Shown here in pieces: positions 1 to 39,596 of a stretch of DNA of 39,596 nt. Both the position numbers and the translations under genes were made by a program. Location: positions 1 through 39,596 of IMG/VR virus record IMGVR_UViG_3300032250_000450; one strand, 5' to 3'. The notes under the pieces are model-generated. The model was given only the letters and a program-made list of their open reading frames with translations, ran no database searches and had not been told where the DNA came from. Source of the stretch: a virus. Lineage: Duplodnaviria > Caudoviricetes. Numbering within the stretch: the first letter of the stretch is position 1; each line of letters starts with the position of its first letter.

Positions 1-2
1 AC

Positions 3-3000
3 AATAGTTCTACTGGTGTAATCACAACTACAATCACACAGTATACTGATAGTTTAGCACGAGCTGCTATAAGTGCCTCAGGCAGTCTAAGCTATAACTC
101 TAGCACAGGTGTGCTTAGTTATACAACTCCCTCGACTAGTGGAATTACCGAAGGTACTAACCTTTATTTTACAGATGCCCGTGCACGTGCTGCAATTAGT
201 GTAACAGGCTCAGGTAGCTATAACGCAACAACTGGTGTTATCACAGTAACTGGTGGTGTTACATCAGTAAATACTCGTACTGGTGCTGTTACCCTAATTT
301 CAGCAGATGTTACTGATGCACTTGGTTTTACACCTTATAATGCAACTAATCCAAGTGGATACATTACCACAGCTCAAGCTCGTGCTGCGGTATCGGCGTC
401 AGGAAGTTTAAGCTATAACTCCACCACAGGTGTGTTCAGTTATACAACTCCAAGCAGTAGTGGAATTACTGAAGGCAGCAACCTTTACTACACAGACGCA
501 CGTGCTCGTGCTGCAGTTTCGGCAACTGGCAGTTTAAGTTATAACTCCACCACAGGTGTGTTTAGTTATACAACTCCGTCAACGTCAGGAATTGCCGAAG
601 GCACTAACTTATACTACACAGACGCTCGCGCAATTTCAGCTAACACCTCAGCAATTGCCACAGCAAAATCCGAAGCTATTTCAGCAGCTGCCACAGATGC
701 TACTGCTAAAGCCAATGCTGCTCAAGCAGCTGCTATTGCTGCTGTTACTAATGGAGCAGGTGCTGCGTTTGATACGCTCAAAGAAATTCAAGATGCAATG
801 GCAACGGATCAAGAACTTGCTGCTGCTATTGCTGGACTTACTATTGGCAATGCCACACAAACTATAAGTGCAGGCACTGGGTTGTCAGGCGGTGGATCGT
901 TTACTGCCAACCAAACTTCGCCAAGCACCGTTACATTAAGCTTAGCTACTGCAGGTACTGCAGGAACTTATACCAAAGTAACCACAGATGCGTACGGTCG
1001 CGTTACTTCGGGCACTACGCTAAGTGCTGGAGATATTCCTTCGCTGTCAGGTTTATATTTGCCGCTTAGTGGTGGTACGTTAAGCGGCGCGTTAAATATC
1101 GGAACAGTTATTGGTTCGCGTGGCACTTCAGTTAGCATTTCTGGTTCAACTAACTCAAGCCCACTTGCTGCAAAAAGCAGTGATTACGCAACAGTCTTTG
1201 GTATTCTGCCCCATTCCGGTTCTTGGACATATTTAAGCACTGGGGTTTATTATAATACTGGAGCTTGGACTCATGCAAGTGCAAATACAGATAGCGCATT
1301 ACTCGGGTTAAGTGGCGGTACTGGAGCTAGGTGGTTTGCTTCAAGCAATAGCTCGGCTTCGTGGAATGTAGCAAGCGATGCCCAGCTTTGGAATCAGAGT
1401 GGTGTATGGACCGGCTCTTTAAACGCAGCTACAAACGCTCAAGTTAATAGTAACGTAATTCTCCACGCAGGTAACTACAGCTCCTATGCACTACCTTTAA
1501 CTGGTGGTACTGTTAGTGGAGTTATTACAAGTTCTATTTCAAATGGAACTGTGATGAATATGGCGGGGCAGTCCGATTCTTTTGGTTACAATGGCACGGC
1601 TGGCCTTGGTACCTATATTAAAGGCACAGGTTCGACTTACGTTTACGGTGGTGGGTCATTCTTTGACGGCTCAACTACTAGAGCAATCCTTCACGCAGCC
1701 AACTACAACAGCTACGCCCCAACACTAATTGGTGGTGGTGCAAGTGGCACTTGGAATATTAGTATTACTGGTAGTGCTGCTAGTGCAAACTCCGTCTTTT
1801 GGCAAAACATATCATCTGGAACACGTCAAAACTATGGCTTGGGATTTCAGCCATCAGGTACCGATTACGCAGGATTTTATTTTTCAAAGAGCACAAGCTC
1901 CGCTACCGCTTCGGATGCTGGTTACTTTTTAATTAAGGGTTCTGGCGACAATTTTCCACCATATACTGAACAAGGTATTACAATTGTTTCAGATGCAAAC
2001 AGTTTGAATTTATTTGCTCGAGGTAGCACTCTTGTATCTGGTGGCAACGCTTGGGTACGAATGGGTACTAGTAGCGGTGAAACTTTCCGTTTAATGAGCG
2101 ATTACTCGCTTTCAATAAACTCGTCTCGTGCACCAATTTTTTACGATAGTAACAACACTGCGTATTTCACAGATCCAGCAAGTAGAAGCAGACAAGCTAG
2201 TATTGACTTTGGCGATGGCGGATACTACATCCATGCGGGCTCGTGGGGTATGCGCAATACCACGCCTTATGGTTACATTGAATTTGGCCCAGCAAATGGC
2301 GGTCATGCTCATATTTATACCAACCTGAGTAATTTTTACTTTAATGCAATGTTGCAGGTAAATGGCGGAAGCCAGATGAATACTAGCGACATGCGGGCTA
2401 ATATTTTCTATGATCAGCAAGACACAAGCTATTACGTAGACCCAAATAGCAACTCAAGACTAGTAAACTTGGGTTTGGGTAACGTAACACCTGATACACG
2501 TTTATCAATATCTGGTGACTCACATTTTGTAGGAACTTTGCATTTGGGCGGCACTCCTGGTAGTGTCGGCTCGTGGGGCTCTAGAGACTATACTACTAGT
2601 GGAAATCGTTATTTCAATGCCAATTCCTATACTTTTGATAACGTCGGATACGGCAATAACTGGTCGGTTACATTAAATGGCGGTACTGGTCAAGCCTCTA
2701 GTTCTTTACGCGCACCAATCTTTTACGACAGCAATAACACAGGTTTCTATCTTGATCCTGCAAGCACTTCATATTTAAACGCTATAGAACTAGCAAGTGG
2801 AAAAATCTTTACATCTAATAATGGAAGTGGTAGTTCAATTGAATGGTATGTTCGACCCGATGGCAATAATACATATCTTTGGCGACATATTTATGGCGGT
2901 TCGAGTACAGGATTTGGTACAGGCGCAGGCGGCTATGGTGTTTACTGTAGTCATTTGGGTGGCGACTACAGTGCAATTTTTAGTCCTAGTGGGTTTGTTA

Positions 3001-4040
3001 CGGCCCCATACTCATTTCGCTCACCAATCTTTTACGACAGCAACAACACTGCGTACTACGTTGACCCAAATGGCAACAGTGCATTAACTACTGCAATATT
3101 TTATGTAAATGGGTCTTCTGATATAACGCTTACGTCAGCTGGAACAAACGCTTCTATGATAAAAGCGGGCTCTGGCGATGAGTTGTACATTGGTGGCAAT
3201 AACACTTGGCAAATGCGGTTTAGTGGCGCGAACGTTTTAATGGATAACGGTGGTTATTTGTTAAATGGCGAATCTATTAGATCACCAATCTTCTACGACT
3301 CCCAAGACACGGGTTATTACGTAAATCCAAATGGTGTTTCATATTTGTATCAGTTAACATTAGCCGGAGGTGGTTATTTCCGTCCAAACACTTGGATTCA
3401 AATGGATGGTACATATGGAATGTATTGGCCCGGTGCAACTGGTGTACCACATTGGCATGCAAACGACAGCACATACGGACCAATGCAATTGTCTGGAATT
3501 AAAAATAGTTATTCAGGAATAAGACTTCCTAGTTCTAACAACGCAACTATTGGTATGTTTGATAGCGGTGGAAATGGTGGCCTGTACAATTACACATACT
3601 GGGTTTATTATTGGTCTGTAGGTAATGCTTGCCTTGGTGTAAGAACATCATCAACAAGTTCAGCATATGCTATGTATGTAGATGGCGGTATTTATTCAAC
3701 AGGTAACGTAGTTGCTTATTCAGACGCTCGTAAGAAAAAAGAAATTGTAACTGTTGACAACGCCCTTGCTACTGTTAACAAATTACGTGGTGTATTTTAT
3801 AAACGTATTGAAACAAATGACGAAAAAATTGATACTAACAAACGTCAAATTGGAGTAATTGCCCAAGAAGTAAATGAAGTTTTACCTGAAGCAGTTACTT
3901 ATGCAAAAGATGTAGATGAGTATGGTGTTCAATATGGTAACATGGCTGGTTTGTTTATTGAAGCTATTAAAGAATTAACTTCTACAGTTGAAAAATTAAA
4001 CTCTAAAATACAAGAATTAGAAAAGAAAGTTAACTCATGA
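3..4040 (+). CDS. Long tail fibre with C-terminal intramolecular chaperone (peptidase S74-like); 5'-truncated by window
   Basis: Frame is open from position 3 (NSSTGVITTT...). G/S/T-rich with 42-aa repeats and repeated R.PIFYD..NT.YY.DP motifs. C-terminus AYSDARKK...GVIAQEV...V.YGNMAGLFIEAIKEL plus coiled coil matches the S74 chaperone pattern. Confidence 0.9.
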   Translation, partial: NSSTGVITTTITQYTDSLARAAISASGSLSYNSSTGVLSYTTPSTSGITEGTNLYFTDARARAAISVTGSGSYNATTGVITVTGGVTSVNTRTGAVTLISADVTDALGFTPYNATNPSGYITTAQARAAVSASGSLSYNSTTGVFSYTTPSSSGITEGSNLYYTDARARAAVSATGSLSYNSTTGVFSYTTPSTSGIAEGTNLYYTDARAISANTSAIATAKSEAISAAATDATAKANAAQAAAIAAVTNGAGAAFDTLKEIQDAMATDQELAAAIAGLTIGNATQTISAGTGLSGGGSFTANQTSPSTVTLSLATAGTAGTYTKVTTDAYGRVTSGTTLSAGDIPSLSGLYLPLSGGTLSGALNIGTVIGSRGTSVSISGSTNSSPLAAKSSDYATVFGILPHSGSWTYLSTGVYYNTGAWTHASANTDSALLGLSGGTGARWFASSNSSASWNVASDAQLWNQSGVWTGSLNAATNAQVNSNVILHAGNYSSYALPLTGGTVSGVITSSISNGTVMNMAGQSDSFGYNGTAGLGTYIKGTGSTYVYGGGSFFDGSTTRAILHAANYNSYAPTLIGGGASGTWNISITGSAASANSVFWQNISSGTRQNYGLGFQPSGTDYAGFYFSKSTSSATASDAGYFLIKGSGDNFPPYTEQGITIVSDANSLNLFARGSTLVSGGNAWVRMGTSSGETFRLMSDYSLSINSSRAPIFYDSNNTAYFTDPASRSRQASIDFGDGGYYIHAGSWGMRNTTPYGYIEFGPANGGHAHIYTNLSNFYFNAMLQVNGGSQMNTSDMRANIFYDQQDTSYYVDPNSNSRLVNLGLGNVTPDTRLSISGDSHFVGTLHLGGTPGSVGSWGSRDYTTSGNRYFNANSYTFDNVGYGNNWSVTLNGGTGQASSSLRAPIFYDSNNTGFYLDPASTSYLNAIELASGKIFTSNNGSGSSIEWYVRPDGNNTYLWRHIYGGSSTGFGTGAGGYGVYCSHLGGDYSAIFSPSGFVTAPYSFRSPIFYDSNNTAYYVDPNGNSALTTAIFYVNGSSDITLTSAGTNASMIKAGSGDELYIGGNNTWQMRFSGANVLMDNGGYLLNGESIRSPIFYDSQDTGYYVNPNGVSYLYQLTLAGGGYFRPNTWIQMDGTYGMYWPGATGVPHWHANDSTYGPMQLSGIKNSYSGIRLPSSNNATIGMFDSGGNGGLYNYTYWVYYWSVGNACLGVRTSSTSSAYAMYVDGGIYSTGNVVAYSDARKKKEIVTVDNALATVNKLRGVFYKRIETNDEKIDTNKRQIGVIAQEVNEVLPEAVTYAKDVDEYGVQYGNMAGLFIEAIKELTSTVEKLNSKIQELEKKVNS
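57..629 (+). repeat. 126-bp (42-aa) repeats in tail fibre, ARAA(V/I)SASGSLSYNSTTGVFSYTTPS.SGITEG.NLYYTDAR
   Basis: Copies start at about 57, 378 and 504 (the last two are tandem and 126 nt apart), plus a partial copy near 183. Confidence 0.85.
2127..3329 (+). repeat. Five dispersed ~50-bp repeats encoding R(A/S)PIFYDS(N/Q)(N/D)T.YY(V/L)DP
   Basis: Copies at about 2127, 2394, 2709, 3018 and 3279 (core caccaatcttttacgacagcaa), separated by unrelated segments. Confidence 0.85.
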
Positions 4041-4384
4041 ATATTACATACACATTTAATATTCGACAATTAAGTCGTACTAAAGTATATGGGATACCTG
4101 ATATTATTTCTCATATTCATTATGATTATGTAGGTACAAATGAATCAGGTAATTCTTCGTTTTGTCAGGGAGTTATTCCTTTTGAATTAAAACCAATTGA
4201 AACAACTAATCCTTCTACAGGTGAAGTTACTGTAACACCTTCAGTATTTGATCAAAACAATTATATACCGTATGATCAAATTACAAATGAAATTATTTTA
4301 GGATGGCTTGAGGATTCAGTACCTGAAGAATTAATACAGATTTTTAAAAACATTATAAGTCAAAAATTGACTGAACAGGAGTAA
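4037..4384 (+). CDS. Tail-fibre-associated hypothetical protein
   Basis: ATGA overlap with the fibre stop. YIPYDQIT.E.ILGWL motif is typical of small genes following phage fibres. Confidence 0.6.
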   Translation: MNITYTFNIRQLSRTKVYGIPDIISHIHYDYVGTNESGNSSFCQGVIPFELKPIETTNPSTGEVTVTPSVFDQNNYIPYDQITNEIILGWLEDSVPEELIQIFKNIISQKLTEQE

Positions 4385-4387
4385 CAT

Positions 4388-4969
4388 ATGCCATTACCAA
4401 GTTCTGGCAATACGATCACCCTGGGTCAGGTAAACACTGAGCTAGGAAGATCGGCTACTGCTACAATTGATATGAATGACGCAGCTGTGCGATCATTGTT
4501 TGGAAGACCCGGAAGTGGTACAACTATTTCAATGAGCGACGGCTGGGGTAAATCTGCTATTGCAATTTCTTTAGCATCATTGGCCGATCTTTATGGTACT
4601 TCCTATCTGGGTACTCAACCATATGCATATTATTTATTTGATACTAATGGAACAATGACGTATTATACTAATGGTGTTTTTGGCCAATCAATGGGTAATT
4701 GGGCATCGCCTACTACTTCTGGTATTGGCTCAAGCTATTGGATTAGATTTACACAAACGTTTTCTTCTGGTGGTTCATCCGAAACTGGTAGCGCAAGAGG
4801 GGCTTGGATTTCATTGTCAACTAATCCATCTTTTGGTATTGCAGGTACAGGAGGCCCAGGTGCATACGGCGAGCGTAGATACACTGTTCAAATTGCTTCC
4901 GATAGTGGCGGCTCTAACATAGTAGCGACTAGAACTAATGCTATATTAGCCGTTGAAGAAATATATTAA
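4388..4969 (+). CDS. Putative virion/tail accessory protein
   Basis: GGAG RBS. N-terminus MPLPSSGNTITLGQVNTELG...ISMSD.WGKS followed by a G/S/T-rich beta domain. Lies in the late operon. Confidence 0.6.
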   Translation: MPLPSSGNTITLGQVNTELGRSATATIDMNDAAVRSLFGRPGSGTTISMSDGWGKSAIAISLASLADLYGTSYLGTQPYAYYLFDTNGTMTYYTNGVFGQSMGNWASPTTSGIGSSYWIRFTQTFSSGGSSETGSARGAWISLSTNPSFGIAGTGGPGAYGERRYTVQIASDSGGSNIVATRTNAILAVEEIY

Positions 4970-5017
4970 AACAGGAAGCCCCTACCTGATTATAGGGGCA
5001 CATAAAAAGGAAATAAA

Positions 5018-5248
5018 ATGGGAAAAAATGAAAAGACCCCCGTGAATATTGATGGTACAGAATACAAATACGAAGACATGACACAAGAACAACAAATTTT
5101 GTTGAATCATGTTGCAGACCTAGATCGTAAATTAGATTCAGCAAAATTTAATGTAGATCAGCTACAAGTAGGTCGCAATGCGTTCTTTGATATGCTCAAA
5201 CAAGCCTTAGAAGCAAAACCCGAGTCTGCTGTAGAAATACTACAATAA
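5018..5248 (+). CDS. Hypothetical coiled-coil protein
   Basis: AAGGA RBS; 76-aa ORF in operon. Confidence 0.7.
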   Translation: MGKNEKTPVNIDGTEYKYEDMTQEQQILLNHVADLDRKLDSAKFNVDQLQVGRNAFFDMLKQALEAKPESAVEILQ

Positions 5249-5265
5249 CCTAAACCAAGTAAATT

Positions 5266-5682
5266 ATGTGGATTTTACAATTTTTACCAAATTGGATATT
5301 TTATCTACTGTTATTTGCAGGAATAGTAACATTTTTAGTAACTAAATTTGTTACTATTCTGCCTCAAGCAAAACTAATTCAAGCTGCAAGTATTGCAGTA
5401 GTTGTTATTAGCACTTATATGATAGGTGCTATTTCAAACAATGATGCATGGTTAGCTCGTGTGCAAGAGTTGCAAACAAAAGTAGCAGAAGCAGAAGCTA
5501 AATCAGCAACAACTAACACAGCTATTGTGGAAAAAACTATTACAAAAACTCAAGTAGTTCGTGAGCGTGGTGAAGATATCATCAAGTATATAGATCGTGA
5601 AATCATCAAACACGACAACACTTGTGTGCTTCCACAAGAATTTGTACAAGCACACAATCGCGCAGCAGAGGCACCAAAATGA
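5266..5682 (+). CDS. Rz-like inner-membrane spanin (i-spanin)
   Basis: N-terminal hydrophobic segments, a periplasmic coiled coil and a C-terminal Cys (TCVLPQEFVQAHN). Overlaps the lipoprotein gene and sits next to the endolysin. Confidence 0.75.
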   Translation: MWILQFLPNWIFYLLLFAGIVTFLVTKFVTILPQAKLIQAASIAVVVISTYMIGAISNNDAWLARVQELQTKVAEAEAKSATTNTAIVEKTITKTQVVRERGEDIIKYIDREIIKHDNTCVLPQEFVQAHNRAAEAPK

Positions 5683-5945
5683 AACTATTAGCACTATCAC
5701 TAATTTTACTACTCAGTGGGTGTTCTACCACTGTGCCAGTTACTGCAAAATTTCCACAAGCACCGGGAACACTAGTACTAGAACCTTGTGTAAATCTTAA
5801 AAAGCTTGAAGAACAAGCTAAACTGTCGGATGTAGCAAAAGTTGTTACAGTTAATTACTCGGAATACTACTTGTGTGCTGTTAAGCTAGAAGCATGGCAA
5901 CGTTGGTATCGTGAACAAAAAATCATTTATGAAGGGTTACGTTAA
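5679..5945 (+). CDS. Rz1-like outer-membrane lipoprotein spanin (o-spanin)
   Basis: Start re-assigned to ATG 5679. MKLLALSLILLLSGC has a lipobox (LSGC). Pro-rich segment, two further Cys, ATGA overlap with the i-spanin. Confidence 0.8.
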   Translation: MKLLALSLILLLSGCSTTVPVTAKFPQAPGTLVLEPCVNLKKLEEQAKLSDVAKVVTVNYSEYYLCAVKLEAWQRWYREQKIIYEGLR

Positions 5946-6559
5946 TGGGATTAAGTATTCAACAACTAAAACAAATTATTCCAAAAAATCCTTATGTAGA
6001 TCATTGGCATCGCGCATTAGCACAACTGTTGCCTGAGTATGATATTGCAACTCCACAACGCATGGCAGCATTTTTAGCACAATGTGCGCACGAATCGGGC
6101 GGTTTCACCGCTATCAAAGAAAATTTAAATTATCGCGCAGTTACACTACGTAAGATTTTTCCTAAATATTTTCCCACAGACGAAATGGCACAACAATTTG
6201 CCAACAAGCCAGAAAAGATTGCTAACCGTGTCTATGCTAACCGCATGGGCAATGGTGACGAGGCTTCAGGCGATGGTTATCGTTACTGCGGTCGTGGACT
6301 AATTCAACTCACAGGCAAAGACAACTACTTTTGGTTTGCCGCTAGTATTGACTTAACGCCTGAAGAGGCTAGCGAATACATGGAAACCTTTGAAGGTGCT
6401 GCTCAATCGGCATGCTGGTTCTGGGAAACCAACAATCTTAATACTTGGGCTGATAAAGGCGATATTGTAACCCTTACAAAACGTATCAATGGCGGTACAA
6501 TTGGACTAGCCGATCGACAAAAGCATTATGAACATGCTTTACACATTTTTGAAGCCTAA
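5945..6559 (+). CDS. Endolysin, glycoside hydrolase family 19
   Basis: FLAQCAHESGGF, ENLNY, YANRMGNG, GRGLIQLTGKDNY and TKRINGG motifs. Confidence 0.92.
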   Translation: MGLSIQQLKQIIPKNPYVDHWHRALAQLLPEYDIATPQRMAAFLAQCAHESGGFTAIKENLNYRAVTLRKIFPKYFPTDEMAQQFANKPEKIANRVYANRMGNGDEASGDGYRYCGRGLIQLTGKDNYFWFAASIDLTPEEASEYMETFEGAAQSACWFWETNNLNTWADKGDIVTLTKRINGGTIGLADRQKHYEHALHIFEA

Positions 6560-6562
6560 GCG

Positions 6563-6700
6563 GTGTTATCCGCTTGGCTACTTTCAATAACATTAAGTTA
6601 TGCTAAACCTGACGAATACGAATGTGTTAGGTGGGCATGGACTGGAGACGTATACAATCGAAAAGTAATTTGTTTAGAATGGCGTAAAAAGCGCCGATAG
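6563..6700 (+). CDS. Small secreted Cys/Trp protein (45 aa; not in ORF track)
   Basis: GTG start: MLSAWLLSITLSYAKPDEYECVRWAWTGDVYNRKVICLEWRKKRR. Fills the gap between the endolysin and the next RBS. Confidence 0.65.
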   Translation: MLSAWLLSITLSYAKPDEYECVRWAWTGDVYNRKVICLEWRKKRR

Positions 6701-6709
6701 GAGGTAAAT

Positions 6710-7207
6710 ATGATAGATCCGATGACCGCACTAGCGGGGATACAGTCTGCTATTTCAATGGTTAAAAAAGCAAGCGCAGTTGCTAACGATTTAGGTTCAC
6801 TGGCCCCAATGATTGGCAAAATGTTTGATGCTAAGAGCACAGCTACAAAAGCTTTAATGGAAGCTAAACGTAGTGGCAAAGGCAATAACATGGGTACTGC
6901 ACTACAAATCGAAATGGCACTAGAGCAAGCCAGAGCATTTGAAGAAGAACTTAAAATGTTGTTTATGCAAACTGGCAAAATAGATGTATGGAATAAAATC
7001 AAGGCTCGTCAAGCTGAAATGGATGCTAACGATGCTCAAGAGCTAAGATTGTTTAATGCACAAGAACGTAAGCGTAAACAAAAAGAAGAAGAAATGAATG
7101 AGTGGGCAGTAATTATTGGTGTTACTGCTTTTGTTTTGTTTTTGTTATTTATTGGCGGTTACGAACTAATGCAATATTGTCAAACAGGTAACAGGTGTGG
7201 CAGATGA
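6710..7207 (+). CDS. Membrane-anchored coiled-coil protein (holin/antiholin candidate)
   Basis: Strong GGAGG RBS; helical body with a C-terminal TM (WAVIIGVTAFVLFLLFIGG). Confidence 0.65.
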   Translation: MIDPMTALAGIQSAISMVKKASAVANDLGSLAPMIGKMFDAKSTATKALMEAKRSGKGNNMGTALQIEMALEQARAFEEELKMLFMQTGKIDVWNKIKARQAEMDANDAQELRLFNAQERKRKQKEEEMNEWAVIIGVTAFVLFLLFIGGYELMQYCQTGNRCGR

Positions 7208-7353
7208 ACGAGTATCAAAAAACCTTTGATTTAGCCTTAAAAATAATTGTTTATGGTTGCGTAGCGCTTTGGTTCTTAGGATTTTTAAAATTTTTACCAG
7301 ATGATCTATCAGACAAAATTGTTAATTTATTACTAGGAAAATTTGGACTATAA
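7204..7353 (+). CDS. Small membrane protein (49 aa; not in ORF track)
   Basis: ATGA overlap. MNEYQKTFDLALKIIVYGCVALWFLGFLKFLPDDLSDKIVNLLLGKFGL. Confidence 0.65.
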   Translation: MNEYQKTFDLALKIIVYGCVALWFLGFLKFLPDDLSDKIVNLLLGKFGL

Positions 7354-7355
7354 AA

Positions 7356-7661
7356 ATGCACAATGACTTAAAACTTTTTAAATGGGCAATAATACTACTA
7401 TTATTTCCTGTAGCACTAGCGTTTTTCGGCAAAGATAGTTTTCGATATCCTTGCCAAGATCCACAAAACTGGGACAAAGATTTTTGTAAGATGCCAGTAT
7501 GTGACGTAACCCGAACTTGCCCAGAACATATTTTCAAAGGTCAACGTGACCCAAGACTTGGACCACCCAAAGATGGACAAACTCAAACACCTAATCAATC
7601 GTTTGCACCAACAGGTGCTTGCACAGCACAACAAACACAAGGAGCTAATTGTGGAAAGTAA
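7356..7661 (+). CDS. Signal-anchored Cys-rich protein
   Basis: N-terminal TM followed by RYPCQDPQNW...CK.P.C..TRTCPE. Confidence 0.7.
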   Translation: MHNDLKLFKWAIILLLFPVALAFFGKDSFRYPCQDPQNWDKDFCKMPVCDVTRTCPEHIFKGQRDPRLGPPKDGQTQTPNQSFAPTGACTAQQTQGANCGK

Positions 7662-8103
7662 GACAATTATCTATACTGAAGATCAGCTAATGGCGCGCCT
7701 AAAATTCTTTATTGGCATTTGTTTAGCTCTTACCCTGACTGGCATTGTATTTGTAGTTTTATACTCAATTATTTTTATTACTCAGCCACTAAACGCTATC
7801 AGCCCAATTGACCAAAAGTTTTTTGAAATGATTATTCCAATTGCTACCTTTTTAACAGGTACGCTGAGTGGAATTATGTTAGCTGGTGGTAGTAAAGAAG
7901 AAATGGAAATGAAACGAGATATGATGAAACAAGCACAAGAAAGCTCAAACACTTATGCTAAAGCTAATCCAGTTAAAATAGAACCAACATTCCAACCTGG
8001 ATTATCAACCACAGCTGGATTTAACGGAACTAGTGCAAGTCCTAGTATTACTTATATTAACGGCAAGCCAGCTCCTGTTCAAGCACCTCATCCAGAAATT
8101 TAA
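7651..8103 (+). CDS. Two-TM membrane protein (holin candidate)
   Basis: Start re-assigned to GTG 7651 behind a GGAG RBS. Two hydrophobic helices and a Pro-rich tail. Confidence 0.65.
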   Translation: MESKTIIYTEDQLMARLKFFIGICLALTLTGIVFVVLYSIIFITQPLNAISPIDQKFFEMIIPIATFLTGTLSGIMLAGGSKEEMEMKRDMMKQAQESSNTYAKANPVKIEPTFQPGLSTTAGFNGTSASPSITYINGKPAPVQAPHPEI

Positions 8104-8322
8104 ATGAAACAGTTAAAGTGTATGTTATCACAAGACCCTGGTATCAGCAGTAAACGAGTAGTTACTTTTTTAGCATTTTTACTATGTGCTGGCGCTTTTA
8201 TAGCAATGATACTAGGCTATCAAATAGATCAAAAACTATTTGATTCTATGATGTATATTGTAATTGCAGGATTAGGATTTACAGCAAGCGAAAAGTTTGC
8301 ACCAACCAAGGAAAATAAATGA
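8104..8322 (+). CDS. Small two-TM protein (holin candidate)
   Basis: SSKRVVTFLAFLL...; two TMs and a charged C-terminus. Confidence 0.6.
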   Translation: MKQLKCMLSQDPGISSKRVVTFLAFLLCAGAFIAMILGYQIDQKLFDSMMYIVIAGLGFTASEKFAPTKENK

Positions 8323-8528
8323 AAAAACTTATTGTAGCAATTGTTGCTAGTTTCGCACTTGTTTCTGCATATGCTGAAGCAGAAACCAAAAAAGTCTGCA
8401 AAGAAAAAACAGACAAAGCAGGTAAAGTTATCTTAGATAAAGCCGGTAAACCTCAAGAAGAGTGCAAAACTATTAAAGTGCACCAAAAACTTGAAGGTAC
8501 TAAAGTCGAAGACGCCAAGAAGAAGTAA
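8319..8528 (+). CDS. Small secreted Lys-rich protein
   Basis: Sec signal MKKLIVAIVASFALVSAYA; two Cys. Confidence 0.65.
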   Translation: MKKLIVAIVASFALVSAYAEAETKKVCKEKTDKAGKVILDKAGKPQEECKTIKVHQKLEGTKVEDAKKK

Positions 8529-8536
8529 ATTTATAT

Positions 8537-8565
8537 TTGACAGACGCATCTAGGTCTGCTATAAT
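8537..8565 (+). promoter_or_regulatory. Consensus sigma70 promoter for phoH
   Basis: TTGACA(8537-8542)-17 nt-TATAAT(8560-8565) with extended TGn. Confidence 0.85.
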
Positions 8566-8607
8566 ATAAATTGGCAGACCGATTTTATCAACCTTACAAG
8601 GAAGTTT

Positions 8608-9294
8608 ATGGCAAGTGGTAAAAGAGCAAGACGAGACAATGTAATTCAATTGGAACGTAACCCAGTAGAGTATGGATTTACAGATGTAAAACCTCTAAAC
8701 TTTATACAAGCAGAGTACTTAAGAGCAATTCAGTCTAATCAAATAGTATTCGGTGTAGGAAGTGCAGGAACAGGTAAGACGTATGTAGCAGCAACGTATG
8801 CAGCGGGAGAACTCTTTCATAGACGTATTCAGAAGATTATTCTGACTAGACCCAACGTAGAAACAGGACGTGGCCTAGGATTTTTACCAGGTACACTAGA
8901 GGAGAAATATGCTCCATATCTAGAACCCTTTGATAGTGTGTTTATTCGTAGCCTTGGAAAAGGTTTTTATGAGTACGCACTAAAAGCAAAAACAATTGAG
9001 CCTAAACCACTGGGCTTTATGCGTGGTGCAACATTTGACAATTGCATTGTTCTTTTAGACGAAGCACAAAATGCCACACGCGAAGAAATGAAAATGTTGT
9101 TATCACGCATTGGTAAAAATTGTAAAATGATTATTAGTGGCGATGTAGATCAAGCAGATATTCCTGATAGTGGACTATCAGACGCAATCAATCGATTAGA
9201 TCGTATTCCAGATATTGAAGTAGTCCGATTTATGGATGACGATATTGTCAGGTCTAAAATGTGTAAACAAATTATTTTAGCTTATAGAGATTAA
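8608..9294 (+). CDS. phoH: PhoH family ATPase
   Basis: GSAGTGKT Walker A, LTRP.VE, LGFLPG, FMRG.TF, DEAQN and GD..Q.D. Confidence 0.95.
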   Translation: MASGKRARRDNVIQLERNPVEYGFTDVKPLNFIQAEYLRAIQSNQIVFGVGSAGTGKTYVAATYAAGELFHRRIQKIILTRPNVETGRGLGFLPGTLEEKYAPYLEPFDSVFIRSLGKGFYEYALKAKTIEPKPLGFMRGATFDNCIVLLDEAQNATREEMKMLLSRIGKNCKMIISGDVDQADIPDSGLSDAINRLDRIPDIEVVRFMDDDIVRSKMCKQIILAYRD

Positions 9295-9296
9295 CA

Positions 9297-9932
9297 ATGG
9301 CAAAAACATATAAACCAACATCAGGTATGGCAAGTGCAGCCAAACGTGCACTAAAATGGAAAAGCGAAGGAGAGCCAGGCGGTACACTAGTTGGTTTAGC
9401 ACGAGCAAATCAACTAAAAGATCGTGAGCCTTTATCAGCGTCAACTGTACTACGAATGTACAGCTTTTTTAGTCGACATGAAGTAGATAAACGCGCCACT
9501 GGTTTTCGCAGTGGCGAAGAAGGTTTTCCAAGCAAAGGTCGTGTTGCTTGGGATCTTTGGGGAGGTGATGGTGGATACTCTTGGAGTACTGCTAAACGTA
9601 ACCAAATTATGCGTGAACGAGAAAGCAAAGCCTTACAATTAGTAAAATTGAGTCAAAAAGGTATTGTACCTAAAGTTGACCGCATGGTGGCTGCACAAGT
9701 AATTGAAAACTATGCAAATCAAAATATTTCGGAAGAACTAGAAGCATTCGGTCAGTTTATGTACCATGCTGAACTATTACGAAACGATCATTTAGATGTA
9801 TATTTAGTAGATTTACATATGGTAGACCAGCCTTATCGCGATATGCTAGTTAATGTATTTAGTGAGCTTGATAGTATGGATGGTGATAACACCATTGATG
9901 ACGAAGACAGCTACGAAGATACTCCAACATAA
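9297..9932 (+). CDS. Hypothetical protein (N-terminal GGT.VG.ARANQL...RMYSFFSRHE...AWDLWGGD domain, acidic C-terminus)
   Basis: 211-aa ORF following phoH and ending at the terminator. Confidence 0.75.
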   Translation: MAKTYKPTSGMASAAKRALKWKSEGEPGGTLVGLARANQLKDREPLSASTVLRMYSFFSRHEVDKRATGFRSGEEGFPSKGRVAWDLWGGDGGYSWSTAKRNQIMRERESKALQLVKLSQKGIVPKVDRMVAAQVIENYANQNISEELEAFGQFMYHAELLRNDHLDVYLVDLHMVDQPYRDMLVNVFSELDSMDGDNTIDDEDSYEDTPT

Positions 9933-9935
9933 AGA

Positions 9936-9969
9936 AAAAGCCCGCTATAGCAATATAGCGGGCTTTTTT
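9936..9969. terminator. Bidirectional intrinsic terminator at the +/- strand convergence
   Basis: AAAAAGCCCGCTATA-gcaa-TATAGCGGGCTTTTTT between convergent genes. Confidence 0.9.
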
Positions 9970-9970
9970 G

Positions 9971-10585
9971 TTAGTTACGATTTGTAATATGCCAATTACC
10001 TTGAAAAAGTACTTGTAGTGACTCATATGGATTTTCCAAAACAACAGTGCTTTCGTTATCTAAATCCGTATCGCTTTTAACAGTTACTTTTCTATTACCA
10101 ACAGGAGCGCCTATTTGTAATTTGATTATATACTGAGTACCTTTAGGAGGATCACTAGGCAAAGTAATTGTAATAGGTTTTTTATTAATAGTACCTATAT
10201 AAAAATCAGTTAATTGAGCAGTATAGTTTTCACTAACTACTATGGTATTAACTAATCCAGGGCTACCTGCGGGACCTGTTGGCCCTGGCGGCCCTGTTAA
10301 TCCTGTGGGACCTAATTTGCCTTGTATACCTTGTATACCTTGTATACCTTGTATACCTTGTTCGCCTTGTGTTCCTGGCTCACCTTGTGTTCCTGGCTCA
10401 CCTTGTGTTCCTGGCTCACCTTGAGGCCCACTTGGTCCTGGCGGCCCACTTGGTCCTGGTGGACCTACTGTACCCGTACCAACAATACTATTAATAAATA
10501 AGTCGTTATCAGGAATATAGGGTATTATAGGAAGTATAGGAAAAAGAGGTGTAGGAAAAGGCATAATTGTTTGTTGAGGTAACAT
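9971..10585 (-). CDS. Collagen-like protein (25 G-X-Y triplets) with C-terminal beta domain
   Basis: GTV-GPP-GPS...GSP-GLV; AAGGAA RBS. C-terminal YT...TITLP...G..Y.IK...W domain resembles those of phage fibre proteins. Confidence 0.85.
10320..10423. repeat. Tandem repeats (ccttgtata)x4 and (ccttgtgttcctggctca)x3 in collagen gene
   Basis: Directly visible; they encode GIQ and GEPGTQ. Confidence 0.9.
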
Positions 10586-10599
10586 TCTTATTCCTTAAT

Positions 10600-10632
10600 A
10601 AAAAAGCCCCACAACTTGTGGCTGCGGGGCTT
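10600..10632 (-). terminator. Intrinsic terminator after 10650-11369
   Basis: Minus strand AAGCCCCGCAGCCACAAGTTGTGGGGCTTTTTT. Confidence 0.75.
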
Positions 10633-10649
10633 GTTAAACACATTAAATA

Positions 10650-11369
10650 TTAACGGATGCTAGTATTTGTGTTAGTTGGGTTAGCAGTCAGTGTGCCGCT
10701 TCCAACATTGATTGCACCATTGGTAATGTTCTGACCTAAGCCATAAATTAACTGTGCCAAATGTGAGTACTGTTGTTGTTGCTGAGATTGTTGCTGCATC
10801 TGGTTGATGTTGTTGGTATTTGTAAGAGTAATACCATTAGTAGCTGCATCAAGAGCTGAACGGTTTCTTAACGCAATAATTTCTGCATTTGCATCACCAA
10901 GCTGACGGTTTAATGTAGCTTCGTATTGTGCTGTGATTAATGCACGAGTTTGAGCTCCGTCAGCACTAATGTCTTTGCTCAACTCATAACGGTTTTCCAT
11001 TACTTCTTGTTGCAAGGTCATCAACTGTGCTGATAGCGCAGCAGTTTGGTTGTTAAACTGAGTTGTTAAACCTAAACTTTGTGTAGCTTGTGACGCTTCA
11101 AATGTTGCAGCATTTACTGCCACTGACTTATCTACTGCACCAATAGCTTGCATTAAACTCATGTTAGCTTGTGCTTGCTCAGGGGGACTGCGCAAAACAG
11201 CTGCTGCACCTGCACCATCACCATTACTGCCAAATAATCCGCCATTGCCTTGACGCAACAAGCTGCCCAAGATCAATCCGCCGATCAACCCACCGCCACC
11301 GCCGCCGAATAAACCGTCGCCGCCACTGCCGCCCATCATAATTCCACCAGGTGTTAACATTTCTGCCAT
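10650..11369 (-). CDS. Gly-zipper / coiled-coil / Q-N-rich protein of unknown function
   Basis: AAGGA RBS. GGGGGGLIGGLILGSLL, then helical ENRYELSKDISADGAQTRALI, then NTNNINQMQQQSQQQQQ. Confidence 0.8.
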   Translation of the reverse strand: MAEMLTPGGIMMGGSGGDGLFGGGGGGLIGGLILGSLLRQGNGGLFGSNGDGAGAAAVLRSPPEQAQANMSLMQAIGAVDKSVAVNAATFEASQATQSLGLTTQFNNQTAALSAQLMTLQQEVMENRYELSKDISADGAQTRALITAQYEATLNRQLGDANAEIIALRNRSALDAATNGITLTNTNNINQMQQQSQQQQQYSHLAQLIYGLGQNITNGAINVGSGTLTANPTNTNTSIR

Positions 11370-11451
11370 AATAATTTCCTTTTTTACAATTGTTACTAAA
11401 ATTTTACGTGATATACGCCATCACCACGCGACTTGGTTAAAGCCAAATTCT

Positions 11452-11649
11452 TTATAAGTTAAGATATTTTTGAAGATTTTTTCTTAAATTTTCTTCAAAC
11501 TGTGATACTTGTTTGCGATAATAATCTTCTGCAAATTTAGCTTGTTTTATAAGCGCATCCCTTATTTCTTTATCAGTAGGTTTAGTATTATGCTCTACTG
11601 TTTGTTCTTTAACTACTGCATCTGATACGTTATTTGCTGTATTATCCAT
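11452..11649 (-). CDS. Hypothetical protein
   Basis: 65-aa ORF in cassette. Confidence 0.6.
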   Translation of the reverse strand: MDNTANNVSDAVVKEQTVEHNTKPTDKEIRDALIKQAKFAEDYYRKQVSQFEENLRKNLQKYLNL

Positions 11650-11655
11650 ATTTTA

Positions 11656-11916
11656 TTATGTTTCTTTTTTAGTTGTTTGTTTTGATTTCATATAATCACA
11701 TACACCAACTAACATTGCTTTACTTACTGCAATTTTTTCTTGTACCCACTCAGGCACATTATCTTTAGCATTAATTACTTCATCTATACAATCTATTGCG
11801 CGTCTCATAGTTTCTAAGTTACTTTCAACCATAGTAGCTTCGTCATTATACTCTGCACTATCACTATCTGGTGTTTTATTATATGTGTATATATAGTAAG
11901 GTATCATTGTTGCCAT
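11656..11916 (-). CDS. Hypothetical protein (VPEWVQEKI motif)
   Basis: AAGGAA RBS; directly behind a promoter. Confidence 0.7.
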   Translation of the reverse strand: MATMIPYYIYTYNKTPDSDSAEYNDEATMVESNLETMRRAIDCIDEVINAKDNVPEWVQEKIAVSKAMLVGVCDYMKSKQTTKKET

Positions 11917-11949
11917 AAATTATTCCTTTAAAATTTATTAACTGTAGTA

Positions 11950-11978
11950 ATTATAGCATGTTTGATATATGATGACAA
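11950..11978 (-). promoter_or_regulatory. sigma70 promoter for the 11916-9971 cassette
   Basis: TTGTCA-17 nt-TATAAT with TGc. Confidence 0.75.
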
Positions 11979-12038
11979 CCTTAATTTTACGGTTACAGGA
12001 GTCAAAATGCAAGTTACTGAGAAATTATGTTCCAAAAC

Positions 12039-12079
12039 AAAAAAGCCCCCAAGCTATTAAACTTGGGGGCTTCTTTTTT
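12039..12079. terminator. Intrinsic terminator (bidirectional-looking) ending the replication operon
   Basis: AAAAAAGCCCCCAAG...CTTGGGGGCTTCTTTTTT. Confidence 0.85.
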
Positions 12080-12090
12080 GCTTACTTAAT

Positions 12091-12306
12091 TTAGTTGTTT
12101 TGAACTAAACCAGCCAACTCACCTTTTTCGGCTTGTTGAGCTTCTGCAGCTTCTTGCAGTTGCTTAATCTGTGGCTCAGCTTGACTCTTGATTTTTTGAG
12201 TCATTGGATTACAGATTTTAGCAGGCAGTTCTTGCAAAGCTGCTAAAATAGCATTGGTTTCGTCAATTGAAAGAGTAAAATTCAAGGTAACTTCTTGTGG
12301 ATTCAT
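12091..12306 (-). CDS. Hypothetical protein
   Basis: Start re-assigned to MNPQEV (12306) to avoid overlap with RNR. Confidence 0.65.
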   Translation of the reverse strand: MNPQEVTLNFTLSIDETNAILAALQELPAKICNPMTQKIKSQAEPQIKQLQEAAEAQQAEKGELAGLVQNN

Positions 12307-12322
12307 TTTTAAAATTATAAAG

Positions 12323-14287
12323 TTATTTAATAGGGCAAGCACCAGTAGCACAGTCTTCACCCATAATTTCATCGAAACTATTGGCATTTTCTAAACTAAC
12401 AGGGCTTAGTTGATAAACATAGTTGCGGAACGTTTGTTCATCTACAACTTCTTGAGGCAGGTATAAATACCCTAAATCTTTGGCTGTTTTGGTTGGGTCT
12501 GTACGATAGATGAAACTAACACCCACATAACAATCCCAATTATCCAACAACCAATCGATAATTTGTGGAACTTCGCTTGGATCATAACTAATGGTTACAC
12601 TAGTATTTTGCTGAGTCCATGAGGTCTGAATCAATTTGTATTTTTCAAGTTGTTCGACTGCAGTGTCAAGGTTGACTTCCTTGCCGCCAGTCTTATGGAA
12701 AGGAACATCAGACCACTCAACAGGGAATGTAATAAGTACACCGCTATCATCAGTGGGGTGATTAACAACGTTATAATTAGCAGCACGCAGTACTTCAACA
12801 ATAGGATCAAATTTACTAAACTGAACATTATTGAAAATATACTTTCCTAGGGGTTTGTGAATTCCTTCGGTTGTATCCATAATCTTGGACAGTGTACCTG
12901 ACGGCTTAACACAAGTGATATTTTTAGGACTTGGCAAACCTAATTCTTGAGCCATGCCAATAGCTGCACCAGTTGCAGTACGCTTTAAATATTCATAGTC
13001 GTAACCAGTCATATCTGGGCGTTTTGCAATACCTGTTAAACCTACTCCGCATAAACGCATAAAGTAGTTGTTTAAGTGCCACGACTCTTGTAAAATACCG
13101 TCTTGTAAATTTACACAGGTTTGGCGGTAATTTGCGCGAGCTGCAAGACGTATGGCATTGTGTAGTCCAGCGGTGTCTCCTTTAAATTTAGCAATGTCTG
13201 TTTCTGTAAGATTACAAAATGATTTATTGCCGAGTAGGATTTCAACACAGGGGTTTGCACCTTTGAACCAAGGTGCACGACGTAAGGCTTCAACTTCATT
13301 GATAAATCCTGGTTCTGAACCACCTGCTTCTAGCATTAAATCAAAGATTCGTTGCAAATCGGCTTTTAGTGGTTTTTCTTTAAATACTAAACTGTTATTA
13401 GATTGTTGACGATGACTATTGTTATACAGCCACCAGTCTTTTTTGGCTACCGCAAATTCTTCCCACTCTGGTTGCCCGTAGTCGAAAAGAGCGATTTCAG
13501 CACTGCGACGGCTACTGAGAATGGTACCAAGATGATTAATAATATCAAGTATATCCATACGAGTAAGCAAACTGTCAGCCCGACCATTAAGTATATTGGC
13601 AATAGCAACATATGCCGTACTGATTGCACTATCCCCTGACGAGATCCATCCATAGCCTTTTAACCTTTCACCAGCAGGCCGTAACTGACTAAAGTCCAGT
13701 ACGAGAGTATCAGCAGGATACTTACCAGCAAGAAGTTTTCCAATAGACTTTGCCCAAGCTTCTGCACTGTCTCCAACTTGAATTGTCCAAGTTTTAGTTT
13801 CTGCGTCAAATGTTTCTGTGTTGTGCTCATTTCCGCCCTTTTCAGTACGAGTTGATCTTACTACACGGATATTTTTAATTGGCTTAGAGAATCCGTTTAA
13901 TGTGCCAACAATTGGCTTAAATCCTACTCCGCATCCTTGCAGTAAAAGCCATAAGCAGTCTACTACATCATATACAGTTTCTACATGGGTAAAACTGCAG
14001 TTAAATTGACTAGCCTCACGAGTTTTAGCTACGTTAGTGCCGCCAAGCCAAAGTGTACGACCACTCATAGCTACTTTACGATCTAGCATTAGCTGTTCAA
14101 GATCGTAAAGTTCTGAGTATTCTACATCTGTTAGTTCACGACCTGCGGCACGTTGCCACAACCATTCTTGGTGATCGATAACTCGGGCTACTGTTTCTTG
14201 CCACGTTTCAAATTGTTTTCCGTCGTCTGAAGTGGGTCTATTATATGTACGACGTGTAATTACTTGTGCTCTTGTGCTTACTGCCAT
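12323..14287 (-). CDS. nrdJ: Class II (adenosylcobalamin-dependent) monomeric ribonucleotide reductase (RTPR-type)
   Basis: RRTYNR, GRTLW.GG, FNCSF, NPCVEI, FCNLTE, TCVKPSGT and C-terminal CATGACPIK. Start MAVSTRAQ lies behind AAGGAAA. No nrdB nearby. Confidence 0.9.
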   Translation of the reverse strand: MAVSTRAQVITRRTYNRPTSDDGKQFETWQETVARVIDHQEWLWQRAAGRELTDVEYSELYDLEQLMLDRKVAMSGRTLWLGGTNVAKTREASQFNCSFTHVETVYDVVDCLWLLLQGCGVGFKPIVGTLNGFSKPIKNIRVVRSTRTEKGGNEHNTETFDAETKTWTIQVGDSAEAWAKSIGKLLAGKYPADTLVLDFSQLRPAGERLKGYGWISSGDSAISTAYVAIANILNGRADSLLTRMDILDIINHLGTILSSRRSAEIALFDYGQPEWEEFAVAKKDWWLYNNSHRQQSNNSLVFKEKPLKADLQRIFDLMLEAGGSEPGFINEVEALRRAPWFKGANPCVEILLGNKSFCNLTETDIAKFKGDTAGLHNAIRLAARANYRQTCVNLQDGILQESWHLNNYFMRLCGVGLTGIAKRPDMTGYDYEYLKRTATGAAIGMAQELGLPSPKNITCVKPSGTLSKIMDTTEGIHKPLGKYIFNNVQFSKFDPIVEVLRAANYNVVNHPTDDSGVLITFPVEWSDVPFHKTGGKEVNLDTAVEQLEKYKLIQTSWTQQNTSVTISYDPSEVPQIIDWLLDNWDCYVGVSFIYRTDPTKTAKDLGYLYLPQEVVDEQTFRNYVYQLSPVSLENANSFDEIMGEDCATGACPIK

Positions 14288-14295
14288 GATTTCCT

Positions 14296-14775
14296 TTATG
14301 TTCCTGTTGAACCGAAGCCTCCCGTGCCTCGGGTAGAGTCGTTCCAAATATCTTTAAAGCCTACTAGTTCAACCTTCTGTATAACCAACTGGGCAATTCT
14401 ATCACCAGTGGCAATTTTATAAGGGTCATCACCGATATTTTTTAACAAAACTTTAATTGTGTCACGATAACCACTATCAATCACGCCTACGCTGTGAGGG
14501 ATAGTAATTCCCTTTTTTCCTTGAGAGCTTCTATTGTACACAAAGCCTGCAAAGCCTTGTGGAATTTTGATTGCTATACCCGTATCAACAAGTTTTTGCT
14601 CGTTTGGATAAATTTCCAAATTTTCATAGCTAAACAAATCTGCTCCAGCATCTGTTGGATACGCACGTTCAGGAAGCTGTGCTCCTGGTTTTAACATACA
14701 CTCTAGCGAGGTATAATACATGGTATTTATATTATAGGCACTTATGCCATTATTTATAATTGTTGATTGATTCAT
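14296..14775 (-). CDS. dut: Trimeric dUTPase
   Basis: AGADL, RSS, GVIDSGYR, GDRIAQLV and RGTGGFGSTG motifs. Confidence 0.95.
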   Translation of the reverse strand: MNQSTIINNGISAYNINTMYYTSLECMLKPGAQLPERAYPTDAGADLFSYENLEIYPNEQKLVDTGIAIKIPQGFAGFVYNRSSQGKKGITIPHSVGVIDSGYRDTIKVLLKNIGDDPYKIATGDRIAQLVIQKVELVGFKDIWNDSTRGTGGFGSTGT

Positions 14776-15617
14776 TTTAAATATAACTCTAAGGTTTCGT
14801 CAATTTGTTTGCAATTTTCAGTACCGATTGCATCTTCGCAAAAGGTAACTAAATCCATTAATTTATAGTTTAATTCTAGCGTATCTTTACATTCGTTTAG
14901 TGCTTGGATGTATTTATATCGACCACTAATAGGGATGCTCGCAATAATATCGTAAGTACTGCCGTATTCATTAACCAATCCCACGGCTCTTTTAGGTCCA
15001 ATACCAGGCACCCCAACAACATTATCGCCACTATCGCCTGTAAGACATTTAATACTAATGTAGTCTTCTGGATTAAAGTCGTAATGGTCATTCCAGTTAT
15101 CAACTGTAACTTCTTTGCGAGTAACATAACTAAACCTTGATACGTTAGGTTGAACTAATAAATCCCAATCTTTATCTGAGCTAATCAGCCAAATATCATC
15201 AACTGGGAGTTTTGATTTTTTTGATACAATATATGCTGCAATATCATCAGCCTCAACGCCTTGAAAGCGTAAAACTGGAAAATCGGTATTGTCAGCAATA
15301 TGTTCTAGTGTTTTGGTAAAGTCTTCGAAAAACAATTCAAAGGCTGCTTTTTCAGCATCGGTTTGATTCTCGAACTTATCTTTACGATTTTGTTTGTACT
15401 CAGGATAAATAGCTTTGCGATAGGAACTTGAGCCCATATCGCCAGCAATAATTACATGAGATGCTTTATATGATTTTTTAAGACTTTGAACTGTGCGTAA
15501 GTAATCCTCAGCAAAATCTGTTGCACCGCTATGTTTATAGCGAAATGCAAGATTAAGTGAGTCTACAACTAGCAGAGTATTGTTTGCTTCGGTAATTTTT
15601 GAGAATGTTTTTGACAT
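14772..15617 (-). CDS. Flap endonuclease / 5'-3' exonuclease (T5 D15-like)
   Basis: VVDSLNLAFRYKH, YKQNR, GVEADD, SSDKDW and GDSGDNV.GVPGIGPKRA. Confidence 0.93.
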   Translation of the reverse strand: MSKTFSKITEANNTLLVVDSLNLAFRYKHSGATDFAEDYLRTVQSLKKSYKASHVIIAGDMGSSSYRKAIYPEYKQNRKDKFENQTDAEKAAFELFFEDFTKTLEHIADNTDFPVLRFQGVEADDIAAYIVSKKSKLPVDDIWLISSDKDWDLLVQPNVSRFSYVTRKEVTVDNWNDHYDFNPEDYISIKCLTGDSGDNVVGVPGIGPKRAVGLVNEYGSTYDIIASIPISGRYKYIQALNECKDTLELNYKLMDLVTFCEDAIGTENCKQIDETLELYLK

Positions 15618-15639
15618 ATAGTTTGCGTGTTAATCTGTT

Positions 15640-15668
15640 ATTATACCATTGTTAAGCTGCTGTGTCAA
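15640..15668 (-). promoter_or_regulatory. Consensus sigma70 promoter for D15-dut-nrdJ
   Basis: TTGACA-17 nt-TATAAT with TGg. Confidence 0.85.
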
Positions 15669-16123
15669 GTTACAAATACTGGTTGCTCCCACTTTAACCA
15701 ATCTTCTAGCAGTGCTGCATAGAATTCGTGATCTTCGTGGTTGTAGTAAAGGCAACGATAGTTTTGTGAGTTAGGCATTTCATCAAAAGCAACAAATACT
15801 TTTGATCTATCAAATTTAAAAATCAATAGCGGTTTTTTGCCTACTTGAGTGCCTTGACGAGTAGTCTGTTGCCAGAATTCTACTAATTGCGGAGTCTTGC
15901 TTGTTAGTAAGTGTGAAGTAAGGTGGTCTTCCGCATAGCCTTTAACTTCTACACACCAAAGGTTAGTTCGCCCAGGAACGTATAGATCGCCCTTAAGCTG
16001 ATGTTTAGGGTCAAGAGCACCTGATCCAGGTACTCTTTCCCATGCTAAACCTGTATGCTTTTTTAACAGATCACGTACTGTGGTTTCTGTTCTAGCACCC
16101 TTGGCTCTAGCGTCTACAACCAT
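15665..16123 (-). CDS. Holliday junction resolvase-like PD-(D/E)XK nuclease (T5 D14-like)
   Basis: KGARTE, WERVPGSGA, GDL and VEVK; T5 synteny. Confidence 0.85.
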   Translation of the reverse strand: MVVDARAKGARTETTVRDLLKKHTGLAWERVPGSGALDPKHQLKGDLYVPGRTNLWCVEVKGYAEDHLTSHLLTSKTPQLVEFWQQTTRQGTQVGKKPLLIFKFDRSKVFVAFDEMPNSQNYRCLYYNHEDHEFYAALLEDWLKWEQPVFVT

Positions 16124-16368
16124 TACTCAGCTGCTGGCGCTTTAACAGTAGTTTTAACAGGTGCTTCCACAACTGTTTTTAACTCTACTGGGGCAGCTTC
16201 TACACCTTTAACATCAATTGTGCAGCTAGAGTCAACGCGAAATGTTGCTTTACCGCTACCGATTACGGATACAGAAGGAAGCATACTGTCTTCAAAATAA
16301 GTACCAACTACTACTTGTTTACCTTCAAGGGTAACAGTTACGTTACCACTAGTTTCTTCTAAAATCAT
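16123..16368 (-). CDS. Hypothetical protein
   Basis: GAGG RBS; inserted between D13- and D14-like genes. Confidence 0.7.
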   Translation of the reverse strand: MILEETSGNVTVTLEGKQVVVGTYFEDSMLPSVSVIGSGKATFRVDSSCTIDVKGVEAAPVELKTVVEAPVKTTVKAPAAE

Positions 16369-16369
16369 A

Positions 16370-18166
16370 TTATACCTCTATTTGGGATATGTTGTTACGT
16401 TTGATAACATTAATTTTTTCTAGCAGTGGATGACTAAAGCCATGACTTACTAAAAAAGTATTTAAATGTTCTTCTTGTAGCAATACTTCTACTAACTTTT
16501 CTTTTCCGTCAGTATCAAGTGTTTCTACAGTTTCATCCAGTATTAATAGATTGATTCTAGAACTGGACAAGGTTTGCATAAGTTTTCTAATAGCTAATAA
16601 AGTCGCTACATTAACTCTTGCTTTTTCACCACCACTAAGAGCCAGTATTTCAATATCTTTTCCATTATCAGTAATAACAACATTTAATTTGTCGCTAGCA
16701 CTTATTTTAAAGCCAATTTGAAATCTTCCATCACTTAGATCAACCAAATATTTATTTGTAATTTCTTCTAAGTCTTTTACTAAACTCTCGATTTTATAAG
16801 CTACTAAACCTGTTGTACTAAATGTTTTTGTTAAAACATTTAAAATACTCATTCTTTCGCTTAATTCATGCAATTTACCGCTATATGTTTCTAACTCTTG
16901 GTTCATTTCAACCAATTGTTTAGACACTAAATCTACTTTAGTATTATGTGCGGTTACTTCTTTGTTATGCTGCTCTGCTTCAACAATCTTACGTTTTGTA
17001 GAAGCAATACTACTTTGTAATTCTGTAAATTGCTGTTGTAGTGTTTGTTTATCTAGTAGTGTTTCTGGTAGTTCTGTATCAATTAGTGTATGATACTTTT
17101 CCCAATCTTCTTGAGCTTTTTGAGCATCTTGCCAAGCTGTTCTTTGCTGTTTAATTTGAGCTATTTGCTGAGTATAGCCCATAGTTTCTACAGCAGCTAT
17201 TTCAGCTTCTGCTGTTTTTTCTTCGATTAATTCAGTTACTTTTTCTTCGTCAATTTCACTTAAACAAGTAGGGCAAGTTCCGTGTAGCGCTTTCATCTTT
17301 TTAACAAAACTTTGAGCATCACTTACTGTTTTAGATAATTTTGCTACTTCTGCTTGATAGCCCTCTATGCCTTCTTCAGGTTTTTCAGGAATTGGAAGTA
17401 ATTTGATTTTTGATTGTAATTGTTTATAAGTATTGTTTTGTGAAATCTTTTTATTTGTAGACTCAATACTATTAATACTAGCTTCTAAACTACTAGCCTC
17501 AGCTATAAGACTTGTATCTAGCTCAGGCGCTGCAACAGTTTCTTTTATAGTTAAATCTGTTTTTTCATACTTGTTTAACCAGCTAGTAACAGTATTTACT
17601 TGAGATTGTACACTAGCAATGTCTTTGGCGAGTTGAGCACTTACTTCTTTGAAAACTTCAGCCGCACGAGTATACTTGCCTAAATTTAAGATTTCAATAA
17701 GAAACTTTTTACGAGCAGTATCAGGAGCTGTTAAGAACTCTAAACTACTAGCGTTTGATTGGTAAACAATTTGTGCAAAACTTTTATGATCAAATCCTAA
17801 AATATCTTCAATTATCTTATAAGTTGCTGTAGCAGTGTGTGCACTAATATCTACTCCAGACTTAAATAACTTAACTGTTTGTGCAGTGCCACGACTAGAT
17901 TTAATGGTATAATTAGTACCATCACGATTAAAGTCTAATTCAATAGTATAAGCCTTATCTTTAACATAACGGTTAAGAATATCGGCTTTTTTAATACCTT
18001 TTGAATTTTTATTAAATAATACTTCTTCTAAGATAAGAGCAATAGAACTTTTACCATGGCCGTTTCTTCCCACTAATTGTGTTAGCGGAGCTGCAACAAA
18101 ATCAATTTTATTATCTTTTCCATAACTAAAGGCGTTAGCCCATCGTAGTTGTTTTATAGTTATCAT
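16370..18166 (-). CDS. SbcC/Rad50-like ATPase (T5 D13-like)
   Basis: GRNGHGKSS, CPTC zinc hook, LSGGEK, LILDE and VSH. Confidence 0.93.
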   Translation of the reverse strand: MITIKQLRWANAFSYGKDNKIDFVAAPLTQLVGRNGHGKSSIALILEEVLFNKNSKGIKKADILNRYVKDKAYTIELDFNRDGTNYTIKSSRGTAQTVKLFKSGVDISAHTATATYKIIEDILGFDHKSFAQIVYQSNASSLEFLTAPDTARKKFLIEILNLGKYTRAAEVFKEVSAQLAKDIASVQSQVNTVTSWLNKYEKTDLTIKETVAAPELDTSLIAEASSLEASINSIESTNKKISQNNTYKQLQSKIKLLPIPEKPEEGIEGYQAEVAKLSKTVSDAQSFVKKMKALHGTCPTCLSEIDEEKVTELIEEKTAEAEIAAVETMGYTQQIAQIKQQRTAWQDAQKAQEDWEKYHTLIDTELPETLLDKQTLQQQFTELQSSIASTKRKIVEAEQHNKEVTAHNTKVDLVSKQLVEMNQELETYSGKLHELSERMSILNVLTKTFSTTGLVAYKIESLVKDLEEITNKYLVDLSDGRFQIGFKISASDKLNVVITDNGKDIEILALSGGEKARVNVATLLAIRKLMQTLSSSRINLLILDETVETLDTDGKEKLVEVLLQEEHLNTFLVSHGFSHPLLEKINVIKRNNISQIEV

Positions 18167-18174
18167 TAGTAATT

Positions 18175-19131
18175 TTATTCCGATTCAATTTTGTCTGCAT
18201 GATTTTGAAATTCTTTTAGTACACTTTCAATAGTATCTTCTGGCAGCTCTAGAATGTAGGTAAGATACTCACGTACTTCTTCACTCATGGACATTTCTTT
18301 GTCTAGGATTAGTGCACTATCTGAGTCACGCTTAATAACCTTACGATCAATTAAATCACTATCCTCAAGTTCACCAAGTTCTTGCATATCGCCTTCAACT
18401 TGATAAATTGTATGATCGTAATCAGTTGGTGGTTTAGGGTCATGCACAGCCACTGTCTTGCGAATAAGTTGCGGTAACTGTAGTTTACGCCATTCATGCT
18501 CTAGGCTACGGCTATCCAATATAATAACACCAGTATCTACATTGTGGCGATGAAAGCTAGTAGTAACAGGACTACCAGGATAAAGGATATTTTTCTGAGA
18601 GTTTTCATAGCTGTGCAAGTCACCAGCTAAAACTACTTTCCAAGGAGCAAACAGTTCTAAATCTAGTTCAGGCTTTACGTGTGGTGGAATCTCTCCACGA
18701 GCATGAGTAAAGCATATGTCGCCATAACTAGTGTGTGGCGACTTTTCAAAATCTTTTAGCTTATTGTATGGAATAAAATCCATATTGTCCAAACTATAAA
18801 AATCATCAATAATTTCTACTTTGGGATTTAAGCGATTAGTAACTTGTTTTAAGTTAGATAGGAAAGTTGTGTCCTTTTTAACTGCTTCATGATTTCCAGC
18901 GTATATAATAGTAGGAATCTTACAAGCACTAACTAAATCAAAATATGTCTCTAGTTCTTCCATGTTAGGGAGCTTGTCAAACACATCTCCACCAACTACA
19001 AAAAGATCGCACTCGTCTTGTAGTGCTTCTAGTTGCTGCCATAGCATATTAAACCTATTTTTAGCCCACGAAATAGGTACGTTTTTCTGACCCAATTTGA
19101 TATGGATGTCAGCTGTAAATAATACTTTCAT
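18175..19131 (-). CDS. SbcD/Mre11-like nuclease (T5 D12-like)
   Basis: ADIH, GGDVFD, GNHE, GDLH and YPGS. Confidence 0.93.
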   Translation of the reverse strand: MKVLFTADIHIKLGQKNVPISWAKNRFNMLWQQLEALQDECDLFVVGGDVFDKLPNMEELETYFDLVSACKIPTIIYAGNHEAVKKDTTFLSNLKQVTNRLNPKVEIIDDFYSLDNMDFIPYNKLKDFEKSPHTSYGDICFTHARGEIPPHVKPELDLELFAPWKVVLAGDLHSYENSQKNILYPGSPVTTSFHRHNVDTGVIILDSRSLEHEWRKLQLPQLIRKTVAVHDPKPPTDYDHTIYQVEGDMQELGELEDSDLIDRKVIKRDSDSALILDKEMSMSEEVREYLTYILELPEDTIESVLKEFQNHADKIESE

Positions 19132-19148
19132 ATTCCCTTATATGACAG

Positions 19149-19182
19149 AAAAGCCCGCTAAGCATTTTGTTTAGCGGGCTTT
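19149..19182 (-). terminator. Intrinsic terminator after D11-like gene
   Basis: AAAAGCCCGCTAA...TTAGCGGGCTTT. Confidence 0.8.
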
Positions 19183-19189
19183 AAGTTTT

Positions 19190-19831
19190 TTAACCAAGTT
19201 CTTTTACTGCTTCTTGCTCAGAAGATTCGCCTTCGCCATCTTCATCTTGTTGTGTAGTAATTTTATCCAACAAGGCTTTTACATCTGCTTCTGTAGGACG
19301 AGGAAACTTCTCATCAATATTTTTAGCAGCATCAGCCATAGCACGCTCTTCGTCAGTTAGTGGACGGGGTTTGCAACGCAAAACTTGTAGGGTATACTCA
19401 ACATTAAAAGGCAGTGGGCCTGTCTTTACACGCTTGAATACAACGTCCCAACCTGTATCATAATCAGTAGGGTCACCCAAATCTTCAGCCGCTGTAACGA
19501 TTTGTTCAAATAACTTCTTTTTCAAGTTAAGAGCAACAACTTTTTGCGACTTAGGGTCAATACAATTTACAGAATAACTCCAAGAGCATTTTGCTTCTGG
19601 AAAGTACTCAGTAACATGATCTTTTTCAATATTATCAAACTTTTCTTTTTCACGACTAAACGCCAGACATTCAACTGGAATATCTTTGTTATTTGTGCCT
19701 TTCAGCCAATAAATGTATCGTGGAAGAACTCCGCCAATTAAACGGACTGTGTTTTCGCCATCTTTGTATTCATAAGATTCGACTTTGTTTGATTGTGCTT
19801 TACCTTTGGTATTTTTAAAGCTAAGTGCCAT
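19190..19831 (-). CDS. Single-stranded DNA-binding protein (T5 D11-like)
   Basis: GVLPRYIYW, ECL.F.R.KE.F and DPTD...GWD; acidic tail; synteny. Confidence 0.85.
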   Translation of the reverse strand: MALSFKNTKGKAQSNKVESYEYKDGENTVRLIGGVLPRYIYWLKGTNNKDIPVECLAFSREKEKFDNIEKDHVTEYFPEAKCSWSYSVNCIDPKSQKVVALNLKKKLFEQIVTAAEDLGDPTDYDTGWDVVFKRVKTGPLPFNVEYTLQVLRCKPRPLTDEERAMADAAKNIDEKFPRPTEADVKALLDKITTQQDEDGEGESSEQEAVKELG

Positions 19832-19833
19832 TT

Positions 19834-20217
19834 TTAATTTTCCTCGTATTTGAAATGAATTTTGTTTTCTGTTATTTTTAGTAGCGGATTTGATCTTATT
19901 GCGTTTAGGTCAATATCTGAATAAAAAGATAGGTCTAGATATGTATAACCGTAATGTTTGTATATGGCGTAAGTTCTACGCCCCGCTAATCTTATGTATT
20001 GTGCTTTGTGTACAATATCTGTGCTGGTATCAGTAAATAGGGCTGCAGGGTTTATTAGAAAACTATTACCTTTTAAGTTAAAAATCGGTTTGATTTTACT
20101 GTATTGATTTTTAGGAATAGATTTTCTAATAAAGTGCAATCTTAAAGTTTCAACTAGTTTTACGGAGTCGCATTGTGTTGTGGACTCAAGCAATCCAAGA
20201 TTGAAGAAAAGGGTCAT
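19834..20217 (-). CDS. Conserved T5-like hypothetical protein
   Basis: GNSFLINP...Y.RLAGRR...NPLL motif; lies between D10- and D11-like genes. Confidence 0.7.
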   Translation of the reverse strand: MTLFFNLGLLESTTQCDSVKLVETLRLHFIRKSIPKNQYSKIKPIFNLKGNSFLINPAALFTDTSTDIVHKAQYIRLAGRRTYAIYKHYGYTYLDLSFYSDIDLNAIRSNPLLKITENKIHFKYEEN

Positions 20218-20236
20218 ATACTGAAACTTAATAAAT

Positions 20237-20265
20237 ATTATACCATTTTAGATATTATTTGACAA
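20237..20265 (-). promoter_or_regulatory. sigma70 promoter
   Basis: AAATTTCAC-TTGTCA-17 nt-TATAAT with TGg. Confidence 0.8.
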
Positions 20266-20277
20266 GTGAAATTTTAA

Positions 20278-21570
20278 CTACGCTAACACTTTCCAGCCTT
20301 TGCGGAGATAAAGCCCTAACCTATCTGTGTTTTGCTTCTTATCAGCGTATCCAGCAAATTGAATATCTACTATAATTGGGTCTAGTTTACCGTCATGCAT
20401 TCGCATAATCCTACCAGCAATTTGTTCTAGTAAACTATCGTTTGACATTGGTACTGCTAAAATTACGCAACTAAGGATGTTGATTGAAATTCCCTCTGAA
20501 AATATTTGCCTGCTTCCAGCAATGCACATTTTTTCTTTGGCAAGGATTTGAGCTTTTGCTCTTTGTCGATCTTCAAAACTGGTGTTCCCAGTAACCAACA
20601 AACACGTTTCACCAACATAGTCTTTTACCTTTTCTAAGAATTCTACTCTATCAGCAATAACTAAAACACTATGCCCTTCAGCAACGTGCATTTTAGCTAT
20701 GTCTGCAATAAACTGTCTGTACTTGTCATCTTGGGTAAGATCGGTAATTTTGTCTACCCAGGTTGCATTAGGTTTAAGTGTAATGCCACTTTTTACCATA
20801 TGTATGGTAGGAGGTATTGTATTAGATACTGGAGGCTTTAATACTACAGTACCAAAATAGTCTTTGAATAAAATATGCTTGCCATCTTTGCGAATCATAG
20901 TTCCACTAAGGGCGATTCGGTAACGGGCATGGAAAGCATCAATTGTTCCTGCAAAAGTTGTAGCAGGACAATGATGTGCTTCGTCTAGTATAACTGTACC
21001 AAATTCTTTGGCAAGTTCTGCAGTATGTTTTACAAGTGTTTGTATATTAGCAACTGTAATAAAATGATCTTCGTGATCTAATTCACCGCCACCAATAACA
21101 CCACACTCACAACCAAACAGTGTACGAACTTCTTCTACCCACTGATCTCTAAGAGCCGCTGTGTGGGTAATAACTAAAGTTTTCTGCCCAAACTTTCTGG
21201 CAAGATGTAGCGCAGTAAAAGTCTTACCCCAACCTGGTAGTGCATTGATAAAGCACGTATCATTTACTTCGTTGTAGATAGTTTGTTGATCTTCGTAAAG
21301 CTCAAATTTAGGGTCGGGAAATGGAACAGGAACTAAAACTCGTTTATCTATGATTTCATAGTCTTTGGGAATTAAATCCGTTCGCCCTTGCGGAATAGAT
21401 AAAATACCCTTGATTAACGACTTGTAATTCTTGATAGTTTCTACACTAGCAAATTTCTTTGAACCAGTATCTTTGTGAATTTTATACGTAAGAGATTTAA
21501 TTACGTGTTTGGTATGCTCTACGCCAGGATTATCAATGTAAATTCTATTACTAATCACTGCTTTTGCCAT
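20278..21570 (-). CDS. SF2 helicase (T5 D10 / UvsW-like)
   Basis: PGWGKT, DEAHH, LSGT, SEGIS and QIAGRIMR. Start MAKAV forms a TAATG overlap. Confidence 0.9.
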   Translation of the reverse strand: MAKAVISNRIYIDNPGVEHTKHVIKSLTYKIHKDTGSKKFASVETIKNYKSLIKGILSIPQGRTDLIPKDYEIIDKRVLVPVPFPDPKFELYEDQQTIYNEVNDTCFINALPGWGKTFTALHLARKFGQKTLVITHTAALRDQWVEEVRTLFGCECGVIGGGELDHEDHFITVANIQTLVKHTAELAKEFGTVILDEAHHCPATTFAGTIDAFHARYRIALSGTMIRKDGKHILFKDYFGTVVLKPPVSNTIPPTIHMVKSGITLKPNATWVDKITDLTQDDKYRQFIADIAKMHVAEGHSVLVIADRVEFLEKVKDYVGETCLLVTGNTSFEDRQRAKAQILAKEKMCIAGSRQIFSEGISINILSCVILAVPMSNDSLLEQIAGRIMRMHDGKLDPIIVDIQFAGYADKKQNTDRLGLYLRKGWKVLA

Positions 21571-22100
21571 TATACTAGCCTCCACGTGTCTTTTTGTGGA
21601 TATTCGTAGTATCCGTAAAATAAATAACTGTTGTCCATATATAAAACTCCTGCGTACTGGTGATAGCTTTCAGGCTGAATCATAGTTTTGAATCTGTGAG
21701 ACACACCTTCTAGTTCTAATACACACCCTATGCCATCCGCAGGTAACACTTTAGTAATCTTCTTTGTTGTCAGTTTGGCGCGTGTGGTTTTTTTATGTTG
21801 AAAAACCTGTCCGTGGCTGTCTATAAACCACGTTGTGGATTTTGCTAACTTAATAATGTCTACAAGAAAGTATACTGCTGAACTTATAGGGAATAACGTT
21901 GCTTTACTTTGCAAAGCGAGTCTGCGTAAGCCTAAAGTTGGCTTATCTATGGACTTATCGTCTACGAACCTATAATTTGTTGTGTGTTCAGCAGTATCCT
22001 TATCACTATATTCTGATTTATAGTACACTATGCCATTTTCTTGCTCAGGCTGTTTTTCACCCAGTCTGAATACGGGAAATACGATCTCCTGCAACTTCAT
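21570..22100 (-). CDS. Conserved T5-like hypothetical protein
   Basis: FPVFRL...DDKS....TLGLRRL...FIDS.G motif; position between pol and D10; start MKLQE behind AAGGA. Confidence 0.7.
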   Translation of the reverse strand: MKLQEIVFPVFRLGEKQPEQENGIVYYKSEYSDKDTAEHTTNYRFVDDKSIDKPTLGLRRLALQSKATLFPISSAVYFLVDIIKLAKSTTWFIDSHGQVFQHKKTTRAKLTTKKITKVLPADGIGCVLELEGVSHRFKTMIQPESYHQYAGVLYMDNSYLFYGYYEYPQKDTWRLV

Positions 22101-24345
22101 AGTATCCTTCCCAGTCGCCAAAGCTATAGTCATTGCCTACGTCTTGGTCAACTCCAATAGGGAATCCATTAATAGAACAACCCCAGTCATGTTGAGTATT
22201 GCGTTTTAAAATTTCGCAATAAGCACCCACATCAGATTCTTTTACTAGTGCAACAATAGAGTCATGTACTAGCATGAAGATATTTGCGTCAATGCCTTTT
22301 GCTTTAATTTCGTCAGCAGTTCGCATTGCACCGAGTAAATTAACGTCTGAGGCAAGGCTTTGTACTTCGGCATTGATTCCTGAGCGTACTTCATGTGCTG
22401 CAATACCTTTATCTGAGCTAAAGACATTTGGTAAGCGGCGTTTTCTACCAAAGAATGAGTATGTGTATCCATTTTGTTCAATAAATGATTTGCGTGTGTC
22501 TAACCAGTTTTTTAATTTACTAAATTTCTTAAAGTATTGTTTAATATCGTCTCTAGCGCGATCTACTGGATAATCTTCGCCAGTGGCTTTTGATACAGTT
22601 TGAGATACTTTATTAGCACCACTTCCATACAAAATACCAAAACTAATGGCTTTAGCTGATTGACGCATATTTCCGTACTTTTTCTTAACATCCTCAACCG
22701 CACAAGGTAAATCAAATACCATCTTAGCAATAGTTGAGTGAAAGTCTCCGCCACTGGAGAATACTTCTTGTAGATTCTTATCACCCGATAACACAGCAGC
22801 ATAATACATCTCTGCTGTGGTCAAATCTTGCGATACAATCTTGTAGCCTGCTGGAGCCTTGATACAGCCTTTGATAATAGGATTGTCGCGAGGTATTTGC
22901 TGAGCGTTGAACTTGCCAGAACTACTAAGCCTACCGCTAGTAGTAAATATAAGATTAAAATTTGTACGAATACGACCATCACGATCAAGTTCTGGTAAAA
23001 TCTTAGAAATATAGGTATTTTGGATTTTTCCAAGTTGTCGCACCTTTAAAATCGCCGCTGGAAGCGGATGCTCTTCTGAAAGTTGTTCTAAGACTTCAGC
23101 ATCAGTTGAGACTGCTCCTGTTGCTGTCTTTTTTCCAGTGGGATTAAGTCCAAGATAGTCAAAAAGAACAACCCGTAACTGCATAACGCTATTAGGATTA
23201 AAGATTTTACCAGTATCTTTTTCAAACTGTTTAACTTCGTCGAATCCATACACTACCTGCTTGGCTTTTTCAATTTCTTCGTCAAGATATAGGTTAGCAG
23301 CAGCCATTCTGTCTTGACTAATAGGGATTCCTACTTCTTCCATGTCCATTAAGAACAGTGTGCCAGGAATCAAAATCGTTTCATATACGAAACGTAGTTT
23401 ATCGTTTTTCTGGACGATAGGCCAGAATTTCATAAATAAGTCGTATGTTACGGCAGTATCAATACTAGCATAACGACTAATAGTATCAAATGGAATAAGG
23501 TCATAAGTAAAGTCGTCTTGTAAAACGCCATTCTTAGCACAATACTCTTTTTTGAAATCATCTAATTCTGAATCATAATCACCATAGTCTGTATACTTGA
23601 GTGCAAGTTGTTTTAAACCATGACTATCGGTTTCATCTAATACATAGTGCATAACCATTGTATCATGAACTTTGCTACGATTAAATGTAAGTCCTAAATG
23701 ATAGGCTAACATTTTATAGTCAAATTTCATGTTATGGAATACAATAACAAAGCTATCACAAATCTTTTGTAATAAGCCTACACATTCTTCATCCATAGCG
23801 TCACATAGTATGTAACGACCATGTTTAGATTTATAACTAACGGAAACGCCAAGCACATACCCATCACGAGGGTAAAGCCCAGTTGTTTCAGTATCTAGTG
23901 CTACATAACCTTGAGCATTTTCAAGCACTTCGGTTAAAAACTCACGGGCTTCATCTGCATTATTAATACCTTTAAAATCGCCTTCAGTTGCTGGGCGTAA
24001 AGTACCTTCTATGTATTTATGTATGCGATCACAAGCACGCTGAAAATCTGGTTTACCTTCTGGCTTAAAAGCTAGCATTGCAGGGTTTGATATAGCAATG
24101 AATTTATCTGCAACTAATTGACCTGCCATGTTAGTTACCGAAGTAATTTTAGCATATTCTTTGGCAGCTTCTGCACCTACAAGAATAACATAGTCATAAG
24201 GCTCTAAGTCTACATCTAAGTCTACATCTTTTTTAAGTAGCTTAGTAATAGGAACTGAACTCATATGATAATGGTCAAAATCAAAGTTAAAGTACTCTTT
24301 ATAACGAGTACGATTAGGGGCTTTATCAATTAATGCAATTTTCAT
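22057..24345 (-). CDS. polA: Family A DNA polymerase with 3'-5' exonuclease (T5-like)
   Basis: LDTETTG, HNMKFD, YASID, SGRLSS, DLTTAEM, motif B RQSAKAISFGILYG and VHDS. Confidence 0.95.
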   Translation of the reverse strand: MKIALIDKAPNRTRYKEYFNFDFDHYHMSSVPITKLLKKDVDLDVDLEPYDYVILVGAEAAKEYAKITSVTNMAGQLVADKFIAISNPAMLAFKPEGKPDFQRACDRIHKYIEGTLRPATEGDFKGINNADEAREFLTEVLENAQGYVALDTETTGLYPRDGYVLGVSVSYKSKHGRYILCDAMDEECVGLLQKICDSFVIVFHNMKFDYKMLAYHLGLTFNRSKVHDTMVMHYVLDETDSHGLKQLALKYTDYGDYDSELDDFKKEYCAKNGVLQDDFTYDLIPFDTISRYASIDTAVTYDLFMKFWPIVQKNDKLRFVYETILIPGTLFLMDMEEVGIPISQDRMAAANLYLDEEIEKAKQVVYGFDEVKQFEKDTGKIFNPNSVMQLRVVLFDYLGLNPTGKKTATGAVSTDAEVLEQLSEEHPLPAAILKVRQLGKIQNTYISKILPELDRDGRIRTNFNLIFTTSGRLSSSGKFNAQQIPRDNPIIKGCIKAPAGYKIVSQDLTTAEMYYAAVLSGDKNLQEVFSSGGDFHSTIAKMVFDLPCAVEDVKKKYGNMRQSAKAISFGILYGSGANKVSQTVSKATGEDYPVDRARDDIKQYFKKFSKLKNWLDTRKSFIEQNGYTYSFFGRKRRLPNVFSSDKGIAAHEVRSGINAEVQSLASDVNLLGAMRTADEIKAKGIDANIFMLVHDSIVALVKESDVGAYCEILKRNTQHDWGCSINGFPIGVDQDVGNDYSFGDWEGYYEVAGDRISRIQTG

Positions 24346-24375
24346 TTTAATACTTTCTTATAGCGTATTTAGCTA

Positions 24376-25230
24376 TTATTTAGTTATATATTCGGCAATA
24401 GATCTTACTTCGAGCATATCAAGCTCACCTGGATCTCTGTCATCAGGTAGCTTAATAATCTCAACAATAAAGTTGTCTGCTTCAATTAGAGGTTTTAATG
24501 CTTTGGCAGCTTTATCGCCTGCCTCGTCACCATCAAATAAAAGATATATATGAGTAATACCTTGTGCTTTAAACGGCAAAAGTTTTTGTTTTGTGTCATT
24601 TTGTAGAGTGTTTGTGCCAAAGGCACACACTACATTCTCTAAACCTTTATCATAAAGATTTAGCATATCAAATACGCCTTCCACAATTACCATTGACTGG
24701 TATCCGCTTGGAAGACTTGCTGGAAATACTGGCATTGTAACACCACTAGGGTAATTAATGTATCTAGGATTTCCGTTTGATAGTGTATGTCTGCCTACAA
24801 ATACTACTATTTTTCCAGTAATATCTCGAATAGGAAAAACAATTCTATCTTGTAGTTTTTCAACTATGTTTGTATAAAATGCCCCAAAGTATTTTAAAGT
24901 TTGAGGACTTATTCCACGGAACTGCTTTAGGTAAGGAGTATGCCCGTTAGGTAACTCTAATCCTAAGTGGCCTGTTCTTAGCTCATTTAACTTTTCCTTG
25001 AGTGCCGCAATTTTCATAGGTACAGGGTTAGTAAAAACCCCGTAATATTTAAATAAGTTTGTTTTGAAGCCACAACTAAAGCAATGAGCAACACCAGTAA
25101 CACGATCTACACGAAAACTAGGATTGGAATCCTCGTGATCTGGGTTTAAGCACTTAATAAGGTAGTCACGGCCTGACACGCTAAATGCTAAACTGTTTTT
25201 ATTAATTAGTTCTAGTACTGGATCGCTCAT
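24376..25230 (-). CDS. DnaG-like primase (Zn finger + TOPRIM)
   Basis: CLNPDH...CFSC, VEGVFD, FGT, FDGDEAG and DPG. Confidence 0.92.
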   Translation of the reverse strand: MSDPVLELINKNSLAFSVSGRDYLIKCLNPDHEDSNPSFRVDRVTGVAHCFSCGFKTNLFKYYGVFTNPVPMKIAALKEKLNELRTGHLGLELPNGHTPYLKQFRGISPQTLKYFGAFYTNIVEKLQDRIVFPIRDITGKIVVFVGRHTLSNGNPRYINYPSGVTMPVFPASLPSGYQSMVIVEGVFDMLNLYDKGLENVVCAFGTNTLQNDTKQKLLPFKAQGITHIYLLFDGDEAGDKAAKALKPLIEADNFIVEIIKLPDDRDPGELDMLEVRSIAEYITK

Positions 25231-25231
25231 T

Positions 25232-26620
25232 TTAATTCCATGGTAAGTCAGATGCTGTGTCGTCTTGTTTTAAATCTGCGGTATTGGCTTTCTTCCCAGC
25301 TTTCTTAACAGTTTCCTTAGCGGCTGGTTTATCCACTGACTGTGGGCTAATGCGTAAAGTGTCCCAGTCAATCGGGCACGTAAATGCCATTTCCTTGCCG
25401 CCTCGAATCTTTGTTGTTTCAAAGCTGATCGCATTGGTCTCTTTATCATGCGCTTCCATCGTAAGGGCGATATCTGCCGCATCCAGGATGCCCTTGGCGA
25501 AACGCGCCTCACCTGTGGCATCGATTTGGTACGGAGATACCATAACGATCTCGTACTTTCGCGCAAGATTTTTGAGCTTCTTGGATATTTCAATTTGTGG
25601 TTTCCAATCATATTGATCTGCACCTTCTAGTACAATTTGATTAATGTAGTCAACTACTGCTACTTTTAACTTATCGCCAAACTTTGCTTTGGCTTTGCCA
25701 ATGTGCAAGTCGATTGAGCTTAGGGTCAAGTCTCGGTCATCTACAATAATCATTTGATTATCTGCTTTAAGTTGATGGTTTCGTACTAAATGTTCTTCAA
25801 ATTTAAATCTATCACGATGACGCATAAATTCTCCAACAGTAGAATCAGCATCTTGGAACATATTTGCTCTGGCTTTTACTACTCGGAGAACTTCGTCATC
25901 TGTTAATTTGTGTTGTTTTAAGTTTTGTAGGTTCACATTAGCTAAAATAGCTAAATTGCGTTCCATTGTTTCTTGAGCTGTCATCTCAATAGAAAAATAA
26001 ATACTACTGTTACCAGACTCGTACTGATTAACAAATATATTACTAGACGTAATAGACTTTCCCGAACCCCTTTTGCCACCAATAAGGATAAGCTCTTGTC
26101 TAGCAACACCGCCGAGAACAGCATCAAAAGTATTATTAAGGCCAAGGTAAACACGTTCTTTTTCCAATTCATCAGGATGGCGAAACATCATCATGTCAGC
26201 CATAGTAAATACTTTTTCACTAGTATGAGTTTTTTCTTCTATTGTTAGTGCAATGTTTGCTAAGTTATCTTTTATTTCGTTTGAATCGTAAAGCGGTAGT
26301 TTGTCTACAAATTTGTCTAATAATTTTACCGTTTCATTTTGTGTATACTGATCGATTAGCGCATCAAGCGCAACCTCAGCTGAAACGTCAGGAACCTCGG
26401 TTAAACGGAGAGTTGCTAACGTCTTGGACGCTGGACCCTCCCTTAAGGTTATTTCGAGATCGTCAAATGACGGTACAGCGCTGTATTTCTCATAATACTT
26501 ATTTATAGCACCGTACAAGGAAGAGTATGCAGCGTCCAAAAATACTAATTTGAGTTTAGCCCAGATATCTAGGTTTCTCTCACTTAGCAATTTATTTAAG
26601 ACTACTGCTGATGTATCCAA
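25232..26620 (-). CDS. DnaB-like replicative helicase (T5-like)
   Basis: GKRGSGKS, FSIEM, VVDYINQ, SPYQ, ARFAKGILDAAD and KIR; TTG start. Confidence 0.92.
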   Translation of the reverse strand: MDTSAVVLNKLLSERNLDIWAKLKLVFLDAAYSSLYGAINKYYEKYSAVPSFDDLEITLREGPASKTLATLRLTEVPDVSAEVALDALIDQYTQNETVKLLDKFVDKLPLYDSNEIKDNLANIALTIEEKTHTSEKVFTMADMMMFRHPDELEKERVYLGLNNTFDAVLGGVARQELILIGGKRGSGKSITSSNIFVNQYESGNSSIYFSIEMTAQETMERNLAILANVNLQNLKQHKLTDDEVLRVVKARANMFQDADSTVGEFMRHRDRFKFEEHLVRNHQLKADNQMIIVDDRDLTLSSIDLHIGKAKAKFGDKLKVAVVDYINQIVLEGADQYDWKPQIEISKKLKNLARKYEIVMVSPYQIDATGEARFAKGILDAADIALTMEAHDKETNAISFETTKIRGGKEMAFTCPIDWDTLRISPQSVDKPAAKETVKKAGKKANTADLKQDDTASDLPWN

Positions 26621-26622
26621 GA

Positions 26623-26922
26623 TTACCCTACTTTCGATTCGTTGTCAATAATAACTTGGTCAATAATTTCTGTGACTTTATAGAGAATAGACTCTCTTAA
26701 TTTTTTAATATCTTGTTGATAAGCAGTATCTTTGTCATACAATAAACTCAACTGCTCATGCGTAATTAGTTGTTGCAAGCCAAAATAGATATGATCGTAT
26801 GCCATCGTAGATTCGGGCATAATTTCTATTTGTGCGGTTTTGCCGTAGTTGTGAACGGCTTGTTTGACAACTTCTTCTATGGTAAAAGAGTCGTTGTCAT
26901 GGTATGTAATTGTAACCTTCAT
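26623..26922 (-). CDS. Hypothetical protein
   Basis: 99-aa ORF filling the gap in the operon. Confidence 0.65.
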   Translation of the reverse strand: MKVTITYHDNDSFTIEEVVKQAVHNYGKTAQIEIMPESTMAYDHIYFGLQQLITHEQLSLLYDKDTAYQQDIKKLRESILYKVTEIIDQVIIDNESKVG

Positions 26923-26939
26923 CTTCGACTCGCTAAAGT

Positions 26940-26974
26940 AAAAAAGGCCGGGAGCTTTTTAAGAACTCCCGACC
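26940..26974 (-). terminator. Intrinsic terminator after D5-like gene
   Basis: Minus strand GGTCGGGAGTTCTTAAAAAGCTCCCGGCCTTTTTT. Confidence 0.75.
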
Positions 26975-26993
26975 AATCGTTTATAAAACTAGA

Positions 26994-27740
26994 TTAAGCA
27001 GCAGCTTTGGCTTCTGCTTTAGCTTTTTTAGCAGCACCATCATAGTCAGCAACTTTGATGCCACGACGTGTCAACAGAGTACGAAGACCACGTTCTGTTT
27101 TGTCAACAGCTTTAGCAATGTCAGCAACAGTCATAGAGCTGATCTTGTCGCCCAAGGCAGTCACAGGATCAACAGTCTCTTTAGCATGAGAAACACGCTG
27201 TGCGGGAATCTTAGCAATTTGACCTTTGCGTGTCAGACTCAAAGCCTTGCCACGGACAGAAGCAACTGTCTTGTTCAGGGCAGTAGCAATATCTTCGATA
27301 AAGCTACCACTGTCAGCCATAGCAATAAACTTAGACTCTTCAGCTTCAGTATATGTACGAGCCACTTCAACTTTTTCAGCTGGCTTGACAGAGCCTGTCA
27401 ATTCCAAAGCCAACAGTTTACCTTGGATTTGTTTTGGTGTGAATTTGCCACCAGCAAATGTTTCAGCGATTTCTTTGTATGTCAAAGCGCCAGCGTTGTT
27501 AACAACGAAGTCTGACAATTCTGCGCTTTCGTCAGGTGTAAATGCGCTTGTCTTTTCTTTAGCCATAGATGCCACTTCGCAGTCAAGTTGACGCAATTTA
27601 GAGGCAACAGAACGAGTTGTGAAACCCAAAGATTCTGCGGCACGTTCCACAGTATCAACGCTAACAGGTGATTGTCCGTTAACGATGCTCATCAATTGGT
27701 CAATAGCTTCGTCCGACCATTTTTTAGCTTTTTCAGTCAT
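26994..27740 (-). CDS. DNA-binding transcription regulator (T5 D5-like)
   Basis: RSVASKLR, KQIQGKLL.LELTGSVKP, RGKALSL and RRGIKVADYDGAAKKAK recognised as D5-like. Confidence 0.85.
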   Translation of the reverse strand: MTEKAKKWSDEAIDQLMSIVNGQSPVSVDTVERAAESLGFTTRSVASKLRQLDCEVASMAKEKTSAFTPDESAELSDFVVNNAGALTYKEIAETFAGGKFTPKQIQGKLLALELTGSVKPAEKVEVARTYTEAEESKFIAMADSGSFIEDIATALNKTVASVRGKALSLTRKGQIAKIPAQRVSHAKETVDPVTALGDKISSMTVADIAKAVDKTERGLRTLLTRRGIKVADYDGAAKKAKAEAKAAA

Positions 27741-28494
27741 TTTTGTTTTCTTTCAAGAAAGTATTTAAGTTTGTGATAATTGTAATACCGAGAGACTCGG
27801 CTTTTTTGCGTTTTGAACTACCTTTATCTTCTTCATCAACTAAATAATTTGTAGCTTTAGTTACAGATTCTACTGGTGTGTAGCCCGCCTCTTCTAATAA
27901 TTTGTAGGCTTCTGCTTTAGTTTTATAAGATGATAATTTTCCTGTGATACAAATAGTTTTTTGATTAGTACTTGTATTGGAATTCTTTTGAGATTTAAAC
28001 GAGAAAGGCAAAAACTCTCTCATCTCTTGGAAATCAGTCTCAAGCCAAGATACTAGGTTTTGAGTAACCTTATCGCCTAGTCCAGCTTGCTTGCAAGTAG
28101 TGTAACTGATCTCGTCTACAGATGTAACTACTTCACACAATTTCTTACTTGCTGTTGAACCAACCAAGGGAATCGAAAAACTAGCAATTACTGTGGCTAA
28201 ATCAGCAGACTTGCTGCGTTCGATTTCATCCAGTAGTTTTAATGCTACTTTTTCGCTACCAAGAGTTTCAACAACTTGTTCTGCATCAAGATAAAACAAT
28301 TCAGTAATATCTGATAGACCAAGTTTTTCCACTGTGCGAGAACCCATACCCTTAATACCAAGAGTCTTACAGAAGTGTTCGACCTTTTTATTTAACTGAG
28401 CACCGCAAGCCGTGTTTCTACAAAAGAGCTGATCGTTGACCAGTTCTAAAGGATAATCGCAGCAGGGGCATTCGGTTGGTATTTCGATTCTCAT
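27733..28494 (-). CDS. NAD+-dependent DNA ligase, C-terminal subunit (Zn finger, HhH, BRCT)
   Basis: CPCC...FCRN..C, GIKGMG, IPLVG, ITGKL and SSK.KKA..LGI. Confidence 0.92.
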   Translation of the reverse strand: MRIEIPTECPCCDYPLELVNDQLFCRNTACGAQLNKKVEHFCKTLGIKGMGSRTVEKLGLSDITELFYLDAEQVVETLGSEKVALKLLDEIERSKSADLATVIASFSIPLVGSTASKKLCEVVTSVDEISYTTCKQAGLGDKVTQNLVSWLETDFQEMREFLPFSFKSQKNSNTSTNQKTICITGKLSSYKTKAEAYKLLEEAGYTPVESVTKATNYLVDEEDKGSSKRKKAESLGITIITNLNTFLKENKND

Positions 28495-28519
28495 AGTTTA
28501 TTTATCAATTTAAGTATCT

Positions 28520-28548
28520 ATTATACTAGATTAAGTCGCCTAGGACAA
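28520..28548 (-). promoter_or_regulatory. sigma70 promoter between the split ligase genes
   Basis: AAATTTTCAC-TTGTCC-17 nt-TATAAT. Confidence 0.75.
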
Positions 28549-28580
28549 GTGAAAATTTCTTTTGCCCTTGGCTAAAAATT

Positions 28581-29537
28581 TTATGCATCTACTTTGTGAA
28601 GTATGCAAGGGATAATTTCACCTGATCTAATTATTGCTACGGTGTCTCCGATTTGTAGATCCAACATTTCAATAAAACCAGGATTATTAAGAGTAGCCCG
28701 ACTGACGAGGGCATCGCCAATATAAACAGGCTCAAGAATAGCAACTGGAGTGACTTTACCGCTTTTGCCCACTTGCCATTCAACGGATAAGAGTTTTGTT
28801 TCGACATGGGCTTGTCGTTCTTTTTTAGCATATGCACCACGAGGATGCTTGGCAGTATATCCTAAATCTTGGAATAGTTGGGTATCGTTTACACGAAACA
28901 CTACACCATCACAAGGATATATTTTATCTAAGTCAGGTTCGCTGATTACATTGAAACCATACTGTTTTAGTACAGCTAGTTCTTGGCGATAAGTTGTAGT
29001 AATTGCAGGTTGAGCACCATAAGCAAAGAAACTCAATGCACGGGTACTAAACTCTGAGCTGTCTTTTAAGTTTAGTGAGCCTGCCGCATAATTACGGGCA
29101 TTTTCAATATAACTTGGAGCAACAATCTCACCAGTAACTTGATAGATTCCTGACAGCGGAATTGTATGAGGAACTAAACCACTATGACTAAGAATCTTGT
29201 CTGTGATGATTTGACCTTCAACACCATCACCACGAGTTAACGCGCGTACAAGTGTGCCATCCACATAGAGTAAACTAATAGCAGCACCATCGAGCTTGGC
29301 AGTAGTAACAATATCACTAATACCTTCCAAAGGACGCTTTTGATCTTCATCTTCATAATACTTTTGTAGTGAATACATTTGATAAACATGACGCTCGACA
29401 TTGCCGTGCTGCTTAGCACCAACAGCATTATATCCAATAGACTCTGCAAGTCGATCGAACTGGTCGTCACTAATGATCGGAGCACCACTATAGTAGGCTC
29501 GCGAAGCTAGATTTAAGTATTGTTCAAGTTTGTTCAT
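28581..29537 (-). CDS. NAD+-dependent DNA ligase, N-terminal subunit (adenylation + OB)
   Basis: YY..G...SD..FD, MYSLQK, KLDG, TRGDG, DGVV, ATLNN and RSGEIIP. Confidence 0.93.
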   Translation of the reverse strand: MNKLEQYLNLASRAYYSGAPIISDDQFDRLAESIGYNAVGAKQHGNVERHVYQMYSLQKYYEDEDQKRPLEGISDIVTTAKLDGAAISLLYVDGTLVRALTRGDGVEGQIITDKILSHSGLVPHTIPLSGIYQVTGEIVAPSYIENARNYAAGSLNLKDSSEFSTRALSFFAYGAQPAITTTYRQELAVLKQYGFNVISEPDLDKIYPCDGVVFRVNDTQLFQDLGYTAKHPRGAYAKKERQAHVETKLLSVEWQVGKSGKVTPVAILEPVYIGDALVSRATLNNPGFIEMLDLQIGDTVAIIRSGEIIPCILHKVDA

Positions 29538-29544
29538 AAGTATT

Positions 29545-29573
29545 ATTATAACATTTTAAACTAAGCGATTCAA
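29545..29573 (-). promoter_or_regulatory. sigma70 promoter
   Basis: TTGAAT-17 nt-TATAAT with TGt. Confidence 0.65.
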
Positions 29574-29575
29574 GT

Positions 29576-29857
29576 TTATTTTTCTTTTATCTTGTCTGAA
29601 AAGTATTCGATAACCTCTTTGCCTTCGGCTTTAGCGCAAATGTCGAACAGCCCGTATAAAAGCGAGTGAATATTTTCAATTGAAGCAGGAATTGAGATGC
29701 CTTCACGACTAGCAACCCATTCGCCTTCATAGCTAAGAAAGTATTTTCTTAGTTGTACATAGATTACATCACGGAACTCATTGACTACCAGTTTTACCTG
29801 AAAGCCTTTGTCCATGTTTTCTTCTATTAAACGTTCGTATAGGATATTTGAGTCCAT
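29576..29857 (-). CDS. PC4-like ssDNA-binding protein
   Basis: VNEFR..YV.LRKYF..YEGEW...REGISIP. Confidence 0.8.
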   Translation of the reverse strand: MDSNILYERLIEENMDKGFQVKLVVNEFRDVIYVQLRKYFLSYEGEWVASREGISIPASIENIHSLLYGLFDICAKAEGKEVIEYFSDKIKEK

Positions 29858-30483
29858 TAGATTCTAACTCCCATTTCTCGCAAATGTTCTAGTGACGCCA
29901 GTTCAGCAGCTTCTTGATAGGCATTTTGTTGCCAACGTTCAGCAAGCAACCAGATACGATAAACAAAACCATGTTTAGGTGACTTTTGTTCCGCATCAAT
30001 TCGTGCAGTAGAATCATAGCGTGAACTATACACTACTTCGCCAATTTTAAATCGGTCACGAACTGCTCCGTCTGGAATCAACTGAGGGTCAAAATAGCTT
30101 GACCCAGGTACGCGAATTGGCACGCTATTACCTTCTAGAATATCTTTGATAAAACGGCTACTGCGATATGTCATTTTTGAAATGGCATCTACAGTTTCAC
30201 CATTTAAGTACTCACTAATAATATAAACTTTTTCTTCTTGTGTTGCAGGTTTACCACGTAGTTGCGATTTACGCTGTGATATACGAGCTTGTTTTTGTTT
30301 ATATTCTTCAATAATAGTACCAAGACGAGTAGTATTATAACTCATGCCTAAAATAGCACACGCGTCTTTTTTGGTAATTGGTTTCTTACCTTCTTCTTGC
30401 GGGTCAAGTAGACGTATAACTTTTGCAATATTAGCATCAGTCATCAACTCTTCTTCTAGTGCTGGACGTTTACGTGTTGCCAT
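29857..30483 (-). CDS. Conserved T5-like hypothetical DNA-binding protein (HTH + SH3-like)
   Basis: TKKDAC.ILG.SYNTTRL, YL.GE....IS...YRS and F.IGE.V.S.RY. Confidence 0.7.
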   Translation of the reverse strand: MATRKRPALEEELMTDANIAKVIRLLDPQEEGKKPITKKDACAILGMSYNTTRLGTIIEEYKQKQARISQRKSQLRGKPATQEEKVYIISEYLNGETVDAISKMTYRSSRFIKDILEGNSVPIRVPGSSYFDPQLIPDGAVRDRFKIGEVVYSSRYDSTARIDAEQKSPKHGFVYRIWLLAERWQQNAYQEAAELASLEHLREMGVRI

Positions 30484-30506
30484 TTTATTCCTTTGAGTTT
30501 AAGACG

Positions 30507-30531
30507 AAAAAAGGCGGCAAAATGCCGCCTT
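30507..30531 (-). terminator. Intrinsic terminator after D3-like gene
   Basis: Minus strand AAGGCGGCA-ttt-TGCCGCCTTTTTT. Confidence 0.8.
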
Positions 30532-30534
30532 GAA

Positions 30535-30891
30535 TTACTTCAATACTGATAAGAAGTAGACTGCAGCTTTACCTGTAAGCTTGCTTAGAATGTCTTCATC
30601 GACTTCTTTGCCTGCTGCTTCGATAGCTGCACGGAGTTCAGCAATGCTGGACTCTTTTGACACACGCTTTGTGCCCTCACCGCTAGGTGCTTTAGTTTTT
30701 GTAGTACTAGCACCAGCTTCTTTTTTCACATACACACCAGCTTGCACTAGTACCATGCGAACGCCGTTAGGCGACATTTCAATTTCTTCTGCAATATCTT
30801 TGATAATTTCAGTAGAGGATTCAGGTGTAGGGCCTGCACCTTCGTACATCTCAATAACTTTTGTTTTGAGTTCTTCTGTCCAAGTTGCCAT
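30535..30891 (-). CDS. T5 D3-like protein
   Basis: WT.EL, S.EI...IA, SPNGVRM.L..AG.Y.KK, RVSK and KLTGKAA. Confidence 0.82.
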   Translation of the reverse strand: MATWTEELKTKVIEMYEGAGPTPESSTEIIKDIAEEIEMSPNGVRMVLVQAGVYVKKEAGASTTKTKAPSGEGTKRVSKESSIAELRAAIEAAGKEVDEDILSKLTGKAAVYFLSVLK

Positions 30892-30904
30892 TTATTTGCT
30901 TTCT

Positions 30905-31153
30905 TTAATGTAAATTTTTTTGTGTTTTTAAATTACCTGTTTTAACCAAATCATTTTCAATTAATGCATTATAAGCTGCCTCATATGCACAAACTAAACT
31001 GTAAAGATTGTCTGTTGGTATCAGACTGTTTGGTAAACCATCTGGAGAAATTCTGTGCGTAATGCACATTTCTTCAATTTTAGCACGAATTTGTAAACTT
31101 ATTTTAACTGCATCGCCTAATATTTCACTATCCCATGTTTTAAATTTAGACAT
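30905..31153 (-). CDS. Hypothetical protein
   Basis: Start re-assigned to MSKFKTW (short overlap with the upstream stop). Confidence 0.55.
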   Translation of the reverse strand: MSKFKTWDSEILGDAVKISLQIRAKIEEMCITHRISPDGLPNSLIPTDNLYSLVCAYEAAYNALIENDLVKTGNLKTQKNLH

Positions 31154-31418
31154 GATCGGTTGTAATGTCTGACATTTGCTCAGGGATAAATCTACGATAG
31201 TTGTGTTTAAGATCAAACTGTTCTAGAATTGCCATAGTTTGCTCATGTTGTGCTGACTTTAGTGCTGAAAACTCACGGCAAAAAACTGCAAATTCATCTT
31301 CAGACATTTGTGAAACATCAATGCCTTCAACAAATTTAGTTGGGCCAACAAGTGGAACTACAGCACGCTTTGACTGTGTGCCATCTGCTTTTGTGTAAGT
31401 AAATTCTAGGAAATTCAT
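31146..31418 (-). CDS. Small WYL/Sm-like domain protein
   Basis: FTYTKADG..S.R.V.P...G.D...YRRF motif. Confidence 0.6.
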   Translation of the reverse strand: MNFLEFTYTKADGTQSKRAVVPLVGPTKFVEGIDVSQMSEDEFAVFCREFSALKSAQHEQTMAILEQFDLKHNYRRFIPEQMSDITTDHV

Positions 31419-31450
31419 AGTTTGTTCTTTCTTTCGTAAATTAAGTATAT

Positions 31451-31479
31451 ATTATACCGCTTTTGCAATTTAGGGTCAA
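31451..31479 (-). promoter_or_regulatory. sigma70 promoter
   Basis: TTGACC-17 nt-TATAAT. Confidence 0.75.
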
Positions 31480-31489
31480 ATGTAAAATT

Positions 31490-31753
31490 TTAAGTTTGAC
31501 TTTCCATTACCGCCCGCTCAAGACCACGTTTAAAACGTTCACTAAAACTTGGTATAAAAATAGGTAGTATACTAAATGGGGCAGTAATTGAGGTTATAAC
31601 TATGTAAGTTAAATAACTTAACCAAGTATTTTCTGTAAAACTATTCTCTACTCCTAGTTCTTTAGCAAGGGCTATAGCAGGGCTTAAGAATAGATAACAA
31701 CTTGTTATGCCTGTTGTTAGTGCAAATAAAAGATATATTTCAATTATTTCCAT
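31490..31753 (-). CDS. Two-TM membrane protein
   Basis: Two hydrophobic stretches. Confidence 0.65.
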   Translation of the reverse strand: MEIIEIYLLFALTTGITSCYLFLSPAIALAKELGVENSFTENTWLSYLTYIVITSITAPFSILPIFIPSFSERFKRGLERAVMESQT

Positions 31754-32136
31754 ACTAAGTTACCTTTAGAGTCGTGTGCTCTAGCACCCAAACTAAAGTT
31801 AACTTTACCTTCGATGACTTTCAATTTATCTCCATCGGGTCGATAAGCAAGTGCTGCTGCTTGAACTTTTGGATTACTACTAAATAAATCTGCGCCTGCA
31901 CGACCTGTAAATTCTTTGAATAGTTTTGCAACCCTAATGTTGTCATGTGACCAAACAGTTTTACCGTTTGGGGTATGTCTACGATATTTAATGTTTGCTA
32001 GTGCGTCTTTAATTTGTTCGTTATTAGGTTGTTGTTTTAATACTCGCGTTAATTTAATTTTTCTGTTTGTAGCCCAACGTGTGCTGGATTTATACAATGC
32101 AGAGTATGCCTGTTTAGATTTACTTGCTGACGACAT
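31744..32136 (-). CDS. Basic hypothetical protein
   Basis: GGAG RBS; 130 aa. Confidence 0.7.
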   Translation of the reverse strand: MSSASKSKQAYSALYKSSTRWATNRKIKLTRVLKQQPNNEQIKDALANIKYRRHTPNGKTVWSHDNIRVAKLFKEFTGRAGADLFSSNPKVQAAALAYRPDGDKLKVIEGKVNFSLGARAHDSKGNLVWK

Positions 32137-32139
32137 TAA

Positions 32140-32466
32140 TTACTCCGAGTCAAATTCGACTTCAAACTCATCGTTCCATGATTCAGTAACATAACCTTCT
32201 ACATCAGACTCTGCACGCTCTGTTAATTCACGAGCACGTTTAACCGATTCTTGAATTGACTGAACTTCTTGTAGAGCTGCAATAAGTTCTGGAATACCTT
32301 CCATGTGAATTGGCAGACTACGATTGCAGCCGTCAAAAATAGACACTTCATCTAAACCGCCAGAATTAGTACCATATTCTACGCCATAATAGAATTGGTT
32401 TTCACCAAGAATAAATAAGCCGTCTGCAAAAAGGTCTTCGTTGGCATTACCAAAATAAATTTTCAT
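32140..32466 (-). CDS. Acidic hypothetical protein
   Basis: Start re-assigned to MKIYFG behind ACAAGGAAAC and a promoter. Confidence 0.7.
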   Translation of the reverse strand: MKIYFGNANEDLFADGLFILGENQFYYGVEYGTNSGGLDEVSIFDGCNRSLPIHMEGIPELIAALQEVQSIQESVKRARELTERAESDVEGYVTESWNDEFEVEFDSE

Positions 32467-32503
32467 TGTGTTTCCTTGTGTTAAAAATTTGTTTAGAACT
32501 TGT

Positions 32504-32532
32504 ATTATATCAAAAACAGTATAAGAGTTCAA
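32504..32532 (-). promoter_or_regulatory. sigma70 promoter
   Basis: TTGAAC-17 nt-TATAAT with TGa. Confidence 0.7.
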
Positions 32533-32549
32533 GTATATTTTTTACAAAC

Positions 32550-32574
32550 AAAAAACCCAGCTTAGCGCTGGGTT
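32550..32574 (-). terminator. Intrinsic terminator ending the tRNA/rubrerythrin transcript
   Basis: Minus strand AACCCAGC-gctaa-GCTGGGTTTTTT. Confidence 0.8.
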
Positions 32575-32660
32575 AGGTGTTTTGGGTGTATGATTGGATC
32601 AGGTACAAACCTAGGTTTAGGTGTACTTAAAAGTGGATCTGGTACAAATGTATTTTTCAT
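32562..32660 (-). CDS. 32-aa Pro-rich peptide (FVPDP x2; not in ORF track)
   Basis: ATGA overlap with rubredoxin. MKNTFVPDPLLSTPKPRFVPDPIIHPKHLTQR. Confidence 0.45.
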   Translation of the reverse strand: MKNTFVPDPLLSTPKPRFVPDPIIHPKHLTQR

Positions 32661-32788
32661 TCCATTGAGACGTAGTCTTCTTTGCCTACGCCACACTCAG
32701 GACATTCAAATGTATCTGGTAAGGTATCCCACATACCTTCTAGTTCTTCATCGTGAACGTGACCGCACACTATGCATACATATTCCAT
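32657..32788 (-). CDS. Rubredoxin (43 aa; not in ORF track)
   Basis: MEYVCIVCGHVHDEELEGMWDTLPDTFECPECGVGKEDY has two CxxCG knuckles. TAATG overlap with rubrerythrin; GGAG RBS. Confidence 0.92.
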   Translation of the reverse strand: MEYVCIVCGHVHDEELEGMWDTLPDTFECPECGVGKEDYVSME

Positions 32789-33237
32789 TATAAATTCTCC
32801 AAAACTTGTTTGTACGCATTTGCATGACGTTCTTCAACTTTCTTTAAAGCAGCAAATCTTTTTTCTGCTTTTTCTAGAACTGCAGCAAACTGTGCAGCGT
32901 GTTCTTTGCTTTCTTCAATTTGATGTTCGGCTTCTTTAGCCGCCTGCAACTCGCCTTCACGTAAAGCGATAGCTTGAAATTGTGGATACATTTGAGTAAA
33001 CTCATATGTCTCACCTTCAATAGCTTTTTCCAGACACTCTTTAGTACTTGGCTTGCCTATAAGCAATTCTAAATGACCCCAAGCGTGTTTGAGTTCTTGC
33101 TCGGCTGTGTGTTCAAAGTGTTTGGCAACATCTTCAAAGCCTTCTTCGCGAGCAATTTTTGCAAAGTAACGATATTTGATATGCGCTTGGCTTTCGCCTG
33201 CTAGCGCACTTCCTAAATTTGCTAATGTAACTGACAT
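32788..33237 (-). CDS. Rubrerythrin (ferritin-like di-iron domain only)
   Basis: AGESQA..KY..FA..AREEG, EQELKHA, GETYE...MYP and ESKEHA. Confidence 0.92.
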   Translation of the reverse strand: MSVTLANLGSALAGESQAHIKYRYFAKIAREEGFEDVAKHFEHTAEQELKHAWGHLELLIGKPSTKECLEKAIEGETYEFTQMYPQFQAIALREGELQAAKEAEHQIEESKEHAAQFAAVLEKAEKRFAALKKVEERHANAYKQVLENL

Positions 33238-33261
33238 TGTTTTTCCTGTGGTGTGTTATGT

Positions 33262-33337
<76 letters not shown>

Positions 33338-33347
33338 GACTCGTAAG

Positions 33348-33421
33348 TGGAGCGGGATATCAGGCTCGAACTGATCTCTCTAGTTTGGAAGACTAGGGCA
33401 CAACCCCTATACCAATCCCGC
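33348..33421 (-). tRNA. tRNA-Gly(TCC)
   Basis: GCGGGAT... CTAGT CTTCCAA ACTAG ... TTCGAGC ... CCCGCTCCA. Confidence 0.92.
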
Positions 33422-33532
33422 TTATGTAATATCTATTTTTTCTACTTGGACAAATCCGTACTGATCTATTGCCCATAGTAAAACTTGTACTTTGTGATGT
33501 ATTTGTGGGACTTTATAGTTAAAAAGGGACAT
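33422..33532 (-). CDS. Possible 36-aa peptide
   Basis: MSLFNYKVPQIHHKVQVLLWAIDQYGFVQVEKIDIT fills the gap before tRNA-Gly. Confidence 0.35.
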   Translation of the reverse strand: MSLFNYKVPQIHHKVQVLLWAIDQYGFVQVEKIDIT

Positions 33533-33779
33533 CTTCATCTTTCCAAGGGGCTATTTCATTTTTGTAATGCTCTTCAGCTTCTTTAAAGCCTGCTCGTGCT
33601 AATAGGTCAGTCATAACAGGTGTTGTAAAATTTACAAAACCATTTTTATTTAACCAAATAAGATACTCAAAATCATCTGCAATAATGTCACATATTCTAC
33701 AACCAGCAAATTTGCCTAGTGTCAGCTTATCTAACATATCTAATTTGTTTGATTTTATACTACCAAATGTTTTTGCCAT
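33519..33779 (-). CDS. Small protein with GKF.G..I.D.....YL.W motif (Exo X C-terminal/DUF3820-like)
   Basis: Motif recognition; C-terminal DEDVPF. Confidence 0.6.
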   Translation of the reverse strand: MAKTFGSIKSNKLDMLDKLTLGKFAGCRICDIIADDFEYLIWLNKNGFVNFTTPVMTDLLARAGFKEAEEHYKNEIAPWKDEDVPF

Positions 33780-33937
33780 TACCAGTGCCTTATAACGCTT
33801 GCTATGATAAATAAATTTGTTATTATATAACTAAGTAAAATTATTGTACGAATTATGGCTATTCGATCAGCTTCACTATCTGTGTTGCCAGATTTTTCGC
33901 CTATTGCTTTACTCCATAACCGCCACAGATTTTTCAT
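33779..33937 (-). CDS. Small membrane protein (52 aa; not in ORF track)
   Basis: MKNLWRLWSKAIGEKSGNTDSEADRIAIIRTIILLSYIITNLFIIASVIRHW; TAATG overlap with the downstream gene. Confidence 0.7.
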   Translation of the reverse strand: MKNLWRLWSKAIGEKSGNTDSEADRIAIIRTIILLSYIITNLFIIASVIRHW

Positions 33938-34499
33938 CTAATTCCTGTAAGGCTGCTATTTTAGCTAAAACAAGATCAATTCTTGCTAGTACTTGTTCTG
34001 AAGTAAGCCAAATATCTTTGTTGTCTAGCATTGATTTGATCTCGTCTGGTGTTAAAAAGTCGTGATATACTTCTCGCAAGAAGTTTTCTGACCAAGCACG
34101 TTCAAACTGAAGTTGGTCAAACATTTCGCCACCTTTGCCAAATACACCTGCTGAATAGTTGTGAAACATAAATAAGCTGTGCGGTGTTACTTCAAACTCG
34201 TCTCCGTGAAGAAAGATCATTGTTGCAGCACTCATACAAGCACCTTCAACACTAGTAATCACATGAGCATTAGTTTCACTTAACACGCGCAAAAATTGCA
34301 GAGCCGTATATAAATCGCCTCCGCAACTATTAATGTAGATTTTAACTGTGTCTGTTGCACGAGCATTGCGAATAGTATCAAACCATTCACAATACTCACT
34401 GGCATCTTCAATTTCGCCTGACAGATAGAATTCGTATAAGTTCCCACTATTTTTAGTAAAAAACTGTTTTCCTGGTATGATTTTTGTTTCGTCTGTCAT
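33909..34499 (-). CDS. clpP: ClpP-family serine protease (S14)
   Basis: YLSGEI, YINSCGGDL, GACMSAAT (Ser), FMFHN (His) and KDIWL (Asp). Confidence 0.88.
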   Translation of the reverse strand: MTDETKIIPGKQFFTKNSGNLYEFYLSGEIEDASEYCEWFDTIRNARATDTVKIYINSCGGDLYTALQFLRVLSETNAHVITSVEGACMSAATMIFLHGDEFEVTPHSLFMFHNYSAGVFGKGGEMFDQLQFERAWSENFLREVYHDFLTPDEIKSMLDNKDIWLTSEQVLARIDLVLAKIAALQELDEKSVAVME

Positions 34500-34516
34500 G
34501 TATGCTTTCTGTAGTT

Positions 34517-34842
34517 TAGGGTCAAGTTTATTCTGTTACGAGGAAAACTTGACAAAACCCTAAGCAGTGTTTAGGCTGCTAATGCGAACTGTGAGTCGTT
34601 TGCGGTTACTTTTTTGTGCTTCTACGGCAGGGAACTCCCAACCCTAACGGCTTTAGCATTGCCGAGTTGTCCACTTGTTTACTCTTTGCCTTGTCGAATC
34701 TATAACAGCCCCAACATAAGGTATATCGCACTTACAGAGAGAACGCGTCCCACAGCTATGCATCGCTTCAATATACCTTATGGTGGAGCTGGCGGGATTT
34801 GCACCCGCGTCCAAAACACTTTTCTGTCTGCTTCTTACAACC
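34517..34842 (-). ncRNA. ssrA: Two-piece (circularly permuted) tmRNA, tag ANDSQFALAA
   Basis: Minus-strand order: acceptor piece GGAC-GCGGG-TGCAAAT-CCCGC-CAGCTCC-ACCA (34812-34781), then a hairpin intervening segment, then GGGGCTG-TTATAGATTCGAC (from 34712), then tag ORF 34603-34571. The acceptor stem has G3.U70. Outer ends are approximate. Confidence 0.92.
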
Positions 34843-34920
34843 ATATCAAAACACTCTAGCTAGCCGTGGAGCCCTTACTTATTCAGTGCGGTGGGGTTTT
34901 AACCCAAGAGTGTTTTGATA

Positions 34921-34995
34921 TGGTGCCCAATGTCGGAATCGAACTGACGACCTATCGCTTACAAGGCGAGTGCTCTGCCTCTGAGCTAATCGGGC
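34921..34995 (-). tRNA. tRNA-Thr(TGT)
   Basis: GCCCGATTAGCTCAG... CTTGTAA ... TTCGATT ... GGGCACCA. Confidence 0.92.
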
Positions 34996-34996
34996 A

Positions 34997-35071
34997 TGGC
35001 TCCAAAGGCAGGGATCGAACCTACGACCAATTGATTAACAGTCAACTGCACTACCACTGTGCTACTTTGGA
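34997..35071 (-). tRNA. tRNA-Asn(GTT)
   Basis: TCCAAAGTAGCACAGTGGTAGTGCA GTTGA CTGTTAA TCAAT ... TTTGGAGCCA. Confidence 0.93.
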
Positions 35072-35073
35072 AT

Positions 35074-35164
35074 TTGCTGGTTACTTTATCCAGCGTCAAT
35101 TACGAATGACAGTTCAATTGCTCGGACACTAATTACCGCTAGCATCAACGGACCTAAGGCAGGT
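35074..35164 (-). ncRNA. Candidate multi-hairpin ncRNA between tRNA-Asp and tRNA-Asn
   Basis: Consecutive hairpins ACCT/AGGT, CCGTTG/TAGCGG, AATT/AATT, GTCA/TGAC and GCTGG/CCAGC; no convincing ORF. Confidence 0.45.
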
Positions 35165-35166
35165 TA

Positions 35167-35241
35167 TGGCGGTCTTATGGGGTAACGATCCCCATCTACA
35201 GCAGTGACAGTGCTGTGTGCGTCCGTGAACACTTTAAGACC
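35167..35241 (-). tRNA. tRNA-Asp(GTC), atypical D/T loops
   Basis: GGTCTTA AA GTGT... CAGCA CTGTCAC TGCTG ... TGGGG ATCGTTA CCCCA TAAGACC GCCA. Confidence 0.88.
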
Positions 35242-35338
35242 ATTTTTAGTAGCGCCTGGTCGCCAATTCCAGGTCGCCTCAGTGTCAGGGAGGAGAATAA
35301 CACTTACACGCAATAGCCAATGAATTCGCTACTAAAAA

Positions 35339-35414
35339 TGGTACTCGGTACGAGATTCGAACTCGTGTGCTCGCCGTGAAAGGGCGGTATCCTAGGCCTC
35401 TAGATGAACCGAGT
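35339..35414 (-). tRNA. tRNA-Glu(TTC)
   Basis: ACTCGGTTCATCTAGAGGCCTAGGATA CCGCC CTTTCAC GGCGA ... CCGAGTACCA. Confidence 0.92.
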
Positions 35415-35420
35415 GTTGTT

Positions 35421-35504
35421 TGGTACGAGTAATCGGAGTCGAACCGATACGCATTACGCGGCAGATTTTAAGTCTGCTGGGTCTACCAATTCCCCCATAC
35501 TCGC
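35421..35504 (-). tRNA. tRNA-Leu(TAA)
   Basis: GCGAGTA... GCAGA CTTAAAA TCTGC, long variable arm, TTCGACT ... ACCA. Confidence 0.93.
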
Positions 35505-35508
35505 AATA

Positions 35509-35712
35509 TTAATATAATCTAACTACTACTGTAATCAGATCAAGCCATACTGAAGTATATTTATCTTTGATATAATCAATATCACGGACACTAAGGTATG
35601 GTCCGTTTACAATTTTGAAATCTTTTCCAGCAACCCAATCTGCTTTAGCTTCTTCGCTTGTATTATACTGTCTGCCATAAGCAGGCATAATCATTAACTG
35701 GTTGTCTTTCAT
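35509..35712 (-). CDS. Hypothetical protein (PAYGR.Y...DW..GKDF)
   Basis: AAGGA RBS; upstream promoter. Confidence 0.7.
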   Translation of the reverse strand: MKDNQLMIMPAYGRQYNTSEEAKADWVAGKDFKIVNGPYLSVRDIDYIKDKYTSVWLDLITVVVRLY

Positions 35713-35737
35713 AGATTATCCTTGTCGTTAAAGAACA

Positions 35738-35767
35738 ATTATAACAAACTTTTACTATAAAGTTCAA
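35738..35767 (-). promoter_or_regulatory. sigma70 promoter driving the tRNA/tmRNA/clpP array
   Basis: TTGAAC-18 nt-TATAAT with TGt. Confidence 0.6.
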
Positions 35768-35774
35768 GTTTAAA

Positions 35775-35825
35775 TAAATAAAGGTTTAGGTTTACCTTGG
35801 TTTGGCAAACCTAAACCTTTGTTTA
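35775..35825. terminator. 19-bp inverted repeat (terminator or processing hairpin)
   Basis: taaataaaggtttaggttt / aaacctaaacctttgttta. Confidence 0.55.
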
Positions 35826-35874
35826 GGGCTTTTATTTTATAGACTGGCTACTATCTATTGGTATAAAATTGGTT

Positions 35875-35945
35875 TGGTTGCGGCGGAAGGATTCGAACCT
35901 TCTAAGCGGAGCTTATGAGACTTGCTTCTACCCTGACTCACCGCG
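35875..35945 (-). tRNA. Atypical initiator-like tRNA-Met(CAT)
   Basis: CGCGGTG...CGCCGCA-ACCA (C1:A72), perfect T-arm, CTCATAA loop. D-arm is shortened and the anticodon stem is weak. Confidence 0.7.
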
Positions 35946-35950
35946 ATATT

Positions 35951-36112
35951 TTAGTAACAATTATTAAAAAGTTTACGATCTTGATAATTATGCCAAACGG
36001 CTTCTAATCGTTGAATATCTTTATAATCTTTTGGGTCTGCATCACAGATAAAGTCCTCTAGCGTATAGGGCTTAAACATATCCCTAACTCGCTGCATTAA
36101 ATCACTTAACAT
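35951..36112 (-). CDS. 53-aa protein, DUF3563-like (not in ORF track)
   Basis: MLSDLMQRVRDMFKPYTLEDFICDADPKDYKDIQRLEAVW...; resemblance is from motif recall only. Confidence 0.5.
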   Translation of the reverse strand: MLSDLMQRVRDMFKPYTLEDFICDADPKDYKDIQRLEAVWHNYQDRKLFNNCY

Positions 36113-36329
36113 CTTTGACAAACCCGTATAACTTACCAGCTTCTTTTAATACATCTTCAAAAGTGTACATTTTAGGAGCATAAGTTTGCCAGTCATCAGC
36201 TACTTTTTTACCTTCTTTTACAAGTTGTTCAAAAGTGCGTCCAGCAAAATCTAAGTTAATTTCTTGTTGTTTTTGCAAGTAATCTTGAGCCATTTTTAAC
36301 ATTTCGGCACGAATTTCAAAAGGATTCAT
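36102..36329 (-). CDS. Hypothetical protein (NPFEIR.E.LKMA motif)
   Basis: AAGGA RBS; ATGA overlap. Confidence 0.75.
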   Translation of the reverse strand: MNPFEIRAEMLKMAQDYLQKQQEINLDFAGRTFEQLVKEGKKVADDWQTYAPKMYTFEDVLKEAGKLYGFVKDVK

Positions 36330-36538
36330 TTTGAGTCCTTTGTATAAATTACTTTAGCTAAGTGGTCAAAGTAGTGTTTTGTTAAGTTAATAGAATTTTC
36401 AGCAACCATTTTAGCCCAAACTGATTGTGCATCAATAAATGAATTAGCTGCTTTATTTAGAGTTTCGTCAGTAATAACTTTATTAGTTAAACTACGTTTA
36501 ACACTCTGAAAAGAGTCGATGTAATATGATGGATTCAT
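36326..36538 (-). CDS. Phasin-like small amphipathic helical protein
   Basis: YIDSFQS.K....N......L......FIDAQ..WAK pattern; ACAAGGAAAC leader. Confidence 0.5.
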   Translation of the reverse strand: MNPSYYIDSFQSVKRSLTNKVITDETLNKAANSFIDAQSVWAKMVAENSINLTKHYFDHLAKVIYTKDSK

Positions 36539-36639
36539 ATTGTTTCCTTGTGTTGTGTGTGAAAAAATCCAGTACAGTTATAGCCATGAACTGGGTTGGG
36601 CAGGAAGGTTTTCTTGGGCTTCCTATGCCTGAGGGGTTA

Positions 36640-36972
36640 TTAGAGTGCTGAGATTTTTGTTAGCGTACTTACTTTGTGTCCAACAATAGTATCTGTTGGT
36701 TTGTATTTGCCGTCTGCATCTGGGCGGTAAACACGAATAAGTGCTCCTGGGTCTTCGGGTGTTCCAGTAATTTTAAAACTACTGTTAGGCACTTGTTCAC
36801 TACCATTGGTAATTACTTTAGTTACCTTTCCACGAGCAGTGCCACCACTGCTGCCCCAGCTAACTGAGTCTCCAGTTTTAACCGATTTAGCTTTTTCAAC
36901 TATTTGTTCTAGCTTTTCTGCAAAAGTTTCAAATAATTTTATAACTTTTGCATTAAGTTCTTGGCGGTTCAT
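36640..36972 (-). CDS. SH3/Tudor-like (DUF2945-like) domain protein
   Basis: VKTGDSVSWGSSGGTARGKV...GTPEDPGALI. Confidence 0.65.
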   Translation of the reverse strand: MNRQELNAKVIKLFETFAEKLEQIVEKAKSVKTGDSVSWGSSGGTARGKVTKVITNGSEQVPNSSFKITGTPEDPGALIRVYRPDADGKYKPTDTIVGHKVSTLTKISAL

Positions 36973-37175
36973 TCTGACTTGCCCAAGCGACCCATGTCGC
37001 CTTGGTGTGTAGTACTTTCGTCGCGAGCTACTACATTAACAGGATAAAGCTCAACGCTTCCAGGTGCTAAGTCACCTACATCTCGCCCTGTTTTAGGGTC
37101 TTTTATTTCTGCGTAGCCTTCGTCATAAGGCACACCAATAGCTGTTGGTTTAGCTTCCATAGATTTAATTTTCAT
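36969..37175 (-). CDS. Hypothetical protein
   Basis: AAGGA RBS; ATGA overlap. Confidence 0.65.
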   Translation of the reverse strand: MKIKSMEAKPTAIGVPYDEGYAEIKDPKTGRDVGDLAPGSVELYPVNVVARDESTTHQGDMGRLGKSE

Positions 37176-37183
37176 AAGAGTCC

Positions 37184-37471
37184 TTACTTATATTTAGGGT
37201 ACATACCTTTGCACATTGCACATTCGCAAGTAGGGCAGTGGTATGGATTTGTAGGCAGCATATCTTTTGCTTCTGGAATTGGGCCGTGTGGTCCAGGTGT
37301 AGGCTTGATAGCTGATAGTGGGGGTTTCTTTTTAGGTTTCATAGTCTCTTCCTTTGGATTATGAATATGGATAGCTGCAGCTGCAGCTTTACAAGCTTCT
37401 AAGGTATCAAACTGACAATTGCCATTTTCACCATACTTATACTTGCCATTTGCACATTTCATACAAGGCAT
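37184..37471 (-). CDS. Cys-rich hypothetical protein
   Basis: GAGG RBS; CxxC clusters at both ends with a Pro/Lys linker. Confidence 0.65.
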   Translation of the reverse strand: MPCMKCANGKYKYGENGNCQFDTLEACKAAAAAIHIHNPKEETMKPKKKPPLSAIKPTPGPHGPIPEAKDMLPTNPYHCPTCECAMCKGMYPKYK

Positions 37472-37472
37472 A

Positions 37473-37601
37473 TTAATCCTCTAGTTTGCGGTTTAATACA
37501 CCACGAAGTTGTTTGTGAGTCTTTTTATGCGCCCCACATTTACGCTTAATCATATGCACAACCATTAGGTTACGCATTTTGGGTAACTTTTTATTTTTCA
37601 T
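37473..37601 (-). CDS. 42-aa highly basic peptide (not in ORF track)
   Basis: MKNKKLPKMRNLMVVHMIKRKCGAHKKTHKQLRGVLNRKLED. Confidence 0.6.
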   Translation of the reverse strand: MKNKKLPKMRNLMVVHMIKRKCGAHKKTHKQLRGVLNRKLED

Positions 37602-37602
37602 A

Positions 37603-37793
37603 ATAATCCATTGTTGTGTTTATTGTTTACTGCAACCCCCGCTAAGAGGCAAGGTCTAGTTTATATAGTTAATTACGCTATCCTATTTAGACGCAGGAGT
37701 ATAGCATAAGCTTATCTAGAAAACTTATACACTTCTTTCCCCAATGTGCCACGACTGAACTGGCAACGAGCAATAAACACAGCAATGGATTAT
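37603..37793. ncRNA. ~190-nt structured element closed by a 25-bp stem
   Basis: Arms 37603-37627 and 37769-37793 pair at 23 of 25 positions; several internal hairpins; no plausible ORF. Confidence 0.6.
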
Positions 37794-38020
37794 GTTATAA
37801 GCACTGCCTGTGTTTTAGTGTGGTTTCTGAGTTCTTCGCGCTGAAAGTCGTGTACTACAATTTCATGCTTGCCGTACCACCAGTCTTCATTAACATCTAG
37901 TGCTACTTCATAACAAACTACGTGTGCTACAAAATCTACACCACCTTCATATCCTGCACGAATAACCTGCATTTCAGGATCGTGTTGTTGTAATTGTTTG
38001 ATTAAGTCTTTTATTTTCAT
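37790..38020 (-). CDS. Hypothetical protein
   Basis: MKIKDLIKQLQQHDPEM.V...GYEGG, a common phage small-protein N-terminus. Confidence 0.7.
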   Translation of the reverse strand: MKIKDLIKQLQQHDPEMQVIRAGYEGGVDFVAHVVCYEVALDVNEDWWYGKHEIVVHDFQREELRNHTKTQAVLIT

Positions 38021-38208
38021 GCTAGTCTGTCTAAGTGTAAGCCAACTGTTTTAGTTGGCTCTAATTCTGATAATTTGTTATAAAAATAATATTGAACATA
38101 TTCAACCTCAAACTTTTGAGTAACTGGGTCTAGTATGTTTTTAGTGATTACTAGCTTATCTAAGTTGTAATACTTGTCTAAGTCTGAGCTAACACTAGTA
38201 ATTATCAT
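38017..38208 (-). CDS. Hypothetical protein
   Basis: ATGA overlaps on both sides. Confidence 0.6.
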   Translation of the reverse strand: MIITSVSSDLDKYYNLDKLVITKNILDPVTQKFEVEYVQYYFYNKLSELEPTKTVGLHLDRLA

Positions 38209-38402
38209 TGCATTGCCTTGTATTCACGAATAGCTTCTGCATCTAAGCAAGCGTATACACGAAACTGATCACGACCAACACGATCATAAAGATCATGAGC
38301 CATTTGTTCTAGTCGTTCTAACTTTTCTATTGGTAAATGTTCGCAATTAATATAGCGACTCATAAACGCATCAATTAGAAAGTCTTTAGTATACCCAGCC
38401 AT
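38205..38402 (-). CDS. Hypothetical protein
   Basis: GGAG RBS; upstream promoter. Confidence 0.7.
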   Translation of the reverse strand: MAGYTKDFLIDAFMSRYINCEHLPIEKLERLEQMAHDLYDRVGRDQFRVYACLDAEAIREYKAMQ

Positions 38403-38423
38403 GTTTTCTCCAAAATAGTTTAT

Positions 38424-38452
38424 ATTATACTACAAATAGGTAAATAAATCAA
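38424..38452 (-). promoter_or_regulatory. sigma70 promoter
   Basis: TTGATT-17 nt-TATAAT. Confidence 0.65.
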
Positions 38453-38473
38453 GTCAACTTTTTAAGTGGTTTA

Positions 38474-38785
38474 TTAATCTTCAAGAAACGAATGTTCTGT
38501 GCCGTTTGGTATAGCTTCTGGCGTATCATCTATCCAAACATTAATATAAATACTACGCTGTAAACAGAACTGACGTTTTTGTTTGCCGCCAGTAAAAATG
38601 CAATTATGTGGTGATACAAACCTGCCAATGGAGTCTAATACTTCATTGACTTCATCTTCGTATTCTAAACCACGAGCAGTAACACAGTAAACTGTGTGAC
38701 CCGCTGCGTGAGCTGAACGAATAAACTCATTCCACAACTGTGGGTCACGAGTATAAGTATCGTCAAAGTCTATGCTAATATTCAT
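38474..38785 (-). CDS. Small HAD-superfamily phosphatase
   Basis: IDFDDT, VTAR, K and WIDD motifs. Confidence 0.8.
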   Translation of the reverse strand: MNISIDFDDTYTRDPQLWNEFIRSAHAAGHTVYCVTARGLEYEDEVNEVLDSIGRFVSPHNCIFTGGKQKRQFCLQRSIYINVWIDDTPEAIPNGTEHSFLED

Positions 38786-39594
38786 TTAGATTTCCAGTGG
38801 TTGTATAGTGCTTGTGAAGCTAAGTTTTTTTGTTTTGATTCGCACATAATATCTGCGTGCGGTAAAAATGTTATTGCCCAGCCGTTTACTGCTGAATTCC
38901 AGTAGTAGTCACTATGAGCACGTAACTTAGCACTAGTAAATTTCATAGACTTTAATTGTTGCAAGTCTGGTCGAATATAAGGATCATGGTCTACTATTAC
39001 ATCTTCGCGTGATACACTATAATGAATAGTAGGTCTAACACCTCGCCATGAATCTACAACACGCTTGAATCGTGGGTCACAAGGCGTAATATATTCGCCA
39101 CTATGAATCCAGTGGTGATGTATGTCAAGTACTAGTGCACAGTGATCTACTAGTTCTAAACTAGCGTCAAGACCCCAGGTAAACTCAGCGTTCTCGATGG
39201 TCAAACAGTTACGTGCTTCGGGACTAAGACGTTTAAGTGCACGCTTAATACCATCAGGGCCTTGCTTGCCACCGATGTGTACGTTACATTTAAAGTCTTG
39301 AAATTGTTTGCCATAGCCCATGTAACGAATAAGGTCAGCATGATACTCGAATTCTGTAATTGAATTTTCAACAACTTGTTCTTGTTCTGACGCAAGTACA
39401 CAAAACTGACCTGGGTGGAAACTGAGTTTAATATCTTGTTCACGAGCAAAGTCGCCGCACATCGCAAGATGAGCTTCGATTTTAGCAACTACATCTGGCT
39501 GGAAGTAAAACGGCATATAGTCGTCGTGCGTATATGCAGGCAGCAAATCACTAGTGATACGAAACATACGTTGTTCGGGTGGTTGCTTGGCAAC
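38782..39594 (-). CDS. uvsE: UV-damage endonuclease (UvsE/UvdE), 5'-truncated by window
   Basis: FRITSDLLP, SFHPGQF.VL, NVH.GG, TIEN, LDIHHH, HYS, AHSD and MCESKQKN. Frame stays open to the window end. Confidence 0.9.
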   Translation of the reverse strand, partial: VAKQPPEQRMFRITSDLLPAYTHDDYMPFYFQPDVVAKIEAHLAMCGDFAREQDIKLSFHPGQFCVLASEQEQVVENSITEFEYHADLIRYMGYGKQFQDFKCNVHIGGKQGPDGIKRALKRLSPEARNCLTIENAEFTWGLDASLELVDHCALVLDIHHHWIHSGEYITPCDPRFKRVVDSWRGVRPTIHYSVSREDVIVDHDPYIRPDLQQLKSMKFTSAKLRAHSDYYWNSAVNGWAITFLPHADIMCESKQKNLASQALYNHWKSK

Positions 39595-39596
39595 CC

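Follow-up and report, generated by a model that had tools for sequence, protein, structure and literature searches.

The window analysed here, a virus record of 39.6 kb taken at its full length, comes from a freshwater phage and has T5-like gene content and order, with a split NAD-dependent ligase, a D5-like regulator, primase, helicase, polymerase and SbcC/D. Among cultured phages, the best matches of its polymerase are Vibrio phages (48–49% identity), one of which, Ceto, is classified in the Demerecviridae. The minus strand carries a row of tRNA genes and a tmRNA in the order Leu-Glu-Asp-Asn-Thr-tmRNA (Table 1); ARAGORN and Rfam confirm tRNA-Glu, tRNA-Asp, tRNA-Thr and a permuted beta-type tmRNA beside the stems described below. 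Judged from the tmRNA type alone, the phage host may be betaproteobacterial. A blastn search of the array against cultured phages yielded, among the matches listed, only tRNA-length matches and no record above 80%, and T5 is absent from the best 30 of the 561 matches of the window array. The best sigma-70-like promoter lies upstream of tRNA-Leu, and no further minus-strand match occurs down to position 33779, so none lies inside the array; the scan found 9 sites where 7.7 were expected by chance.

Table 1. Features of the tRNA-tmRNA row in the window, in the order of transcription.
Feature	Positions	Strand	Remarks
Best sigma-70-like promoter upstream of array	35738..35767	-	consensus match only, 10/12, extended -10
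tRNA-Leu(UAA)	35421..35504	-	ARAGORN/Rfam calls
tRNA-Glu(UUC)	35339..35414	-	ACCA end pairs with far arm of cassette 1
Stem 1, 5' arm	35327..35342	-	ACCA + 12 nt; predicted cut 35335/35334
Cargo A	35255..35326	-	multi-stem RNA; predicted released RNA 35334-35245 (90 nt)
Stem 1, 3' arm	35239..35254	-	overlaps first 3 nt of tRNA-Asp; predicted cut 35245/35244, 3-nt leader
tRNA-Asp(GUC)	35167..35241	-	
Asp-Asn spacer	35072..35166	-	conserved RNA of a different kind, without closing stem
tRNA-Asn(GUU)	34997..35071	-	
tRNA-Thr(UGU)	34921..34995	-	ACCA end pairs with far arm of cassette 2
Stem 2, 5' arm	34907..34924	-	ACCA + 14 nt; predicted cut 34917/34916
Cargo B	34858..34906	-	conserved three-hairpin RNA; predicted released RNA 34916-34846 (71 nt)
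Stem 2, 3' arm	34840..34857	-	occupies position of bacterial promoter; predicted cut 34846/34845
tmRNA acceptor piece (permuted, two-piece)	34781..34842	-	ends in CCA; RF04321, RF01850
tmRNA intervening segment, 68 nt	34713..34780	-	predicted cuts 34781/34780 and 34715/34714
Cargo C	34727..34770	-	self-complementary hexamer loop 34763-34758, predicted kissing loop
tmRNA coding piece	34516..34712	-	tag ANDSQFALAA at 34603-34571

The three inverted repeats reported in the original prediction are all present on the minus strand at their predicted positions. Stem 1, between tRNA-Glu and tRNA-Asp, has 16 bp; stem 2, between tRNA-Thr and the tmRNA acceptor piece, has 18 bp; and stem 3, within the tmRNA intervening segment, has 12 bp (34782-34771 paired with 34726-34715). 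Their interiors measure 72, 49 and 44 nt, which bears out the claimed range of 44–72 nt. Folding z-scores of the three are -4.2, -5.3 and -5.2, with none of 200 shuffles equally stable in each case; the fold behind the last value took in the tmRNA acceptor stem, and the intervening segment folded alone gives a z-score of only -1.3, with 18 of 200 shuffles as good. Stem 3 forms the upper part of a continuous 21-bp helix with the acceptor stem, in which C74 is left unpaired. The stems had also been said to finish at or near the 5' end of the next RNA, which is right as to the place, but stems 1 and 2 actually overlap its first 3 nt (GGU), so that their last pairs compete with the 5' helix of that RNA.

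The distribution of such stems was assessed in 80 loci, fetched from a total of 332 viral loci with a gene for a relative of the ClpP-like protein encoded next to the row. At 676 tRNA and tmRNA-acceptor ends, a stem was sought whose first base directly follows the encoded CCA; 22 of these ends had no encoded CCA and were dropped, as were ends less than 120 nt from a locus edge. A stem score of at least 11 was reached by 74 of 554 non-redundant CCA ends, compared with 11 of 1108 shuffles, and at least three bases of NCCA were also paired in 60 of these 74 anchored stems as against 3 of 461 low-scoring ends. A strand-neutral rule that makes no demand on outer pairing returned 82 stems from 541 ends (3 of 541 for shuffles), falling in 35 of the 66 loci that hold CCA-ending tRNAs. 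CCA-anchored stems are widespread in the tRNA arrays of relatives, and the claim of a recurring device holds. Spacer cassettes number 64 and were sorted into 29 cargo groups; they come from related phages, so that the counts are not independent and overstate independence.

Several features show that selection acts on the helix as RNA, on the strand of the tRNAs. The 82-stem set has 50 G·U pairs against 12 A·C mismatches, and UGG opposite the CCA closes 63 of its stems; in the 64 spacer cassettes, the base opposite the discriminator covaries with it (A:U 40, G:C 12, G·U 4 and unpaired 8). UGG is also present where no RNA gene comes next. Covariation, whose absence from relatives would have counted against the original prediction by its own account, is found both at this discriminator pair and in the helices of cargo A described below. 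At the Glu junction of 12 close loci, cassette 1 is present in 8, a plain 5-nt Glu-Asp spacer replaces it in two close relatives (loci L007 and L008), and in the remaining two its place is taken by an open reading frame or other sequence. Presence and absence at one junction, together with movement between junctions, could be expected of DNA mini-elements that are bounded by terminal inverted repeats and insert at the 3' ends of tRNAs, mini-elements at these ends being one of the readings offered earlier, or of tRNA-primed retro-elements. UGG together with a complement of the tRNA end is reminiscent of a primer-binding site. Either kind of element is nevertheless highly improbable: the bias towards G·U over A·C is that of an RNA helix, the empty site has no duplication, no more than 5 nt are complementary to the tRNA end, and a reverse transcriptase is encoded by none of five relatives. 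The mini-element reading is left without support.

The sequence shared by the stems resembles a substrate of RNase III. As given in the text and legends of PMC1540722, from which box positions were taken without recourse to its figures, the proximal box of E. coli RNase III consists of 4 bp beside the cut, W-A-W-G, and the distal box, within an 11-bp helix, of U·G and U:A. The same source states that U·G in the distal box is strictly required and that A:U at distal position 2 is an excluded pair; G:C at proximal position 2 blocks binding of the E. coli enzyme. PMC3867540 gives a box-to-box length of 22 bp, with two half-sites 2 bp apart. Proximal position 2 was accordingly set at the third base after the cut, from the numbering of the former source, and the distal box at positions 9–10 from the cut, from the 22-bp length of the latter; the boxes scored are those of the E. 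coli enzyme.

The stems had been described as unrelated in sequence, which is incorrect: they have in common a post-CCA consensus, U A U n W W A R Y A Y A Y U. Beyond +14 the 5' arm carries no information. A cut after +4 is the uniquely best register in 56 of 64 cassettes and in 28 of 29 cargo groups, five Glu cassettes being tied between registers. The mean box score at +4 is 8.95 of 10, whereas pair shuffles give 5.93 ± 0.18 with a maximum of 6.61 in 2000 shuffles. Since two of the ten box features are forced by the selection of cassettes, the scan was repeated on the unfiltered 82 stems. Of these, 65 have the outer box WAWG at +4, and no other register shows it in more than 2. At the same register the inner box shows W, W, W in 72–75 of 82 and G in 42 of 82, and the distal U:A is present in 52 of 82. 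Position +13 has 20 U·G pairs and no G·U, which is the orientation that the enzyme needs; Y:G at distal position 2 occurs at several registers alike (49 at +4, 50 at +2 and 45 at 0). The outer box is made by C75, A76 and the first two bases of the spacer, which explains why the stem starts inside the CCA. Pairing throughout the family extends to +14 plus four outer pairs, a length that accommodates the helix of about 11 bp.

The three stems of the window fit this pattern to different degrees. Stem 2, in the Thr cassette, has 10 inner bp beside the cut in addition to 8 outer ones and shows 9 of 10 box features, the distal box included. Stem 3 has 12 inner bp in addition to the acceptor stem, but its distal position 2 is A:U instead of the required U·G. 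Stem 1 fits worst, with an inner G:C at proximal position 2, no distal box at the +4 register and an inner helix of only 8 bp unless the next hairpin stacks on it; a better fit to the inner proximal box is seen in the Glu stems of relatives that have one extra U:A pair. Agreement with the box consensus is only loose among natural E. coli sites (PMC5371410) and the distal box is dispensable for the Aquifex enzyme (PMC3074117), so that the fit to the boxes is not proof. None of five near-complete phage relatives carries an RNase III gene, and four of five bacteria with the host-type tmRNA do. On this pattern of boxes, the stems are probably cut by the RNase III of the host.

Given that the outer box needs CA-UA, GCA-UA or CUA-UA can stand in for CCA-UA. 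This bears on the suggestion that the stem is a switch which hides the CCA and times maturation or charging of the tRNA. The prevalence of UGG opposite the CCA and the covarying discriminator pair are what such a switch would call for. Yet the same cargos occur in stems that follow GCA or CUA rather than CCA (loci L026, L032, L034, L036, L043, L050 and L119), the feature that is kept is the CA-UA box, and the cassette is missing from L007 and L008, which do with a 5-nt spacer. The timing switch proposed in the original prediction is therefore unsupported, and we regard it as very improbable.

Phage T5 offers a case in which RNA ends have been annotated. Its rnaIII is entered as 'stable RNA with unknown functions' in GenBank AY543070, a record that gives no basis for the end positions and names neither a processing enzyme nor a function. 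The annotated RNA III starts 4 nt after a CCA and has a 2-nt 3' overhang, its ends coinciding exactly with the predicted cut register, and its 3' end abuts tRNA-His. Two further T5 RNAs, rnaIV and rna2H, end inside long helices but lack a clean 2-nt overhang. At the RNA III junction the stem is kept in five of six T5-like loci fetched, around three unrelated cargos; one Klebsiella phage locus and the tRNA region of Vibrio phage Ceto have no such stem. No likeness between RNA III and the window cargos was detected by nhmmer with the T5 locus (L081) in the database.

These T5 ends also weigh on the view that the stems are protective end helices, the RNAs being excised by RNase E, RNase P and exonucleases with no part played by RNase III. 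RNase P alone could make the 3' end of RNA III, where it abuts tRNA-His, and the poor fit of the Glu-Asp stem to the boxes also speaks for this view. A protective helix, however, needs no fixed sequence, yet both boxes match in one register, with U·G at +13; the pairing covers NCCA, which lies outside any released RNA; and the annotated 5' end of RNA III falls 4 nt inside the helix. We consider such a purely protective role quite unlikely. Cutting by RNase III is predicted to account for how T5 RNA III is made.

The enclosed sequences, which had been thought unique, all recur in other phages at other junctions. Cargo A is also found after tRNA-Leu and, in a context devoid of CCA, after the Asp-Asn spacer RNA; cargo B occurs after a tmRNA coding piece and after another tRNA, and cargo C in a stem without CCA. 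A single cargo can be found behind different tRNAs and inside tmRNA intervening segments, those of alpha-type tmRNAs included. In 11 copies of cargo A four helices are kept and 15 of 28 pairs are changed on both sides, as counted on the same alignment from which the structure was derived. The interior of cargo B is almost invariant (5 copies). Cargo C has four distinct loops, and the hexamer in each of them is a palindrome of its own. In another cargo, which the window lacks, 22 of 24 distinct loops contain a palindromic hexamer, with 11 different hexamers in use, where shuffles give 14.6%. In the kissing-loop test a hairpin self-duplex was computed at -15.5 kcal/mol. For OLE and GOLLD, Kretsch et al. 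(PMC12286853) counted switching between palindromes in favour of intermolecular kissing loops. Cargo C likely forms a kissing-loop dimer, as predicted from its loop; no conserved palindromic loop was seen in cargos A and B. Conservation of this kind makes it probable that the cargos are selected as RNAs in their own right.

All 11 aligned copies of cargo A have a pyrimidine-rich loop, carried by a covarying hairpin, as would suit an antisense RNA that silences mRNAs of host or phage through pairing of this loop with their Shine-Dalgarno sequences. However, the loop is free to vary in sequence and CCU is absent from one copy, a loop of this type is missing from cargos B and C, and no complement to the cargos within the window exceeds 10 nt, the same as in shuffles. 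Antisense RNAs are thus an improbable explanation, and the guide or antisense cargo put forward in the original prediction finds no target above chance in a search limited to the window. The lack of a complement above chance in the window leads instead to the guess that the cargos are protein-binding decoys or scaffolds, some of them dimeric. A decoy or scaffold role for host proteins is tentative, somewhat short of an even chance.

Other identities were considered for the cargos. No Rfam family matches cargos A–C of the window at the gathering threshold or at E values up to 5, and none matches the cargos of relatives in 20 short loci or in L036; a further Rfam scan of relatives gave only tRNA or tmRNA among the 150 of 208 matches listed. 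Likeness to pistol, twister and hammerhead ribozymes or to c-di-GMP RNAs was rejected, as no Rfam match was obtained. Peptide genes were likewise rejected, one frame of 11 codons being present in cargo A only, as was circularisation of the cargos, since no RNA ligase exceeds the cut-off in five relatives and two weak matches are likely DNA ligase. Pattern scans for cargos gave many chance matches in unrelated genes, which were set aside by context. Contigs of close variants assembled from RNA runs cross the Glu cassette in 4 of 4 runs (24 listed, with small shares), but protein genes of relatives are also covered by contigs, so that this cover shows neither transcription nor ends of the cassette. 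Cargos B and C are not covered by contigs, a result that carries no weight either way.

The third stem belongs to the tmRNA itself. The gene matches RF04321 with 123.9 bits (cut-off 47) and RF01850 with 89.4 bits (cut-off 84), and has the hallmarks of a two-piece tmRNA: an acceptor piece upstream of the coding piece, a tRNA-like domain and a tag frame. In the Rfam model the acceptor piece begins at 34842. Bacterial tmRNAs for comparison came from a pattern that yielded at least 120 loci, 107 of them distinct, 14 of which were dropped as not permuted. At least 8 of the first 10 positions are paired in 36 of the 41 intervening segments from phages and in 84 of the 93 from bacteria. In phages the boxes fit best with a cut right after the CCA (4.34 of 6, next register 2.95), and in bacteria with a cut after C75 (4.24, next 2.70). 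A shared stem with a register of its own indicates that stem 3 is the hairpin of the host gene loaded with a cargo. Phage intervening segments measure 59–238 nt and hold structured cargo; bacterial ones have the same stem with a tiny loop, although the pattern admitted segments of at most 42 nt, so that phage and bacterial lengths are not comparable. Directly upstream of the acceptor piece, a cassette arm is present in 10 of 12 phage tmRNAs, and promoter-like hexamers were noted by eye in the bacterial upstream regions viewed (12 of 93). In the available portions of PMC11915505, RF04321 models only tRNA-domain pairs, and a tRNA and a repeat inside intervening segments are mentioned, with no cutting stem. 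Those of PMC3968760 name RNase III or E only in connection with the standard E. coli tmRNA and its 3' end. No paper assigning the intervening segment to RNase III was found; Sharkady and Williams (2004) may describe the stem.

The bacterial gene also lends some plausibility to another account, in which the stems are RNase III punctuation that matures the tRNAs and the tmRNA and the enclosed sequence is filler to be degraded. The bacterial segments have the same stem around a tiny loop, stem 2 offers the acceptor piece a 5' end, and one cassette (L024, 33 nt) is nearly empty. Degraded filler, however, is unlikely to be conserved, to covary and to keep palindromes through compensatory change, as the cargos do. 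They also move between junctions and phage groups and occur where no RNA comes next, close relatives do with a 5-nt spacer, and T5 RNA III is annotated as stable. Punctuation around mere filler is for these reasons an unlikely reading.

Two of the four options in the original prediction, RNase III-type signals and released small RNAs, would jointly give the best reading of these sequences. According to this reading, to which we assign a probability of about two in three, the stems close swappable small-RNA cassettes from which RNase III frees stem-capped RNAs, likely decoys or scaffolds for host proteins. The row would be transcribed as one transcript from 35738. RNase III would make a staggered cut 4 nt after the CCA in the spacer stems and a cut right after the CCA in the intervening segment. 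Trimming by 3' exonucleases and RNase P is the established pathway of tRNA maturation; here the former would remove the 4-nt trailer and the latter the 2–3-nt leaders. The cut in stem 2 would give the tmRNA acceptor piece its 5' end. This end is not of the tRNA kind and cannot be made by RNase P; bacteria use a promoter for it. Cassettes would be exchanged by recombination between similar flanks.

In its boldest form, which we hold to be speculative and rather doubtful, the proposal would make these arrays a modular small-RNA factory, in which the RNase III of the host recognises a site provided half by the CCA end of each tRNA. The exchangeable products would be folded RNAs of at least 29 undescribed kinds, some of which self-dimerise, and would serve as decoys for RNA-binding or anti-phage proteins of the host; the device would have expanded an unrecognised RNase III site which matures the betaproteobacterial two-piece tmRNA at its CCA. 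Phage tRNA arrays are currently read as a supply of tRNAs. If the proposal is true, they would also deliver a rotating set of structured small RNAs that annotation has missed, much like rotating accessory protein genes; T5 stable RNAs would gain a precise and testable biogenesis; an RNase III step would be predicted in the maturation of two-piece tmRNA in Rhodocyclales-type bacteria; and many new RNA folds, some with a dimer signature, would become candidates for RNA-based counter-defence. RNase III stems, two-piece tmRNA and T5 stable RNAs are each already known separately. Their combination into a stem, a cargo and a tRNA row was not found in the searchable literature, whose reach does not extend to the older papers on T4 and T5 stable RNAs.

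Theta ribozymes occur at the 3' ends of phage tRNAs. The phage elements described here differ from them in that they begin with UA inside a CCA-covering helix rather than with a self-cleavage site. Y RNAs (YrlA, RF02553) are also small, structured and located next to tRNAs, and a T-loop-like motif is present in the cargos of some relatives. RF02553 does not match the window cargos at E values up to 5, and its single weak match in a relative (29 bits, cut-off 69) overlies tRNA genes. A Ro60/TROVE gene is found in 2 of 10 related records, 4 of which are fragments. The Asp-Asn spacer was considered as a Y RNA and rejected, its apparent motif not being kept in homologs.

GOLLD, ROOL and OLE have no assigned function, and the first two are often located near phage tRNA islands. 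Cargo C and one other cargo resemble OLE and GOLLD in their palindrome-switching loops; the cargos are nonetheless about one-tenth the size of all three RNAs, lie within a common cutting stem and have no match in those Rfam families. With classical RNase III substrates, such as T7 R1.1, the minimal substrate uR1.1 and the leader-trailer stems of rRNA, the phage stems share a helix of at least 11 bp and the proximal box W-A-W-G, and part of them the distal U·G and U:A pairs. They differ from these in that the outer proximal box is built from the tRNA's own C75-A76, the outer helix has only about 8 bp and the stem encloses a swappable cargo of 35–180 nt, the cuts here being predicted only. The two-piece tmRNA of host-type, betaproteobacterial bacteria has the same acceptor-extending stem and boxes as stem 3, but the phage tmRNA encodes the full CCA, holds a structured cargo and has a cassette in place of the promoter before the acceptor piece. 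Unlike the window, T5 has no tmRNA in the region and its stem has a sequence of its own. T5 RNA III is nevertheless like the cassettes of the window in being a small RNA located between a CCA end and the tRNA that follows, with a closing helix that covers NCCA and a cargo that is swapped among T5 relatives.

Among phage relatives of the window, the cargos enclosed by cassettes, that is, by paired stems at tRNA CCA ends with a predicted RNase III cut, include a common type with a freely switching palindromic loop, a self-complementary hairpin loop of the kind predicted for kissing-loop dimers. This type is found in tRNA spacers, in the intervening segments of both beta- and alpha-type tmRNAs, and in tandem stems without a tRNA. 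Some other cargos carry a T-loop-like motif; since a TROVE (Ro60) protein is encoded in the record of L036 as well, such cargos are possibly Y-like RNAs. In the window itself, cargo A, the interior of the Glu-Asp cassette, and cargo C, the interior of the tmRNA intervening segment, have the short motifs UGARGC, GCU and UAAG in common, in a different order. As judged by eye, the two are possibly one core in circularly permuted forms.

Features of the window and of related loci
Feature	Location	Strand	Remarks
Cargo A	window 35255-35326	-	
Cargo C	window 34727-34770	-	
Asp-Asn spacer	window 35072-35166	-	conserved RNA with variable inserts
tRNA-fMet-like gene	window 35875-35945	-	anticodon CAU, CCA end; Rfam tRNA 19.8 bits
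Terminator-like hairpin	window 35775-35825		long
Inverted repeat	window 37603-37625 / 37771-37793		23 bp, 96%, around 145 nt
ClpP-like protease gene	window 33909-34499	-	
tRNA-like gene, ~92 nt	L011-L050		~50-600 nt after clpP
Switching-palindrome cargo	L014:5522-5626; L110, L113, L117-L122		
T-loop-motif cargos	L024:5386-5475; L036:6705-6794; L034:913-985; L070		in L070, intervening segment
T5 RNA 2H, RNA IV	L081:7809-7980 and 8839-8941		annotated stable RNAs

The Asp-Asn spacer RNA has no closing stem and matched no family in the Rfam comparison; in several relatives it is followed by a cassette that holds cargo A. In the relatives L011-L050 a cassette often sits behind a tRNA-like gene to which ARAGORN gives no assignment ('???') and which, in L036, weakly matches tRNA-Sec. 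The window's tRNA-fMet-like gene, not called by ARAGORN, shows a shrunken D arm and has near homologs across many relatives; the terminator-like hairpin lies between it and the predicted array promoter. The inverted repeat is intergenic, without a tRNA, and is possibly a further stem-closed RNA. Directly after the tmRNA, in the window and in many relatives, comes the gene for the ClpP-like protease, which may act together with tmRNA tagging.

In T5, the annotated ends of RNA 2H and RNA IV fall inside long helices that continue into the flanks, and an upstream CCA is absent. In bacterial two-piece tmRNA genes (L152-L271, mostly Rhodocyclales), the intervening segment prolongs the acceptor stem, A76 is not encoded in 85 of 93, and the segment fits RNase III boxes for a predicted cut after C75.
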